Assembly: GCA_900549775.1 (NCBI GenBank)
Contig: URPR01000001.1
Span: forward strand, 50,094 to 114,093
Length of the DNA stretch: 64,000 nt
DNA from: an uncultured Oscillospiraceae bacterium
Lineage (GTDB): Bacteria; Bacillota; Clostridia; Oscillospirales; Acutalibacteraceae
Direction of reading: 5' to 3'
Position 1 is the first letter of the stretch. Each line of letters opens with the position of its first letter. The notes below the pieces were generated by a model. It saw nothing but the letters and a program-made list of their open reading frames with translations. It did not search any database and was not told where the DNA came from. This document shows, in pieces, positions 1 to 64,000 of this stretch. The translations under genes were made by a program, and so were the position numbers.

Positions 1-400
1 GGTGCCCCAAAATGCCTTTACCAACAGGCGATTCATCAGAGATTTTACCGTTTGCAGGGTCGGCTTCATTTGAACCAACTATTTTATATTCACACTCTTC
101 GTTAAACTCTAAGTCAAGTAATTTCACTTTAGTTCCTACAAACACTTTATTTGTTTTGATATCTTTTGAATCTATAACCTGAGCGTTTTTGAGTGTAGCT
201 TCTATGCTTGCGATTCTAGACTCTACCAAAGCCTGTTCGTTTTTTGCTTCATCATATTCGCTATTTTCAGAAAGGTCACCAAAAGACAAGGCAACTTTGA
301 TTTTTTCTGCTATTTCTTTACGTTTAACAGTTTTAAGTTGCTCTAATTCTTCCTCTAATTTTTTTAATCCCTCATCGGTTAATATAACCTGTTTAACCAT
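1..400 (-). CDS. greA: Transcription elongation factor GreA (3' end truncated by the window edge)
   Basis: Minus-strand translation from ATG (revcomp of cat at 398-400) gives [56 protein letters not shown]..., the conserved GreA N-terminal coiled coil. An SD GGTGG lies upstream. Confidence 0.85.
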
Positions 401-441
401 AGTAAACCACCTTCATAATAAGTAACTTTTTAACATAAATC

Positions 442-470
442 ATTATATCCTTGGGGTATTTACTTGTCAA
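442..470 (-). promoter_or_regulatory. Sigma-A-type promoter for greA (TTGACA-17-TATAAT on the minus strand)
   Basis: Revcomp of 442-470 reads TTGACAagtaaataccccaaggaTATAAT, a perfect consensus hexamer pair with 17-nt spacing. Confidence 0.6.
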
Positions 471-486
471 GAAATTTATTAAAACA

Positions 487-515
487 TTGAAAGCAGACGC
501 AACTAATGATATAAT
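487..515 (+). promoter_or_regulatory. Sigma-A-type promoter for rimO (TTGAAA-17-TATAAT)
   Basis: TTGAAA at 487-492, a 17-nt spacer, TATAAT at 510-515, about 30 nt upstream of the rimO SD/ATG. Confidence 0.55.
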
Positions 516-544
516 ATTTACTAAAATTTAAAAGGGGAATAATA

Positions 545-1876
545 ATGCCGATAAAAATAGGTTTAGTTAGCCTTGGTTGCGAAAAGAACAGAGTTGATGC
601 GGAAATGATGCTGTATTCGCTTAAGGAGGCAGGATATGAGATAGATCAAAATGCAGAGAATGCTGATGTTGTTATAATAAACACATGTGGATTTATTCGT
701 GCTGCAAAAGAAGAAAGTATAGATGAAATATTTAACTTTGTAAGACTTAAGGAACAAGGAAAAATAAAAGCGATAGTAGTTACAGGATGTCTTAGTGAAA
801 GGTATAAACACGATGTGATGAAAGAAATACCACAAATAGACGCTGTAGTAGGAATAGGCGCACTTGATGAAATAGTAAATGTCATAGAAAAGGTTTTGCA
901 AAAAGAAAAATCAGAGATATTCAAAGCAAAAGAAAATTTAAACTTAAACGGTAAAAGGTTGTTAACAACTCCGAGGCACTACGCATATTTGAAGATTGCC
1001 GATGGATGCAGCAATTGCTGTACATATTGCGCTATACCGCTTATAAGAGGCAAATATAGAAGCAGAAAAATGGAAGATATAATAGCTCAAGCTAAAGAAC
1101 TTGCTCAAGGTGGTGCAAAAGAGCTTATTCTGATAGCCCAAGATACCACAAGATATGGCCAGGACATTTATGATAAATTGATGTTACCGGAACTTTTAAG
1201 GGAACTTTGTAAAATTGAAGATGTTAAGTGGATCAGATTACTTTACTGTTACCCTGAAAGGGTTACCGATGAGTTGATAGAGGCTATTGCCAGCGAAGAG
1301 AAAATATTAAATTATATTGACTTACCGCTTCAACATGTAAGCGAAAATATCCTGAAAATGATGAATCGTACAGGAAATGCAAAAACTCTCCGCGAACTTA
1401 TAAATAAACTTAGGGCTAAAATTCCAGATATCGTTTTAAGGACCACTTTTATAGTTGGTTTTCCAAGCGAAACCGAAGAAAACTTTGAGGAACTTTGTGA
1501 CTTTGCAAATGAAATGCAGTTTGACAGAATGGGATGCTTTACATATTCGCCGGAAGAAAATACAAAAGCCGCCTTGTTTGAAAATCAAATAAGTGAGGAG
1601 ATCAAACTAAAAAGACAAGAAATTTTGATGGAGCAACAAAATTTAATATTAGAGAGAAAATGTAATAGTTTGCCGGGCAAAAATGTACTTGCTTTAATTG
1701 ATGGATTTGACGAAACTAAGGGCTGTCTTTTCGGCAGAAGTTATATGGATTTGCCAGATGTTGATATCAGGATAATGCTAGAACATGAAGCAGATAAAAA
1801 TTTGATTGGAACGTTTAAAAAATTGCAGATAACTTCATACGATGGTTATGATTTGTATGGGAAAATTGCAGATTAA
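545..1876 (+). CDS. rimO: Ribosomal protein S12 methylthiotransferase RimO (MTTase N domain, radical SAM CxxxCxxC, TRAM)
   Basis: N-terminal IKIGLVSLGCEKNRVD...NTCGFI...VVTGCL follows the RimO pattern. A radical-SAM motif CSNCCTYC is present. A C-terminal TRAM-like beta-rich domain is present. Length is 443 aa. Confidence 0.8.
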   Translation: MPIKIGLVSLGCEKNRVDAEMMLYSLKEAGYEIDQNAENADVVIINTCGFIRAAKEESIDEIFNFVRLKEQGKIKAIVVTGCLSERYKHDVMKEIPQIDAVVGIGALDEIVNVIEKVLQKEKSEIFKAKENLNLNGKRLLTTPRHYAYLKIADGCSNCCTYCAIPLIRGKYRSRKMEDIIAQAKELAQGGAKELILIAQDTTRYGQDIYDKLMLPELLRELCKIEDVKWIRLLYCYPERVTDELIEAIASEEKILNYIDLPLQHVSENILKMMNRTGNAKTLRELINKLRAKIPDIVLRTTFIVGFPSETEENFEELCDFANEMQFDRMGCFTYSPEENTKAALFENQISEEIKLKRQEILMEQQNLILERKCNSLPGKNVLALIDGFDETKGCLFGRSYMDLPDVDIRIMLEHEADKNLIGTFKKLQITSYDGYDLYGKIAD

Positions 1877-1903
1877 AATTAGCTAACTTAGGAGAAATAT
1901 AAA

Positions 1904-2464
1904 ATGAATTTATCAAATAAACTAACAGTGCTTAGGATATTTTTGGTGCCGGTTTTTATACTTTTTTTAGAAACAGAAAAAATCTCAAACAATTTTTTGT
2001 TTGCGCTTATAATTTTCATTATAGCTGCATTGACAGATCATTTCGATGGGAAAATAGCTAGGAAACGGCACCAAATTACCGATTTTGGGAAATTTTTAGA
2101 CCCATTAGCAGACAAAATATTGACTTTATCTGCGTTTATGTGCTTCATAGAAATGAATTTAATTTCTGCGATACCCGTGATTATTATCATGGCGAGAGAG
2201 TTTGCTGTTACATCTGTAAGGCTGGTAGCCGCTGCTCAGAACAAAGTTATAGCCGCAAACAATCTGGGTAAAGTAAAAACAGTAATTCAGATTTTTTCTA
2301 TTGGAATTACCATATTTTTACAAATTAAACCTTTTATTTACTTGAACAGTATTGCTAATAATTTAATTATTAGCGGTTTAGTTTGGCTATGTGCCGTCAT
2401 TACAGCGGTTTCAGGGATTGTATATGTTAAAAACGGATGGGATTTTATAAAAACGGCAAAATAA
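1904..2464 (+). CDS. pgsA: CDP-diacylglycerol--glycerol-3-phosphate 3-phosphatidyltransferase
   Basis: CDP-alcohol phosphatidyltransferase motif DHFDGKIARKRHQITDFGKFLDPLADK, with multiple TM helices. Length is 186 aa. Confidence 0.85.
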   Translation: MNLSNKLTVLRIFLVPVFILFLETEKISNNFLFALIIFIIAALTDHFDGKIARKRHQITDFGKFLDPLADKILTLSAFMCFIEMNLISAIPVIIIMAREFAVTSVRLVAAAQNKVIAANNLGKVKTVIQIFSIGITIFLQIKPFIYLNSIANNLIISGLVWLCAVITAVSGIVYVKNGWDFIKTAK

Positions 2465-2511
2465 AATTTGTAGTTGATTTATTAGATAAAATATATTATA
2501 ATGTGTAAGTG

Positions 2512-2675
2512 TTAAGAACTTATGCATTTTAATATGTAAGTCAGTGAGCGCTGTGCGGTCTGGCGCTGCGAACCATGTTAGGCGGGGAACCGAGCAGCAT
2601 TAAGCAGATTTGCTGGAGGCGATGCAGTTAGTTTGCTGGCTTGCATATTAAAGTGGATAAGTTTGTGTTTATTCC
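2512..2675 (+). ncRNA. ffs: Signal recognition particle RNA (short scRNA-type) with its own promoter; ends approximate
   Basis: 2570-2610 reads GAACCATGTTAGGCGGGGAACCGAGCAGCATTAAGCAG. This is near-identical to B. subtilis scRNA domain IV (GAACCAUGUCAGGUCCGGAAGGAAGCAGCAUUAAG) and carries the GGAA tetraloop. Flanking arms pair (gcattttaatatgtaag / cttgcatattaaagtg). TTGATT-17-TATAAT sits at about 2475-2505. The conserved ffs-dnaX synteny is present. Confidence 0.65.
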
Positions 2676-2761
2676 TAGATTGAAAATAAGCGCCCGCAAA
2701 AGTCGTGCACAGTGCGGCAAAAGTGGGCGCTTATAAACATCACAAAGGGGGAGGGAAAGTT

Positions 2762-4426
2762 ATGTATCAAGCACTTTATAGGAAATGGAGGCCAAAACTT
2801 TTTTCTGATGTAGTTGGTCAAGACCATGTAACTAAAACCCTTCAAAAAGAAATAAGCTCCGGAAAAATAGGACATGCGTATTTGTTTATTGGCTCAAGGG
2901 GGACTGGCAAAACAACTTGCGCTAAGATCTTTGCAAAAGCCGTAAACTGTCAAAACCACCAATCTGGAAACCCTTGCGGCACGTGCGAACTTTGCACTGA
3001 GATAGAGCAAGGTAAAAACATGGATATAGTGGAGCTTGATGCGGCTAGCAACAACGGCGTAAATGACATCAGAGAGATATGTGAGTCGGCTACGTTCACT
3101 CCTACTAAAGCGAAGTACAGAGTTTACATCATAGACGAAGTACATATGTTGTCTCAAGGTGCATTCAACGCTCTTTTGAAAACGCTAGAAGAGCCGCCTG
3201 CCCACGTGATATTTATCTTGGCAACGACAGAAGCACATAAAATCCCAGCCACAATCTTATCTAGATGCCAAAAGTTTGAGTTTCATAAAATTAAAGCAGA
3301 CGATATAAAAAATAGATTACTATATATTTCTGAAAAAGAAAATGTGAATCTTGACCCAGATGCAGCACTTTTGATTTCGCGCCTAGCATCGGGGGCTATG
3401 AGAGATGCCTTAACAATATTGGATAAATGTGTAGGCTTGACGGATAAGATTGATTCATCCACGGTTTCAGATGTGGTAGGCATTGTTGACAGCGAGCACC
3501 TTTTTTCTATAGCAGAATCTATCGTTGAAAAAAACTTGAGCTTAGCTTTAAAGTTAGTAGATGAATTGAATAATCAGTCTATGGATTTCTTTAACATTTG
3601 TGAGGAACTGATTTGTGTATTTAGAAATTTAATGTTAATAAAATCCACATTCAGTCCACGTGATCTTATGATTTTATCCGACTGTGAGTTCGATAAATTA
3701 AAATTGCTTTCTGAGAAAATTACACTTTCTGAAATATTAGAAATTTTAAATTTGTTATCTAGAACTTTAAATAATATTGGCAGAACAAGTGACTCAAAAA
3801 TAGAACTTGAAATGTGCTTAGTAGGTTTATGTGAATTTAAATCGGCACCCCCACAACCGGTTGGAAGCTCTGACGTTGAGCTAAAGCACCGAATTGAAAA
3901 TTTAGAATCGAGATTAAATAATTTGTATGATATTTTAAATTCTAAAAAAGATTTTCATGTTAATGCACAAGATAAAAATTCATCAGCAAAAGAAAGTGAA
4001 GCATTGCAGAGTAATACAATAGCTGAAGCGGAAAAAACGAGCGCTAAACTTACTGCGGACTCAGCACCTTGTGATATGCAGAAAATTTTTGATAGTGCTG
4101 TTAAGATGGAAAACTGGACACAGGTTTTAGAATCATTAAAAAGTTTTTCTCCTACGGTTTCTATGGCATTTAGAGGCTCCTGTGCGTATTTAAGTGACCC
4201 TTATGTTTTGATAGACTCGGATAACGAAATGGCTTTTGAACTGTTGAGGAAATCCTCACAAAGAGACAAAATAAGAACAGCTATTAAAGAAGTTACCGGC
4301 AAATCGTACAAGTTGGGTCCGTATAAAAGAAAAGGCGATGCAGTGGTAAAAGGCAAAAAAATTGACCCATTGGATGAGCTTTTCAAAACTGCTAGCGATG
4401 CTGGCATAAAAGTTTCTAAAATTTGA
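2762..4426 (+). CDS. dnaX: DNA polymerase III subunits gamma/tau
   Basis: MYQALYRKWRPKLFSDVVGQDHV..., Walker A GSRGTGKTT, and a zinc module CGTCELC. Start chosen at ATG 2762, preceded by AAGGGGGAGGG. The ORF-track start at 2705 lies inside an upstream hairpin. Confidence 0.9.
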   Translation: MYQALYRKWRPKLFSDVVGQDHVTKTLQKEISSGKIGHAYLFIGSRGTGKTTCAKIFAKAVNCQNHQSGNPCGTCELCTEIEQGKNMDIVELDAASNNGVNDIREICESATFTPTKAKYRVYIIDEVHMLSQGAFNALLKTLEEPPAHVIFILATTEAHKIPATILSRCQKFEFHKIKADDIKNRLLYISEKENVNLDPDAALLISRLASGAMRDALTILDKCVGLTDKIDSSTVSDVVGIVDSEHLFSIAESIVEKNLSLALKLVDELNNQSMDFFNICEELICVFRNLMLIKSTFSPRDLMILSDCEFDKLKLLSEKITLSEILEILNLLSRTLNNIGRTSDSKIELEMCLVGLCEFKSAPPQPVGSSDVELKHRIENLESRLNNLYDILNSKKDFHVNAQDKNSSAKESEALQSNTIAEAEKTSAKLTADSAPCDMQKIFDSAVKMENWTQVLESLKSFSPTVSMAFRGSCAYLSDPYVLIDSDNEMAFELLRKSSQRDKIRTAIKEVTGKSYKLGPYKRKGDAVVKGKKIDPLDELFKTASDAGIKVSKI

Positions 4427-4452
4427 TTGCAATTATTTTGCTGTAGATTAGT

Positions 4453-4541
4453 GCGGCGCGCGCAGCGCGGTTGCAAGCGAAGCTTGCAAAAATTGAAAAT
4501 TTTCTCGATGACTTTGTCATCGAACCGCGCTGCGCGCAACA
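4453..4541. repeat. GC-clamped multi-hairpin element A: 15-bp perfect GC-rich outer stem enclosing two perfect hairpins
   Basis: The outer stem is 4458-4472 (GCGCGCAGCGCGGTT) paired with 4523-4537 (AACCGCGCTGCGCGC). The inner hairpins are GCAAGC-gaa-GCTTGC (4473-4487) and CGATGAC-ttt-GTCATCG (4506-4522). A 10-nt palindrome GAAAATTTTC lies between them. Confidence 0.8.
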
Positions 4542-4584
4542 AGAACTAAATTTAAGCAATAACTTAAAATGGAGGAATAAATTG

Positions 4585-4935
4585 ATGAAAGCGAGACTAC
4601 CAAAGAACTACAATTCCGGAGGAATGGGAAATTTACAACAACTTGCGGCTAAGGCTCAGAAGATGCAAGAAGATATGCAAAAAGCTACTGAAGAGTTAGA
4701 ATCTAAAGAGTACACAATGACTTCGGGAGGAAACGCTGTAAAAGTTACCGCTAACGGTAAGATGGAACTCACGTCAGTTGAGCTTTCTCCTGAAATTGTA
4801 GACAAAGACGATATAGAAATGCTTCAGGATCTGATAATAGCAGCTTCAAATGCTGCTTTAAGGGCTGCGTCAGATGAGAAAAACAGCATGATGGAATCGC
4901 TCTCCAGTGGTATGAATATACCGGGATTATTTTGA
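4585..4935 (+). CDS. ybaB: Nucleoid-associated protein YbaB/EbfC
   Basis: MKARLPKNYNSGGMGNLQQLAAKAQKMQEDMQKATEEL... matches the YbaB family, 116 aa. SD GGAGGAATAA precedes ATG 4585. The ORF-track start at 4471 overlaps the structured spacer. Confidence 0.85.
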   Translation: MKARLPKNYNSGGMGNLQQLAAKAQKMQEDMQKATEELESKEYTMTSGGNAVKVTANGKMELTSVELSPEIVDKDDIEMLQDLIIAASNAALRAASDEKNSMMESLSSGMNIPGLF

Positions 4936-4938
4936 TTT

Positions 4939-5541
4939 ATGAGTGAATATAGTTTAGCTCCTCTTGAAGGCTTAGTTGACCAGTTTGAGTCATTGCCTGG
5001 AATCGGGAGGAAAACAGCACAACGATTAGCTTATTTTGTCCTTAACCTTCCTGAAGAGAAAGCAAAGAATTTTTCCGCTGCAATAATAAATGCACATGAA
5101 AAAATTAAATATTGTGATATTTGTAAGAATCTGACGGATGAACAAGTTTGTTCTATTTGTAAAGATAAATCGAGAGATAGGTCGACAATTTGTGTAGTTG
5201 AGGAACCTAAAGATGTCATGGCTTTAGAACGAATAGGGGAAGTCAACACGTTATATCATGTTCTACACGGTGCCATATCTCCGATGCATGGAATAGGACC
5301 CGAACAAATTTATATAAAAGAACTTTTAGCCAGAATAGCAAAAGAAGACATAAAGGAAGTTATAATGGCAACCAACCCCACCGTAGAAGGCGAAGCTACT
5401 GCTATGTATATTTCAAAGCTTTTGAAACCACTAGGGGTAAAAGTAACGAGGTTAGCTTACGGCATACCTGTAGGAGGAGATCTAGAATATGCGGACGAAA
5501 TAACTTTACAGAGGTCTTTGCAAGGAAGAAATGAAATATAG
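4939..5541 (+). CDS. recR: Recombination protein RecR
   Basis: Hh[18 protein letters not shown], a C4 zinc finger CDICKNL...CSIC, and a Toprim region. Conserved dnaX-ybaB-recR synteny. Confidence 0.9.
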
Positions 5542-5587
5542 TTTTTGGTGAAAAATATAGTTAAATAATTGAATAATACAAATATTG

Positions 5588-5620
5588 AAAATTCTTTTTT
5601 ATTCTAAAAAAGAATTTTTT
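5588..5620 (+). terminator. Intrinsic terminator after recR (AT-rich 13-bp stem plus T tract)
   Basis: AAAATTCTTTTTT-attct-AAAAAAGAATTTT followed by TTGTT. Confidence 0.5.
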
Positions 5621-5624
5621 GTTA

Positions 5625-5653
5625 TTGACATGGACAAATTCAAATGTTATAAT
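5625..5653 (+). promoter_or_regulatory. Sigma-A promoter for smpB-ssrA (TTGACA-17-TATAAT)
   Basis: TTGACA at 5625-5630, a 17-nt spacer, TATAAT at 5648-5653. Confidence 0.6.
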
Positions 5654-5677
5654 CTATAATCAGAGAGGAATGAAAGC

Positions 5678-6148
5678 TTGATGAAAGAAGAATCTTTTAA
5701 GGAAGTTGCTAAAAATAAAAAAGCATACCATGATTACTTTATAGTTGAAAAAGTTGAAGCTGGCATAGAACTCTCTGGGACGGAAGTTAAGTCGATAAGA
5801 CATGGTGGTGTAAGCATCAAAGAATCGTGGTGCTCGATTGTAGATGGTGAAATTTTCATAAATGCAATGCATATTGCTAAATATGAGCAAGGGAATATCT
5901 TTAATAAAGACCCGCTTAGGGTTAGAAAACTTCTTTTACACAAAAAAGAAATTATGCGATTATTTGGCCAAGTTAAGCAACAAGGGTATTCTTTAATTCC
6001 TTTATCTGTTTACTTTAAGGGCTCGATTTTAAAGGTGCAGGTGGGTCTATGCAAGGGTAAGAAATTGTACGACAAGCGGAATGACATTGCGGAAAAAACC
6101 GCAAAAAGGAATATAGAAAGAGCCATTAAAGAAAACAATAAGTTTTAA
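5678..6148 (+). CDS. smpB: SsrA-binding protein SmpB
   Basis: KAYHDYFIVEKVEAGIELSGTEVKSIR...LLLHKKEI are SmpB hallmarks. Sits directly upstream of the tmRNA gene. Confidence 0.9.
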   Translation: MMKEESFKEVAKNKKAYHDYFIVEKVEAGIELSGTEVKSIRHGGVSIKESWCSIVDGEIFINAMHIAKYEQGNIFNKDPLRVRKLLLHKKEIMRLFGQVKQQGYSLIPLSVYFKGSILKVQVGLCKGKKLYDKRNDIAEKTAKRNIERAIKENNKF

Positions 6149-6172
6149 GCTATTGATAACTAGAGGTGCTAA

Positions 6173-6913
6173 ATGCATAGACAGGATATAGATTTGGACG
6201 AATATTATGAAAAGGTTTTTTCTAAAGACATAATGGAAAATGTTGAATTTATTGAACCAGGAATGCGAAAATTAGAAGGAAAATTTATAACAGTATTTTA
6301 TGAAAACGAGGAAGATGCTGCAAAGGATGTCTTTAATTTAGCTGAAGAAGAAAATGTTTTGATATCAAAAGCTTTAGGATTCGATGAGCCTTTAAGAATA
6401 GAAATATACATTTATGATAAAAAAGAAATTTTTCAATCAAAGCGATTAGGATGTCTAGCTCCTAATTTAAACTTAAACTGGTACGTAGGAGATGTTTATG
6501 AAACGAGTGTACTGCTGTTGTCGCCTGCAAGCTTGGAATCATGTCACAACTATGAAACTATAAAAAATACCGCAGCTCATGAAATAGCACATGTTTATAC
6601 CCGTAGGTTAAATCATAAAATTTCACTTTGGCTCGATGAAGGTTTGGCAGGCTATCTATCAAAGCAAATACCAACTAAGGATTTCTTTAAATATTTTTCT
6701 TTTCCTACAATTTCACAAACGCACGTAAAAAACAATGTGAGCTTTGCAATTAGTGTAGGATATCAGTTTTCATACACTTATGTTGATTATTTAATTCGGA
6801 CTTATGGGTTAGATAAAACAATTAAACTTGTCAAAACTGGTAGTTACGAAAATACTTTTGGAAAAACTGAACAAGAAATTTACAATGATTGGAAAGCGTC
6901 ATTTGCTGTATAA
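6173..6913 (+). CDS. Hypothetical protein with HExxH motif (putative zinc metallopeptidase-like)
   Basis: 246 aa with AAHEIAHVY (HExxH) in the C-terminal half. No signal peptide. The family is not recognised with confidence. Confidence 0.45.
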   Translation: MHRQDIDLDEYYEKVFSKDIMENVEFIEPGMRKLEGKFITVFYENEEDAAKDVFNLAEEENVLISKALGFDEPLRIEIYIYDKKEIFQSKRLGCLAPNLNLNWYVGDVYETSVLLLSPASLESCHNYETIKNTAAHEIAHVYTRRLNHKISLWLDEGLAGYLSKQIPTKDFFKYFSFPTISQTHVKNNVSFAISVGYQFSYTYVDYLIRTYGLDKTIKLVKTGSYENTFGKTEQEIYNDWKASFAV

Positions 6914-6916
6914 TGT

Positions 6917-7264
6917 GGGGATGTAAAGGTTTCGACGGGGATTGTGAATTAAAGTAAGCGAGTAGAGATGCGAGCTCTCTTAAAAAACGCATTTTTAAAA
7001 TTAAACGACAACAATTTAGTTGCACAAGCTGCCTAATTAATGGCAGCCGTCTTGCTTAAGAGTACCGCGGCTTTTGCTAAGACGTTGATTAGCGGTGAAC
7101 GTGAATTAAGCTTTTCTCGACTTTTTTCATGCATTAGAGAATACTGAAGTATAGAGCTTGTCAGTTGGCGCTTTATGGAGGGAACGTTAAAGAATTGACT
7201 ACACTCGTAGAAAGCTTTATGGATCAATTTTCGGACAGGGGTTCAATTCCCCTCATCTCCACCA
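6917..7264 (+). ncRNA. ssrA: tmRNA (transfer-messenger RNA)
   Basis: 5' GGGGATGTAAAGGTTTCGACGGGGATTGTGAATT. An internal tag reading frame ends ...GACAACAATTTAGTTGCACAAGCTGCCTAA (tag ...NDNNLVAQAA*). 3' T-arm GGACAGGGGTTCAATTCCCCTCATCTCCACCA. Follows smpB as expected. Confidence 0.9.
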
Positions 7265-7299
7265 TTTTTATTTTCAAAAATTATAGGAGTGTTTAAAAT

Positions 7300-7923
7300 T
7301 TGGTTGGTGTTTATAAATTAGTTAATAAAGTAAATTGCAGAGTATACATAGGCAAGAGTAAGGATTTCAAGAATATATGGGCTATATACGATGGAGTACT
7401 TGAAAATGATAAACTGTCTTTGCAAGAGGATTTAAAAAAGTATGGTGCTCGTAATTTTGAGTTTTCTTTAATAGAAGAATGTTTAGAGTCACAACTTCAA
7501 GAAAAAGGAGATTACTACGCGGATAAATACAGAGAAGAAAACACCATCAATAAAGAAAACGTTTCTGTTAATAGACAAGATGGAAATGTTAAGACTAAGA
7601 GAAAAAGGAAATCTTCAAAGCATAGAGAGTTAAATGATGGTCTGAAAAAGCATCTTGAAAAGATGAGAACCGACCCGGAATATAGAGCGGAAATGGTAAA
7701 GAAATATAAAAATAATAGACCGAATTCCATAGCTATTAATATGATAGATAAATCCACGGGAGAAATATTGATGACTTTCCCTAAAATAATGGATGGTGCT
7801 GCTTGGATAAGAGAAAACACCAATTATTCGAAAGCAGACTATGCCACAATAAACAAGATTTGCAATGGAAACGGAAAAACCGCATATGGTTTTAAATGGG
7901 AGTATGTTAATAAAAAAGCATAG
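7300..7923 (+). CDS. GIY-YIG family (homing-endonuclease-like) protein
   Basis: N-terminal VYKLVNKVNCRVYIGKS is a GIY-YIG motif. The basic middle region and C-terminal GFKWEYV resemble I-TevI/Seg-type endonucleases. TTG start. Immediately 3' of ssrA. Confidence 0.6.
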   Translation: MVGVYKLVNKVNCRVYIGKSKDFKNIWAIYDGVLENDKLSLQEDLKKYGARNFEFSLIEECLESQLQEKGDYYADKYREENTINKENVSVNRQDGNVKTKRKRKSSKHRELNDGLKKHLEKMRTDPEYRAEMVKKYKNNRPNSIAINMIDKSTGEILMTFPKIMDGAAWIRENTNYSKADYATINKICNGNGKTAYGFKWEYVNKKA

Positions 7924-8372
7924 ATATAAAGTCATGACCAGTCTAAGAGACATGGTATGGGAAACCGAAAACCAGTCATTTTAAGACGGATAGCTTTCAC
8001 TACGTTCAAGCCTAAGAGGACTAATTACTTGTTACCCTTAAATGGGTCTACGTATTCTTTAGTTTTAAGTTTGTCCATAATTTGTGGCACACTATGTTTT
8101 GGATTGATTTGACGAAAATAATACATAACATCAGACATCGTATATATTTATGTTGTTGATATTTATTGCTATTTAAGCAAATCATTTACCTTTCACCCAT
8201 GTATTTGACGTAAATGTGATACTGGAACAACATTTGATGCGTGAAAAACTTTGTACCATAAACAATAACCCTTCATTATGTTTTGGTAGTTTGAAATTTA
8301 TTGTTATACTTACAATAGTGAAATCTATGTGCGGTTTTTATGGTTACTTTTTTTCGGTTAAAACATTATTAA

Positions 8373-8410
8373 AATAACAGCCTATCATGAAATGGATGGG
8401 CTGTTACTTA
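8373..8410 (-). terminator. Intrinsic terminator after metG
   Basis: Inverted repeat AACAGCC...GGCTGTT followed by a T-rich tract on the minus strand, just past the metG stop. Confidence 0.4.
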
Positions 8411-8427
8411 TTTATTTTGCAAAAACT

Positions 8428-10056
8428 TTAATTATTTCCTAATTTACTTAATTCCTCATCAATGATTTTTTTGTCTAGCCTATCGAATAATATTTTAGGC
8501 TCAGCTACCGTGATGCCAGGTTTTATACGCTCATATTTCCAAGAGTTATCGCAGCTTAGCCAAGACAAGACTTTCTCCGAAGAAAACGGAATAAAAGGAT
8601 TTAAAAGTACGGCAAAAGATTTTATTGCATTTATACAGTTGTAAATAGTTACTTCACAAGCCTTTTTGTTTTCTTTTACTGTTATCCATGGTTTTTCTTC
8701 ATCAAAATATTTGTTTATATTTCTTATAGAAGAAAAAATATTTTCTATGGCTGCTTTAAATTCCGCTTTTTCTACAAGTTCAGATACTTTATCAAACAGT
8801 GCGGTTAGTTCATTTTCTATTTCAAGGTTTATTTTTTTATCGCTTATTTGAGGTACTACTGAGCTAAAGTTATTCTTTAAAAATACTAGTGTTCTATTTA
8901 TGAGATTACCATATGCACCTAAAAGTTCGCTGTTATTTGCATTTAAAAATTCTCTCCATGAGAAATCGGCATCTTTTTTTTCTGGACCATTAGACAGCAA
9001 GAAATATCTGATTGAATCGGGATTATATTTGTTTACAATGTCCGGTACCCAAACAGCCCAATTTTGGCTTGTAGAGAATTTTCTGTTTTCAAGCGTCAGG
9101 TATTCTGAAGATACTAACTGTTCAGGTAACTTTAAGTTACTAAAAGCCATCAATTGGGCAGGCAAAATTAGACTGTGGAAAGGGATGTTATCTTTACCAT
9201 GAACGAAATAAGATTTTGCGTTTTCACTCCAGAAATCTTTCCAGTCAAAGTCTCTTTCTTGAGACAGCTTTATTGACGAGGTCAAGTAGCCTAAGACAGC
9301 GTCAAACCAGACGTATATTTTTTTATTTTCAAAGCCTTCGATAGGAACATCTATTCCCCAAGGCAAGTCACGCGATAAAGCCCTATCGACTAAACCTTCG
9401 TTCAAATAGCGCTCTGTCATAGCTAAGCTATTTTTTCTCCAGTCCCTTCTAGTACTCAAATACTTTTCAAGTTTTTCTTGAAAAGCAGAGAGTCTAAAGA
9501 AAAGCTGTTTTTCATTTTTTTCTATAGGTTCGCTGTTGCAAGTTTTGCAGCGCTTATTTTCAAGCTCTAGGGGGTCAAGCAAGGTTCCACAATGGTCGCA
9601 CTGGTCACCTCTTGCGTCTTTTTTACAAACTGGGCAAGTACCTTCTACAAATCTATCAGCCAGAGCCATTTTGCAGTTTTCACAGTAAAGTTCTTTTACT
9701 TCTTTTTCAATAATATACCCATTTTTGTAAATCTCTTTTATAATTTCTTTAACTTTATCACAATGGAAGGGGTTATCTGTGCGGTTGTAAATATCGTAAC
9801 TAAACCCTAATTTTTCAAAGCAATCGGAAAATTCATTGTGAAATCGGTCAGCAATTTCTGAAGGAGAAACTTTTTCAGATTTAGCCTTTAAGATGATTGG
9901 AGTTCCGTGGCAGTCGCTACCAGAAACATAAAGCACATTATCGCCCTTTTGCCTGTGGTATCTAGCAAGAACGTCACCCGGCAGGAGGGCCGCCAAGTGT
10001 CCCAAATGCATAGAACCATTTGCATATGGCCAAGCGCCACCTATAAATATATACAT
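8428..10056 (-). CDS. metG: Methionine--tRNA ligase (short form, no C-terminal tRNA-binding domain)
   Basis: Class I HLGH motif (SMHLGHLAA), a zinc knuckle CPVCKKDARGDQCDHCG, and a KMSKS-like KFSTS. Length is 542 aa. Confidence 0.85.
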   Translation of the reverse strand: MYIFIGGAWPYANGSMHLGHLAALLPGDVLARYHRQKGDNVLYVSGSDCHGTPIILKAKSEKVSPSEIADRFHNEFSDCFEKLGFSYDIYNRTDNPFHCDKVKEIIKEIYKNGYIIEKEVKELYCENCKMALADRFVEGTCPVCKKDARGDQCDHCGTLLDPLELENKRCKTCNSEPIEKNEKQLFFRLSAFQEKLEKYLSTRRDWRKNSLAMTERYLNEGLVDRALSRDLPWGIDVPIEGFENKKIYVWFDAVLGYLTSSIKLSQERDFDWKDFWSENAKSYFVHGKDNIPFHSLILPAQLMAFSNLKLPEQLVSSEYLTLENRKFSTSQNWAVWVPDIVNKYNPDSIRYFLLSNGPEKKDADFSWREFLNANNSELLGAYGNLINRTLVFLKNNFSSVVPQISDKKINLEIENELTALFDKVSELVEKAEFKAAIENIFSSIRNINKYFDEEKPWITVKENKKACEVTIYNCINAIKSFAVLLNPFIPFSSEKVLSWLSCDNSWKYERIKPGITVAEPKILFDRLDKKIIDEELSKLGNN

Positions 10057-10175
10057 TTTTACACCTCAAATTTAATCTATAATATGGTTATTATAGCATC
10101 GAAAAGAAATATATGCAATCTAGGAAGACCACAAAGTCGGTTCAATATTAACGTCTGTATATTGCTAAATAAGAA

Positions 10176-11540
10176 TTACAAATTTCTAAGTCCTTTAGGG
10201 TATTTGTTTTTAATTTTTCCGTTTGAGTATTTTCCAAAGCCTATAGGAATGCCTTCTACAGTTATGCCGATATATCCTGGTTGGCAGTTACTGCAAGGAA
10301 TTTCTTCGCCTTTTAAGAATGCTGCTATTTCGTTTGAATCTTGATGAAAATTGATTTTATTATTAATTTCATTTTCTTTAGCTGCCATAAAAACGGCATG
10401 ATGTGGCTCTATATGGGACTTTTTTCCCTCGGCAAATAAAACTCCGGCCCTAATTACATTTAAATTTCTTATATCTGGCATTTCGTATGGCAAGATGAAA
10501 AATTTGTTGTTTATATTTTCTAAAGGGCCGTATAACTCGCTACTGAATAGGTTGCTGAAAAGTTTTTCGGCTTTGAGTAGATCTTTTTCTTTTGACTTAA
10601 TTTTATAAGCAGGAACGGTATTTTTTTGATGACTTTTTTTTACTAGTTTAGCAACGAAGTGGCCTTCTCCGCATTCTATTGGGGTTATTCTTTTAGCAAA
10701 CGCCAAATTATTTCCAGCAAAACTGTATGCACTGTCGGCGTTTCTTGCACAAGAATACTTTATTTCTGAAATTTCAAAATCATCATTCTCTTTTAAAAAT
10801 TTACAAATTACCTTTTCATTTTCTTCAGGAGAAAAAGTACATGTGGAGTAAACTAATTCTCCGTTTTCTTTTAGGGCAAATTTGGCGCAGTTTAAGATTT
10901 CCAGCTGCCGTCTAGCACAGGATATGCTGTGCTCTTTTGACCATTCATCTATGGCTTGAGGATTTTTTCTGAACATACCTTCTCCAGAGCAAGGAGCGTC
11001 TACTAAGACTTTATCGAAAAAACCAGAAAGTCTGTAGCAAAGGATATCAACTTTGCAGCTTGAAACGACAGCATTTCTTATTCCCATGCGTTCGATATTT
11101 GAAAGCAAAGTATGTGCTCTGTTTTTTATTACTTCGTTTGCCCACAGTAGCCCTGCTCTGCCCAACTTTTCAGCAATCTGTGTGGACTTTCCTCCGGGGG
11201 AAGCGCATAAATCCAAAACTTTTTCACCGGGCTTTACATCAAGTACAGTGACTGCAAAACTGGCAGAAGGTTCCTGCACATAAAATGCCCCGGCGTGGTG
11301 AAGCGGATGAGTGCCTATTTTTTGTATTTCGTTGCTTATATAGAAATTATTATCTGCAAAAGGGGTAGGGGATAGCTGCATGTTTATGATTTTCTTAAAT
11401 TTTTCCAAGCTCACTTTTAAAGTATTTACCCTGAGTCCTCTGTATGGGGGACTGTTGTAGCAAGATATAAATTTATTAAAATCGGATTTTAACAAATTTT
11501 TCATTTCAATTTTAAAATCAATTGGCAATTCCATTTTCAA
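10176..11540 (-). CDS. rRNA m5C methyltransferase, RsmB/RsmF (NOL1/NOP2/Sun) family
   Basis: SAM-binding LDLCASPGGKSTQIA and a catalytic DAPCSGEGMFRKNP motif, with a C-terminal extension typical of RsmF/YebU. Confidence 0.75.
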   Translation of the reverse strand: MKMELPIDFKIEMKNLLKSDFNKFISCYNSPPYRGLRVNTLKVSLEKFKKIINMQLSPTPFADNNFYISNEIQKIGTHPLHHAGAFYVQEPSASFAVTVLDVKPGEKVLDLCASPGGKSTQIAEKLGRAGLLWANEVIKNRAHTLLSNIERMGIRNAVVSSCKVDILCYRLSGFFDKVLVDAPCSGEGMFRKNPQAIDEWSKEHSISCARRQLEILNCAKFALKENGELVYSTCTFSPEENEKVICKFLKENDDFEISEIKYSCARNADSAYSFAGNNLAFAKRITPIECGEGHFVAKLVKKSHQKNTVPAYKIKSKEKDLLKAEKLFSNLFSSELYGPLENINNKFFILPYEMPDIRNLNVIRAGVLFAEGKKSHIEPHHAVFMAAKENEINNKINFHQDSNEIAAFLKGEEIPCSNCQPGYIGITVEGIPIGFGKYSNGKIKNKYPKGLRNL

Positions 11541-11691
11541 AAAACTCCTATAAAAAATTAGAATAAAATTAAATCAGATACAGATAATAATATTGCAAGC
11601 CGAGATCGCTTGCAAAGAAAAGAGAAACCATTGTATAAACAGATTGGCTCATTGGATCACAAACATTGAGTTGTTTGAGGAGGTGGACCTA

Positions 11692-11784
11692 ATGGCACAA
11701 AACAATAATCAAAATAAAAACCAGAATCAGAACAAGAATCAAAACCAAAATAAGAACAGTGAAAACAGTCAAAACTGCAAATAG
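11692..11784 (+). CDS. 30-aa Asn/Gln-rich small protein (MAQNNNQNKNQNQNKNQNQNKNSENSQNCK)
   Basis: A strong SD GAGGAGGTGG lies 6 nt upstream of ATG 11692. The sequence is a low-complexity NQNK tandem repeat. A convincing hairpin terminator follows immediately. Not in the ORF track as a discrete call because it is under 60 aa. Confidence 0.5.
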   Translation: MAQNNNQNKNQNQNKNQNQNKNSENSQNCK

Positions 11785-11812
11785 TTAAAATTTAAATCAA
11801 TTTAATTTCAAA

Positions 11813-11846
11813 ATACCATCTCTAAAGGATGATTTAGAGGTGGTAT
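11813..11846. terminator. Bidirectional intrinsic terminator between the small N/Q ORF (+) and mrnC (-)
   Basis: ATACCATCTCTAAA-ggatga-TTTAGAGGTGGTAT followed by TTGCTGTTT. Flanked by A-rich sequence on the other side. Confidence 0.6.
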
Positions 11847-11853
11847 TTGCTGT

Positions 11854-12258
11854 TTAATTGTTGTCGGCTGAAGGGGAAATGATATTGAAAAGTTCGCGAA
11901 GTCGTTCTATTTTGCCTTTTAAGTATAAATATCCGAACAAAGTCTCAAGTCCTGTAGCATTATGATATTGAACGAGTGTAGCGTTTTTGGGGATGTTTTT
12001 TGTATGAGAATTTTTTCCCTTTCTAAATACATCTTTTTCTTCATCTGTAAGATGCGGGAAAAGTTGTTCTACATATTCGGCTTGAGATTGACAGCATACC
12101 TTTTCGACGCTTCTTTTGTGGAGTTTATTAACGGCACATCTGTTTTGGCAAATAATCTGATCTCTTACGAAAAGCTCAAAGACAGCGTCGCCTATAAACG
12201 CTAGCGAAAGTGGATTTAAGCTTTTATAATCGCAATTTTCATTGTACAATCTTTCCAA
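11854..12258 (-). CDS. mrnC: Mini-ribonuclease 3 (Mini-III)
   Basis: LAFIGDAVFELFVRD is an RNase III-like signature in a 134-aa protein without a dsRBD. Matches the YazC/MrnC family. Confidence 0.8.
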   Translation of the reverse strand: MERLYNENCDYKSLNPLSLAFIGDAVFELFVRDQIICQNRCAVNKLHKRSVEKVCCQSQAEYVEQLFPHLTDEEKDVFRKGKNSHTKNIPKNATLVQYHNATGLETLFGYLYLKGKIERLRELFNIISPSADNN

Positions 12259-12272
12259 GATTTAACACGCAC

Positions 12273-13544
12273 CTACTCAATAAAATCAAATTCAAAATCG
12301 TATATATTAACAGTATCACCATCTTTTATGCCTTTTTTTATCAAAGCATCGTTTATTCCGCTAGAAGAAAGGACTTTTTGGAAGTACTGTAATGAGTCAT
12401 AGTCATCGAAGTTAATGGAATCTAATAATTTTAAAAGCCATTTTCCTTCAATTTTGTAAACACCATTTTCTTTAGTTATGGTAAATGTTCTATCTTTTTC
12501 TTTGAATTCAATGTTGTCCACAGTTTCTTCTGCCTCAAATACTTTTATGGGTGGCAGCTTTGCAAGTTTTTCTTCTATAGCATCTAAAAGTTTGTCGGTA
12601 CCGTAGTTTATTGGAGCCATTATAGGGAAGAACTCTAATCCGAGGTTGTTTACAAATGCTTTAAAATCAGATATTTGAGCATCCGTAGCTAAGTCGCATT
12701 TATTTCCAACGACCAGCATAGGGCGCAAAGCAAGTTCAGGATTAAAGACTTTTATTTCATTATTTATAATCTGAAAATCGTTTTTAGGATCACGACCTTC
12801 GCTTCCGGAAATATCAACAACGTGAACCAGTAGTCTGCATCTTTCTACATGTCGCAAAAACTGGTGCCCAAGGCCTATGCCATCTTTAGCACCTTCTATT
12901 ATTCCGGGAATGTCGGCCATAACGAACGAACGATTTTTATTTCGAGTAACTACCCCTAAAACAGGGCTCAGTGTAGTAAAGTGATAGTCAGCTATAACTG
13001 GTTTTGCAGAGCTTACCACTGAGATTAACGTTGATTTACCTACGTTGGGAAAACCGACAAGACCTACATCTGCAAGGAGTTTTAGTTCCAGTTGTACTTC
13101 AAGTTCCTCTCCATCATCGCCAGGTTTAGAAAAACGAGGAGCTTGCCTTGTGGAGGTAGCAAAGTGCATATTTCCAAGGCCACCTTTGCCGCCTTTGGCT
13201 ATCACAGTTTCCTTGTCTGTAGAGATGTCGGCGATAATTTTGCCAGTATTAGCGTTTTTGACTATGGTACCTTTAGGTACTTTTATTATTAAGTTGGGAG
13301 CGCTTTTGCCAGCGCAGCGGGAAGCTTTGCCATTCTGCCCATTTTCTGCTACATATTTTCTTTTATATCTAAAGTCGGCGAGTGTAGAAAGATTACTGTC
13401 GACCTTAAATATAATGTCCCCCCCTTTTCCACCGTCCCCTCCATCGGGACCGCCATTTGCTACATATTTTTCTCTGTGAAAGGAAACGGCACCGTTTCCG
13501 CCATTTCCGGCTTTTATTTTTATTTTTGCTATATCTACAAACAT
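12273..13544 (-). CDS. obg: GTPase Obg/CgtA
   Basis: MFVDIAKIKIKAGNGGNGAVSFHREKYV...GGPDGGDGGKGGD is the Obg fold. G1 GFPNVGKST and G4 NKCD are present, plus a C-terminal OCT domain. Start at ATG 13544 (SD AGGAGG). The longer ORF-track start is not supported. Confidence 0.9.
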   Translation of the reverse strand: MFVDIAKIKIKAGNGGNGAVSFHREKYVANGGPDGGDGGKGGDIIFKVDSNLSTLADFRYKRKYVAENGQNGKASRCAGKSAPNLIIKVPKGTIVKNANTGKIIADISTDKETVIAKGGKGGLGNMHFATSTRQAPRFSKPGDDGEELEVQLELKLLADVGLVGFPNVGKSTLISVVSSAKPVIADYHFTTLSPVLGVVTRNKNRSFVMADIPGIIEGAKDGIGLGHQFLRHVERCRLLVHVVDISGSEGRDPKNDFQIINNEIKVFNPELALRPMLVVGNKCDLATDAQISDFKAFVNNLGLEFFPIMAPINYGTDKLLDAIEEKLAKLPPIKVFEAEETVDNIEFKEKDRTFTITKENGVYKIEGKWLLKLLDSINFDDYDSLQYFQKVLSSSGINDALIKKGIKDGDTVNIYDFEFDFIE

Positions 13545-13614
13545 TTTTCCTCCTTCCGCTTTTCTTTGAAGGAAAAGAAAAGCTTGGCAAAAGAAACTAA
13601 GTTCCGCCTCCAAT

Positions 13615-13782
13615 AAGTTTTATGAAAATTTTATTGCCTTTTTCAGCGAAATGTAAGACTAATTGATTTGAGACTAAAATAAGTTCAAAAAAAGGAACTG
13701 AGTTTCGCACCTAATTAAATTTGATGAAAATTTAATTACTTTTTTCTGTGAATTGGTTTAGTTGATTTGTGGTTAAAAAATG
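13615..13782. repeat. Two imperfect tandem copies of a ~70-nt unit (about 70% identity, period ~99 nt) in the obg upstream region
   Basis: The unit is ATGAAAATTTnATTnCnTTTTTC...TAnTTGATTTGnGnnTAAAA. It is found at about 13615-13683 and again at 13714-13782. Confidence 0.55.
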
Positions 13783-13817
13783 AGAATAACATATTTCGAT
13801 CTCACGAATAATAAATA

Positions 13818-13838
13818 AGGGAGGAAAATATCCTCCCT
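13818..13838 (-). terminator. Intrinsic terminator after rpmA
   Basis: AGGGAGGA-tattt-TCCTCCCT followed by TTATTTATT on the minus strand. Confidence 0.6.
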
Positions 13839-13846
13839 AAGCCAAA

Positions 13847-14131
13847 TTATTCAGCGGCGGTATAAACACAAGCACGTTTTCTATCTCTGCCGAACCTTTC
13901 AAATCTAACTGTACCGTCAGTTAATGCGAATAGAGTATCATCAGATCCACGACCTACGTTTTTGCCAGGATGGATGTGTGTGCCTCTTTGTTTGACTAAA
14001 ATATTACCAGCTAAAACAAATTGCCCATCGGCCCTTTTGACGCCAAGCCTTTTAGATTCAGAGTCTCTGCCGTTCTTGGTCGAACCCATTCCTTTTTTAT
14101 GAGCAAACAATTGTATATTAATTTTAAGCAT
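13847..14131 (-). CDS. rpmA: 50S ribosomal protein L27 (with the cleavable N-terminal extension typical of Firmicutes)
   Basis: [33 protein letters not shown]... Confidence 0.9.
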
Positions 14132-14135
14132 ATTA

Positions 14136-14459
14136 TTACACCTCCATGTAATTTACAACAATATTTTCAGGGTATAATTCTTCTAAAGCAATTAAGTGTA
14201 ACTTTAGACCTTGAAGTATATCTTTGCAAGGATTATAATCATCTTTTTTTATTTTAATAAACATTTTTCCACTATTATCTACGCTAACATCGGCAGCAAT
14301 CTTAATAACATCGGTAATTGTATTAGTTGCCATGTAAGCGGCTGAAGAAACAGCGGCACAAATTATATCTGGTTGATTGTTACTGTAGTTAGCGTGGCCA
14401 GAAATTTGAAATCCCAAAATTAAACCAGATTCATTTACTAAAAAAGTAGCATTTATCAT
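14136..14459 (-). CDS. prp: Ribosomal-processing cysteine protease Prp (YsxB family)
   Basis: 107 aa sitting between rplU and rpmA. A conserved Cys/His pair fits the Prp/DUF464 family. The rplU-ysxB-rpmA synteny is conserved. Confidence 0.75.
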
Positions 14460-14767
14460 TATGCATTGATATTTTCGATTTGTACTTTAGTGTAAGGTTG
14501 TCTGTGACCTAGCTTGCGTTTTTCACTCTTTTTAGGCTTGTAAGTAAATACTGTTATTTTTTTACCTTTACCGTTCTTAAGAACCTTAGCACTAACTTTA
14601 GCGGAATCAACATATGGAGTACCTAAAGAAAGATTGCCATCATTTGAAATAGCAACAACTTTAAAGTCAACAGTAGAGCCTTCTTCAGCGGTTAATTTCT
14701 CAACGAAAATAACATCGCCTTGTTCAACTTTATATTGTTTTCCACCGGTTTCAATAATTGCGTACAT
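14459..14767 (-). CDS. rplU: 50S ribosomal protein L21
   Basis: [25 protein letters not shown]... Start at ATG 14767 with SD AGGTG. Confidence 0.9.
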
Positions 14768-14776
14768 ATTTGGCAC

Positions 14777-14887
14777 CTGCCCTTTTTATAAAACTCGCTA
14801 CTTACAGGCGAAAACGAATGTTTTCTTAAAGAGCCTGCAATATGCGGCAAAATAATCTTACCACAATCTACAGGCTTTGTCAAACGT
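14777..14887 (-). promoter_or_regulatory. rplU promoter (TTGACA-17-TAAGAT) plus a ~90-nt structured 5' leader (candidate L21 leader element)
   Basis: The minus strand reads TTGACAaagcctgtagattgtggTAAGAT. A leader with complementary segments GCAGGC/GCCTG follows. The L21 leader is a known cis element upstream of rplU in Bacillota. Confidence 0.35.
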
Positions 14888-15748
14888 TTAGACTTCTTTT
14901 TCTAAAATCTCTTTGCAATTCAAAACTAATTTTTCAGTATTTGTATTATTTTGAGGATACTGCGGATTTATTTCTTCCATTGTTTTTGTCAAGATCTCAG
15001 ATACGAAATATCTAGCGAACCATTTTTTATCAGCGGGTATGATGTACCAAGGGTTTGTGGGAGTTGCTGTTTTATTTATAGCATTTTCGTACGCCTCCAT
15101 GTAAGTATCCCACAATGCACGTTCTTTTATATCTGATTCAGATAATTTCCAGTTTTTGTTTTTATTGTCTATCCTTTTGAAAAAACGTTTTTTCTGTTCG
15201 TCTTTAGATATGCAGAAGAAAAATTTTAATACTCGCACGCCATTTTCCCACAGGTAATCTTCAAAGTTTACAATCTGTTTATAACGCTTATTAATAATAT
15301 CTTTTTTGCACCTATCTGGCATGTTGTAATTTTTATATAATTTATGGACTTTTGCAATCAGTACGTCCTCGTAATATGACCTGTTAAAAATGCCAATAAT
15401 ACCTTTGGATGGCAGTTTCTTTATGCAGCGCCATAGGTAGTCGTGTGAAAGTTCTTCAGAGCTTGGCTGTTTAAAGTTGCTAACTTGTACGCCTTGTGGG
15501 TTAAGACCACTCATAACGTGTTTTATAGCGCCATCTTTGCCTCCTGCATCCATGGCTTGAAAAATTAAAAGCAAACTTTCTTTACCCTCAGCGTAAAATT
15601 TATCTTGAAATTGTCCGAGCCTTTGTAGATTTACTAAACTTTTATTTGCAATCTCAAATTTGTCTAATTTTAACTTTTTAGCACTGGGGTCAAAATCTTT
15701 AAAGTCAAATTTTTTATTTCCAGAGATTTTAAATTCATCTAAATTCAT
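14888..15748 (-). CDS. ppk2: Polyphosphate kinase 2 family protein (polyphosphate:nucleotide phosphotransferase)
   Basis: Walker A-like FQAMDAGGKDG, conserved PPK2 lid residues, and 286 aa (single-domain PPK2). Confidence 0.8.
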   Translation of the reverse strand: MNLDEFKISGNKKFDFKDFDPSAKKLKLDKFEIANKSLVNLQRLGQFQDKFYAEGKESLLLIFQAMDAGGKDGAIKHVMSGLNPQGVQVSNFKQPSSEELSHDYLWRCIKKLPSKGIIGIFNRSYYEDVLIAKVHKLYKNYNMPDRCKKDIINKRYKQIVNFEDYLWENGVRVLKFFFCISKDEQKKRFFKRIDNKNKNWKLSESDIKERALWDTYMEAYENAINKTATPTNPWYIIPADKKWFARYFVSEILTKTMEEINPQYPQNNTNTEKLVLNCKEILEKEV

Positions 15749-15905
15749 TCTACATTCCTCCTGTTAAATTTAATATATAATAGCATATATGTATAAAAAT
15801 GTCAATTAAATATTAATTTTAATATTAAAAATATGGAAATGATTTATTTTGGACTTATCGAATTTATTGTAATATAATTAAAATAAAACTTACTGGAGGA
15901 CCTTT

Positions 15906-17111
15906 ATGCGCGTATGTGCTATAATTTGTGAGTATAACCCTTTTCACAACGGACATGCCTATTTAATATCCAAAGCGAAGCAGATGGGTTTTACTCATAT
16001 TGTTGCCATTATGTCTGGAAATTTTACGCAAAGAGGTGAATTCTCTATTGTTTCCAAGCTTGCAAAGACGAAAATGGCGCTTTTAAATAACGTGGATCTA
16101 GTGATAGAATTGCCAGCTGTATACTCGATATCTAGGGCAGAAACTTTTGCAAAATCAGCGATTTACTTGGCAAACTCATTGGGATGCATAGATGCGTTAA
16201 TTTTTGGTAGTGAATGTGGAAATATTCAGATGTTAAAAACAGCAGCTGAAGCAACATCTTCTAAAACTGTAAATACTGAGATAAAAAAGTTTTTAAAAAC
16301 AGGCATAACTTTTGCAAAAGCCAGAGCTTTGGCAGTAGAAAAAGTTTATGGGAACCGGGTTTCAAATATTTTTAATTTTTCAAATAATAATTTAGCTATT
16401 GAATACATAAAAGCTTTGAATGATTTTGATTCGCGCATAAAGCCGTTACCGGTTTTGAGGAAACAAGTTTTGCACGATAGCATGGACTGTGCCGGAAACT
16501 TTGCAAGTGCATCATATATAAGAAGTTTAATTTTAAAAGGGCAAGATTATTCGCAGTTTGTGCCGAGAGCCACTCTGAAAATTTTGAAGCAAGAAATGGC
16601 TTTGAGACTAGCTCCAGCAGATGTAAAAAGGCTTGAAAGAGCATTTTTGTTTCAATTGAGGAAGTTAGAAATAGACGATATATTGATGGCTTCAGAAATA
16701 GGCGAGGGGCTTGAATTTAAGATATATAAAGAGATAAAGAGTTCATCGTTGTTTGAAGAGCTGTTAGATAAAGTAAAATCTAAAAGGTATACACTCGCCA
16801 GAATAAAGCGCATTGTTTTATCATTGATACTTGGCATAGATAAAGAAATTCAAAATGTTTTGCCGTCCTACATAAGGATTTTAGGGTTTAGCGTTAAAGG
16901 TAAGGAAATTTTAAGTAAATTAAAAAAATCAGCTACTCTTCCTGTGTTCACTAAATATTCAGAGGTTGAAAAATATAAAGATGAAAACATTTTGAAAAAA
17001 TTTGCTTTTGAGGCTAAGCTATCCGATATTTATTCTTTAGCTTTACCTAAAGTCTGTGAAATGGGACTTGACTACAAATTCAGCGTGGTGGATGGAGATA
17101 AAATAATTTGA
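15906..17111 (+). CDS. tmcAL: tRNA(Met) cytidine acetate ligase TmcAL (YlbM/UPF0348 family nucleotidyltransferase)
   Basis: The N-terminal CAIICEYNPFHNGHAYLI HxGH nucleotidyltransferase motif is typical of TmcAL. Length is 401 aa. Confidence 0.7.
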   Translation: MRVCAIICEYNPFHNGHAYLISKAKQMGFTHIVAIMSGNFTQRGEFSIVSKLAKTKMALLNNVDLVIELPAVYSISRAETFAKSAIYLANSLGCIDALIFGSECGNIQMLKTAAEATSSKTVNTEIKKFLKTGITFAKARALAVEKVYGNRVSNIFNFSNNNLAIEYIKALNDFDSRIKPLPVLRKQVLHDSMDCAGNFASASYIRSLILKGQDYSQFVPRATLKILKQEMALRLAPADVKRLERAFLFQLRKLEIDDILMASEIGEGLEFKIYKEIKSSSLFEELLDKVKSKRYTLARIKRIVLSLILGIDKEIQNVLPSYIRILGFSVKGKEILSKLKKSATLPVFTKYSEVEKYKDENILKKFAFEAKLSDIYSLALPKVCEMGLDYKFSVVDGDKII

Positions 17112-17176
17112 GTTTTTGAATTTATTCATACATACCGGACAATTCTATTTATTAGAACTGATTAGGTGGTATAAAT

Positions 17177-18790
17177 ATGAGCAAAAGAATTACGATATTT
17201 TTCATGACGCTTTTATTTTGTATATGTTTTTCTATTTTCCGTTTGTACACTTTATCTCAGGGTGAGTCTCTTCAAACGGCAGCTTCGCAAAATGGCATCT
17301 ATAAGCTAAATGTGGCGTCAGCTAGGGGCATTATTTACGACTGTAAGAAAAGGCCTTTGGTAAATTTACAGAAAAATACAATGATATCGGTTTTCCCGAA
17401 TGATTCTACCCCAAAAACTTTAAGTAAGATAATGTCTTCTGGTGAAATGAATGAAATTATTCCACTTTTGCAGACGAGAAAGCCATTTTGTTTGAAAGTA
17501 AATAGTGAGCAGAACAGAATAATTTCAGAAGATATTCAATATTTTAAAGTACCTAAGAGATACTCCGATTTTCAACTAGTATCGCATATTTTGGGATACT
17601 TAGACAGCAGTGGTAATGGAGTTTGTGGTATAGAGAAGGCTTTCAACGATTATTTAAATTCATCAAAAGGGAAAATAGAATTAAAATATAAGATTAATGC
17701 ATTAGGGGAAATTTTAGATGGTAAGCAACTCAAAGTAGAGGATACGTTGTATAAACAGTCACAGGGAGTGGTTTTGACTATAGACAAGGACTTGCAAAAA
17801 ATTTCAGAGGAAGTTGCTGAAAGGTATTTAAAAAAAGGTGCGATTATAATCACGCAGGTTCCGAACTGTGAAATCAGAGCTTTTGTTAGTACTCCACAGT
17901 TTGACCCGAATAATGTATCTGCTTCTTTAAATAACGAGGATTCTCCGCTTTTAAATAGAGGGTTATCTTCATACAATTTGGGCTCGATTTTTAAGTTAGT
18001 GACTATTGCGGCGGCGATGGAGACTGGCATAAATTTGGATACAGAGTTTGATTGTACAGGGTCAATTAATGTAAATGACGGAACGTACCACTGTTTTAAT
18101 GGAAAAAGCCATGGGATAGAGGATGCAAAGTTAGCTTTAGCATATTCGTGTAATACTTATTTTGTAAATTTAATGAAAGATATGGATGCAGAAAAGTTTA
18201 TTGATTTTACTAAAAGTTTAGGCTTTGGTGAAAAGATAGAGCTTGCACCAGGACTTTTCTCTCAAAGTGGGAACTTGCCAAACTTAAATAGTTTAAAAGA
18301 CCCAAAGCTAATGGCGAATTTGTCATTTGGACAAGGCAAGCTTATGGCAACGCCTATTCAAGTGTCAGGGCTAATAAATGCTATAGCGTCTAAAGGAAAA
18401 CTTGTTAAACCTAAGCTGATAGAGGGTCTTGTAGGAGAAAATCTGGAATATACCAAGAGAAATTTTCAAAGGCCAGCAAAAAGAGCCTTTTCAAGGTATA
18501 CGGCAGACTTTTTGAAAGAAGCAATGAAAATGTCAGCAGATATAGGGACAGGTGTTTTAGGAAAACCCGAAGCATGTGAAGTTGCGGTAAAAACGGGTAC
18601 GGCTCAAAGCGGAATAAAAGTAGGAGAACACTATGCGCAACAGGCGTGGTATGCTGGTTTTTTCCCGGCGAATGAACCTAAATATTCAGTTGTAGTTTTT
18701 GCAGAAGATGCAGAAAGTGGCTCAAAAAGCTGTGGCCCTGCATTTAAAAGAGTCATTGAAGAGATATACAACAACCAATTGGAAAACTGA
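17177..18790 (+). CDS. Class B penicillin-binding protein (peptidoglycan D,D-transpeptidase, FtsI/SpoVD-like)
   Basis: N-terminal membrane anchor. SxxK is present as SIFK, SxN as SCN, and KTG as KTGTA. Confidence 0.8.
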   Translation: MSKRITIFFMTLLFCICFSIFRLYTLSQGESLQTAASQNGIYKLNVASARGIIYDCKKRPLVNLQKNTMISVFPNDSTPKTLSKIMSSGEMNEIIPLLQTRKPFCLKVNSEQNRIISEDIQYFKVPKRYSDFQLVSHILGYLDSSGNGVCGIEKAFNDYLNSSKGKIELKYKINALGEILDGKQLKVEDTLYKQSQGVVLTIDKDLQKISEEVAERYLKKGAIIITQVPNCEIRAFVSTPQFDPNNVSASLNNEDSPLLNRGLSSYNLGSIFKLVTIAAAMETGINLDTEFDCTGSINVNDGTYHCFNGKSHGIEDAKLALAYSCNTYFVNLMKDMDAEKFIDFTKSLGFGEKIELAPGLFSQSGNLPNLNSLKDPKLMANLSFGQGKLMATPIQVSGLINAIASKGKLVKPKLIEGLVGENLEYTKRNFQRPAKRAFSRYTADFLKEAMKMSADIGTGVLGKPEACEVAVKTGTAQSGIKVGEHYAQQAWYAGFFPANEPKYSVVVFAEDAESGSKSCGPAFKRVIEEIYNNQLEN

Positions 18791-18819
18791 AGTTTAGGGG
18801 TTGAGTGAAATAAAAAATG

Positions 18820-18852
18820 AATCAGGCTGTAGTAACCTGATTTATTTTTTTT
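18820..18852 (+). terminator. Intrinsic terminator after the class B PBP gene
   Basis: AATCAGG-ctgtagtaa-CCTGATT followed by TATTTTTTTTT. Confidence 0.6.
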
Positions 18853-18899
18853 TATATATTGTAATAATAGAAATTTTTAAATTTACAGGAGGTTTGCGT

Positions 18900-20729
18900 A
18901 TGTGTGGTATTGCTGGCTGGCTTGATTGGGAAAAAGATATCAGTGAAAGTGACTGCATTAGTGCAATGTCAGAGTCTTTGAGAAGAAGAGGACCGGATGA
19001 AAGTGGCATTTACGTTGATAAAAATGTTTGTTTAATACATAGAAGACTGGTTGTGGTTGATCCTGAAAACGGAAAACAGCCCATGACATTTAACTTTAAC
19101 GACAGAAAATATACTGTTGTGTACAATGGCGAGTTATATAATACAGATGAGATAAGAAGAGAGCTTGAAGTGTTGGGGTATAGCTTTAGAGGTCATTCAG
19201 ATACGGAAGTACTTTTAAAATCTTTTGTTCAATGGGGCAAAGACTGTGTAAATAAATTAAATGGAATATTTGCATTTGCAGTTTGGGACGATTCAAACAA
19301 AGAGTTATTTTTAGCTAGGGATAGAATAGGTGTAAAACCATTATTTTTTTATTTTTACAATGATGGAATAATTTTTGCATCTGAAATAAAAACTTTACTT
19401 TGTAACCCGATAGTTAAGCCTGTAGTAGATGAAGTTGGCCTGAAGGAGATATTTTTTATGGGACCGGGGAGAACACCCGGGAATGGTGTAATAAAAGGGG
19501 TAGAGGAGCTTAAGCCCGGAGAGTATATGGTTTTCTCGAAAAATAAAACAATAAAAAATTTTTATTGGAAATTGCAAGCTAAAGAGTTTGAGGATAGCTT
19601 AAGTGTGGCTATAGAAAAAACGAGATTTTTAGTAACCGATTCTATAAATAGACAGCTGGTATCCGATAAACCACTTTGTTGCTTTTTGTCTGGAGGTCTT
19701 GACTCAAGCATAATATCAAAAGTAGCTTCAGATTATTATAGAAAAGAAAATAAAACGCTATGTACGTATTCAGTAGATTATGTAGATAACGAGAAATATT
19801 TCAAAAAGAATAAATATCAGCCCAACTCTGACTTAGAGTACATAAATATAATGGTAAATTATATAAAATCGAATCACAAAACGGTAACGCTTTCAAACGG
19901 CACTCTTGCCAACGCTTTGTATGACTCTACATTAGCAAGGGATCTTCCCGGTATGGCTGATATAGACTCATCACTTTTACTGTTTTGCAAAGAAATAAAA
20001 AAAGATTTTACTGTTGCATTGTCAGGTGAATGCGCCGATGAGATTTTTGGAGGATATCCTTGGTATCACGACAGAGAAATCTTATTTGATGAAACTTTTC
20101 CATGGTCAAGGTCTTTAAATATCAGGAGAAATATTCTTAAAGAAGGCTTTTTAAAGTCTGGCGAAAATTATGTGCAGGAGAAATACTTAAGTACGATAAA
20201 AGATGTGCCAAAACTAAATGGGGAATCGAAATTAAACGCAAGGATGCGGGAAATGTTCATATTAAACATAAAGTGGTTTATGCAGACACTGCTTGACAGA
20301 AAAGATAGAATGAGCATGTACAATGGCCTGGAAGTAAGGGTTCCATTCTGCGATTATAGAATTGTGGAATACGCTTTTAATATGCCATGGGAAATAAAAG
20401 CTTTGAACGGTAGGGAAAAAGGCGTTTTAAGAGAAGCAATGAAAGGCATTTTGCCGTATGAGATAATATACAGAAAAAAAAGCCCATACCCTAAAACTCA
20501 TAACCCGGTATATATGAAAGCTGTAAGTGACAAAGTTAAGACCATATTGCAGGATAAAACTTCGGTGTTATCGTCAATACTTGATTACAATAAGGTTGTT
20601 GATCTAATAGAGAACGAAGAAAAGGTAAATGAAAACTGGTATGGACAATTAATGCGGGTCCCTCAGATAATGGCGTACATTATACAAATAGACTGCTGGA
20701 TGAAAAAATATAAAATTGATTTAATTTAA
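18900..20729 (+). CDS. asnB: Asparagine synthase (glutamine-hydrolysing), AsnB family
   Basis: The N-terminal MCGIAGW (Ntn Cys) glutamine amidotransferase class II domain is present. The central PP-loop SGGLDSS is present. Start at ATG 18900 after SD CAGGAGG. The ORF-track start at 18801 adds an unsupported leader. Confidence 0.85.
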   Translation: MCGIAGWLDWEKDISESDCISAMSESLRRRGPDESGIYVDKNVCLIHRRLVVVDPENGKQPMTFNFNDRKYTVVYNGELYNTDEIRRELEVLGYSFRGHSDTEVLLKSFVQWGKDCVNKLNGIFAFAVWDDSNKELFLARDRIGVKPLFFYFYNDGIIFASEIKTLLCNPIVKPVVDEVGLKEIFFMGPGRTPGNGVIKGVEELKPGEYMVFSKNKTIKNFYWKLQAKEFEDSLSVAIEKTRFLVTDSINRQLVSDKPLCCFLSGGLDSSIISKVASDYYRKENKTLCTYSVDYVDNEKYFKKNKYQPNSDLEYINIMVNYIKSNHKTVTLSNGTLANALYDSTLARDLPGMADIDSSLLLFCKEIKKDFTVALSGECADEIFGGYPWYHDREILFDETFPWSRSLNIRRNILKEGFLKSGENYVQEKYLSTIKDVPKLNGESKLNARMREMFILNIKWFMQTLLDRKDRMSMYNGLEVRVPFCDYRIVEYAFNMPWEIKALNGREKGVLREAMKGILPYEIIYRKKSPYPKTHNPVYMKAVSDKVKTILQDKTSVLSSILDYNKVVDLIENEEKVNENWYGQLMRVPQIMAYIIQIDCWMKKYKIDLI

Positions 20730-20785
20730 CAGTCATTTTTTTTACTACAAGTTAATAAAATTTTTTATAAAATAAAAAGGGACGG

Positions 20786-22042
20786 TTGTCAACAGTGAAT
20801 GATAAAAAAAATAAGGTAAAAAAATATATACTAATGAAATTGTTTTGTTTGTTTATGCTTGTGCTTAGTGTTTTATATTCTGCTGCGAAAGAAAAATTTT
20901 CCCCGGTAGGCAAAAGTGTAAGCACTATGGTTAGTGCGTCAAGTGCCGGAAAAACAGAAGAGATGAAAGCGGTTTGGGTTTCGTTTATGGACTTAGATTT
21001 AAAAGGAACTGACTATAGTGAAAAAGCTTTTAGAGAAAAATTTGATAATATAGTTGATGATTGCAAAAGCTTTAATTTAAATACTTTAATTGTCAATGTA
21101 AGGCCTTTTGGAGATGCCCTGTATCCGTCAAAAATTTTTCCAAGTTCGCACATTGTGGTGGAAAAACAAGGCGATACGTTGAAATTTGATCCTTTAAAAT
21201 ATATGATAGAAAAAACTCACAGTGAGAACATGCAATTTCACGCATGGATAAATCCTTTAAGAATACAAATAAATAATAAACCGGAATTTCTGGCTGAGAA
21301 TAACCCATTTAACGCGTGGAAAAACAATATGGATCCTAAAACTGAAAACTTTGTTGTAGATTTTGGCAATGAGAAATATTATAACCCGGGGTATGCTGAA
21401 GTGAGAAAGCTCATAATAGATGGTGTAAAAGAGGTTGTTTCGAACTACGATGTGGACGGTATTCACTTTGATGATTATTTTTACCCAGAAAATAAGCCGG
21501 ACTTTGATGCAAAATGCTACAGTGAATATTTGAGTCAAGCAACGCCGGGGGAGGCGTTACCTCTTGATAAATGGAGAATGGCAAATATAAATGCTTTAGT
21601 TGCAGGTACTTATAATGCTGTAAAATCGATAAAAAGCAATGTAGAATTTGGGATATCTCCGCAGTGCAACATACTGAAGAACGCCGCAATAGGCGCTGAT
21701 ATTTATTCTTGGTGCCAATACAAAGGCTATGTTGATTATATTTGCCCGCAAATGTACGTAAATTTTGAACATTGGTTTTTGCCATTTGACACGGCTATGA
21801 ACACTTGGAAAGATATTCCTAGGAATAAGGACATAAAGCTTTACTGCGGGTTGGGAGTCTACAAAGCTGGTTCAGATGTCGACAGAGGCACGTGGAAGAA
21901 TTCAAATGATATTTTGCAAAAAGAAGTGGAATATGCGAGAAAATCAGGCTGTGATGGGTTTATGCTGTTTTGCTATGGGTCTTTGAAACTACCACAAAGC
22001 CAAGAGGAAGTTAAAAATATGATGAAGGTTCTTAACAGCTAG
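20786..22042 (+). CDS. Glycoside hydrolase-like family 10 (GHL10/YngK-type) lipoprotein or secreted protein
   Basis: Signal peptide KLFCLFMLVLSVLYSAA. The TIM-barrel-like hydrolase pattern (AWVSFMDL..., HAWINPL) resembles B. subtilis YngK. The alternative start is ATG ~20833. Confidence 0.55.
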   Translation: MSTVNDKKNKVKKYILMKLFCLFMLVLSVLYSAAKEKFSPVGKSVSTMVSASSAGKTEEMKAVWVSFMDLDLKGTDYSEKAFREKFDNIVDDCKSFNLNTLIVNVRPFGDALYPSKIFPSSHIVVEKQGDTLKFDPLKYMIEKTHSENMQFHAWINPLRIQINNKPEFLAENNPFNAWKNNMDPKTENFVVDFGNEKYYNPGYAEVRKLIIDGVKEVVSNYDVDGIHFDDYFYPENKPDFDAKCYSEYLSQATPGEALPLDKWRMANINALVAGTYNAVKSIKSNVEFGISPQCNILKNAAIGADIYSWCQYKGYVDYICPQMYVNFEHWFLPFDTAMNTWKDIPRNKDIKLYCGLGVYKAGSDVDRGTWKNSNDILQKEVEYARKSGCDGFMLFCYGSLKLPQSQEEVKNMMKVLNS

Positions 22043-22043
22043 A

Positions 22044-23324
22044 CTATAGAACGATGCCAAAGCAGTGATTATTTTTTACACTTGTAATTTTTACATTGTA
22101 TATTTTACCAAGTAAATTTTCATCTGATTTGACAAGCACAGGAGTGTAGTTTTTCGAGTAACCTTCAATGAATTCACCAATAGGTCGTTCAAACAAAACT
22201 TCTTCAGTTTTATTTACTTGGCTTGCTAAAAATTCTGAATTTAATTTTTCTGCAAGGGCAAGCATTATTTTAGTCCGTGAGTTCTTAACTTGCGGACTTA
22301 TTTGATTTTTAAATTTTTCTGCACTTGTTCCAGGTCTTACAGAGTATGGAAAAACGTGAATTTTTGCAAAGCGAATTTTTTTTATAAAGTTAATAGATTT
22401 TAGAAATTCTTCATCATTTTCTCCTGAAAATCCAACCATCACGTCTGTAGTAATGGAAGCGTTTTCAAAGCTGCTTCTGAGATTTTGGACAATAATTTCA
22501 TATTCTTTTGTAGTATAGTGTCGGTTCATTCTTTTTAAAGTTTCATCGCATCCACTTTGTAGCGACAAGTGAAACTGAGGGCATAGCTTTTCTATTTTTG
22601 CTAAACGCCGTATAAAACGTTCATCCATTTGTTCAGGTTCTAATGAACCAAGTCGAACTCGCTTTATTTTTTCAACTGACGCAACAACTTCTATAGCGTC
22701 ACAGAGGTTTTTGCCGATATCTTGACCGTAACAAGAAAGATTTATGCCAACTAGTACAATTTCTTGATATCCATTTTTTGCAAGATTTTCTATTTCGTCT
22801 TTCAGGTTCTCAAGATTTTTTGACCTTACCCGTCCCCTTGAGTACGGAATGATACAATATGAGCAAAACCTGTTACATCCATCTTCAATTTTTACAAAAG
22901 CCCTTGTTCTGTCATTAAAGTTTTCTATTTTGAAGTCATCGTATGTATTCAAGAAATTTTCTATACGAGAGATTTTATCTTGAGAATTTATAAATTTTTT
23001 AACCGCATCTATTATATTGTTTTTGTTTGCGTTTCCCACTATTATATCAGCTTCTGGCCAAGCAGAAACCTTTTCAGGAAAGGCTTGAGGCATACAGCCT
23101 GTTAGCACTACTATGGATTTTGGATTTTCCTTTTTCACTTTATGTAAAATCTTTCTGACTTTTTTATCGCTTTCAGCAGTGACAGTGCAAGAATTTACAA
23201 TTATTACGTCTGATTCTTTTAAATCATTTGTTTTTTCAAATCCGTTTTTAATAAAATTTTCCAATATAGCTTGAGATTCATATTGATTTACTTTGCAACC
23301 GAGGGTAAAAATAAATACTTTCAT
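22044..23324 (-). CDS. mtaB: tRNA (N6-threonylcarbamoyladenosine-37) methylthiotransferase MtaB
   Basis: MTTase N domain MKVFIFTLGCKVNQYES...NSCTVT, radical SAM CNRFCSYC, and a C-terminal TRAM domain. 426 aa with no N-terminal extension. Confidence 0.75.
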   Translation of the reverse strand: MKVFIFTLGCKVNQYESQAILENFIKNGFEKTNDLKESDVIIVNSCTVTAESDKKVRKILHKVKKENPKSIVVLTGCMPQAFPEKVSAWPEADIIVGNANKNNIIDAVKKFINSQDKISRIENFLNTYDDFKIENFNDRTRAFVKIEDGCNRFCSYCIIPYSRGRVRSKNLENLKDEIENLAKNGYQEIVLVGINLSCYGQDIGKNLCDAIEVVASVEKIKRVRLGSLEPEQMDERFIRRLAKIEKLCPQFHLSLQSGCDETLKRMNRHYTTKEYEIIVQNLRSSFENASITTDVMVGFSGENDEEFLKSINFIKKIRFAKIHVFPYSVRPGTSAEKFKNQISPQVKNSRTKIMLALAEKLNSEFLASQVNKTEEVLFERPIGEFIEGYSKNYTPVLVKSDENLLGKIYNVKITSVKNNHCFGIVL

Positions 23325-23460
23325 TACTTTCTCCTAAAATTCGAGATTTTTTTATTTTTTTTGTCAGTTCACATAAAGTTAGTTTTATAGGCTTGACCTA
23401 ATGAACTAATGCTGCTAACATAAATGTAAATAGTGAGTTTTACATTTTGGGAGGCACGAT

Positions 23461-23700
23461 ATGTATAAAGAAGACATTATACTATCTGATATTGAAACCG
23501 TAAAAAACTTTGTCACTTTTGCCAATAAGTTTGATTTCCCTGTAAATTTAATTTCAGAACGGCATGTCATAAACGGCAAATCTATAATGGGAATATTCAG
23601 CTTAGACCTTTCACAGCCACTGCAGGTTGAAGTTGATGAAAGCTTTCCTGTTGAATTTAAAGAACAAATCAAAACCTTTAGGGTGAAAAAAGAAAACTAA
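23461..23700 (+). CDS. HPr/Crh-like small protein lacking the His15 phospho-acceptor region
   Basis: VINGKSIMGIFSLDL matches the HPr Ser46 region (KSIMG). No GxHARPA motif is present. Length is 79 aa. Confidence 0.45.
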   Translation: MYKEDIILSDIETVKNFVTFANKFDFPVNLISERHVINGKSIMGIFSLDLSQPLQVEVDESFPVEFKEQIKTFRVKKEN

Positions 23701-23757
23701 AACATATTTTATTGAATTTTTTCAAATTAGTAAATCCCTTTTGTTTTACGAATATGT

Positions 23758-23800
23758 AAAAACTGGTCTGAGAATTTATGGATATAGACCAGTTTTTTAT
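23758..23800. terminator. Bidirectional intrinsic terminator between the HPr-like gene (+) and rsmI (-)
   Basis: AAAACTGGTCT-(17 nt)-AGACCAGTTTT, flanked by T tracts on both strands. Confidence 0.55.
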
Positions 23801-23846
23801 TTAGTACAATATGCAATAGAGCTTTAAAAATTTATGAGTTAAGATT

Positions 23847-24677
23847 TTAATTTTTATTTAGAAAAAGTCTGTAAAGTTCGCTTTTAGAAAGGCCGGTTTC
23901 CTTAGCTGCAAGCTTAGTAGCTTGAGAAAGGCTTAATTTTTCGTTTAAAAATTTATCTACTGCTTTCACGGCTTCATCTTTTGAAACTGTAGTTACTTCG
24001 GCTTTGCTAAAGCCTGCCACTATTATTACTATTTCACCTTTGAGCGCGGTACTTTCTAACATATTGCAGGCGCCTTGCAACGTAGTCCTTATAACTTCTT
24101 CGTGTATTTTGGTGAGTTCTCTGACAATTGCAATTTTTCGGTCTCCTAAAGTGCCGTATAAATCATGTATGGTATTTTTAAGTTTGTGTGGCGCCTCGTA
24201 AAAAATCATAGTACGCTTTTCAAATTTTAATTCATTTAAATGTTCTCTGCGACTTTTTTTATTTACACTTAAAAAGCCCTCAAAAGCAAACCTTCCGCTT
24301 GAGATTCCAGATATGCACAATGCAGCTGTAAATGCACTGGGACCCGGTATTACAGTTACGGGTATGCCTTTTTCTTCGCAAAGTCTAACAAGTTTTTCGC
24401 CGGGATCGGATATGGCAGGCATTCCTGCATCTGAGACCAATGCACAAGTTTCACCGTTTAAAATTCTTGTGCAAATAAATTCAGTTTTTTGTTTATCGCT
24501 ATGCTCAAAGTAACTTGTAAGAGGCTTTTTGATATTGAAATGATTTAAAAGCTTAAGGGTGACTCTGGTATCTTCTGCCGCTATAAAGTCTACACTTTTT
24601 AAGGTATCGATAGCTCTTTGCGAAAAGTCTTGCAAGTTGCCTATAGGTGTGCCGACAATAATTAATTTACCTATCAT
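23847..24677 (-). CDS. rsmI: 16S rRNA (cytidine1402-2'-O)-methyltransferase RsmI
   Basis: MIGKLIIVGTPIGNLQDFSQRAIDTLKSVDFIAAEDTR is a tetrapyrrole-methylase fold typical of RsmI. The start ATG 24677 overlaps the upstream gene's stop. Confidence 0.85.
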   Translation of the reverse strand: MIGKLIIVGTPIGNLQDFSQRAIDTLKSVDFIAAEDTRVTLKLLNHFNIKKPLTSYFEHSDKQKTEFICTRILNGETCALVSDAGMPAISDPGEKLVRLCEEKGIPVTVIPGPSAFTAALCISGISSGRFAFEGFLSVNKKSRREHLNELKFEKRTMIFYEAPHKLKNTIHDLYGTLGDRKIAIVRELTKIHEEVIRTTLQGACNMLESTALKGEIVIIVAGFSKAEVTTVSKDEAVKAVDKFLNEKLSLSQATKLAAKETGLSKSELYRLFLNKN

Positions 24678-25416
24678 TTTTATTTTCTCCGTTTTCCATA
24701 TAAAATTCATAAATCTTTTTTAGCTCATCAGATTTATTTCCATTGTCATCTTCCATGATTAAAGCTGGCATCACAACAAGGCCAGGATTTCTGCCTCTTT
24801 TTCCTTCCAAAAGAAAAAGCTTAGGTAATGATGTGCGCCGCTGCTGTACGAACCTTAATCTTTTTGGTTCTATATTGTGTTTTCTCATTGAAAGCATCAC
24901 ATCACAAAGTCGTTCGCTTCTTTGGCAGATGCAAAGCCTACCACCGAAATTTAAAAATTTTTCTGCCACTTTTACTACATCGTCTGTAGAACAAACAAGC
25001 TCATGCCGTGCTATTTTTTTATGTACCGAGTCATTAAGCAACCCCCTGCCCACAGCCTTATATGGAGGGTTGCAGACGACTAAATCATAGGAATGCTTGT
25101 AATTTTTGAGGTCATAATTTTTTATATCAGAATGCACAACTTCAATTTTGTCTGATAGATCATTAAGTTCTACAGAACGTTTAGCAAGGTTAAAGGCATT
25201 TTCTTGAATCTCAATTGCTGTTGTAAATTTTGGTGGAGTTTTGGTGTGCCAGAAAAGAGGAATTGTGCCACAGCCTGTCCCGAATTCTGCTGCTTTTTCA
25301 TATTTTTTAGGGCAGGCAAAATCCGCAAGAAGCAGCGTATCTGTAGAAAATTTGTGTTCATCCGACACTATAACTGATATGCCATTTCCGAGTGGTTCTA
25401 ATTTTTCATTTGTCAT
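24667..25416 (-). CDS. SAM-dependent methyltransferase, YabB/TrmN6-like (tRNA1(Val) m6A37 methyltransferase family)
   Basis: N6-adenine MTase NPPY motif (CNPPYK) and SAM-binding EFGTGCG. Sits upstream of rsmI as in B. subtilis yabB-yabC. Start at ATG 25416 (SD GGAGATAC). Confidence 0.65.
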   Translation of the reverse strand: MTNEKLEPLGNGISVIVSDEHKFSTDTLLLADFACPKKYEKAAEFGTGCGTIPLFWHTKTPPKFTTAIEIQENAFNLAKRSVELNDLSDKIEVVHSDIKNYDLKNYKHSYDLVVCNPPYKAVGRGLLNDSVHKKIARHELVCSTDDVVKVAEKFLNFGGRLCICQRSERLCDVMLSMRKHNIEPKRLRFVQQRRTSLPKLFLLEGKRGRNPGLVVMPALIMEDDNGNKSDELKKIYEFYMENGENKNDR

Positions 25417-25447
25417 AAAGTATCTCCGCATAGTTTTATATTAAAAT

Positions 25448-25468
25448 AAGGCGAGAAATCCTCGCCTT
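25448..25468 (-). terminator. Intrinsic terminator after the ferredoxin gene
   Basis: AAGGCGAG-gattt-CTCGCCTT followed by ATTTTAAT on the minus strand. Confidence 0.55.
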
Positions 25469-25496
25469 AAATTTCATTGAAAGCAAATAATACGCA

Positions 25497-25670
25497 TTAT
25501 TCAGCTGGATTAGGAGCACTAACAGGGCAAACGCCAGCACATGCGCCACAATCGATACAAATTTCAGGGTCTATTACGTATTTTCCTTCACCTTCAGAAA
25601 TTGCACCGACAGGGCATTGTGCTTCGCATGCTCCGCATGATATACATTCATCGTTAATTTTGTAAGCCAT
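25497..25670 (-). CDS. fdx: Clostridial-type 2[4Fe-4S] ferredoxin (57 aa)
   Basis: Minus-strand translation gives MAYKINDECISCGACEAQCPVGAISEGEGKYVIDPEICIDCGACAGVCPVSAPNPAE, with two CxxCxxCxxxCP motifs. SD GGAGGTG precedes it. Absent from the ORF track because it is under 60 aa. The plus-strand ORF 25477-25665 is its antisense shadow. Confidence 0.9.
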   Translation of the reverse strand: MAYKINDECISCGACEAQCPVGAISEGEGKYVIDPEICIDCGACAGVCPVSAPNPAE

Positions 25671-25758
25671 AAAGCACCTCCGTTAAGTTTAATGAATATA
25701 TTTTATCATATTATTAAAAAAAATCAAGGTATTAAAGTTTTAAAATTCAAATGATTTA

Positions 25759-26082
25759 TTAACTGCACAAGTCCTCGAGCAGAGAAGATAAATCAGATTG
25801 ATTTTTTACCACAATGCCACCATTTAAAAGCATATTTTGGTCTGCTTTTGGTAAGCTGGATGTATGAACTTCAGTTACTTTTATGGGATTTTCATTGCCG
25901 TTTTCAAATACAGCAATGCTTCCATTGAAATCTTTAACAATATATGATAAACTACTATTTGAAGTGGTAGGTGGCGCTTCGGCTTTATTTACTTCTTCTT
26001 GTGGCTTCTTATATAAAACTATTGACAAAATTAATAAAAATAAAATTGCAAAAATTATGCCAAAAAATACTTTTTTTCGCAC
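25759..26082 (-). CDS. Membrane-anchored hypothetical protein (N-terminal TM, Pro/Thr linker, small extracytoplasmic domain)
   Basis: MRKKVFFGIIFAILFLLILSIVLY is a TM anchor. 107 aa. Divergent from the class A PBP gene. Confidence 0.4.
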   Translation of the reverse strand: MRKKVFFGIIFAILFLLILSIVLYKKPQEEVNKAEAPPTTSNSSLSYIVKDFNGSIAVFENGNENPIKVTEVHTSSLPKADQNMLLNGGIVVKNQSDLSSLLEDLCS

Positions 26083-26183
26083 AATATCACCCCACAGTAA
26101 ATCTTAATTAGCTGGTGATATTGTTTGGAAAAGTAAGTAATTTTATACATCAAAATTTTGAAATGCTTCGGCAGGGGACATAA

Positions 26184-28256
26184 ATGAAAAATAAAAGAAA
26201 TAAAAATAAATTTACACATAAACTTGTAACTACCATCAATGATAATTACTTTAGAGTTGCAGCGGTTAAAGTTTTAAAAACTTTTTTAGTTATATTTCTA
26301 GTAATAGCTTTTTTTATGTTTAGCACAGGATTGGTTTATTTATTTCAAGTAGCAAATGATAAGGTAGAATATGACGTTAAGGCATCTAAGCTGTTGCTAA
26401 GCAGTATAGTTTACATAAATGGAGAAGATGGAAGCACTAAAGAATATACAAGAGCATATGATACTGAAAACAGAATTTGGGCTGATTTTGATAAAATACC
26501 AAATCATATGAAAGATGCAATAATAGCTATTGAGGACAAAAGATTTTTTGAACATAGCGGTGTAGACTGGATTAGAACAGCAGGTGCTGCGATAAATTTA
26601 GTAACGGGGTCTGACACATATGGCGGATCAACTTTAACGCAACAATTGATAAAAAACTTGACAGGTGAAAATCAAACCAGCATAACAAGAAAAGTAAAAG
26701 AAATATTTAGAGCCTTAAATTTTGAAAGAGAAAACTCGAAAGATGAAATATTGGAAGCATACTTAAATGTGGTTCACTTTGGGGCAGGATGCTATGGAGT
26801 ACAGGCTGCAGCTAAAAAATATTTTGAAAAGGATATAGCAGATTGTTCAATAGCAGAATGTGCGACAATTGCCGGTATTACTCAAAACCCAACTGCATTT
26901 AATCCATTATTGCACCCTGAGAATAACAAAAAAAGGCGAGAAACTGTGCTTTACGAAATGTTTTCTCAGTCAAAAATCACAGAAGATGAATATAATAAAG
27001 CAATAGAAGAATCTAATAAAATGACTTTTAAAAATTCAACTTCTAAAAAGGGCATACTTCCGGAGCATGTAAGAGATTGGTATACAGAAGCTTTGTTCAA
27101 CGATGTAGTTAATGATTTGTCTCAGAAATACAAAATCAGCAAATCTGCAGCGCAAAAGATGCTATATACGCAAGGTTTACAGATTTACAGCGCGATGGAT
27201 GAAAAAGCCCAAAGAGCAGCTGAATCTGTCATATGGGATTCTAATATATTATCTGGAGATAAGAAGCTTGAACTTGGTTATTTGATGATGGATTTTAATG
27301 GTAGGATTTTGGCAAGTGTAGGTTCTAGAGCGAAAAAAACAGCCAATAGTTTATTTGACAGAGCAAACTTTGCAAAACGACAACCGGGATCGTCCATTAA
27401 GCCTATAGCGGTTTATGCTCCTGCGATTGACTTGGGACTTTATGATTATAATTCAACACTTCCGGATGCGCCTATAGAAAATTTCTACGGTATAGGAAAA
27501 CCAGGTCCTAGGAACTGGTATGGAGGATACAAAGGTTCTGTGAGCTTACAATGGGCAATAGAACAGTCAGCAAACGCACCTGCGGCACAAGTTTTGAGAA
27601 AACTTACTAACAGAAAAAGTTATGACTTTTTAACAAAGAAACTCTTTATGAGCAGCTTATCTGAAACGGATCTTGTATCTTCTTCGGCGCTGGCTTTAGG
27701 GGGGTTAAACGTCGGGGTTACAGTCAGAGAAATGGTAGCAGCGTTTCAAATATTTGGAAATGGTGGCATGTACAATAAGCCATTCACTTATTTTTATGTT
27801 TTGGATAGGAATGGGAAAATCCTCTTAGATAATCGGAATAATATTTCGACAAGAGCGATAAGCGAAAAAACCGCAACCGTAATGAACAGGTTGCTAAGAA
27901 ATGTAGTGGTGAGCGGTACTGGTAGACTGGCCAATATAAAAAATTGGGAAGTAATAGGCAAAACTGGTTCTACAAACTCGAACAAAGATAGTTGGTTTGT
28001 GGGAGAAACGCCTTGGGCGGTAGCGGGAATATGGACCGGCTACAACTTTCCTAAAAGATTAAGTTCTACGGCGTATTCAAAACAAATTTGGAAGGCAATA
28101 ATGGAAAAATACCTTGAAGGAAAAGAGCAAAAGGATTATGTTTTAGACAACTCTGTCTTTGAGAGTGAACAGACTGAAGAAATGTCTGAAAATGATGTGG
28201 GAAATAATGAACCAAATGTGAATACAGTAACATCAGAAAATAATATTTATGAATAA
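26184..28256 (+). CDS. Class A penicillin-binding protein (bifunctional glycosyltransferase/transpeptidase, PBP1A-like)
   Basis: GT51 motifs EDKRFFEHSGVD and GGSTLTQQL. Transpeptidase SxxK (SSIK), SxN and KTG (KTGST) are present. N-terminal TM anchor. 690 aa. Confidence 0.85.
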   Translation: MKNKRNKNKFTHKLVTTINDNYFRVAAVKVLKTFLVIFLVIAFFMFSTGLVYLFQVANDKVEYDVKASKLLLSSIVYINGEDGSTKEYTRAYDTENRIWADFDKIPNHMKDAIIAIEDKRFFEHSGVDWIRTAGAAINLVTGSDTYGGSTLTQQLIKNLTGENQTSITRKVKEIFRALNFERENSKDEILEAYLNVVHFGAGCYGVQAAAKKYFEKDIADCSIAECATIAGITQNPTAFNPLLHPENNKKRRETVLYEMFSQSKITEDEYNKAIEESNKMTFKNSTSKKGILPEHVRDWYTEALFNDVVNDLSQKYKISKSAAQKMLYTQGLQIYSAMDEKAQRAAESVIWDSNILSGDKKLELGYLMMDFNGRILASVGSRAKKTANSLFDRANFAKRQPGSSIKPIAVYAPAIDLGLYDYNSTLPDAPIENFYGIGKPGPRNWYGGYKGSVSLQWAIEQSANAPAAQVLRKLTNRKSYDFLTKKLFMSSLSETDLVSSSALALGGLNVGVTVREMVAAFQIFGNGGMYNKPFTYFYVLDRNGKILLDNRNNISTRAISEKTATVMNRLLRNVVVSGTGRLANIKNWEVIGKTGSTNSNKDSWFVGETPWAVAGIWTGYNFPKRLSSTAYSKQIWKAIMEKYLEGKEQKDYVLDNSVFESEQTEEMSENDVGNNEPNVNTVTSENNIYE

Positions 28257-28282
28257 AATTGAATGTGGAGATGGTAATTAAT

Positions 28283-29500
28283 ATGAGCTTAATAGTGCAA
28301 AAGTTTGGAGGAACTTCTGTAGCGGACTCGAAGCTTATATTTAATGTTGCGAAAACTGTAACGAAGGCGTATGATGAAAATAATGATGTGGTAGTTGTTG
28401 TTTCGGCGCAAGGAGATATGACAGATCAGCTTATATTTAAAGCTAATGAAATAAATAAAAAAGGATCAAAAAGAGAAATGGATATGCTGCTATCGGCAGG
28501 AGAACAAATCTCAGTGGCACTTGTTGCAATGGCGATAGAAAAAATGGGTTACCCGGTAGTATCGCTTTTAGGCTGGCAAGCTGGCGTTATGACCAGCTCA
28601 ACTTATGGGAGCGCACTAATTACGAAAATAGACCCTGCAAGAATAAGAAAAGAACTCGATAAGAGAAACATAGTTATAGTTGCAGGCTTTCAAGGCTTAA
28701 ATAAGTACTATGATGTAACGACTTTAGGCAGGGGAGGGTCAGATACAAGCGCCGTGGGGATTGCTGCGGTTTTGAATGCGGATGTATGTAGGATATATAC
28801 AGACGTTGATGGTGTGTATACTGCCGACCCGAGGAAGGTAAAAAATGCGAGAAAACTTTCTTATATTTCATACGATGAAATGCTAGAGTTAGCAAATATG
28901 GGAGCACAGGTGTTAAACAATAGATCGGTTGAAATAGCTAAGAAACACAATATAGAAATTGAAGTGCTTTCCAGTATGGAAGATTTACCCGGCACTGTAG
29001 TTAAGGAGGCAAGTGGTATGGAGAAAATGCTAATTAGTGGAGTCGCAAAAGACGATGGCATAGCGCGCATTACGATAATGGGTGTGCCAGACATTCCGGG
29101 CTGGGCGTTTAAGATATTTTCAAAGCTTTCATCTAAGGGAATAAATGTGGATATAATATTGCAATCTACAGGTGGAGAAAACACGAAAGATATTTCATTT
29201 ACTGTAAGAGAAGAACAGCTTGACGATGCAGTAGAAATTTTAAATGAGTATTGTAAATCTATAGAAGGTAGCTTTGTAACGTACGATAGGAATGTATCGA
29301 AAGTGTCCGTGGTAGGAGCCGGCATGGAGAGTCACCCTGGTGTTGCGGCAAAAATGTTTGAAGCACTTTTTACAGCACAGATTAATATTCAAATGATAGC
29401 AACAAGCGAGATAAAGATTTCTGTTTTGCTGAACCAAAACGAAGCAGATAAAGCTGTAATTGTAATCCACGATACTTTTTTTGATACACCAGCTATTTAA
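28283..29500 (+). CDS. Aspartate kinase
   Basis: MSLIVQKFGGTSV..., the amino-acid kinase fold, and C-terminal ACT domains. Start at ATG 28283 is preferred over ORF-track 28259. Confidence 0.85.
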   Translation: MSLIVQKFGGTSVADSKLIFNVAKTVTKAYDENNDVVVVVSAQGDMTDQLIFKANEINKKGSKREMDMLLSAGEQISVALVAMAIEKMGYPVVSLLGWQAGVMTSSTYGSALITKIDPARIRKELDKRNIVIVAGFQGLNKYYDVTTLGRGGSDTSAVGIAAVLNADVCRIYTDVDGVYTADPRKVKNARKLSYISYDEMLELANMGAQVLNNRSVEIAKKHNIEIEVLSSMEDLPGTVVKEASGMEKMLISGVAKDDGIARITIMGVPDIPGWAFKIFSKLSSKGINVDIILQSTGGENTKDISFTVREEQLDDAVEILNEYCKSIEGSFVTYDRNVSKVSVVGAGMESHPGVAAKMFEALFTAQINIQMIATSEIKISVLLNQNEADKAVIVIHDTFFDTPAI

Positions 29501-29613
29501 AGTTAGAAAAATTTGAGCAGTGGCTGGTTTCTTTTACTACCGAGCTTTGGTGACTTTTGAGGCTAGCCAATGAAACTGCTTTTTATTTAAAATAGAAAAG
29601 GAGATGTATTATT

Positions 29614-29889
29614 TTGTTAAAAAGTGAAGACATAAAAAAATTATGTGAATCGGCGAAAATAATGATGCAGGAAAACGAACTTGAAAATTTTGCAGATGAT
29701 TTGAACGACATGCTAGCGTTCATTAACACTGTGAATGAAAAGGACTTTGATGTTGAATTTAATGGGTTTGATGATGAGATTGAAAACCTTGCTGAAGATG
29801 AAATCGGAAAATCATTAACTCATAAAGAAATATTCAAAGATGTTGACAATAGAGACAACTTCTACGTAGTAAAGGAAAGGGAGATGTAA
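29614..29889 (+). CDS. gatC: Asp/Glu-tRNA(Asn/Gln) amidotransferase subunit C
   Basis: 91 aa (TTG start after SD AAAGGAG), immediately upstream of gatA-gatB. Confidence 0.8.
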   Translation: MLKSEDIKKLCESAKIMMQENELENFADDLNDMLAFINTVNEKDFDVEFNGFDDEIENLAEDEIGKSLTHKEIFKDVDNRDNFYVVKEREM

Positions 29890-29890
29890 T

Positions 29891-31363
29891 ATGGTCAGTG
29901 GAAAGAGCCGTATAAAGCATATTCATGAATTGCTAGAAAAAGGGGAAATCACCTGCACAGAGCTGACTGAGGGGTATTTAAGCGCAATAGAAAAAGATGA
30001 TGAAAAGTTAAAATCATATGTGAGTGTGACTAGAGAGCAGGCCCTGAATACAGCCAAAAAAGTAGATGAGAAACTTTCAAGGAAAGAAAAACTTTTACCG
30101 CTTGAAGGCATCCCTATGGCACTGAAGGATAATATTTGCACAAAAGGCATAAAAACGACTTGTAGCTCCAACATGTTAAAAAATTACATCCCACCCTACG
30201 ATGCTACAGTCTGGGAAATTTTAAAATCTCAGAATGCTGTTTTGCTAGGCAAAACTAATATGGATGAATTTGCTATGGGATGCTCGTGTGAAACTTCTTA
30301 TTTTGCAAAGACAAATAACCCTCATGACTGTAACAGAGTCCCAGGTGGAAGTTCTGGAGGTTCAGCTGCAGCAATAGCTGGAAATTTAGCGGCATATTGT
30401 TTAGGTTCAGACACTGGTGGGTCGATAAGACAACCCTCTAGCTTTTGTGGCATAGTGGGGCTAAAGCCAACCTATGGCTCGATATCGCGGTATGGACTGA
30501 TAGCACTTGCATCTAGTTTAGACCAAATTGGACCTATGACAAGAAGTGTTGAAGATGCCAGCATAATATATGATGCTTTATCGGTTAAAGACCCTAGAGA
30601 CATGACAAGTTGCGGTAAGGTAAATGATGAAAGTCACATGCATTTAAATGAAGATTTAAAGGGCATGAAAATAGGAATTTTGAAACAATATTTTGAAGGT
30701 GTAAAAGAGGAGATAAGAGCTGCAATAGATGATGCCATAAAGGTTTACAAATCTCTCGGTGCGGAAATAGTATATCTTGATATGCCAGATGTAAAATATT
30801 CTTTGCCGATATATTACATTTTAGTTTGTAGCGAGGCTGCATCGAACTTAGCTAGACTTGATGGCATACGTTATGGTCACAAAGCTACTTCATATAAAAA
30901 TATGGATGAGTTTTTTATTAAAGACAGGGCAGAAGGCTTTGGGGACGAAGTTAAACGTAGGATTTTGTTGGGCACTTACTTTCATATGAAAGATAACTAT
31001 GAAATTTACTATAAAAAGGCATTAAGAATCCGAAGTGCAATTATTGAAATGTTTAATAATGCCTTCAAAGAATGCGATGTACTTATAAGCGCTACTGTAG
31101 CTGAGACTGCATTTTTGCATGACTTCAAGCCGGATGATCAGATGCAGGCTTATTTAACGGACATATGCACAGTGCCTGTAAATATTGCTGGACTTTGTGC
31201 TGTATCGGTCCCGTGCGGAGTGGATCAGAACAAATTACCCATAGGCATGCAACTAATAGGTGACCGTTTTTGCGAATATAAAATTTTAAATGCAGCTTAT
31301 AAGTTTGAGCAGATGCAATGTGGCAAAAATTACAAGGAAGTAGATATGGGGGTGAGATTGTGA
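29891..31363 (+). CDS. gatA: Glutamyl-tRNA(Gln) amidotransferase subunit A
   Basis: Amidase signature GGSSGGSAAAIAG with catalytic Ser/Lys. 490 aa. Confidence 0.9.
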   Translation: MVSGKSRIKHIHELLEKGEITCTELTEGYLSAIEKDDEKLKSYVSVTREQALNTAKKVDEKLSRKEKLLPLEGIPMALKDNICTKGIKTTCSSNMLKNYIPPYDATVWEILKSQNAVLLGKTNMDEFAMGCSCETSYFAKTNNPHDCNRVPGGSSGGSAAAIAGNLAAYCLGSDTGGSIRQPSSFCGIVGLKPTYGSISRYGLIALASSLDQIGPMTRSVEDASIIYDALSVKDPRDMTSCGKVNDESHMHLNEDLKGMKIGILKQYFEGVKEEIRAAIDDAIKVYKSLGAEIVYLDMPDVKYSLPIYYILVCSEAASNLARLDGIRYGHKATSYKNMDEFFIKDRAEGFGDEVKRRILLGTYFHMKDNYEIYYKKALRIRSAIIEMFNNAFKECDVLISATVAETAFLHDFKPDDQMQAYLTDICTVPVNIAGLCAVSVPCGVDQNKLPIGMQLIGDRFCEYKILNAAYKFEQMQCGKNYKEVDMGVRL

Positions 31364-32778
31364 GTTTATTTGAAAAATATGAATTAATTTGCGGTTTAGA
31401 AACTCATATAGAGCTATTGACTAAAAGCAAAATTTTTTGTAGTTGTGCAACTTCATTTGGAGACGTACCAAATACACATGTTTGCCCGATTTGTTTAGGA
31501 CATCCAGGCGTTTTACCCAGGCTTAATGGTAGAGTTCTAGATTTTGCGATAATGGCAGGTATTGCGACAAACTGTGAAGTAGAAAAAACTATAGGATTTG
31601 ACCGCAAAAACTATTTTTACTGTGATTTACCGAAGGGTTATCAGATAACTCAAAATAAGTTCCCAATATGCAAGGGCGGATATATAGAGCTTGAAAAGGG
31701 CAAGAAAATAAGGATTAACCACATACACATTGAAGAAGATGCCGCAAAGCTCACGTATAAGGGTCAGGATATACTTATAGACTACAATAGAAGTGGGGTG
31801 CCGCTGATAGAAGTAGTTTCAGAGCCGGATTTAAATGATCTATTAGAAATAAAAGAGTACCTTTCTAAACTACAGCACCTTATGAGATACATAGGGGTGT
31901 CGGACTGTAAAATGCAAGAAGGGTCAATGCGTTGTGATGTGAATATTTCTGTTAGAAAAGTCGGCGAAAAAGAACTTAATATGAAAACAGAAGTAAAGAA
32001 TGTAAACTCAATATCTCACATTTTAAAAACAGTTGAGTATGAGTTCAAACGGCAAGTGGAAATGCTAGAGAAAGGCGAAGTTGTTTCTAAAGAAACAAGG
32101 CGATACAATGAACTTTCAAAAAAGACTGAAGTTATGCGCAAAAAGGAAGAACAGAGGGAGTATAAATATTTTAAGGAGCCAGACATACCGCTTATAAATA
32201 TTTCGGAGGAAAAGGTAAGTAGCATAAGAAAATTGATGCCGGAAATGCCGCAAAAGAAAATAGCGAAATTTACAAGCGAGTATGGACTAAGTGATTTGCA
32301 GGCTAGAACATTAATTAAGTATCGTAAGGTAGCGGACTGTTTTGAAGCGGTTTGTGATGGAGTAGAAAATAAAAAAATAGTAGCAAATTTCTTTATAAAT
32401 GAAATCTTTGAGAGTTTAGATACAGAAGCAAAAAAACAAGATTTTCTCTTACCGGTAAAGGCGGAAAGTTTAAATAAACTTATGAAACTTTTAGATAGCG
32501 GCAAAATAACTGTCAGTTTTGCAAAAGAAATTTTTGAAACAATGGTGCAAAACAATGAAAATGTACAGCTGGATGAAAGTAAAATAGAAAGTTTTGGTGA
32601 AGGAAAAATCAAAGAGATTTGCATGTTAGCGATAAAAGAAAATCAAAAAGCTGTGGATGATTATAAAAGTGGAAAGAAAAACGCAATAAATATTTTAATT
32701 AAAGATGCAATGACCAAATCAAATAGGGCAGCCAATGGCAAATTAATCTTAGAGACTTTGAAAAATTTGATAAAATAG
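31360..32778 (+). CDS. gatB: Aspartyl/glutamyl-tRNA amidotransferase subunit B
   Basis: VSLFEKYELICGLETHIEL is the GatB N-terminus. A GTG start at 31360 overlaps the gatA stop (GTGA). Confidence 0.85.
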   Translation: MSLFEKYELICGLETHIELLTKSKIFCSCATSFGDVPNTHVCPICLGHPGVLPRLNGRVLDFAIMAGIATNCEVEKTIGFDRKNYFYCDLPKGYQITQNKFPICKGGYIELEKGKKIRINHIHIEEDAAKLTYKGQDILIDYNRSGVPLIEVVSEPDLNDLLEIKEYLSKLQHLMRYIGVSDCKMQEGSMRCDVNISVRKVGEKELNMKTEVKNVNSISHILKTVEYEFKRQVEMLEKGEVVSKETRRYNELSKKTEVMRKKEEQREYKYFKEPDIPLINISEEKVSSIRKLMPEMPQKKIAKFTSEYGLSDLQARTLIKYRKVADCFEAVCDGVENKKIVANFFINEIFESLDTEAKKQDFLLPVKAESLNKLMKLLDSGKITVSFAKEIFETMVQNNENVQLDESKIESFGEGKIKEICMLAIKENQKAVDDYKSGKKNAINILIKDAMTKSNRAANGKLILETLKNLIK

Positions 32779-32805
32779 ACTGTACTAGCACTTACCGCCT
32801 TTTTT

Positions 32806-33540
32806 TTGCATAAGATTAAGTATTATGCAAATGAGGTGGTATTTGTGCTTTTAGGGACGATTTTAGCGGTAATTCAAAATTTTTTATTTTTTGTATTACA
32901 TGTTACAGGACCGGGCTCGTTTCCGCAACCGTTATCGGAAAAAGAAGAAAAAAAATATTTAGTTGAAATGAAGCAAGGAGATAAAAGAGCAAGGAGTAAG
33001 CTGATTGAACATAATTTAAGGCTGGTTGCGCATATAGTGAAGAAGTATTATTCTTCAACGAATGACCAAGACGATTTAGTTTCTATAGGGACTATAGGAT
33101 TAATAAAAGCAATTGACAGTTTTGACTTGTCGAAGGGGATAAGGCTTTCTAGCTATGCGGCAAGATGTATAGAAAATGAAGTGTTGATGTTTTTTAGAAA
33201 CAGTAAAAAAAGTGCACAGGACGTTTCGATGAACGAACCTATAGATACAGACAAGGATGGAAATGCTTTGGTGCTTATGGACGTTATGTCTGTAGAGGAC
33301 TGCATAATAGATGAATTAGACACTAAGATAAAATCTGAGAAGTTGCTATCTTATATGGATGAGGTTCTAAGCGATAGAGAAAAAAGAGTTATTTTGCTGA
33401 GGTATGGCCTAGATGGCAATCAACAGCTTGCTCAGCGGGAAGTAGCTAAAATCTTAGGTATATCGCGCTCGTATGTATCTAGAATAGAGAAAAAAGCTTT
33501 ATCTACGCTCAATAAAAGGTTTAATAGAAGCAAATTTTGA
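32806..33540 (+). CDS. sigK: RNA polymerase sporulation sigma factor pro-sigma-K (contiguous, no intervening element)
   Basis: FPQPLSEKEEKKYLVEMKQGDKRARSKLIEHNLRLVAHIVKKY ... AKILGISRSYVSRIEKKAL closely parallels B. subtilis SigK, including the hydrophobic pro-sequence. The true start may be GTG ~32842 (SD GAGGTGG). Confidence 0.85.
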   Translation: MHKIKYYANEVVFVLLGTILAVIQNFLFFVLHVTGPGSFPQPLSEKEEKKYLVEMKQGDKRARSKLIEHNLRLVAHIVKKYYSSTNDQDDLVSIGTIGLIKAIDSFDLSKGIRLSSYAARCIENEVLMFFRNSKKSAQDVSMNEPIDTDKDGNALVLMDVMSVEDCIIDELDTKIKSEKLLSYMDEVLSDREKRVILLRYGLDGNQQLAQREVAKILGISRSYVSRIEKKALSTLNKRFNRSKF

Positions 33541-33687
33541 TATTACATGAAAATTTTGAAGAAAATTGTGATAATTGTCTTTTATTAAAAGATTTTATAG
33601 ACAATAGTGTAGCAGATTGCAAATTTACATTTATTTGTTTTTTTGATATAATACTTAATGGCATATTATGAAATAGAGGGATAGAAA

Positions 33688-34704
33688 GTGTCAGAAATAG
33701 AAAAAGAGAGAAAAAAAGAAAATATTTTAGTTTCGGTAATAGCGCCAATAAGAAATGAAGAAAATTATATTGAGAATTTTTTAAATTCGTTACTTTCTCA
33801 AGATTTTCCTAAAAAAAACCTTGAAGTAGTTTTAGTAGATGGTATGTCGGAAGATAGAACTTTGGATATTATTAATAGCTTTAAAGGAAAATTTACTCGG
33901 CTGAAAGTTTGTAGTAACCCTAATAAAACAGTACAGTATGCTCTGAACATAGGCGTAAGAAATGCGAGCGGTTTTTATATTGTTAGGATGGACGCACACT
34001 CTGAATATAGTAAAGATTACATATCCAGCTGTGTTGAATGCTTAAAAAACACAGGAGCTGATAATGTAGGTGGCCCGATGATAGCTAAAGGCAAAACGAA
34101 GGTCCAAAAAGTTATTGCGGCGGCTTACCACAGCAAGTTTGCACTGGGTGGTGGCAAGTTCCATGACGAACATTACGAAGGTTATGCAGACACTGTATAT
34201 TTGGGTGCGTTTAAGAAAGAAACATTAGAGAAACTTAACATGTATGACGAGCGCTTACCTAGAAGTGAAGACGATGATTTGAATTTTAGATTAATTGAAT
34301 CAGGCGGAAAAATATTCATAACACCAAAAATAAAGAGTGTATATTATCCCAGAAGCTCTTACAAAGAGCTATTTAGACAATATTATGAGTACGGGCTTTT
34401 CAAAGTGGCTGTTGTAAAAAAACACAGAAAACCTGCAAGAATATCTCATCTAGTGCCGGCAAGTTTCGTTTTATTTATGATTTTATTTGGGCTTTTATCC
34501 TTTTTCTCAAAACCAGCTATGTGCGTCTTTTGGAGCATTATGACATTGTATTTTATTTTAAATATATATTATTCCTTTAAAAATAAGTATTTAAGCTCTT
34601 TTTCTGACAAATTAAGACTAGTGTTTGTACATTTTATTTTACATATATCTTATGGGTTGGGATTTCTTGTGGGAATATTTAAGTTCTTGAACAAAAAATT
34701 GTAG
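33688..34704 (+). CDS. Family 2 glycosyltransferase with C-terminal TM helices
   Basis: VSVIAPIRNEENYIENFLNSLLSQ...VVLVDGMSEDRT is a GT-A fold with a DxD. The C-terminal hydrophobic tail has 2-3 TM segments. Confidence 0.75.
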   Translation: MSEIEKERKKENILVSVIAPIRNEENYIENFLNSLLSQDFPKKNLEVVLVDGMSEDRTLDIINSFKGKFTRLKVCSNPNKTVQYALNIGVRNASGFYIVRMDAHSEYSKDYISSCVECLKNTGADNVGGPMIAKGKTKVQKVIAAAYHSKFALGGGKFHDEHYEGYADTVYLGAFKKETLEKLNMYDERLPRSEDDDLNFRLIESGGKIFITPKIKSVYYPRSSYKELFRQYYEYGLFKVAVVKKHRKPARISHLVPASFVLFMILFGLLSFFSKPAMCVFWSIMTLYFILNIYYSFKNKYLSSFSDKLRLVFVHFILHISYGLGFLVGIFKFLNKKL

Positions 34705-34714
34705 GAGAAAAATA

Positions 34715-35602
34715 TTGAAACCGGAAAAGACAGTAAATTTTTCAAAAGATGAGTTACGAAACTTACAACTAAAAAATTTAGAGATGCTATTATATTTTAA
34801 AAATTTTTGTGATGAAAACAATTTAACTTTTTACTTTTGTGGGGGTTGCTGCATAGGTGCTGTGCGTCATGGTGGTTTTATCCCATGGGACGATGACGTA
34901 GATGTATTTATGAAAAGAGAAGACTATGAGAAACTGGGAGAGCTTTGGAACAAAAAAGCAGATACCGAAAAGTACTCATACTGTCGTTCCAGTGAGGCTA
35001 AAAACTACAGAAACCTTTTTGCAACTATAAATGACAATAACACAACGTTTATTAAAACTCATCAGGCGTCTCTTGATATAAACCATGGTCTGGTTTTGGA
35101 CATCTTACCTCTTGATGGTTACCCGAATTCAAAATTAAAACGAGCAAATCAAATTTTCTGGGCGCTGGTATATTCGCTTTTTTGTGCTGAAATGGTACCT
35201 GAGAATCATGGGAAGCTCGTAAAAGCAATAGGAAAAGTAGGACTAATGCTTTTTAGATCTTCAAAAACCAGGTATAAGATTTGGAGCTTTGCGGAGAAGA
35301 AAATGAAACAATATAAAATTTCAGATTGCGATAATATCACAGAGCTGTGTTCGGGGCCTTTTTATATGATGAAAAAGTACCCTAAGAGTGCATTTGATAA
35401 GCCGGTTTACAAAAACTTTGAGGGCTATGAGATGCCTTTGCCGTGCGACTACGATACATATTTGAAGACAGCTTTTGGAGAGTATTTAAAACTTCCGCCA
35501 AAAGAAAAATGGGTACCTCACCATGATGTGGTGTTCTGTGATTTAAACAACAGCTACAAAAAATATAAAGGAAAGTATTATTGCGTGGAGGGAGAAAAAT
35601 GA
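34715..35602 (+). CDS. licD: LicD-family phosphotransferase (candidate ribitol-phosphate or polyol-phosphate transferase)
   Basis: The LicD/fukutin nucleotidyltransferase-fold motif FYFCGGCCIGAVRHGGFIPWDDDVDV is present. It sits adjacent to tarI/tarJ. Confidence 0.7.
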   Translation: MKPEKTVNFSKDELRNLQLKNLEMLLYFKNFCDENNLTFYFCGGCCIGAVRHGGFIPWDDDVDVFMKREDYEKLGELWNKKADTEKYSYCRSSEAKNYRNLFATINDNNTTFIKTHQASLDINHGLVLDILPLDGYPNSKLKRANQIFWALVYSLFCAEMVPENHGKLVKAIGKVGLMLFRSSKTRYKIWSFAEKKMKQYKISDCDNITELCSGPFYMMKKYPKSAFDKPVYKNFEGYEMPLPCDYDTYLKTAFGEYLKLPPKEKWVPHHDVVFCDLNNSYKKYKGKYYCVEGEK

Positions 35603-36318
35603 TATTTGGGGCAATTTTAGCAGGCGGAGTAGGCTCAAGGATGAATATAGCGGACATGCCTAAACAGTTTTTACCGCTGGGGGAGAAGCCTATAATGGTG
35701 CATACTATTAAGAAATTTTTGTTAAACGATAAATTTGACAAAATCTATGTAGGCGTGCATGCGGACTGGCTTTTACATATGTCTGACTTGTTGAAAAAAT
35801 ATAATTTAGCCGATGAGAGGATTGAACTGGTAAGAGGCGGCAAAGACAGAACAGAAAGCATATTAAACATAATAAAGAAGATAGAGAATGATGAGTCGCT
35901 GAGCTTATCTGATAATGATATCATTGTCACGCATGATTCAGTGCGACCGTTTGTGACAAGCAGGATTATAGATGAAAATATAAATATGGCTTTAAAGTTT
36001 GGTGCTTGTGGTACGGTTGTTAGCTCAGTTGATACGATAATAACCTCAAAGCAAGGAGACACAATAGATTCAGTGCCGGAAAGAAGCACTATGTATCAAG
36101 GGCAAACTCCTCAAAGTTTTAACTTAAAATTAATTAAAAAGTTATACGATGAATTGACAAGTGATGAAAAAAATACTCTAACAGATGCCTGCAAAGTTTG
36201 TGTTTTGAAGAATGTACCGGTGAGGCTTGTAAGAGGGGAGTACTCAAACTTTAAAATCACCACTGTAACGGACTACAAAATCGCTCAAAGCATGGTAGGG
36301 AGGCTGGAGATTGATTAA
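35599..36318 (+). CDS. tarI: D-ribitol-5-phosphate cytidylyltransferase (IspD-like)
   Basis: MIFGAILAGGVGSRM...PKQFL is an IspD/TarI cytidylyltransferase N-terminus. Paired with an MDR dehydrogenase, as in tarIJ. Confidence 0.75.
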   Translation: MIFGAILAGGVGSRMNIADMPKQFLPLGEKPIMVHTIKKFLLNDKFDKIYVGVHADWLLHMSDLLKKYNLADERIELVRGGKDRTESILNIIKKIENDESLSLSDNDIIVTHDSVRPFVTSRIIDENINMALKFGACGTVVSSVDTIITSKQGDTIDSVPERSTMYQGQTPQSFNLKLIKKLYDELTSDEKNTLTDACKVCVLKNVPVRLVRGEYSNFKITTVTDYKIAQSMVGRLEID

Positions 36319-37324
36319 TCATATTTATCAGCTGGTAAGTCCGCACTTTTTTTCGGTGTCATACGCTGATGTAAACTTAAACGAAGGCGTTATAGTTAGG
36401 CCTGACTTTATGTCCATTTGCCATGCCGACCAGAGATATTACTTAGGAAAGCGAGATGCTAAAGTTTTAAGTAAAAAGCTACCAATGGCTCTCATACATG
36501 AATGCAGTGGCACTGTACTTAGAGATAATACAAAGACTTTCAGGGCCGGGCAGAAAGTAGTTTTGATACCAAATATACCAGGAAAAAAATGCGATGGCGT
36601 ATTTGAAAATTATTCATTAAATTCAAAATTTAGGTCAAGCTCGACAGATGGTTTTATGCAAGAATTTGTGAGTATGCCGGCAGATAGATTGGTAGCATTT
36701 GAAAATATAAAAATGGAAGTGGCTGCAATTTGTGAGTTTGTAAGTGTAGCATGCCACGCGGTGAATCGGTTTAAGCTTGCTACTGGCAAAAGAATCGGCA
36801 CAATTGGGATATGGGGCGATGGGAGCTTAGCTTATGTGTTTTCTTGTGTTTTAAAAGAAGAGTTGCCCGATTCTAAGGTGGTAGTTATAGGCAAAGATGT
36901 AAGAAAGCTTTCATATTTTACCTTTGTAGACAGGACTTTTCTGGTGGGCAGTTTGCCGAAAGACTTTTCAGTTGATAATGCTTTTGAATGTGCCGGTGGG
37001 GAAGGTAGTTTCTTTGCAATAGACGATATCATTCGTTTTATAAGACCGCAAGGTTATACTGTTTTGCTTGGCGTGAGCGAAAATAAAATATCTATAAATA
37101 CTAGAGACATTTTAGAAAAAGGGTTAACTTTCATAGGCTGTAGTAGATCTGGACGAGAAGACTTTGAAAAGGCTATAAATCTTATGGAAAAAAGTGATTT
37201 TCAAAGTAGATTGAGCGCTGTAATTTCGCAAGAACCAGAGGTTAAAGAAATTTCAGATATTCATAGAGTTTTCAAAAAAGATAGTTATAATTTATTTAAA
37301 ACTGTGTTTAAATGGGGTGTATAG
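36311..37324 (+). CDS. tarJ: Ribulose-5-phosphate reductase (zinc-type alcohol dehydrogenase)
   Basis: Medium-chain dehydrogenase fold (CHAD...HECSG Zn ligands, GxGxxG region). Immediately follows the tarI-like gene. Confidence 0.7.
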   Translation: MINHIYQLVSPHFFSVSYADVNLNEGVIVRPDFMSICHADQRYYLGKRDAKVLSKKLPMALIHECSGTVLRDNTKTFRAGQKVVLIPNIPGKKCDGVFENYSLNSKFRSSSTDGFMQEFVSMPADRLVAFENIKMEVAAICEFVSVACHAVNRFKLATGKRIGTIGIWGDGSLAYVFSCVLKEELPDSKVVVIGKDVRKLSYFTFVDRTFLVGSLPKDFSVDNAFECAGGEGSFFAIDDIIRFIRPQGYTVLLGVSENKISINTRDILEKGLTFIGCSRSGREDFEKAINLMEKSDFQSRLSAVISQEPEVKEISDIHRVFKKDSYNLFKTVFKWGV

Positions 37325-37330
37325 AGTTAG

Positions 37331-38332
37331 ATGGGTAAAAATACTAACAAAGTTCCTAGTATAAGCATCATTGTGCCGGTTTACAATGTTGAAAAATATT
37401 TAAAAAAATGTATAGATTCTATTTTAAATCAGTCATTTCAAAATTTTGAATTAATTTTAGTAGATGATGGATCTACCGATAGCTCTGGTGAGATTTGCGA
37501 TGAATATGCCTTGAAAGATCGCAGAGTTTTAGTTATACATAAAGAAAATGGAGGATTAAGCTCAGCAAGGAATGAAGGAATAAAGGCTTCGAGCGCGGAG
37601 TATGTTGGTTTCGTAGACAGCGATGATTATATCTCATTTAGCATGTATGAATTTTTGTATAATAATTTAATTGAGAACAATGCAGACATCTCAATTTGCG
37701 GTTTGTATAATTGCTATGAAAATAATGTTTACCCTCAATATAGCAAAAAAGAATTTTATTTACTTAACAATGAGCAGGCTTTAAAAATGGCTTTGGAAGG
37801 AAAAGTTTTTTCAGTTCATGCTGTAAATAAATTGTATAAAAGAAGTTTATTTGAAGATGTTCTATTTCCCATAAATAAATTATCTGAAGACGCATTCACC
37901 ATACCGAAACTTTTACTTAAAAGCAGGAGGGTGGTAGTAAACACTGTGCCGCTATATTTTTATGTGCACAGGAGCGGAACAATCACAACGTCTAGCTATA
38001 AGAAAAAGGACCTTGATGTAATAGAAGCTTATTTTCAAAATTTAAAATTAGTTGAAGAAAAATGTCCTAAACTAAAAAAAGAAGCAGAATTTAGACTTTT
38101 GTGGGCGTTTATGTGTGTGCTTGATAAAATGATAATGACAGATGATTTTAGTGATTTTGAAAAATATAAAAAAATTCTTAAGACACTCAAAAAAAATAGA
38201 ACAAAAATTTTATTAAACTCTTGTTTTTCACTTCACAGAAAAATTGGAATGGTTTGTTTATTCTTAAACGATAAATTGTATAAGGCATTAATACGGTACA
38301 ATCATAAAAGAAATATGTCTTTAGTAAATTAA
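37331..38332 (+). CDS. Family 2 glycosyltransferase
   Basis: ISIIVPVYNVEKYLKKCIDSILNQSF...LVDDGSTDSS...VDSDDY is a GT2 with a DxD. Confidence 0.8.
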   Translation: MGKNTNKVPSISIIVPVYNVEKYLKKCIDSILNQSFQNFELILVDDGSTDSSGEICDEYALKDRRVLVIHKENGGLSSARNEGIKASSAEYVGFVDSDDYISFSMYEFLYNNLIENNADISICGLYNCYENNVYPQYSKKEFYLLNNEQALKMALEGKVFSVHAVNKLYKRSLFEDVLFPINKLSEDAFTIPKLLLKSRRVVVNTVPLYFYVHRSGTITTSSYKKKDLDVIEAYFQNLKLVEEKCPKLKKEAEFRLLWAFMCVLDKMIMTDDFSDFEKYKKILKTLKKNRTKILLNSCFSLHRKIGMVCLFLNDKLYKALIRYNHKRNMSLVN

Positions 38333-38371
38333 TAGTAATTACATTTTACAAATAAAGGAACAAGATTACAT

Positions 38372-39787
38372 ATGAAAATAAAGAAAATATTTAGCGTAAA
38401 AACATATGAAAAGCTGCGGCTTGCTTATATGATACTTTTTCTGTTTGCAGTGCTTACAAGGGTACTGATGCCAATAGCTTTAAATGAGTCTCAACTTGTT
38501 AATAGTGCGGTTTTTGGCTTTGTAGCCTTTTTTGGACTACTTGTACTGGCTGTGGACTTTTTTGGTGAAAGGATAATGTTCACAGTAAAATATAAAGAAC
38601 TTTTGAGCTTATTTTTGGTTACAGTAGTAGTTTCGAGCATATTAAATGTAAAATATGGATTTTTGGGAAATATAAGAAACTTTGTATGGCTTTTAGTTTC
38701 GTTTTTCCTTTTGTACGCAATAAACTTGAAAAGAGAAAAAAAAGACGTATTTAAGGAAATAGGTATACTTTCAAATATTTTAATAGCGGTTTGGTTTTGT
38801 GTAGTGGCTTACTCGTTGTACATGTTTATATTTCAAATAGGTTTTTATGTTTATATTTATCCAGACTCATTTGCTAGACAAGGATTTATAGAAAATAGGC
38901 TTTTTGGAATATTTGAAGATCCTAACTTTGCTGCGATGGTATCGATAATTACGATGGTGTTTTCTATTTGGAATATAAAAGCTTTAAAAAACAAGATATT
39001 AAATATTTTTTACATAACGAATATAGTACTGCAATTTTGTTATATAGTTCTGTCAGGGTCTAGAACGGCACAGCTTGCAGCTAGTATTGGAGTATTTGTT
39101 TTTAGTTTTTTTGCTTTTAGATATAAGTTTTTTGATATAAAAAACAAAGCCTTCAAGCACCTCGCAATTGTGATTTCTAGCATTTTATTATCTGGTTTTG
39201 CTTTTTTTGCTGTAAATTTATCAAGTGAACTTCTTTCATATGTGCCACCGATGTTTAGCTTTTGCAGTGCTAAAGGAGAAGAAAGTACACAGCATAAAAT
39301 TAAGCCTGCTATGACTAAAAGGGAAGACATACAAGACACTTCAGACGTTTCAAGCTGTAGGTTTAAAATATGGAAAGCGGCTTTTGAATTGTTTAAATCT
39401 AAACCTATTTTAGGAACTTCTCCCAGAAACATGCGGCAATACGCTAAGACTGAATTTCCCAATAATTTTATAGGAATGAGAGGTTATGCGGTTCATAACG
39501 TGTACCTTGACATTTTAACGTCTACAGGTATTTTAGGAGCACTGGCTATTGTGCTGTTTTTTGTAAAGTATCTGGTTTATATTTTTAAGTATTTATTTTC
39601 TAAAAATGCAGTCAACAAAAGTAATTACCTTTATGTTACATTTTTCTTAACTATCATTGCAATGATAGCTGTATCAGCGGCGTTTTTATCTGAAATATTC
39701 TTTGTAAATACTGTTAGTGTGCTGTTTTTCTGGCTATCTATGGGAAAATGTGTTTACTTTATAGAAAATGAAGATAATGCAAGTTAG
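38372..39787 (+). CDS. O-antigen ligase/polymerase-like (Wzy family) integral membrane protein
   Basis: About 10-12 predicted TM helices. A large periplasmic loop between TM helices is present. A C-terminal TM cluster is present. 471 aa. Confidence 0.6.
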   Translation: MKIKKIFSVKTYEKLRLAYMILFLFAVLTRVLMPIALNESQLVNSAVFGFVAFFGLLVLAVDFFGERIMFTVKYKELLSLFLVTVVVSSILNVKYGFLGNIRNFVWLLVSFFLLYAINLKREKKDVFKEIGILSNILIAVWFCVVAYSLYMFIFQIGFYVYIYPDSFARQGFIENRLFGIFEDPNFAAMVSIITMVFSIWNIKALKNKILNIFYITNIVLQFCYIVLSGSRTAQLAASIGVFVFSFFAFRYKFFDIKNKAFKHLAIVISSILLSGFAFFAVNLSSELLSYVPPMFSFCSAKGEESTQHKIKPAMTKREDIQDTSDVSSCRFKIWKAAFELFKSKPILGTSPRNMRQYAKTEFPNNFIGMRGYAVHNVYLDILTSTGILGALAIVLFFVKYLVYIFKYLFSKNAVNKSNYLYVTFFLTIIAMIAVSAAFLSEIFFVNTVSVLFFWLSMGKCVYFIENEDNAS

Positions 39788-40802
39788 GGGTGAGAAATTT
39801 TTGTTTTATAAGAAAATAAGCATAATTGTTCCAGTATACAACAAAGAAAAAAATATAGAAGCTTGTGTAAATAGCATTTTGTCTCAAATGTATGAAAACA
39901 TTGAGGTAGTTTTGGTAAATGACGGTTCGACTGATAACTCGCTGCCCATATGTGAAAATTTTGCTTTGAAAGATGACAGGGTGAAGGTTATAACCAAAGC
40001 AAACGGAGGTGTCTCTTCAGCGAGAAACGTTGGGCTCCAAAACACTACGGGTGAGTACGTGGAATTTGTTGATGCTGATGATGTTATAGATGAAAACATG
40101 TGCTCAGAAATGGCTAAGGCAATGTATGAAAGCGATGCTGACATCGTTGTTTGCGGCTATAAAAGGCAAAACAAGTCTTTAAATCAAGTGAAAAAATGTG
40201 TAGGGGCATTTTTAAAAGGTGAAAGCGGGCTGGAAAGAGGTTTTAAATTTTTATATGAAAACGCCTTGTTTAATGCTCCTTGGAATAAACTTTACAAAAG
40301 AGAAAAAATAAACTTTAACTTCTCACAAGATTTTTCCATAGGGGAAGATTTACTTTTTAATTTAGATTACTTTAAAAATTGCGATAAAATTCGGCTAATA
40401 AAGGCTTGCCCTTATAATTATAACGCAAATATAGATAATTCTTTAAGTTTGAAATATGATGAAAAAATTTTAGAGCAAGAACTGTATTTGAACGACATGG
40501 TGAAATCATTTTGCAAAGAAAAATTTGGTGATGATCATCTAGATGGCAGTTTAGATAGAGTATTTTTAAAAGAAATTTATTATATTTTAAAAAAAGTTGT
40601 GTTTTTAGATGAATGTGACAAAAAAGAAAAGATTAATAAAATAAAAAAAATCATAAATTTACCACAAGTTTTAGCGATCGACAAGAAACTAAAAGTACAT
40701 GACAAGCAATTGAAAATAGTTTTTACACTTTTAAAACATAACTGTGCAGTAGGCATTTACACATTTTTTGTTTTGAAGAAAATTTTATTTAAGACAATAT
40801 AG
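39768..40802 (+). CDS. Family 2 glycosyltransferase
   Basis: ISIIVPVYNKEKNIEACVNSILSQMYENIEVVLVNDGSTDNS...VDADDV. The likely real start is TTG ~39801 after GGGGTGAG. The ORF-track start overlaps the upstream gene. Confidence 0.8.
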   Translation: MKIMQVRGEKFLFYKKISIIVPVYNKEKNIEACVNSILSQMYENIEVVLVNDGSTDNSLPICENFALKDDRVKVITKANGGVSSARNVGLQNTTGEYVEFVDADDVIDENMCSEMAKAMYESDADIVVCGYKRQNKSLNQVKKCVGAFLKGESGLERGFKFLYENALFNAPWNKLYKREKINFNFSQDFSIGEDLLFNLDYFKNCDKIRLIKACPYNYNANIDNSLSLKYDEKILEQELYLNDMVKSFCKEKFGDDHLDGSLDRVFLKEIYYILKKVVFLDECDKKEKINKIKKIINLPQVLAIDKKLKVHDKQLKIVFTLLKHNCAVGIYTFFVLKKILFKTI

Positions 40803-40842
40803 CTTGTAAAAGTTAAAAATATAAAGGTTGGTAAAAAACGCA

Positions 40843-42384
40843 ATGAGAACGAGAAATTCGATTGTAAATAGCTCTTTTGCTTTAATATCGTATGCTATTT
40901 TATTTTTAGGCCCGTTTTTTGTGAGCCCTTTTTTAGAATCCATTTTAGGTGGAGAATATCTTGGTATACAAAAAACTTTGGTCGACACAGTTGCTCTTTT
41001 GAGCATAGTGGAATTGGGAATCAGCTATGGAATAATATACAAACTATATGAACCTATTGCTAAGAAGGACTATGAAAAAGTTGCGATATTGCTGAACTTT
41101 TATAAGAATGCTTTTAAAGCGGTTGCAGGTGTAGTGTTTTTATTGGGACTATGGTTGACTTTTATAATACCTAAAATTTTTGCGAAAAACCAAGGACCAA
41201 AGAGCGTTTCAGAAGTTTTTTTAAGTTTTGCGTTCTTCTTGTATCTTTTAGACACTTTATTTACTTATTTGTTTGGCCACAAAAGGGCAATGCTCATAGC
41301 AGATCAAAAGAACTACATTGTTACTTTATGTAGGACAGTTTGTCAACTTTTGATGTTTGTATTCCAGGTTATGGTTATTTATATTTTTAAATCGTTTATA
41401 TGGTATGTTGTGGTAAAGGTTTTGTTTACACTTATTGAAAGCTTGCTCATAAACAGACAATACAAAAAACTGTATTCGAATATTATAAATTTGAAAATAA
41501 AAGGAAAGCTAGCTAAATCTGAAAAGAAAGATTTATTTAAGAATTTGAATGCGTTATTTTACCACAAAATAGGCTATCAAAGTTTAATTTCAGGTTCAAC
41601 TATAATAATGACAAATAAACTAGGTAAAATCGTTACAGGCATTTATTACCCATACACGCTCATAACAAGTGGTCTTATTAACGTTATTACTCAAGTGTTC
41701 AATTCGATACTATCGAGTTTCGGTAATTACTTAGCCAGCAATACCAAAGAAAAAGTATATGCACTTTATAAGAAATTGTACTTGTTAAATCATGTGGTGT
41801 TTTCGTTTTTTACAGTTTCGTTTTTTTGCTTGGTAAAGCCATTTGTGGAGCTTTGGATGGGACAAGATTTTATATTTCCTCTAAAGACTATAATACTTAT
41901 CACTTTAAATTTTTATTTGTTGGGAATGAGACAATCGGTGACGATGGTGAAGTCCAGTGTGGGCTTGTATAGGCCAGATAGATACTTTGCCATAGCTGAA
42001 ACTATAATAAATTTAAGTTTATCTTGGATTTTGGTTGGGCATTACGGTTTAAATGGAATTTTAATGGCAAATTTAATAAGTACAATTTTAATTCCTTTTT
42101 GGGTACAGCCTTATGTTGTTTACGTGAATGTTTTTGAAAAGTCTGTGTTAAATTATTATAAAAAGTTTGTATTGTACTTGTTTTTAACGTTAGGCCAAGT
42201 GATAATATCGTATTTTTTATGCGGGATTTTTAGATTTAACAACATAATTTTGCAGTTGACTGTAAATGCGGCGTGCTGTTTAGTTGTACCGAATGTGATT
42301 AATTTATTATTTTTTTATCATACAGACGAATTGCAGTACTTATTGAGAGTTTTAAAAGGAATATTAAAGAAGGGGAAAAAGTAA
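40843..42384 (+). CDS. wzx: Polysaccharide flippase (Wzx, MOP superfamily)
   Basis: About 14 TM helices and a polysaccharide biosynthesis protein architecture. About 510 aa. Confidence 0.7.
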   Translation: MRTRNSIVNSSFALISYAILFLGPFFVSPFLESILGGEYLGIQKTLVDTVALLSIVELGISYGIIYKLYEPIAKKDYEKVAILLNFYKNAFKAVAGVVFLLGLWLTFIIPKIFAKNQGPKSVSEVFLSFAFFLYLLDTLFTYLFGHKRAMLIADQKNYIVTLCRTVCQLLMFVFQVMVIYIFKSFIWYVVVKVLFTLIESLLINRQYKKLYSNIINLKIKGKLAKSEKKDLFKNLNALFYHKIGYQSLISGSTIIMTNKLGKIVTGIYYPYTLITSGLINVITQVFNSILSSFGNYLASNTKEKVYALYKKLYLLNHVVFSFFTVSFFCLVKPFVELWMGQDFIFPLKTIILITLNFYLLGMRQSVTMVKSSVGLYRPDRYFAIAETIINLSLSWILVGHYGLNGILMANLISTILIPFWVQPYVVYVNVFEKSVLNYYKKFVLYLFLTLGQVIISYFLCGIFRFNNIILQLTVNAACCLVVPNVINLLFFYHTDELQYLLRVLKGILKKGKK

Positions 42385-43758
42385 TTGAAACGGGAAATGG
42401 TTATTAGAAAAAATGACGTTTTAGAAGCAGAAGTGTTATCGTTAAGTTCGGAAGGCAACGGCATTTGTAAGATAAAAGATTTTGCTGTCTTTGTACCAAA
42501 TGCCATCCCGGGAGATAAGTTGCTTATTAAAATATTAAAGGTAAAAAAGAATTACGCATTTTCTAAAATAGAAAAAATTTTAGAACCGTCTTCAAATAGA
42601 ATAAAGCCTGACTGTGATTCCTTTCCTAAATGTGGCGGTTGTACTTTCAGAAACTTGAAATATGAATCGGAATTGCTATTTAAAGAAAGGAAAGTAAAGG
42701 ATTCACTTGAAAAGATAGGAGGGATTAAAGATTTAAAAATAGAGAAAATTATTCCTTCTGAGAAAATTGATGGTTATAGGAACAAAGCACAATTACCAAT
42801 AAGCATTGATAAAAGTGGCAATTACATAGTAGGCTTTTATGCAAAACATACTCACAGGGTAGTTGACTGTAAAGACTGTAAATTGCAACCCGAAATTTTT
42901 AGAAAATCAATAGAAGCATTTTTGGCTTGGGCAAACAAAACAAAACCTAGTGTATATGACGAAAGGCTACACAGTGGACTTTTGAGGCATTTATATTTAA
43001 GAATAGCTGAAAAAACTGATGAAGTTATGTTTTCGCTGGTTATAAATGGAGATGACATAGAAGATTCGGAATTATTAATAAACACAGTTAGAAGAACTGT
43101 GCCGCAAGTGAAAAGTATAATTTTAAATATAAACAAAGCTGATACGAATGTTGTTTTGGGTAAAGAAAATAAGGTAATGTGGGGGAAAGGATGCCTGACA
43201 GATGAATTGTGTGGACTCAAGTTTAATATTTCTCCGAACTCGTTTTATCAAGTAAACAGAAGCCAAACGGAAAAATTGTACAGTTTAGTGAAAGAGTATG
43301 CAGATTTAAGCGGAAGTGAGACTGTTTTAGATTTGTATTGTGGGACGGGAACTATAGGACTTACAATGGCGAAAAAGTGCAAAAAATTGATAGGGGTAGA
43401 AATTGTTGAACAGGCCATAGAAAATGCGAAAAATAATGCAAAAATGAATAATATAAAAAATGCAAGCTTTGTCTGTATGGACGCAAAACTTGCTTTTGAA
43501 GAGTTAAAAAAACGAGGAAACAAAATAGATGTTGTGGTGATTGATCCTCCCAGAAAAGGCTGCGATGAAAACGTGGTAAACTTAATTTCTCATTTTAAAG
43601 TGCCTAAAGTTATTTATGTTTCGTGTGATCCTGCGACGTTAGCTAGAGATTTAAAACTTTTTGCAGAAAGATCTTATAAAATAAAAAATATAGGATCTGT
43701 TGATATGTTCTCAAGGACTGCTCATGTCGAAACAGTTGTTTTACTTTCAAAACTGTAA
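42385..43758 (+). CDS. rlmD: 23S rRNA (uracil-C5)-methyltransferase, RlmD/RumA family (TRAM, Fe-S Cys cluster, SAM MTase)
   Basis: N-terminal TRAM domain. Cys cluster CDSFPKCGGC...C. MTase motif LDLYCGTGTIG. C-terminal nucleophile region. Confidence 0.75.
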   Translation: MKREMVIRKNDVLEAEVLSLSSEGNGICKIKDFAVFVPNAIPGDKLLIKILKVKKNYAFSKIEKILEPSSNRIKPDCDSFPKCGGCTFRNLKYESELLFKERKVKDSLEKIGGIKDLKIEKIIPSEKIDGYRNKAQLPISIDKSGNYIVGFYAKHTHRVVDCKDCKLQPEIFRKSIEAFLAWANKTKPSVYDERLHSGLLRHLYLRIAEKTDEVMFSLVINGDDIEDSELLINTVRRTVPQVKSIILNINKADTNVVLGKENKVMWGKGCLTDELCGLKFNISPNSFYQVNRSQTEKLYSLVKEYADLSGSETVLDLYCGTGTIGLTMAKKCKKLIGVEIVEQAIENAKNNAKMNNIKNASFVCMDAKLAFEELKKRGNKIDVVVIDPPRKGCDENVVNLISHFKVPKVIYVSCDPATLARDLKLFAERSYKIKNIGSVDMFSRTAHVETVVLLSKL

Positions 43759-43787
43759 ATATTGATTTATAGGGAATGGAGAAATAT

Positions 43788-44807
43788 ATGACAAAAGTGA
43801 GCTTGCAAAAAAGAGAAAGAGTGGCACTTTATGATAATATAAAATTTATTATGATTACACTCATGGTTGTGGGGCATTTTGCAGATGTTTTTACAGAAAG
43901 TTCAGGTGTTTGCCAGAGCATATATCTCTTTATTTATGCTTTTCACATGCCAATGATGATATTTGTTTCAGGTTTATTTTACACGAATAGACAAAACATA
44001 CCAAAAATAATGTTTTATATTTGTAGTGGTTTCGCTTTAAAAGTATCACTTTCAATTGTAGATTTAATTTGTAGTCGCAGCAGTACTAGTTTTTCTTTGC
44101 TGACTGATGCAGGGATCCCTTGGTTTATGTTTGTATTAGCGAGCTATCAAATCTTAATGTATATTTTTAGAAATATAAATAAAGTGTTCTTACTTATTTT
44201 TTGTATAATATTGGCCTGTTTTGTTGGATATGATACGACTGTTGGAGATTATTTATATCTTTCTAGAATGATTGTCTTTTTCCCTTTTTATTTATTGGGT
44301 ACGATGCTTTCTCCCCAAAAGATCGTGTCTTTTCTAAATAAATATTCAAAAAGATTTATTGGTATTGCAATAATTATTATAACAATGTGGTTTTTCTTAT
44401 GCTTTTATAAAAGAGATGAATTTTATATTTACCGACACCTGTTTACTGGGAGAAATAGCTTTTCTAGTGAAATTCTTGAATATGGCCCACTGGCACGCTT
44501 GTTATGTTACTGTATTACATTTTTGACTGGTGCAAGTTTATTGACTTTAACGTCAAAAGTTCGAATTTCGTTTATTTCTTCGCTAGGGTTACATACATTG
44601 AATGTCTACTATTGGCACTGGATTATTTATTGCTTGGCGGATAAATTTTTTAATATTAGCAATATTTTTAGTCTGGGAAAAACAGGGGGAGTGGTTTTTT
44701 TGCTTATCGCAATATTGTTAAGTGTTATATTATCTAGTGTAAGAGTGTTTGATTATCCATTAAATTTAATAAGGCAACAGTGTTTCAAAGCAAATGACAA
44801 CACGTAA
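43788..44807 (+). CDS. Acyltransferase family 3 membrane protein (O-acyltransferase)
   Basis: About 10 TM helices with conserved ITLMVVGHF / FHMPMMIFVSG motifs. Start at ATG 43788 (SD GGAGAAAT). Confidence 0.65.
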   Translation: MTKVSLQKRERVALYDNIKFIMITLMVVGHFADVFTESSGVCQSIYLFIYAFHMPMMIFVSGLFYTNRQNIPKIMFYICSGFALKVSLSIVDLICSRSSTSFSLLTDAGIPWFMFVLASYQILMYIFRNINKVFLLIFCIILACFVGYDTTVGDYLYLSRMIVFFPFYLLGTMLSPQKIVSFLNKYSKRFIGIAIIIITMWFFLCFYKRDEFYIYRHLFTGRNSFSSEILEYGPLARLLCYCITFLTGASLLTLTSKVRISFISSLGLHTLNVYYWHWIIYCLADKFFNISNIFSLGKTGGVVFLLIAILLSVILSSVRVFDYPLNLIRQQCFKANDNT

Positions 44808-44924
44808 TGTTTTAGCTTTGATGATTGCCATCACAGATGAAAGAGTATCAAAATCAATAAGTACACATTTTTTATACTATTGAGCAAAGTTGAGACGAGA
44901 ATAAACTTGATACTTCAATAATTA

Positions 44925-46448
44925 CTACTTCCAGTATTTCTGGTCTAAGTTTCTATATTGTACAGCTTCAGCGACGTGCGAGGATTTTATAATTTCGCTG
45001 CAGGCTAAATCAGCTATAGTTCTTGAAACTTTTAAGATCCTGTCGTATGCTCTGGCGGATAAGTTTAAATTTTCAAAAGCTTTTTTGAATAAAGCTCTAG
45101 CATTGTCTGAAAGCTGGCAATGCTTTTCTAACATGTCTGGAGTTATCAGTGCATTACATGTGACATTGCTGCCTTTGTAGCGATTTGCTTGAATGATTCT
45201 TGCTTTATCTACACGTTCCTTTATACTTTCGGAGCTTTCCTCGCCTTGATATGTACTAAGCTTTTCAAAGTCAACAGGTGCTACTTCTACCTGTATATCT
45301 ATCCTATCTAAAAGTGGTCCCGAGACTTTAGAAAGGTATTTCTTTACCAGTTTTTTACTGCAAATGCATTTTTTCGTAGGGTGACCGTAGTACCCGCAAG
45401 GGCATGGGTTCATGGCTGCGATTAACATAATAGAGCAGGGATAGCTCAAGGTACCATTTACGCGCGATATTGTAACTTTGCGGTCTTCTATTGGCTGTCT
45501 AAGGACTTCCATTGAGGCTCTTGCAAACTCAGGTAACTCATCTAAAAATAAAACCCCATTGTGAGCTAAGGAAATCTCACCGGGCTTAGGTATACTGCCC
45601 CCTCCTGCAAGACCGGCAGGTGATATAGTATGATGGACAGATCTGAATGGGCGTTTTTTTAAAAGACTGGTACCTAGGGGCAACAGACCTGCTATGGAAT
45701 ATATTTTGCTTGTTTCTATAGATTCTTCCAAAGTCATGTCAGGCAAAATTGATGGTAACCTTTTTGCTAACATGCTTTTTCCTGAACCAGGAGGACCTAT
45801 TAGTAACACATTATGCCCTCCTGCAGCGGCGATTTCCAGAGCCCTTTTGGCTTGAAATTGTCCTTTAACTTGTGAAAAATCTAGAAGTTCAAAATTTTCA
45901 GCTTTTGTGGTATTATTTAATTTAGCACGAGGAAGGTTCTTTTGTCCCGTCAAATGCAAAATTAAATTTTCTATATTGTCTGTAGGGTAGGTGTTTATAC
46001 AGTTGATGACAGCGCCTTCTGCTTCGTTTTCTTTCGGGATAAATGCTGTGTTTATACCCAATTCTTTGGCTTTAGAAAGCATAGCAAGGGTACCTTTTAT
46101 GGGCTTAACTTCGCCGTTTAAAGAAAGTTCACCTAAAAAGGCACAACTATCTAAGTTCACATTTAGTTGCCCTGAAGCTGCCATGATTGCGATTAAAATT
46201 GGTAGATCATAGATTGCACCTTCTTTTTTTATGTCTGCCGGAGCCAAATTTATAGTTATTTTGCTTATAGGAAAATCTAAGCCGACATTTTTTATAGTTG
46301 ACCTAACTCTATTTCGAGATTCTCTAACGGCTGCGTCTGGCAAACCCACGATGTCGAAGGCTGGAATGCCTCTGTCTATAGAAGCTTCTACATCCACTAT
46401 AAAAGCGTCCAAGCCGAAAAGTCCGAGACTTTTTATTTTAGCGAACAT
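44925..46448 (-). CDS. comM: YifB/ComM family Mg-chelatase-like AAA+ ATPase
   Basis: Lon-protease-like N-terminal domain. Walker A GPPGSGKS. Mg-chelatase ChlI-like core. Zinc-binding C4. C-terminal HTH-like region. Confidence 0.8.
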   Translation of the reverse strand: MFAKIKSLGLFGLDAFIVDVEASIDRGIPAFDIVGLPDAAVRESRNRVRSTIKNVGLDFPISKITINLAPADIKKEGAIYDLPILIAIMAASGQLNVNLDSCAFLGELSLNGEVKPIKGTLAMLSKAKELGINTAFIPKENEAEGAVINCINTYPTDNIENLILHLTGQKNLPRAKLNNTTKAENFELLDFSQVKGQFQAKRALEIAAAGGHNVLLIGPPGSGKSMLAKRLPSILPDMTLEESIETSKIYSIAGLLPLGTSLLKKRPFRSVHHTISPAGLAGGGSIPKPGEISLAHNGVLFLDELPEFARASMEVLRQPIEDRKVTISRVNGTLSYPCSIMLIAAMNPCPCGYYGHPTKKCICSKKLVKKYLSKVSGPLLDRIDIQVEVAPVDFEKLSTYQGEESSESIKERVDKARIIQANRYKGSNVTCNALITPDMLEKHCQLSDNARALFKKAFENLNLSARAYDRILKVSRTIADLACSEIIKSSHVAEAVQYRNLDQKYWK

Positions 46449-46560
46449 GTAAATCACCTTTTCTTTAGATGTAAAATCAATAAATAATTCTTATTATATA
46501 AAATTTATTATACAATATTTTTAAAATATAATCAATAAAATTTGATAAGGAGGTTTTCTT

Positions 46561-47121
46561 TTGCTGCACAATAAAATATTATACATTTCCAAAATAGCAA
46601 TATTTTCTGCTGCTGCGACAGTTTTAGCATTGTTTTCTTTTCCGGTTCCTCCATTACCAAGTTTTTATAAAGTGAATTTGAGCGATTCGATAGTTATAAT
46701 AGGAGGACTTGTTTTGGGGCCTTTAGCCGCTAGTTTAATAATACTTATACGAACTGCGTTGGTGCTGCTAGTGAAAGGTACGTCAACTTTTTTTATCGGA
46801 AATTTAGCGGATATGTTGTTAAGTTTTTCTTTTGTTATGCCTATTTTTATATGTAAGCGTAATAGGACGCTACGCGGAGCAATCAAGAGAGTATGGGCAG
46901 GAATTTTTAGTTTATGTATTTTTTCTCTAGTACTTAATTATTTTGTATTGGTGCCGTTATACTCAAAAATAGCATCTGTGCCGTATAATGAAATTTTAAT
47001 TTGTAATAACAATTTACTTATCCAATTTTTATGTGCAGTATTGCTTTTAAACCTGCTAAAAGGGCTATTGTGCGGAGCCTTAGCTTTATTTATCCATAGA
47101 AGAGTATTAAAAGTTCATTGA
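46561..47121 (+). CDS. ECF-transporter S-component-like membrane protein (substrate unknown)
   Basis: 186 aa with 5-6 TM helices and S-component topology. TTG start after SD AGGAGG. No upstream riboswitch-sized leader. Confidence 0.45.
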   Translation: MLHNKILYISKIAIFSAAATVLALFSFPVPPLPSFYKVNLSDSIVIIGGLVLGPLAASLIILIRTALVLLVKGTSTFFIGNLADMLLSFSFVMPIFICKRNRTLRGAIKRVWAGIFSLCIFSLVLNYFVLVPLYSKIASVPYNEILICNNNLLIQFLCAVLLLNLLKGLLCGALALFIHRRVLKVH

Positions 47122-47128
47122 AACAAAA

Positions 47129-47163
47129 AAACATCTCACAGTTTAATTGGGAGATGTTTTTAT
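47129..47163 (+). terminator. Intrinsic terminator after the ECF S-component gene
   Basis: AACATCTC-acagtttaattgg-GAGATGTT followed by TTTTATAT. Confidence 0.55.
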
Positions 47164-47470
47164 ATAATGATAATTTTTGGAGTTAGGAATTTTATAAAGT
47201 TTCCCCGCTTAACCGTAATGTGTACAAAATAACCTGCCTACTAAATAAACAGGTGGGTGCCAGCCTATAATTTTCTCGCTCCCTTCATTCAGCTAAAGCT
47301 GAGAGGTCTGCAATCCAATAACAGAGCGAAGCTCCCGATAAAAAAGTTGTAGGGTTAAATAACACAGTCCGCGAATTAAGCAGGGAAATATAATTTCTAA
47401 ATATAATTATATCATAAAATTTCAAAATGTAAATAGTATTTATAAAAAATATATGTGTTTAATGATTTTA

Positions 47471-47809
47471 TTATTGATTTTCTTCATTAACTTCATAAAA
47501 ATCTTCAAAGTGAGATTCAAAAGTTTTTGCCAGCTCATTTAGTAGATCTGTATCTTGAACTTCAGCTAAGACTTGCTCACCGTTATCTTCTATTAGTTCA
47601 AATATATAGTAACTTGAATCTGAATTTGACTTTTCGTTCTGTGGGAACAAAGCATAAAAAAAGCCATTATCGTTTTCTATTGTGTCTAATATTTCGAAAG
47701 TGTGTTCTTTCCCATCATCATCTACAAGGGTCATTACGTCAGGAGAAAATTCATTTTTCAAGTAAAACAACTCCTTTATAGTTATTACTTTTACTTTAAG
47801 ATTGTACAT
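47471..47809 (-). CDS. DUF1292 (YrzB/UPF0473) family small acidic protein
   Basis: MTLVDDDGKEHTFEILDTIE...FYALFP...YIFELIEDNGEQVLAEVQD is the DUF1292 pattern. The true start is likely the internal Met (~47731). Confidence 0.6.
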   Translation of the reverse strand: MYNLKVKVITIKELFYLKNEFSPDVMTLVDDDGKEHTFEILDTIENDNGFFYALFPQNEKSNSDSSYYIFELIEDNGEQVLAEVQDTDLLNELAKTFESHFEDFYEVNEENQ

Positions 47810-47858
47810 TTTATTTTGATTTTAGTCAATAGTATAGTATTTTGTTAGTGCCTATATT

Positions 47859-47966
47859 GGGGCGGCAGCCCCACAGGATATGATAAATTTTTTATCATAC
47901 CCTGTGTAACGGTCCATTTAATGGACCGTTTGATGGTTTATAAAATAAACCATCTGGCTGCCGCCA
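47859..47966. repeat. GC-clamped multi-hairpin element B: 10-bp GC outer stem enclosing three hairpins
   Basis: The outer stem is GGCGGCAGCC (47861-47870) paired with GGCTGCCGCC (47956-47965). Inner hairpin 1 is a 15-bp stem with one mismatch and a ttt loop. Inner hairpin 2 is ACGGTCCAT-tta-ATGGACCGT. Inner hairpin 3 is GATGGTTTAT-aaa-ATAAACCATC. Confidence 0.8.
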
Positions 47967-48050
47967 ACAAATTACGCACTAACTTTTATTTTAGTGTTCT
48001 AATATATTTTACTATTTCATATCAATTAGAAAAAGGGAGGGACAAGATTT

Positions 48051-49040
48051 GTGGCAACCAAATTTAATGAAGTCATAAGCAATTTAGATTTAGAACTTAG
48101 CCGAGCATTGAGCCATTTAAGTAAAAAGGTAAAAAGTGAAGTACAAGAAATAAGATTACGAATAAATTGTCCTGTTGTTTTGCATTTAGGGGAAAGTATG
48201 TATTTTATTTCTAAAGACGGAACTTTAACGAAAGTGGCAGGAGAAAACTTATTGATAGCGACAGCTGATAATATAAGAAACACTTTTAACAAAATATGCA
48301 ATTACTCCGTTTATAGTTACCAAAAAGAAATAGTTAATGGATTCATTACGATAAAAGGAGGCCATAGAGTAGGAATTTGTGGAACTGCAATTTACGGCAA
48401 AAACATTGAAAACATAAAGGACATAACGTCATTGAACTTTAGAATAGCTCGATCTATGCCAGGAATATCGGATACTGTTTTAAAGAACGTTAACACAGAT
48501 TTTTCAGGAATTTTAATAGCAGGGGCTCCTTGTTCCGGAAAAACCACATTGCTAAGAGACATTGCAAGGAATTTGTCTATAGGAAAATTTTCGAGTGCAA
48601 AGAAAGTAGTTGTTATAGATGAAAGAGGCGAATTTAGCGGAATGTATCGAGGTGAACCGCAAAATGACTTAGGGTACTGTGACATACTTTATGGTTACTC
48701 TAAAAAAGACGGAATAGAGCACAGCATACGATGTTTATCTCCTGAAATTATAGTTTGTGATGAAATAGGCAATGAATCTGACGTAAATGCCATAGAGTCC
48801 GGAGTAAATTCCGGAGTAGCATTTATAGCGAGTGCTCATGTAAGTGGTAGAGAGGGAATAACTAAAAAAACTGCACTGAAGGGACTTTTTAGCAAAGGGG
48901 TTTTCGACACAGTTGTTTTTTTAAATAAATTATCAAAAAAGTTTGAGATTTTAAAAGTTGGTGAAAAAATTGATAAAAGCAATGGGAATTGTAATTTTTT
49001 CTTTATCGATGTTAATTCTGGCGTTCACAATATCGCATAG
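48051..49040 (+). CDS. spoIIIAA: Stage III sporulation protein AA (secretion-type ATPase)
   Basis: Walker A GAPCSGKTTLLRD with a traffic-ATPase fold. GTG start after SD GGGAGGG. First gene of an eight-gene spoIIIA operon. Confidence 0.85.
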   Translation: MATKFNEVISNLDLELSRALSHLSKKVKSEVQEIRLRINCPVVLHLGESMYFISKDGTLTKVAGENLLIATADNIRNTFNKICNYSVYSYQKEIVNGFITIKGGHRVGICGTAIYGKNIENIKDITSLNFRIARSMPGISDTVLKNVNTDFSGILIAGAPCSGKTTLLRDIARNLSIGKFSSAKKVVVIDERGEFSGMYRGEPQNDLGYCDILYGYSKKDGIEHSIRCLSPEIIVCDEIGNESDVNAIESGVNSGVAFIASAHVSGREGITKKTALKGLFSKGVFDTVVFLNKLSKKFEILKVGEKIDKSNGNCNFFFIDVNSGVHNIA

Positions 49041-49476
49041 GTTTACATTGAGAATTGAATTTCTAAAAAGCTGTTTGAATTTTCTTAAATATTTAGAAAA
49101 CGAGATAAGTTACAGCAAAGATACAATCTATGATATATTGAAGCGATACCCAGATAATCATACCATACAGAGCTTCTTGGGAAAGTGTTGTGAAAATATA
49201 GAAAAAGGAAATGATTTTAATAAATCCTGGATTTTGGCTTTAGATGAGGTAAAGAAAGATTTTAACTTAAAAAAAAGCGACTTAAACTTTTTAGAAAATT
49301 TGGGTAACAATCTGGGCAAAAGCGATGTGGATAGTCAACTGTCATATTGTGAACTGGCTTTAAACGCATGTAATTTAAATTTGGCGGAATCTATTGAAGA
49401 GAGAAATAAAAAAAGTAAACTTTATTGTAATTTATGTTTACTTTCCGGAGTAACTTTTATTTTACTAATTTTGTGA
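48958..49476 (+). CDS. spoIIIAB: Stage III sporulation protein AB
   Basis: 172 aa with an N-terminal TM segment. Position and size match SpoIIIAB. Confidence 0.75.
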   Translation: MVKKLIKAMGIVIFSLSMLILAFTISHRFTLRIEFLKSCLNFLKYLENEISYSKDTIYDILKRYPDNHTIQSFLGKCCENIEKGNDFNKSWILALDEVKKDFNLKKSDLNFLENLGNNLGKSDVDSQLSYCELALNACNLNLAESIEERNKKSKLYCNLCLLSGVTFILLIL

Positions 49477-49518
49477 TTTGACGAACGAGCTTTGATAAAA
49501 ACTGAAGGAGAAAAGCAA

Positions 49519-49713
49519 ATGGATGTAGATTTAATTTTTAAAATAGCAGCTATAGGCATTATTGTTGCGGTTTTAAATCAAGTACTTATTCGCTCAGGCA
49601 GGGAAGAACAAGCCATGATGACTACTTTGGCCGGTCTCATAGTGGTTTTAATGATGATAATAAAAGAGATTGATGTTTTGTTTAAGACAGTAAAATCAAT
49701 TTTTGGTTTATGA
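49519..49713 (+). CDS. spoIIIAC: Stage III sporulation protein AC
   Basis: MDVDLIFKIAAIGIIVAVLNQVL... is 64 aa with two TM helices. Start at ATG 49519 after AGGAGAAAAG. Confidence 0.8.
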   Translation: MDVDLIFKIAAIGIIVAVLNQVLIRSGREEQAMMTTLAGLIVVLMMIIKEIDVLFKTVKSIFGL

Positions 49714-49758
49714 TATTTAAAATCAAATTTATTAGGCTAACATGAAGGACTAAAACTT

Positions 49759-50145
49759 ATGAATTTAATTAATATAATAGGAATTGCAATTGTTTCGGCA
49801 ATTTTGTCGCTTACTTTAAAACGGCACAATCCGGAATTTTCGATGGCTATAAATATTATGTCAGGGATTATTTTGGTTTTGGGAATACTGTCGAACGTTT
49901 TGCCGAGTGTAAATGAAATAAAAAGCCTGATATTTAATACAGGCGTTCCGTCAGAATACATATCCATACTTTTGAAAAGTCTAGGAATAGCATTTTTTAC
50001 TCAATTTTCGTCTGATGCATGCATTGATGCTGGACAAACAGCGCTTTCTTCTAAAGTGGAACTTGCCGGTAAGGTCATGATTTTAATAGTATCCTTGCCG
50101 CTTCTGAAGGAAGCTGTGAGTGTAATTACTAAGCTGTTGAGGTAA
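49759..50145 (+). CDS. spoIIIAD: Stage III sporulation protein AD
   Basis: 128 aa with multiple TM helices. Conserved position in the operon. Confidence 0.8.
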   Translation: MNLINIIGIAIVSAILSLTLKRHNPEFSMAINIMSGIILVLGILSNVLPSVNEIKSLIFNTGVPSEYISILLKSLGIAFFTQFSSDACIDAGQTALSSKVELAGKVMILIVSLPLLKEAVSVITKLLR

Positions 50146-50148
50146 AAA

Positions 50149-51288
50149 ATGAAAAAGATAGTGTTTATTTTATTTTTATTTTTTATTGTAAAGCCTGCTT
50201 ATTCCGGTGCTTTTTGCGCAAATGAAGAATTTTCAAAAATTTATGATGAACAAGTAAAATCAACAGGTGCAGATAAATTGAAGGATTATTTACCTGAAAA
50301 AACGCAAGATGATTTAAACAGTATGGGACTAGCGGATTTAAATCCTAAAAATTTCGAAAAACTAAAGCCGGAAAGTTTCTTTAATTACTTTTGTAGTGAA
50401 TTTAAAAATCAGGTACCTGAAATTTTAAAAACTTTGAGCGTAACTGTAGGAACTATAACGATAGCTGCATTTTTTGATGGAATGAAACTATCTTTAAATA
50501 AAAGATCAATCGATAAAGTCTTGAACTTCGTTTGCGTGCTGGTGATTTGCATAGTATTTGTAAAGTCTGTGGTTACAAGTATAGTTGTGAGTTCTGGTGT
50601 TATAAAGGCAGTTTCCAAATTTTTGCTCAGTTACGTGCCGATAATGGTAGGAGTGATGTGTGCAACAGGACAGAATGTTCTGGCGGGATCTTACTCTTTA
50701 CTGATGCTAACTCTAGGGGAGTGTATGGCTCAAGTTATGACGAAATTTTTAATGCCAGTTTTAAATATTTTTTTATCTATAGGCATAGTTTCTGCACTTT
50801 CAGATGGACTAAATCTTTCCGGTGTTTGCAAGAGTTTTTCAAAAATATGTAAATGGGCTTTGGGGTTTATATCGACGCTGTTTGTGGGAGCACTTGGAAT
50901 ACAAAGTATAGTTGCTGGAGCAGTGGACAGTGTAGGTTCAAGGGCATTTAAGTTTGTGATAAGCGGATGTATACCGGTTGTAGGTAGCGCCTTAAGCGAT
51001 GCATTTCTTACAGTGCAAGGTTGTGTAAAGCTGCTTAAATCGAGCGTGGGAGCATTTTTTTTGTTAGCAATTATCCTTACTTTTGCTCCGATTTTTGTAA
51101 AGTGCGTAATGTGGAATTTTTTGTCTACACTTTGTGCGGGCATAGGGGAGGCTTTTGGCATTGTACCTATTAACAAGATTTTAAAGAACATATCTGATGT
51201 TTTAAATATTTTAATAGCGGTATTAACTTGTTTCGTAGTAATTTTGATTATATCGACAGTTATAGTGCTGAATACAAACCCTTTTTAG
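50149..51288 (+). CDS. spoIIIAE: Stage III sporulation protein AE
   Basis: Signal peptide followed by a polytopic membrane protein of about 380 aa. Conserved position. Confidence 0.8.
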   Translation: MKKIVFILFLFFIVKPAYSGAFCANEEFSKIYDEQVKSTGADKLKDYLPEKTQDDLNSMGLADLNPKNFEKLKPESFFNYFCSEFKNQVPEILKTLSVTVGTITIAAFFDGMKLSLNKRSIDKVLNFVCVLVICIVFVKSVVTSIVVSSGVIKAVSKFLLSYVPIMVGVMCATGQNVLAGSYSLLMLTLGECMAQVMTKFLMPVLNIFLSIGIVSALSDGLNLSGVCKSFSKICKWALGFISTLFVGALGIQSIVAGAVDSVGSRAFKFVISGCIPVVGSALSDAFLTVQGCVKLLKSSVGAFFLLAIILTFAPIFVKCVMWNFLSTLCAGIGEAFGIVPINKILKNISDVLNILIAVLTCFVVILIISTVIVLNTNPF

Positions 51289-51306
51289 ATTTTGGGGGAA
51301 TGATTA

Positions 51307-51792
51307 ATGACGGCTTTGAAAGAATGGTGTTCCTTGCTGTGTATTTCTATAATAATTTCAGCTGTATTGGAGATTATATCGCCTGGCAAAAAGATGGAAA
51401 AAATTTTGAAACTGGTAATAAATGCATTAATTTTATGTATGCTTATTTTGCCGTTGAAGAACATAGCTAAAGATATTCATTTAGACTTTAAAAATAGTAA
51501 GAACTTTAATATAGATGAAAAAAATTCAAATTTTCAAGATATGATAAAAGCCCAAAGCAAAGAGTTAGCTGAAAAGAAAATAAAAGAAACAGTATGTGAT
51601 ATTTCGAATAAAGAAAATATAGTGACAAAAAAAGTTGATATATTTATGGATACAGATAAGGACAACTGCATATGTATTAGTAAGATTATAGTTTATGTTA
51701 ATGAAGGAAGCTTGAAAAAGAGGGGTGAGTTAGAAAAGATACTGTCAAAAAAATTGGAAACGTCTGTAGAAGTTTTAGGAAGTGATAATTGA
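51307..51792 (+). CDS. spoIIIAF: Stage III sporulation protein AF
   Basis: Two N-terminal TM helices followed by a cytoplasmic domain. 161 aa. Confidence 0.75.
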   Translation: MTALKEWCSLLCISIIISAVLEIISPGKKMEKILKLVINALILCMLILPLKNIAKDIHLDFKNSKNFNIDEKNSNFQDMIKAQSKELAEKKIKETVCDISNKENIVTKKVDIFMDTDKDNCICISKIIVYVNEGSLKKRGELEKILSKKLETSVEVLGSDN

Positions 51793-52367
51793 TGGATGAT
51801 AAAAAAAGTAGCTTTCTGATAGGAAAATTTAAAGAGCTTTTCTCTCAGCAGGATAAATTAAGAAAATTTATAATAGTTTTAGGAACTGTGGGTATAGCGT
51901 TGATATTTGCATCAAGTTTTTTAAAACAGAACACCGAAAAAAAGGCTGTTGAGACTAATTTACCAGGTAATATGGAAAGTTATGCTAAGAATTTAGAAGA
52001 AAACATAAAAAGTATAGTAGCTGAAATTAAAGGAGCAGGAAACGCTAAAGTTTTAGTAACGCTTGAAAGTTCACAGCAAACAATTTACGCCACAGAACAA
52101 AAAAAGAACAAAGAGGCTACTCACGACAACATGGACGGGGAAACCAGAAAAATAAAAGAAAGTGATGATATTGAAACAAAATACATAAAAATAAAAGATG
52201 CAAATGGAGCAGAACAGGCGTTGTCTGTTACGCAGTTGCAGCCTTCGGTTAAGGGTGTGGTTGTAGTTTGTGAGGGAGGTGATAACAAAGAGGTGCAGGA
52301 AAAAGTAAGAGATGCTGTAAAAACAGCTCTAAATATTACATCAAAAAGGGTTTTTGTAACTAAATGA
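51789..52367 (+). CDS. spoIIIAG: Stage III sporulation protein AG
   Basis: N-terminal TM segment followed by a ring-forming extracytoplasmic domain. 192 aa. Confidence 0.75.
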   Translation: MMDDKKSSFLIGKFKELFSQQDKLRKFIIVLGTVGIALIFASSFLKQNTEKKAVETNLPGNMESYAKNLEENIKSIVAEIKGAGNAKVLVTLESSQQTIYATEQKKNKEATHDNMDGETRKIKESDDIETKYIKIKDANGAEQALSVTQLQPSVKGVVVVCEGGDNKEVQEKVRDAVKTALNITSKRVFVTK

Positions 52368-52387
52368 TTTAACGGAGGATATTAAAA

Positions 52388-52969
52388 ATGGGTTCGAAAA
52401 AAAGACATATTATATTGGCAGCATTAGTGCTGTCTTTAGCAACAGCTGTATATTTGAATTGGCAATTCTCTTCAAACAAAGAGTTAACTTCGACTGATAG
52501 CATTATGTCGACCAAAGAGCTTGGTCAAGCACAATTTGTGAATAATTCTCAGAAATGTGAGGCTAAACCTGAAAACTCTGAAGCAGACAAGGATAATGCA
52601 GAAGAAAGCAAAGAGTCATCAGATTACTTTAATAAAGCTAAAACAGAACGCCAAAAGGCTAGAGACGAGGCTACAGAGTCTATTAAAGAGATTTTGGAAA
52701 ATGCTAAGTCATCTGAAGAAACAAAAGCAGAAGCCGTAAAAAAAGCTACGGAGATTGCTCAGAAAATAGAACAAGAATCTAACATAGAGAACCTCGTAAG
52801 AGCTAAAGGGTTTAGTGAATGTTTGGCTTTTCTGCAGAATGATGAGTGCAGCTTAGTGGTAACAGGTGCTGAATTGAATGAAAGTTCAGCAATATCTATA
52901 AAAGATATAGTTTGCGGTCAAGCAGGCATATCGAGTGACAAAATTAAAATAATAGAAGCTAAGAGCTGA
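52388..52969 (+). CDS. spoIIIAH: Stage III sporulation protein AH
   Basis: N-terminal TM segment, an acidic/lysine-rich linker, and a C-terminal YscJ-like domain. 193 aa. Confidence 0.75.
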   Translation: MGSKKRHIILAALVLSLATAVYLNWQFSSNKELTSTDSIMSTKELGQAQFVNNSQKCEAKPENSEADKDNAEESKESSDYFNKAKTERQKARDEATESIKEILENAKSSEETKAEAVKKATEIAQKIEQESNIENLVRAKGFSECLAFLQNDECSLVVTGAELNESSAISIKDIVCGQAGISSDKIKIIEAKS

Positions 52970-52978
52970 TTTTTTAGA

Positions 52979-53094
52979 TTGCGCGCCAGCTCAATTTGTT
53001 TTTCGAGAAAAAACAAATTATTATCTTTTCCGTATTGAAAAGATAATCAATAACCGAGCGAAGCGTTCGCTCGGTTATTGGCGCTGGCGCGCGG
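52979..53094. repeat. GC-clamped multi-hairpin element C: 10-bp GC outer stem enclosing three hairpins
   Basis: The outer stem is GCGCGCCAGC (52981-52990) paired with GCTGGCGCGC (53083-53092). The inner hairpins are AATTTGTTTTT/AAAAACAAATT (11 bp), ATTATCTTTTC/GAAAAGATAAT (11 bp) and AATAACCGAGCGA/TCGCTCGGTTATT (13 bp, containing GCGAAGC). Confidence 0.8.
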
Positions 53095-53101
53095 TTCAGC
53101 T

Positions 53102-53698
53102 TTACTGTAGTTTGTTCAATATATCTTTAGCTAAATTTTTATCTTTAGTTAAAACAGCTAAAACACACTCATATATTATGTCAGGGTTACTTTGAAAATT
53201 TTCTTTCACCATATCGGCTTGAAGTCTGTCAGGTACATAAAGAGAAAACGACAGTAAATCTACATCTCCACCCGAAATTTTACAATTAAGCTGATATCCG
53301 TTTTCAATTTCTTTTATAGAAACGGTATTTTCTGTTTCTCTTTTTATTTTAGCAAGTAACTTTATCGTAGCATTGAGAGCTTTGTCTCGTATCGCTATGG
53401 GTAGAGACGAATAAAGCTGACTAGAGACAATTTTCCCCGAATCTGTAACAGTATACAAGTTTGAATTTTCTTCGGTAGATTCAATATTTTTACTTTTTAA
53501 TAATTCTGAAATAGCGCTGTTGATTTCGAAATAATTTGCAAGGTTATTTTCCTGGAGAACTGAAACTAAGTCTTCCTTAGAAAGTCCAGATTTTATGCTG
53601 GATAAAATATAGCAGATTAATAATTTAATATCGTTTTTGCTTCTAAGCCCTCCGGGAGTTATGCCGGCTGAAAATGCATCAAATTTCATTATTGTCAT
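53102..53698 (-). CDS. Hypothetical cytoplasmic protein (two-domain, about 195 aa)
   Basis: No TM helices and no recognisable catalytic motif. The family is not confidently assigned. Overlaps the upstream mscS-like gene by a few codons. Confidence 0.4.
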   Translation of the reverse strand: MTIMKFDAFSAGITPGGLRSKNDIKLLICYILSSIKSGLSKEDLVSVLQENNLANYFEINSAISELLKSKNIESTEENSNLYTVTDSGKIVSSQLYSSLPIAIRDKALNATIKLLAKIKRETENTVSIKEIENGYQLNCKISGGDVDLLSFSLYVPDRLQADMVKENFQSNPDIIYECVLAVLTKDKNLAKDILNKLQ

Positions 53699-54338
53699 CC
53701 TCCTTGTGAGACTGTTTATCCAATGCTTCTTTGTGTTTATTTGTTATGGTATTGTTCTGAACTATCTGTTTAAGCTTATCTTTTACGTTTTTTGGAATGT
53801 AAGTAGAATCAACTTGCTCGGTTTTCTGTTTACTACAGTTTATTATTTCACATGAAGTTAATTTAGAATTTGGAACGATTAATTCTTTGTCGTCAGGTGT
53901 AATAAGCGTGGTAAACATAAGTTCTATGCTCACTACCCTGCCGGAATGAGTACCGATTTCCAGAAAGTCTCCGACTTTAAATGGCTTATTTATAATGATA
54001 ATTGTTCCGCTTGCGATGTTTGAAAGACTGTCTTTTAAAGCGATACCGACTGTTACAAAAGTAGCGCCGAGTGCAGCTATCATAGAAGATATATTTATTC
54101 CGACCTTTGACAGAGCGGCTAAAATCACTATAATACGAAATAAAATTTTTATGATAGAGCCAAAAAATGTTATGATACCTTCATCGACTTTAGCTTTTCT
54201 TATGGCGTTGCCTATTATGTTTGTGAGTTTTCCAGATAAGTACCATCCTACAGTCAATATAACAAAGGCTGAAAAGATATGTGGCAAGAAATTTTTCAAT
54301 TGAGCAAGAGTAGATGTAAAAATATTTTCATTTATCAT
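53679..54338 (-). CDS. mscS: Small-conductance mechanosensitive channel (MscS family)
   Basis: Three N-terminal TM helices followed by a beta-domain: ...IIINKPFKVGDFLEIGTHSGRVVSIELMFTTLITPDDKELIVPNS..., typical of MscS/YkuT. Confidence 0.8.
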   Translation of the reverse strand: MINENIFTSTLAQLKNFLPHIFSAFVILTVGWYLSGKLTNIIGNAIRKAKVDEGIITFFGSIIKILFRIIVILAALSKVGINISSMIAALGATFVTVGIALKDSLSNIASGTIIIINKPFKVGDFLEIGTHSGRVVSIELMFTTLITPDDKELIVPNSKLTSCEIINCSKQKTEQVDSTYIPKNVKDKLKQIVQNNTITNKHKEALDKQSHKEDDNNEI

Positions 54339-54481
54339 AAAACGTCCTCGCTTATTTTGTCGTAATTTTATTTAAGTTTACACTATTATATCATACTTTT
54401 ATTGTTTATAAAATCCTTGAAAAATTTTTTGAGATGATATAATATATTTTTAATGAAGTGTAAGAAATTGTTAGGAGCTTT

Positions 54482-56917
54482 TTGATAATGACTGAATTTA
54501 GTAAAAATAATATTTATTATTCCATATTTTGCCCGCAGTGCGACTATATAAATTCAGATTTACTTTCAGAAATACGATACAACTTTTTTGTTTACAATAA
54601 ACGTCAAAAAAACAAAATAACAAAAGAAATTGATGGAGAAATATATCACTATTCTTACGTTTTGGAAAAGGATAAGCCTCTTAGATGGAAAAAGATGTTG
54701 AAAGACAAACCTCTTGAGAAAGTCAAGGAAGAGAAGGATGGCAGTTATCAGATACAAGTTCAGGGAACAGATAAAAAACTTACGAAAGTGATATTTTTTG
54801 ATAGAAAGCACAACTGGGTAAAAAGTGAGTACTATCGCAAATATGGCAAAATCACATTTGAAAGATTGCCTGCTAGTGAGAATATAAAAGTTACAGAAAA
54901 AATGCTTTCTGGTAGTTGCATGTCATATGAGATTTACCCTGTCGAGTGTTCTAAATTAAAAAGTGGCGATGAAAGTGTAGCGATGCTTATTTGTAAGACA
55001 AGCGCCGGAAATTTTTGTTATTATACCAAGAGCCAGGTTGTTTTACTTAAAGAGCGAGCAGAAAAAGATAAAGAAGACAATGCTTTACTTACTGTAGAGC
55101 CTGAAAACCAGGATAGTTGCAATGATAAACAAAGTGTGGAAAGCGATATTGAAAGGTTTATTTGCTATAAAGAAAAGAATGCTTGTCCTTTTAGCAAAGC
55201 TTACGGTAAAACTATAAAAACTAATAGCGGAGAGGTTCTTTTTTATTTCGGGCATTTGCAAGATAAAATGAGGTCAGGCTTTGGCAGGACTGTAACTTCA
55301 AGCGGTGTGACAGCATATGAAGGAGACTACAAAAACGATAAAAAAGACGGATTTGGAGTTTATCGCTATAGTTCTGGGGAACTTTGCTATGTTGGAAACT
55401 TTAAGGAAGATCAAAGGTCTGGCTTTGGAGTACAATTTTCAAAGAATGGTGAAAAAATTTTATTAAGTTCCTTTGAGAAAAATAAATTGGGGAAAACAAG
55501 TACAATTTTCGATAAGAATGGTAATCTGTTGTTTGCAGGTAAAATAGTTGATGGGCAACGAGTTGGTCCTGCATTGGAGTGTAGATCCAATGGCGAAGGC
55601 TTTGTGGTAAAAAACTTTAAAGCAGGGTCATTTATGGGCAAGTGCACTTTGTTTGATGAAGACGGCAATTTGGCTTATAGTGGAGAGCTATCGGAAACTG
55701 ACAGTAAAAAATGTGGCAGTGGCGTAGAGTACAACCGCGATGGGACGGTTAAGTATAAAGGCAGCTGGAAAAATGACATGTACGATGGACAAGGCATTTT
55801 ATACTTGGACGATGGACGTAGAATAGAAGGGCAATTTAAATGCGGTAAGGTAAATGGTTTTGCGTGCGAGTTTGACAGTAAAAACCGTAAAATATATGAA
55901 GGCAACTGGAAAGACAACCTGTATAACAAAGAGGGAACTAAGTATTTAAACAACGGAAATTACCTGAAGGGGTTATTTGAGGCAGGTCTTGCTACGGGCG
56001 TATTGCTGGAATTTAATTCAGATGGTGAAGTTATTTACAAAGGGAATTTCGATGAAGATGCCTATTGTGGAGAGGGGATCCTCTACATAAACGGTGAAAA
56101 AGTATATGAAGGGAACTTTGAAAATAACCTGTATAATGGCAAAGGGAAACTTTTTGAACATGGCAAATGTGTTTATGATGGTAGTTTTAAAGACGGCTTA
56201 AAAGATGGCTTTGGCAAGCAGTTGAGAGATGATGAACTTGAATATGTTGGTCACTGGAAGGACGACAAGTACAATGGTATAGGTCTAACGTATGAAAAGG
56301 CTAAGCCGAGCTTTGTAGGATTTTTTGAAAATGGCAATAAACAAGGCAGAATAAATGAAGTATATGACGGTAAAATTGTGAAAGAATGTCTTTTCGATAA
56401 GGATGAATTGGTCTATTTAAAAGAGTATAGATATCCAGACTTGAATATAATTTACGATGGGAACATTCGTGCAGGTAAGCGCAACGGAATGGGCTGTAAG
56501 TTTACGGAATATGGCGAAAAAGAGTTTGAAGGTATTTTTGCAAACGGCAATGAGCTTAACAGTATGAGAGTATTCTTAAAAAAGTTGCAACCACTGCCGG
56601 AATGTGATGATATGGCCGATACGGAATATATCAACTACAGATTTGGACCAAATTATGTTATAGAAAAGGAAATACTGGGTGGGCTTTACTCAGGGCTATT
56701 GGAAAATGGCAAACCTGTTGGAAAAGGCACTGTTTTGTACGCCGACCACAGGTATACAGGTGACTTTTTAAATGGTATACCTAAAGGAAATGGTGTCATT
56801 TACAAGAATAATGGTGAAAAATTAAAAGGTAAATTTTTTGAAAGCGAAGTCTTTGGAAGCTCGAAGATAAATTTTGAGTCCGGGGTATCTTATAATTTTA
56901 TGAGTAATTACAGCTGA
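54482..56917 (+). CDS. Large cytoplasmic MORN-repeat protein (811 aa)
   Basis: About 20 tandem MORN repeats (Y(E/K)GxxKNxxxxGxGxxxxxxG pattern) fill residues ~270-800. The ~270-aa N-terminal domain begins with CPQCDY and has no signal peptide. Confidence 0.7.
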   Translation: MIMTEFSKNNIYYSIFCPQCDYINSDLLSEIRYNFFVYNKRQKNKITKEIDGEIYHYSYVLEKDKPLRWKKMLKDKPLEKVKEEKDGSYQIQVQGTDKKLTKVIFFDRKHNWVKSEYYRKYGKITFERLPASENIKVTEKMLSGSCMSYEIYPVECSKLKSGDESVAMLICKTSAGNFCYYTKSQVVLLKERAEKDKEDNALLTVEPENQDSCNDKQSVESDIERFICYKEKNACPFSKAYGKTIKTNSGEVLFYFGHLQDKMRSGFGRTVTSSGVTAYEGDYKNDKKDGFGVYRYSSGELCYVGNFKEDQRSGFGVQFSKNGEKILLSSFEKNKLGKTSTIFDKNGNLLFAGKIVDGQRVGPALECRSNGEGFVVKNFKAGSFMGKCTLFDEDGNLAYSGELSETDSKKCGSGVEYNRDGTVKYKGSWKNDMYDGQGILYLDDGRRIEGQFKCGKVNGFACEFDSKNRKIYEGNWKDNLYNKEGTKYLNNGNYLKGLFEAGLATGVLLEFNSDGEVIYKGNFDEDAYCGEGILYINGEKVYEGNFENNLYNGKGKLFEHGKCVYDGSFKDGLKDGFGKQLRDDELEYVGHWKDDKYNGIGLTYEKAKPSFVGFFENGNKQGRINEVYDGKIVKECLFDKDELVYLKEYRYPDLNIIYDGNIRAGKRNGMGCKFTEYGEKEFEGIFANGNELNSMRVFLKKLQPLPECDDMADTEYINYRFGPNYVIEKEILGGLYSGLLENGKPVGKGTVLYADHRYTGDFLNGIPKGNGVIYKNNGEKLKGKFFESEVFGSSKINFESGVSYNFMSNYS

Positions 56918-56932
56918 TTAGTAGGGGGTGAT

Positions 56933-57250
56933 TTGTTGGCTAAAGAAATTATAGATAAAATAAAAAATGCCGAAGCTGAGGCTGAAAATTTACAAAAACT
57001 GGCTAGCGAGAAAGCTGGATTGATAGAAGAAAAGGCTAAAGCTGAAGCAGAAACTGTAATTGCTTCAAAAATGAAAGAAGCTAAAGCTAAAGCCGACTTA
57101 AGGGTTAATTTTTCTAAAAATGAAGCTAAACAGATTTTATCAAACGCTGAAAAAGAAGCCGACAGAGAAATAAAAGAGATAAGAAATTTAGCAGAAAGTA
57201 AAAAGAAAAAAGCTATAGAAAAAATAATTGAAATGATATGCCAAACTTGA
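56933..57250 (+). CDS. ntpF: V-type ATPase subunit G (E. hirae NtpF-like coiled-coil stalk subunit)
   Basis: 105-aa Ala/Lys/Glu-rich coiled coil at the head of the operon. Confidence 0.65.
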   Translation: MLAKEIIDKIKNAEAEAENLQKLASEKAGLIEEKAKAEAETVIASKMKEAKAKADLRVNFSKNEAKQILSNAEKEADREIKEIRNLAESKKKKAIEKIIEMICQT

Positions 57251-57269
57251 TTTTAGGTGGTGAAAGTAT

Positions 57270-59282
57270 ATGGCTATTGTAAAAATGAAAAAACTTGCTT
57301 TGTGCGCTTTAAAAAAGGACAGGAAGAATATATTAGAGTCTCTTCAAAGGGCCGGAGTTGTTCAAGTTGAAGACAGCGAGATGCAAGATGAGTTGTTTGA
57401 AAAGATAGATACAAAGCAATCTATGGAGGTTTTCAGAAGTAACGCAAAAGTAGCTAGCGATGCGTTGGAAATTTTAGACCATTTTACAGCGAGTAAAGGC
57501 AAGAAAGTCTCATCGCTAGTTGGAAGAGATTCGATCTCTAAGGAAGATTATTACGAGTTCGTAGATAATGCACAGGAAATAATGCGGATAGCTTATACAA
57601 TCTGCGATGCACAAAATACTATTTCAGAGAGAAAGGCAGAAATTGTAAGACTTGCTTTACAAAAGGACTCTTTAAAGCCTTGGATGAATTTAGATGTGAA
57701 TATGAACTTTAAAGGTACAAAATTTACGAAAGCTTTCATAGGAACTGTTCCAGGAGAACAAGATGAAGAAAGTTTATTGGCAGCTTTTAAGAGAATTGCT
57801 CCGGATATTGAAAATATAGAGTTTGAAATAGTGAGCAAAAGCATAGATGCAACGTATGTTTTTGTAGTTTGTAAAAAAGAAAATAGCATAGATGTAGAAG
57901 AAGCACTTAAAAATATGGGGTTTTCGCCGCCTGTTAGCATTACAAAACATACCCCGGAGTATAAAATAGAAAAAATTTCTGAGAAGATAAAAGCTTTAGA
58001 AGAAGACGTAAATGACGTTGGTAAACTTATAGCAAGCTATGAAGGCGCAAGAAACGCAATGAGGTTTATCATTGACTACTACAGTATTCGCTCAGAGAAA
58101 TACGAGGTTATATCTAAACTTCAGTATACTAAGCATACGTTTATGCTATTTGGTTTTGTGCCTGAAAAAGAACAAAAAAAATTAGAAAAAGTTTTATCAA
58201 ATAACTTTACTGTGGCGTTTGAATTTTCTTCTGTAGAAGATGGTGAGTTTCCTATATTATTAAAAAATTCAGCTTTAGCTTCGCCCGTAGAACCAGTTCT
58301 GGAAAGTTATAGCTTACCCGGAAAAGGTGAAGTTGATCCAACTTCTACTATGGCGTTTTTCTACTATATTTTATTTGGGCTTATGCTTTCAGATGCTGCC
58401 TACGGAATATTAATTACTATTGGTTGTCTATTTGCATTGATAAAATTTAAAAATATGGAGCCGGGTCTTAAAAAATCGCTCAATATGTTTCTTTACTGTG
58501 GAATATCTACAACCTTCTGGGGGATTATGTTTGGAAGCTACTTTGGAGATGCCATAGAAGTGATTTCAGAAACGTTTTTTCATCATAAAATAACTATTCC
58601 GGCGCTGTGGTTTGTTCCACTGAATGAACCTATGAGAATGTTAGCATATTCTTTTGGTTTTGGCATTTTGCATTTGTTTGCGGGCCTGTTTTTAAAGATA
58701 TGCCAACTTTTCAAGGCAAAAAAATATAAAGACATATTTTATGACGTAATATCGTGGTATTTACTTGTAGGTGGAAGTGTAGTTTATTTATTGTCGATAC
58801 CAATGATGACAAAATTACTTACTTTAAGTTTCGTATTATCAAGGACAGCTGCGAATGCATCATTGATATGCATAGCGGTAGGTGCTTTAACTATTGTGCT
58901 AACTTCCGGGAGAGAAAGCAAAAATCCTTTCAAGCGGCTTTTAAAAGGGCTTTACAGCTTATATGGCGTAACAAGCTACGTAAGTGACATATTTTCTTAC
59001 TCAAGGCTTCTGGCGCTGGGGTTAGCCACGGGAGTTATAGCGCAGGTGTTCAATAAAATGGGAGTTGTCGCAGGTTCAGGTGTACTTGGAACTATTGTAT
59101 TTACGACTATTTTTTTGATAGGACATGCGATGAACATAGGTATAAATCTATTGGGAGCTTACGTTCACACCAATAGGTTACAGTTTGTGGAATTCTTTAG
59201 TAAGTTTTATGAGGGTGGAGGCAAAAAATTTTCCCCATTTTCAATAAATACAAAATATTATAAAATCAAGGAGGATATTTAA
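57270..59282 (+). CDS. ntpI: V-type ATPase subunit I (a-subunit)
   Basis: 670 aa with a hydrophilic N-terminal half and about 7 C-terminal TM helices containing the conserved Arg. Confidence 0.85.
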   Translation: MAIVKMKKLALCALKKDRKNILESLQRAGVVQVEDSEMQDELFEKIDTKQSMEVFRSNAKVASDALEILDHFTASKGKKVSSLVGRDSISKEDYYEFVDNAQEIMRIAYTICDAQNTISERKAEIVRLALQKDSLKPWMNLDVNMNFKGTKFTKAFIGTVPGEQDEESLLAAFKRIAPDIENIEFEIVSKSIDATYVFVVCKKENSIDVEEALKNMGFSPPVSITKHTPEYKIEKISEKIKALEEDVNDVGKLIASYEGARNAMRFIIDYYSIRSEKYEVISKLQYTKHTFMLFGFVPEKEQKKLEKVLSNNFTVAFEFSSVEDGEFPILLKNSALASPVEPVLESYSLPGKGEVDPTSTMAFFYYILFGLMLSDAAYGILITIGCLFALIKFKNMEPGLKKSLNMFLYCGISTTFWGIMFGSYFGDAIEVISETFFHHKITIPALWFVPLNEPMRMLAYSFGFGILHLFAGLFLKICQLFKAKKYKDIFYDVISWYLLVGGSVVYLLSIPMMTKLLTLSFVLSRTAANASLICIAVGALTIVLTSGRESKNPFKRLLKGLYSLYGVTSYVSDIFSYSRLLALGLATGVIAQVFNKMGVVAGSGVLGTIVFTTIFLIGHAMNIGINLLGAYVHTNRLQFVEFFSKFYEGGGKKFSPFSINTKYYKIKEDI

Positions 59283-59765
<483 letters not shown>

Positions 59766-59782
59766 TAGCGAGGGTCTTTGTG

Positions 59783-60376
59783 ATGACAGGTGTAGAAAAT
59801 ATAGTCAAAAGTATAGAAGATGATGCCAACAAACTAGCAGGAAAAATTTTAGATGACGCGAAATTAAAGGCTGAAAGCGTTTTTAAAGCTGCGAATCAGA
59901 AAGCTACCGGAATGAGCTTAGATATGACTGATAAAGCAGAAAAGATTGCTAAACTTACAGTAGAGAGAGCAAAGTCATCAGCTTTGATTGAAAAAAAAAG
60001 GGCTATATTGGCTGAAAAATCTAAAATAGTGTCTGATACGATAGATTCTGCCAAAAAGTATTTAATGAATTTACCTGACTGTGAATATTTTGATTTTCTT
60101 TTAAAGATATTTAAAAACCGTGTGGCGAAGGACAACTGTATATTAATTTTTTCTGAAGATGACTTAAACAGGATGCCGGATAATTTTAAATTAGAAATTT
60201 CAAGACTTGAGAAGGAAAATAATATTAAAATTGAGATTTCAAAAACAGCGAGAGAATTTTCTGGAGGATTTATTATATCTTACGGTGAAATAGAAGAAAA
60301 TTGTACGATCGATGCTTTGTTTAACGACAATGTTGACAGCATATGCGATGAGTTAAATGAGATATTGTTCTCTTAA
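59783..60376 (+). CDS. ntpE: V-type ATPase subunit E
   Basis: About 197 aa with an N-terminal coiled coil and a C-terminal globular domain, at the conserved operon position. Confidence 0.75.
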   Translation: MTGVENIVKSIEDDANKLAGKILDDAKLKAESVFKAANQKATGMSLDMTDKAEKIAKLTVERAKSSALIEKKRAILAEKSKIVSDTIDSAKKYLMNLPDCEYFDFLLKIFKNRVAKDNCILIFSEDDLNRMPDNFKLEISRLEKENNIKIEISKTAREFSGGFIISYGEIEENCTIDALFNDNVDSICDELNEILFS

Positions 60377-60481
60377 CTTTTTAATGAGGGGGGGATAAAA
60401 ATTAAGGAATTATATACTTATGCGGTTGCAAATGTTAGATTTTTAGAAAATTATCTACTTACACAGCATGACATTAACTCC

Positions 60482-61381
60482 ATGCTTTCAATGAAAAGTT
60501 ATGATGATTGTATAAAATTTTTGAAAAATCATTCGTGGGCAGAGGGCTTGAATACGGGAAATATAGATGAAATAGTTTCTTTTGAAACCTGTAAAGCCTT
60601 AAAAATTATCAAGAAACTATCTCTCTTTAACGGAGCTTTGCCTGATGAACTAAACTTAATACTGTATAGGTTTGACTTTAATAATTTGAAATTAGCTATA
60701 AAATCATTTATCACAGGTAAAAGCGTTGAAGGTGAATTTCTTCCCTATGGAAACATCAAAATAAAGGCGGTTGTGGATGCTTTAAAGGAACGAAATTTTG
60801 AAGCTTTGCCGATTTATATAAAAAATTGTGCCAAAGATGCCTTTGACGTGTTGCTTAAGACTAACGATGGACAGTTGTGCGATACAATTATAGATGCAGG
60901 GATGTTAAAAGCGATAAACGAAATAAAAAAATGTACGAAATTAGATTTTGTGCGAAGGTATGCCGAACTTTTTGTTGCAAGCTGTAATGTAAAAACAGCA
61001 ATTAGAAGTTGCAAATATGAGAAGTCTAAGGAATTTTTGCAAAGAGCTATAGTTGAATGTGATACTTTAGATAAAGAAAAATTGGTGGAAGCTGCCAGCG
61101 AAAGTTTAGATTTACTTTATGAGTACCTTTTAACTACAGATTATGGGATTTTCGTGGCGGTTTTAAAAGATTCTTTAGTTTTATTCGATAAATGCATCGA
61201 AGATGAACTTATTAAATTGGCGAAAGGTCAGAAAAGCAATTCTTTTACTGTAGCTCCTGTTATAGCTTATTTTTTAGCAAAAGAAAATGAAATGAAAACA
61301 GTCAGGATGGTTTGTATAAGTAAAAAGATAGGACTAAAAACTGAAACAATAAAAGAAAGGTTACGACAAACTTATGCATAA
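60482..61381 (+). CDS. ntpC: V-type ATPase subunit C (d subunit). Coordinates are from the first ATG, but the true start is probably upstream at ~60401 (non-ATG)
   Basis: All-alpha d-subunit. The in-frame upstream peptide IKELYTYAVANVRFLENYLL matches the conserved d-subunit N-terminus but lacks ATG/GTG/TTG. A strong SD GAGGGGGGG lies at 60386-60394. Confidence 0.7.
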   Translation: MLSMKSYDDCIKFLKNHSWAEGLNTGNIDEIVSFETCKALKIIKKLSLFNGALPDELNLILYRFDFNNLKLAIKSFITGKSVEGEFLPYGNIKIKAVVDALKERNFEALPIYIKNCAKDAFDVLLKTNDGQLCDTIIDAGMLKAINEIKKCTKLDFVRRYAELFVASCNVKTAIRSCKYEKSKEFLQRAIVECDTLDKEKLVEAASESLDLLYEYLLTTDYGIFVAVLKDSLVLFDKCIEDELIKLAKGQKSNSFTVAPVIAYFLAKENEMKTVRMVCISKKIGLKTETIKERLRQTYA

Positions 61382-61688
61382 AGTTGCAGTTATAGGAGAA
61401 AAAGAAAGTGTAATTGGGTTTGCGGCACTTGGGTTGGACGTTTTTGAAATTGATGATACTACTGGAGCTGAAAAGAAAATTAAAGAACTATTAAAGCTTG
61501 AGTATGGGATTATTTATTTAACGGAAAAAGTTGCACAAGACCTAGACGAACGATTAAAATACTATCAGGTTAATTATAATACTGCAATTGTTCCTATTCC
61601 CGGTAGCGACAAAAGCACTAAAATAGGGTTAGAAAATGTTAGGAAATCTATAGAAAGAGCTGTAGGAAGTAATATTTTAGAGATATAA
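61374..61688 (+). CDS. ntpG: V-type ATPase subunit F
   Basis: MHKVAVIGEKESVIGFAALGLDVF... is 104 aa. Confidence 0.8.
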   Translation: MHKVAVIGEKESVIGFAALGLDVFEIDDTTGAEKKIKELLKLEYGIIYLTEKVAQDLDERLKYYQVNYNTAIVPIPGSDKSTKIGLENVRKSIERAVGSNILEI

Positions 61689-61710
61689 AGATGTTTTTAC
61701 TTACTATTTA

Positions 61711-61813
61711 AGGGCGCAGCCCTTCAAAAATCAAATATTTTGATTTTTGAAATTTCGTTGATACCAACGAAATTCGCGGAGCTATAAAATAGCTCCGCGG
61801 GGGCTGCGCCCGG
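61711..61813. repeat. GC-clamped multi-hairpin element D: 11-bp GC outer stem enclosing three hairpins (inside the ntp operon)
   Basis: The outer stem is GGGCGCAGCCC (61712-61722) paired with GGGCTGCGCCC (61801-61811). The inner hairpins are TTCAAAAATCAAA-tat-TTTGATTTTTGAA (13 bp), AATTTCGTTG-atac-CAACGAAATT (10 bp) and CGCGGAGCTAT-aaa-ATAGCTCCGCG (11 bp). Confidence 0.85.
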
Positions 61814-61840
61814 TAAGTGTACTTAACTGAGGTGAAAATT

Positions 61841-63610
61841 ATGAAATCTGGCGTAATAAAGAAGGTAGCAGGACCGCTGGTTATAGCATCGGATATGAAA
61901 CAAGCCAACATGTTTGACGTTGTTAAGGTAGGTAACGAAAAGTTAATTGGTGAAATTATTGAGATGCATTCGGGTGACGCATCCGTACAAGTATATGAAG
62001 AAACGACAGGGCTTGGGCCTGGTGCGCCTGTAGTATCTACAAATGAGCCTTTAAGCGTAGAACTGGGACCGGGACTTATTGGCAATATATTTGATGGCAT
62101 CCAGCGTCCACTTAGCGAAATAAAAAAGGTATCTGGCAACAACCTAAAAAGAGGAATAGAAGTTTTACCTTTGAACAGAGATAAAAAGTGGAATTTTAAT
62201 TCAGAAGTCAAAGTAGGCGATGAAGTTGTTTCTGGGGATATTATCGGGACAGTTTTGGAAACACCGATAGTAAAACATAAAATAATGGTTCCGATTGGTA
62301 TAAATGGTACAATAAAAAAGGTTTACGATGGGGAATTCGCAGTCGATGATGTAGTAGCTGTTATTCAAAGTGAAAACGGTGAAGAAAAGGAAATTAAATT
62401 ATTTCAAAAATGGCCTGTGAGGGTTCCAAGACCATATAAACAGAAACTTATGCCAAATGAGCCTTTGATTACGGGTCAGCGCGTTATAGATACTCTTTTT
62501 CCTATGGCGAAGGGGGGAGTCGCTGCGGTACCGGGACCATTTGGTAGCGGGAAAACTGTAGTGCAGCATCAGCTAGCCAAGTGGGCCGATGCAGATATAA
62601 TAGTATATATAGGTTGCGGTGAGCGTGGAAATGAAATGACTGATGTTCTAAATGAGTTTCCAGAGCTTATAGACCCCAAAACAGGGCGCTCTCTGATGGA
62701 ACGAACAGTCTTAATAGCAAACACTTCAGACATGCCGGTGGCGGCAAGAGAAGCATCTATATATACTGGTATTACTATAGCTGAGTATTTTAGAGATATG
62801 GGATACTCTGTAGCTTTGATGGCAGATTCCACATCCCGCTGGGCAGAAGCTTTAAGGGAAATGTCTGGTCGGCTACAAGAAATGCCGGGCGAAGAAGGGT
62901 ATCCGGCATATTTAGGTAGCAGGTTAGCTCAGTTTTACGAACGTGCCGGCAGAGTAATTGCAAAAGGCAGCGATAAAAGAGAAGGAACTCTTAGCGTTAT
63001 AGGTGCTGTTTCGCCGCCTGGTGGAGATATTTCTGAACCGGTGTCTCAAGCGACTTTAAGAATAGTAAAAGTTTTTTGGGGGCTTGATTCAAACCTTGCA
63101 TATAAGCGGCATTTTCCGGCTATAAACTGGCTAAACAGCTATTCCCTATATATAGACAGTGTAGGAAAATGGTTCTGTGAGCATGTTAATGAAAATTGGC
63201 TGAACCTTAGGCATGAATGTGTAAAAATTCTTGGAGAAGAAGCAAACTTAGAGGAAATAGTCAAGCTTGTTGGAATGGATGCATTATCTGCGTCTGATAG
63301 ACTAAAACTTGAAATAGCTAGATCTATACGTGAAGATTTCTTACACCAAAATGCTTTTAATGAAGTAGATACGTATACTTCATTAAATAAGCAGTTTCTC
63401 ATGCTGAATTTAATTTTTAAATTTCAAGAAACTGCAAACGAACTAATTACGAATGGTGTTGAAGTGGAAGAAATTTTAAAATTTAAAAGTCGTGAAAAAA
63501 TAGGACGATTTAAATATGTGGAAAAAGATGACCTTGAAAAAGAATATGAGGAAATACTCAAAGAAATGGCAAAAGAAGCTGAAAACGCTGTGAGAGAGGA
63601 GGAAGAATAA
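61841..63610 (+). CDS. ntpA: V-type ATPase catalytic subunit A
   Basis: P-loop GPFGSGKT and the non-homologous region typical of A subunits. Start at ATG 61841 (SD GAGGTGA). Confidence 0.9.
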
Positions 63611-64000
63611 TGCCAAGAGAATATAAAACTATAGAAGAAGTGTCTGGCCCGCTGGTTTTAGTGAGAGGTGTAAGCAATGTCAACTACGATGACCTTGGAG
63701 AGATTGAGCTTGAAGACGGTACAAAAAAACGATGCAAAGTTTTAGAGATAGACGGGACAAATGCTTTAGTACAGCTTTTTGAAAGTTCAGCAGGGATCAA
63801 TTTATCAAACAGCAAAGTTAAGTTTTTGGGCAGGAGTATGCAACTGCCAGTTTCTGAAGATATATTAGGGCGAGTGTTTGACGGTTTAGGCAAAGTGCTG
63901 GATGATGGACCTGAGATAATTCCAGAAAAACGCCTTAATATAAATGGACTTGCTATGAATCCTGTTGCGAGAAACTACCCGAGTGAATTTATACAAACTG
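63610..64000 (+). CDS. ntpB: V-type ATPase subunit B (5' part; continues beyond the window)
   Basis: [21 protein letters not shown]... The start overlaps the ntpA stop (ATAATG). Confidence 0.85.

Follow-up and report, generated by a model that had tools for sequence, protein, structure and literature searches.

Structured DNA between genes is a feature of several described systems. Integron attC sites, 57–141 nt long and located at gene 3′ ends, conserve structure and not sequence; it is the folded single strand that is recognised, and long sites can be branched. In Neisseria RS blocks flanked by dRS3 and in the BIME mosaics of E. coli, variable intergenic blocks lie between copies of a short conserved inverted repeat, a logic shared with the elements described below, and phage T7 carries structured intergenic RNase III sites that lie between genes of one transcript and set differential mRNA stability. 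SRPS stem–loops in Clostridium operons are likewise placed between genes of one transcript and set differential mRNA stability (PMC8219983). Like the elements here, REP, BIME and REPIN sequences are short, G+C-rich, lineage-specific palindromes in intergenic positions inside or after operons; they are proposed mRNA stabilisers or terminators and are thought to be mobile as folded single strands without target duplication (see also PMC3733652). MITEs such as Correia, RUP, BOX, bcr1 and ERIC are non-autonomous, co-transcribed intergenic elements of about 100–150 bp with terminal inverted repeats and stable predicted folds (PMC2229807, PMC3184786). In mitochondria, GC clusters, double-hairpin elements and repetitive hairpin-forming elements are G+C-rich, apparently mobile sequences in the AT-rich intergenic DNA of compact genomes, with multi-hairpin folds and a patchy distribution (PMC4478555, PMC2800124). 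Here we describe intergenic elements in which a closing stem encloses exactly three perfect hairpins, apparently a family new to description and an architecture new among bacterial intergenic repeats.

A descriptor scan of the window (the whole 64-kb stretch of DNA analysed, from a human-gut member of the Clostridia) recovers exactly four elements, A to D, and reading the sequence re-finds all four at the places and in the gene contexts given by an initial annotation. Each consists of a perfect 10–15 bp G+C closing stem, or clamp, around exactly three hairpins with stems of 6–16 bp and loops of 3–6 nt, and each has an additional 5–8 bp stem outside the clamp, the outer tier. The annotation was right about the closing stem and the loops, but its 'two or three' inner hairpins are three in every element and its stem range of 7–13 bp was too narrow. 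The elements are indeed richer in G+C (42–52%) than their surroundings, although the window GC is 34.5%, against the ~30% genome background first stated. Element A spans 4458–4537 from clamp to clamp and 4448–4549 with its outer stem (TTAGT at 4448–4452, ACTAA at 4545–4549), between dnaX (stop 4426) and ybaB (start 4585). Its clamp arms, GCGCGCAGCGCGG (5′, 4458–4470) and CCGCGCTGCGCGC (3′, 4525–4537), enclose hairpins that a perfect-hairpin search and folds place at about 4471–4489, 4490–4503 and 4505–4523. Element B (47861–47965; 47844–47983 with the outer tier GTTAGTGC at 47844–47851 and GCACTAAC at 47976–47983) lies in the spacer upstream of spoIIIAA, between the divergent pair DUF1292 (minus strand) and spoIIIAA (plus strand). 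Its arms are GGCGGCAGCC (5′, 47861–47870) and GGCTGCCGCC (3′, 47956–47965), and its hairpins occupy 47872–47906, which holds one A·C mismatch on the plus strand, 47908–47930 and 47932–47954. The heptamer TTAGTGC adjoins A and B; with 11 occurrences in the window where 8.8 are expected, it is suggestive only.

Element C (52981–53092) occupies the entire stop-to-stop gap between the convergent genes spoIIIAH and DUF4364. With its outer tier it extends over 52964–53101, and the left outer arm, AGCTGA (52964–52969, pairing with TCAGCT at 53096–53101), includes the spoIIIAH stop codon. Arms GCGCGCCAGC (5′, 52981–52990) and GCTGGCGCGC (3′, 53083–53092) enclose hairpins at 52993–53019, 53020–53047 and 53048–53080. 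Element D (61712–61811; 61699–61818 with ACTTAC at 61699–61704 and GTAAGT at 61813–61818) separates the V-ATPase F-subunit gene (stop 61688) from the A-subunit gene (ATG 61842). Between its arms GGGCGCAGCCC (5′, 61712–61722) and GGGCTGCGCCC (3′, 61801–61811) stand three perfect stems of 13 bp (61723–61751, loop TAT), 10 bp (61752–61774, loop ATAC) and 11 bp (61775–61799, loop AAA), the last of them 12 bp in strains L002, L004 and L007.

The four elements are real and far above chance expectation. Folding against shuffled controls, a check proposed in the initial annotation, gave no dinucleotide shuffle as good (0/200); z-scores as DNA and as RNA are −8.0 and −7.9 for A, −12.0 and −13.5 for B, −11.4 and −11.5 for C, and −14.4 and −12.6 for D, thus ranging from −8.0 to −14.4 and from −7.9 to −13.5. 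When minimum free energy is scanned across the window in a sliding frame of 110 nt, A–D rank as the four most stable segments (z −6.8 to −8.9); the next best scores −4.2 and the SRP RNA −3.8. The chance frequency of clamped nested palindromes, also put forward as a check, amounts to 2 matches summed over 50 Markov-1 randomised windows, relaxed settings included (~0.04 each), compared with four in the real one. Short perfect hairpins counted singly show no more than modest enrichment in the window (69 versus 33–57 in shuffles), the one observation that would suit a reading of A–D as chance palindromes of AT-rich intergenic DNA. More than 20 independent gut-metagenome assemblies from different pipelines carry identical or near-identical copies at the same sites, demonstrating that A–D are not assembly artefacts. 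With four clamped triple-hairpin clusters, z-scores down to −14 and this recurrence across assemblies, the explanation by chance or artefact is already refuted.

Comparison with known classes gave no identity for the elements. An Rfam scan of the whole window at gathering scores returned only SRP RNA, tmRNA and 6S, and permissive scans covering A–D and the elements of L322, L297, L492, L022 and L095 gave nothing near threshold on any of them, so the elements match no Rfam family and are not a known RNA family. ARAGORN finds only the tmRNA in the window and no tRNA at the elements, and a tRNA-like gene was rejected on this result and on the stem and loop lengths. Ordinary intrinsic terminators are excluded, as first proposed, because no T run follows any clamp and the sense strand has no U tract after any of the elements; in a terminator scan the only signals are minus-strand readings of inner hairpins of C and D. 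The GTAG/CGTC tag of REPs is absent from both ends of A–D, no RAYT (Y1 transposase) gene lies in the 64-kb window or its flanks, the window holds no transposase or integrase gene, and no recombinase, HUH or transposase gene was found near any copy examined. The clamps are perfect 10–15 bp terminal inverted repeats of the MITE type, a feature that alone is not diagnostic, and no consistent direct repeat that could be a target-site duplication stands beside the clamps or the outer tiers. We also rejected an integron attC site (the stems are perfect, without bulged bases or RYYYAAC...GTTRRRY ends, and the neighbours are housekeeping or phage structural genes), a ribozyme (no unpaired conserved core), a retron or DGR (no reverse transcriptase nearby), CRISPR (no array) and an inverton (the interior is itself palindromic).

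Related chromosomes and prophage-like DNA contain further elements of this architecture. Defining the family by a closing stem, exactly three perfect hairpins, linkers of 0–3 nt and intergenic position, we count A–D and 15 further elements (L011, L022, L095, L322, L297 and L492); the closing stem is usually G+C-rich, is AT-richer in some L322 and L095 copies and orients a single A:T pair, where it holds one, with A on the 5′ and T on the 3′ side. The window has 4 elements in its 64 kb; L022 has 2 in 22 kb, L095 has 1 in 14 kb, and about 75 other related loci (~1.5 Mb) hold none. L022, another Acutalibacteraceae MAG, has two homologous copies in inverted orientation with the common clamp GCCGCGAGGC, whose hairpins are recognisably homologous and carry double changes. 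The architecture was also found in a rumen relative, and the L095 lineage, a 67%-identical genus, has another three-hairpin element at the same spoIIIAH|DUF4364 junction as C. Two prophage-like contigs (GC 0.33 and 0.63) carry it at high density: phage contig L322 packs five elements into 12.9 kb, and within 11.7 kb of L297 there are at least three complete elements as well as clusters without a clamp, yet 80 related phage loci (1.1 Mb) gave 1 match only. Element-bearing chromosomes and prophage-like contigs derive from the same or similar samples, and the 11-nt clamp arm of D, GGGCGCAGCCC, is found again in the GC-rich phage contigs L297 and L492. Two phages with 27–54% protein identity both have elements at terL|portal and beside the baseplate-hub gene. 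On the sense strand, G-N-A triloops prevail among the GC-rich phage copies beside the hub gene and in the second orthologous pair; the L297 terL|portal element, with one of three, is the exception.

Wider searches added no members. A metagenome pattern scan for GCCGCGAGGC N70–100 GCCTCGCGGC gave 120 matches, nearly all in GC-rich contigs and none with the architecture; viral scans with B- and C-type clamps gave 57 matches, all 57 attributable to GC-rich chance; a viral scan with the L022 clamp found no true element; and a search for phage relatives through a single portal protein returned only the query. As to the source of the inner hairpin sequences, the longest shared k-mers within the same loci are at null level, except in L297, where one hairpin recurs 110 nt upstream. 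L297 also has two hairpin clusters with a common stem, one with loop TCC and the other with loop GGA.

What is conserved in sequence is the clamp alone, a G+C run of roughly SSCGCAGSS, with the polarity of its single A:T pair kept in 8/8 independent cases; clamps nevertheless differ between copies inside one genome. All 19 elements have exactly three hairpins, and only 4 of their 791 predicted pairs are G·T. Between orthologous copies in L297 and L492 the clamp pairs are invariant (11/11), whereas 11 of 22 inner pairs have changed on both sides and none on one side, leaving pairing at 100%. This combination of near-absent G·T pairs with changes that are always two-sided points to Watson–Crick complementarity at the DNA level or to templated correction rather than to ordinary RNA compensation. 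Pairing is thus kept while sequence turns over, which bears out the earlier proposal of a structured intergenic repeat class with conserved architecture, a shared clamp motif and non-conserved inner sequences; its further suggestion of selection on secondary structure is not demonstrated at the RNA level. Pairwise local alignment places no pair of window elements above its shuffles and detects weak similarity only of B, C and D to the L022 copies, and helix lengths across elements are too variable for MAFFT-based alignment. Because the window elements have no inner sequence in common, this genome gives no proof of copying from a master element; the two L022 copies nonetheless undercut the initial argument that unrelated interiors speak against copies of a mobile element.

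Comparison of orthologous spacers suggests that the elements are gains relative to outgroups and look like insertions, although the target-site duplications that were also sought did not appear. The ntpF–ntpA spacer measures 154 nt with D and 13–56 nt in 13 syntenic relatives, while two other relatives have spacers of 71 and 214 nt with no such element. The terL–portal gap, −61 to +81 nt in 18 related phages, is filled by elements to 143 nt in L322 and to about 230–260 nt in L297, and at the site of C the relative L030 has an ordinary bidirectional terminator. Losses are recorded as well. Conspecific strain L093 lacks the inner 67 nt of A, lost between CGCGC microhomologies, and in the 95%-identical sister lineage L011 D is reduced to its left clamp arm (~90 nt gone); both 'empty' alleles are deletion remnants that keep their outer tiers, and no clean empty site was found among the alleles compared. 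Relatives with DUF4364 identity between 98% and 68%, which could polarise the A and D indels, were not found. In phage L494 a mosaic junction falls immediately after the left clamp arm. These slippage deletions and rearrangement breakpoints show a fragility linked to palindromy: the same property that defines the elements makes them fragile. B is present in L011, and B and C persist in both sister lineages. Within the species, B forms nine haplotypes among 11 strains (the window plus 10 loci), among which a TTT/AAA loop flip recurs. C forms five; its loops are hypervariable, and its hairpin 3 carries one double change from C-G to T-A. Some strains have a 4-nt CTAT insertion straight after the 3′ clamp arm of D. 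Overall the polymorphism of the elements equals or exceeds that of the flanking spacer and includes uncompensated mismatches.

We favour an explanation that we judge to have an even chance of being correct: a lineage-restricted family of small, non-autonomous palindromic DNA repeats, 'clamped three-hairpin elements', whose perfection is kept by template switching. From the comparisons above, insertion or duplication would have brought the elements into the spacers between genes of certain Oscillospirales chromosomes and of prophage-like DNA, and homologous inverted copies in L022, gain relative to outgroups and a patchy presence across lineages and prophages fit such a duplicative, insertion-like origin. 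The three inner hairpins would be constrained solely to be perfect Watson–Crick palindromes of ~6–16 bp with short loops, a state that DNA-level templated correction inside each hairpin, by template switching or inter-arm conversion, may uphold; such correction would also yield loop flips and all-or-none double changes. Perfect stems, multi-base compensatory changes and loop inversions are all documented products of template switching (PMC8794818). After insertion the elements would be transcribed together with neighbouring genes, where, as very stable four-way junctions, they probably act as barriers to exonucleases or transcription, and C may stand in place of a conventional terminator. The persistence of B and C, the element of the L095 lineage at the same junction and the conserved phage clamps could equally well reflect a function that benefits host or phage.

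A first alternative, which we consider rather unlikely, is that these are selected RNA elements: the transcribed clamped junction would be a processing, stabilising or termination signal that sets the relative mRNA of ntpF versus ntpA/B, of dnaX versus ybaB–recR and of phage late genes, with the clamp as recognition site of an RNase or RNA-binding protein. Every copy examined is intergenic, inside a transcription unit or at a 3′ end, as such a signal would be, and the replacement of a bidirectional terminator by C, the shared terL|portal and hub-gene positions in divergent phages, the conservation of clamp sequence and helix lengths through fully compensated stem turnover, and the G-N-A triloops all suit it, as does the precedent of operon-stoichiometry stem–loops in Clostridium (PMC8219983). 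Yet so few G·U pairs, with no one-sided pair change, would be unusual under RNA-level selection, and the structure of A–D is just as perfect on one strand as on the other, L022 has a copy in each orientation and a U tract is absent. Most related bacteria and phages, moreover, do without the elements, and neither the within-species polymorphism with its uncompensated mismatches nor the loss of the A interior in at least one conspecific strain is what selection on the RNA would lead one to expect. A DNA-level alternative treats the elements as substrates of an undescribed structure-specific transaction on single-stranded DNA: an enzyme would recognise the clamped junction, made up of the SSCGCAGSS arm and the three hairpins, insert the element between genes in chromosomes and resident prophages, and perhaps exchange or regenerate the hairpin cassette. 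We think it unlikely, but it would explain the constancy of three hairpins, the Watson–Crick stems, the conservation of clamps across genomes of different GC content and the breakpoints at the inner edge.

A related reading, in which the elements are single-strand or cruciform sites of a dedicated enzyme that reads clamp and junction for insertion, excision or cassette exchange, following the logic of attC/IntI, REP/RAYT or IS200–IS605 ends, strikes us as distinctly doubtful. Conserved architecture with free sequence, a conserved and polar clamp motif, the same 11-nt clamp in an AT-rich chromosome (D) and GC-rich phages, pairing as strictly Watson–Crick as folded DNA would require, and sharing between chromosomes and prophage-like contigs of similar samples are all in keeping with it; so are the breakpoints in L011 and L494, two unrelated cases where the break coincides precisely with the inner edge of the left clamp arm, although replication slippage at the hairpin base would give the same breakpoints. 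Against such an enzyme are the lack of a recombinase, HUH or transposase gene near any copy examined, of attC core sites, of extrahelical bases and of the GTAG/CGTC tag, and the differing clamps within one genome. Origin on the spot, through successive template switches in AT-rich spacers and without common descent, is highly improbable. The unrelated interiors of the window copies, the possibility of one-step perfect stems by template switching (PMC8794818) and the nested outer tier on every element, suggestive of stepwise growth, would be natural under it, but an invariable set of three hairpins within a G+C clamp of the same polarity and motif, identical clamps in unrelated genomes and paralogous copies in L022 and L297 would not. 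Where presence and absence were seen to differ, moreover, a large block is deleted (67 nt from A, ~90 nt from D) and no stepwise intermediate was seen, and most equally AT-rich relatives are without elements.

The hosts are abundant, uncultured human-gut and rumen Oscillospirales and their prophages, and the elements offer a natural test case for how perfect stems are kept up, by template switching or by selection, with half of the inner pairs replaced between two phages and no intermediate. They mark hotspots of deletion and phage mosaicism inside essential operons and are worth masking or modelling when RNA motifs are sought, terminators predicted or MAGs assembled; should there be a dedicated enzyme or a defined RNA role, such compact, sequence-programmable junction elements could become useful parts.

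Each of the described systems differs from them in specific ways. REPs are single imperfect hairpins of 20–40 nt with a GTAG/CGTC tag, are highly similar within a genome and are accompanied by a RAYT gene, whereas the elements here combine a clamp with three perfect hairpins in a four-way junction and have no tag; as to near-identical copies, the four window elements are unrelated inside, and L022 and L297 carry related ones. The variable blocks of the Neisseria and BIME mosaics are not sets of perfect hairpins and have no invariant three-hairpin architecture, and dRS3 is a phage or recombinase target, a link for which no counterpart appeared here. Copies of a MITE recognisably resemble each other in sequence, are usually flanked by target-site duplications and go back to an insertion sequence; the window copies show none of the three. 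attC sites have R″/R′ cores (RYYYAAC/GTTRRRY), essential extrahelical bases and imperfect stems, and stand in cassette arrays near intI. Mitochondrial hairpin elements belong to organelle genomes, have one or two hairpins and form sequence families; we know of none described with an enclosing clamp and three inner hairpins. T7 RNase III and SRPS sites each form one imperfect hairpin that contains internal loops and G·U pairs; they lack two-fold symmetry at the DNA level and are not polymorphic by insertion and deletion. Set against all of these, the family, if real, would represent a new architecture among bacterial intergenic repeats: a perfect, immobile four-way junction in which a conserved clamp holds free-running hairpins.

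Each of the four window elements (A, 4458-4537; B, 47861-47965; C, 52981-53092; D, 61712-61811) is intergenic and closed by a perfect G+C-rich stem, the clamp (GCGCGCAGCGCGG in A, GGCGGCAGCC in B, GCGCGCCAGC in C and GGGCGCAGCCC in D). Sequence reading and folding placed exactly three hairpins inside every clamp, with stems of 6-16 bp, loops of 3-6 nt and linkers of 0-2 nt, so that each element can fold into a four-way junction from either strand. Clamps and hairpins lie where the initial annotation had put them, and its 'two or three' hairpins become exactly three. These hairpins are essentially perfect, with the exception of one A·C mismatch in B hairpin 1. Beyond a small asymmetric internal loop, each clamp is followed outwards by a further stem of 5-8 bp; including this outer tier, C spans exactly from the spoIIIAH stop codon to that of the convergent DUF4364 gene. 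The heptamer TTAGTGC occurs just outside the clamps of A (left side, 4448-4454) and B (both sides, 47845-47851 and 47976-47982), without overall enrichment in the window (11 occurrences versus 8.8 expected), and heptamers resembling it, TTGGTGC and CTAGTGC, are found outside the first element of L022, an Acutalibacteraceae MAG.

A–D exceed chance expectation. A descriptor requiring a perfect, GC-rich outer stem around an interior made up mostly of perfect hairpins matched exactly these four loci in the window, and a relaxed version gave 2 matches in total across 50 Markov-1 randomisations. When the whole window was folded in sliding 110-nt segments, the same elements ranked as its four most stable positions (z -6.8 to -8.9), followed by a coding segment (z -4.2), with the SRP RNA at z -3.8. 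Folding each as DNA and RNA against dinucleotide shuffles, a check proposed in the initial annotation, gave z scores of -7.9 to -14.4 (-8.0 to -14.4 with DNA and -7.9 to -13.5 with RNA parameters), and 0/200 shuffles were as stable as the real element. Many human-gut metagenome contigs encode proteins exactly identical to those of the window, and two contigs of GCA_900772065.1 match it at 100% identity. Assembly artefact can be dismissed because the elements occupy the same sites across all conspecific assemblies compared.

The surrounding genes are housekeeping (dnaX, ybaB and recR; DUF1292 and the spoIIIA operon; DUF4364; the V-ATPase operon), and no transposase or integrase gene lies within the window. 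No element falls in the gene cluster of cell-envelope polysaccharide or teichoic-acid-like type at 33688-44807 (three GT2 glycosyltransferases, LicD, an IspD-like cytidylyltransferase, a zinc-type dehydrogenase and a Wzy_C ligase/polymerase). At gathering thresholds, Rfam recovered from the window only the genes for SRP RNA (2542-2640, plus strand), tmRNA (6917-7264, plus strand) and 6S RNA (47198-47389, minus strand), and none of A–D; permissive scans over A–D and related elements elsewhere yielded no meaningful match, so the Rfam comparison suggested at the outset, run with existing models, assigns the elements to none. For the 6S gene, a near-consensus extended -10 promoter lies at minus-strand positions 47433-47406, and B is ~470 nt upstream of the gene. 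ARAGORN detects only the tmRNA in the window, excluding a tRNA identity. No T tract follows any clamp of A–D, which rejects an intrinsic terminator identity, as the initial annotation had judged; a terminator scan picks only inner hairpins of C and D in minus-strand reading.

L011, an uncultured Oscillospiraceae MAG, is the nearest GTDB representative (94.7% nucleotide identity); Acutalibacteraceae/Eubacteriales MAGs with 55-63% identity in V-ATPase subunit I come next. Distribution across lineages and phages is patchy: in loci from 79 other species (~1.5 Mb), elements were found only in L011 (B and C) and L022. The two L022 elements, 18 kb apart and mutually inverted, share an identical clamp (GCCGCGAGGC) and clearly homologous hairpins 1 and 3 that differ by double, pair-preserving changes, establishing real paralogy. 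A perfect 51-bp-arm palindrome flanked by the searched clamp on metagenome contig Ga0335398_10039280 (L190, 4724-4829) is probably unrelated, or an assembly fold-back. The ntpF-ntpA spacer measures 154 nt with D in the window versus 13-56 nt in 13 syntenic relatives and 71 and 214 nt in two others, and none of these 15 holds a comparable element; D is therefore a gain. The 68-nt L011 spacer keeps the outer stem ACTTAC/GTAAGT and left clamp arm GGGCGCAGCC without the hairpins and right arm, and on this sequence is what a deletion left behind rather than an unoccupied target. A also differs between strains of the species: in one of 97.6% identity, 67 nt of its interior, bounded by two CGCGC microhomologies, have been lost, and the outer tier and outer clamp half remain. 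At the position of C, a relative with 67% identical flanking proteins (L030) has a textbook bidirectional terminator instead, and a comparably distant rumen lineage (L095-L097) carries there a three-hairpin element distinct from C, closed by a stem richer in A+T. The protein collection contains no relatives between 98% and 68%, so polarity depends on outgroups, relative to which the elements were gained.

Most matches to the D-type clamp in viral contigs were GC-rich chance occurrences, and two were true cases, both structural modules of phages with PBSX-type terminases. Five elements lie on L322 (12.9 kb, GC 0.33), which comes from the L095 rumen sample; L297 (11.7 kb, GC 0.63) has at least three complete ones, one with a clamp identical to that of D, plus clamp-less three-hairpin clusters. 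They occupy tight spacers of co-directional late genes, including terL|portal and beside the baseplate-hub gene. Essentially no elements occur in 80 related phage loci (terL 50-69% identical, 1.1 Mb), where the terL-portal distance is -61 to +81 nt versus 143 nt and ~230-260 nt in the two carriers. Particular phages therefore gained the elements independently, which points to host lineage rather than phage lineage as the putative determinant. Paralogy is shown in two other genomes, beyond the window. Between the phrog_16951 and major head protein genes, L297 also has four tandem copies of a ~52-nt unit (CCTTATGCTTTGCATCCGGCAGGATGAAGGCGGGGCGAGGAAAACCGAG; 6963-7250), where its AT-rich homologue L322 has a three-hairpin element. 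The clamp-less or half-clamped L297 clusters (three hairpins at ~2640-2710, two or three at 11600-11661) are both preceded by GGCCGCAGGCC and share stem CGGCGGCGC, their loops being complementary (TCC in one, GGA in the other); the related phage L492 lacks the cluster at ~2640-2710.

Across 19 elements compared, each with three hairpins, G·T accounts for 4/791 predicted pairs. L492, with 78-86% nucleotide identity to L297, carries orthologous elements. In a structure-aware pair count of the hub-adjacent element, 100% of cells were paired: 11/11 clamp pairs were unchanged, and of 22 inner pairs 11 were unchanged, 11 changed on both sides and 0 on one side (changed pairs 0/11 versus 11/22; one-sided Fisher p ~0.004, our own calculation). 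These counts show a conserved clamp around an interior that turns over under Watson-Crick-only pairing. Between the window and L011, C differs by one clean C-G to T-A double change. Within the species, loops vary most (the B hairpin 1 triloop occurs as TTT and as AAA, on different backgrounds), helix ends show segregating uncompensated mismatches, and the 67 nt adjoining B on the spoIIIAA side are nearly invariant. The combination of perfect stems, compensatory jumps over several bases and inverted loops is the pattern described for replication template switching (PMC8794818). The hub protein of another phage contig, L494, is 99% identical to that of L297, and the two phages diverge completely straight after left clamp arm GGGCGCAGCCCCTTT (L494 ~6540-6560 versus L297 (L493 8786-8800)), placing a mosaic junction inside an element, parallel to the D remnant in L011. 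Elements thus undergo deletion and serve as breakpoints. Elsewhere in this pair (L494 4573-4648, L297 4688-4763), both arms of clamp CCCGGCGGCGCCGG show the same GGCGCC to GGTGCC change, giving two adjacent G·T wobbles and no compensated pair; a lost GGCGCC (NarI-type) site may explain this, or inter-arm conversion with the arms as direct repeats.

We give roughly even chances to a family of non-autonomous palindromic repeats, selfish or neutral, that may secondarily affect transcripts. Its elements would spread by insertion or duplication, template switching would keep the stems perfect, and the transcribed copies could act as barriers or processing sites. An RNA role under primary selection is unlikely; G·T pairs are nearly absent. 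Rather less likely is a dedicated structure-specific DNA system. Independent origin of each element on the spot seems very improbable; the L022 pair is paralogous. Chance or artefact has next to no probability after the shuffles and the conspecific assemblies.

Among known systems, REP/BIME elements and bacterial MITEs, along with mitochondrial GC clusters and double-hairpin elements, are closest in working to the elements described here; all of them are rich in G+C, form hairpins and are inserted between the genes of compact genomes. Integron attC sites likewise conserve structure while leaving sequence free. However, the elements have no GTAG/CGTC tag, unlike REP, no target duplication, unlike MITEs, no core sites or extrahelical bases, unlike attC, and no U tract, unlike intrinsic terminators, and no Rfam model matches them. 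A literature search of incomplete coverage found no description of such an element. Because the defining features of each family tested fail, we class the elements as a separate form of structured intergenic palindromic repeat.
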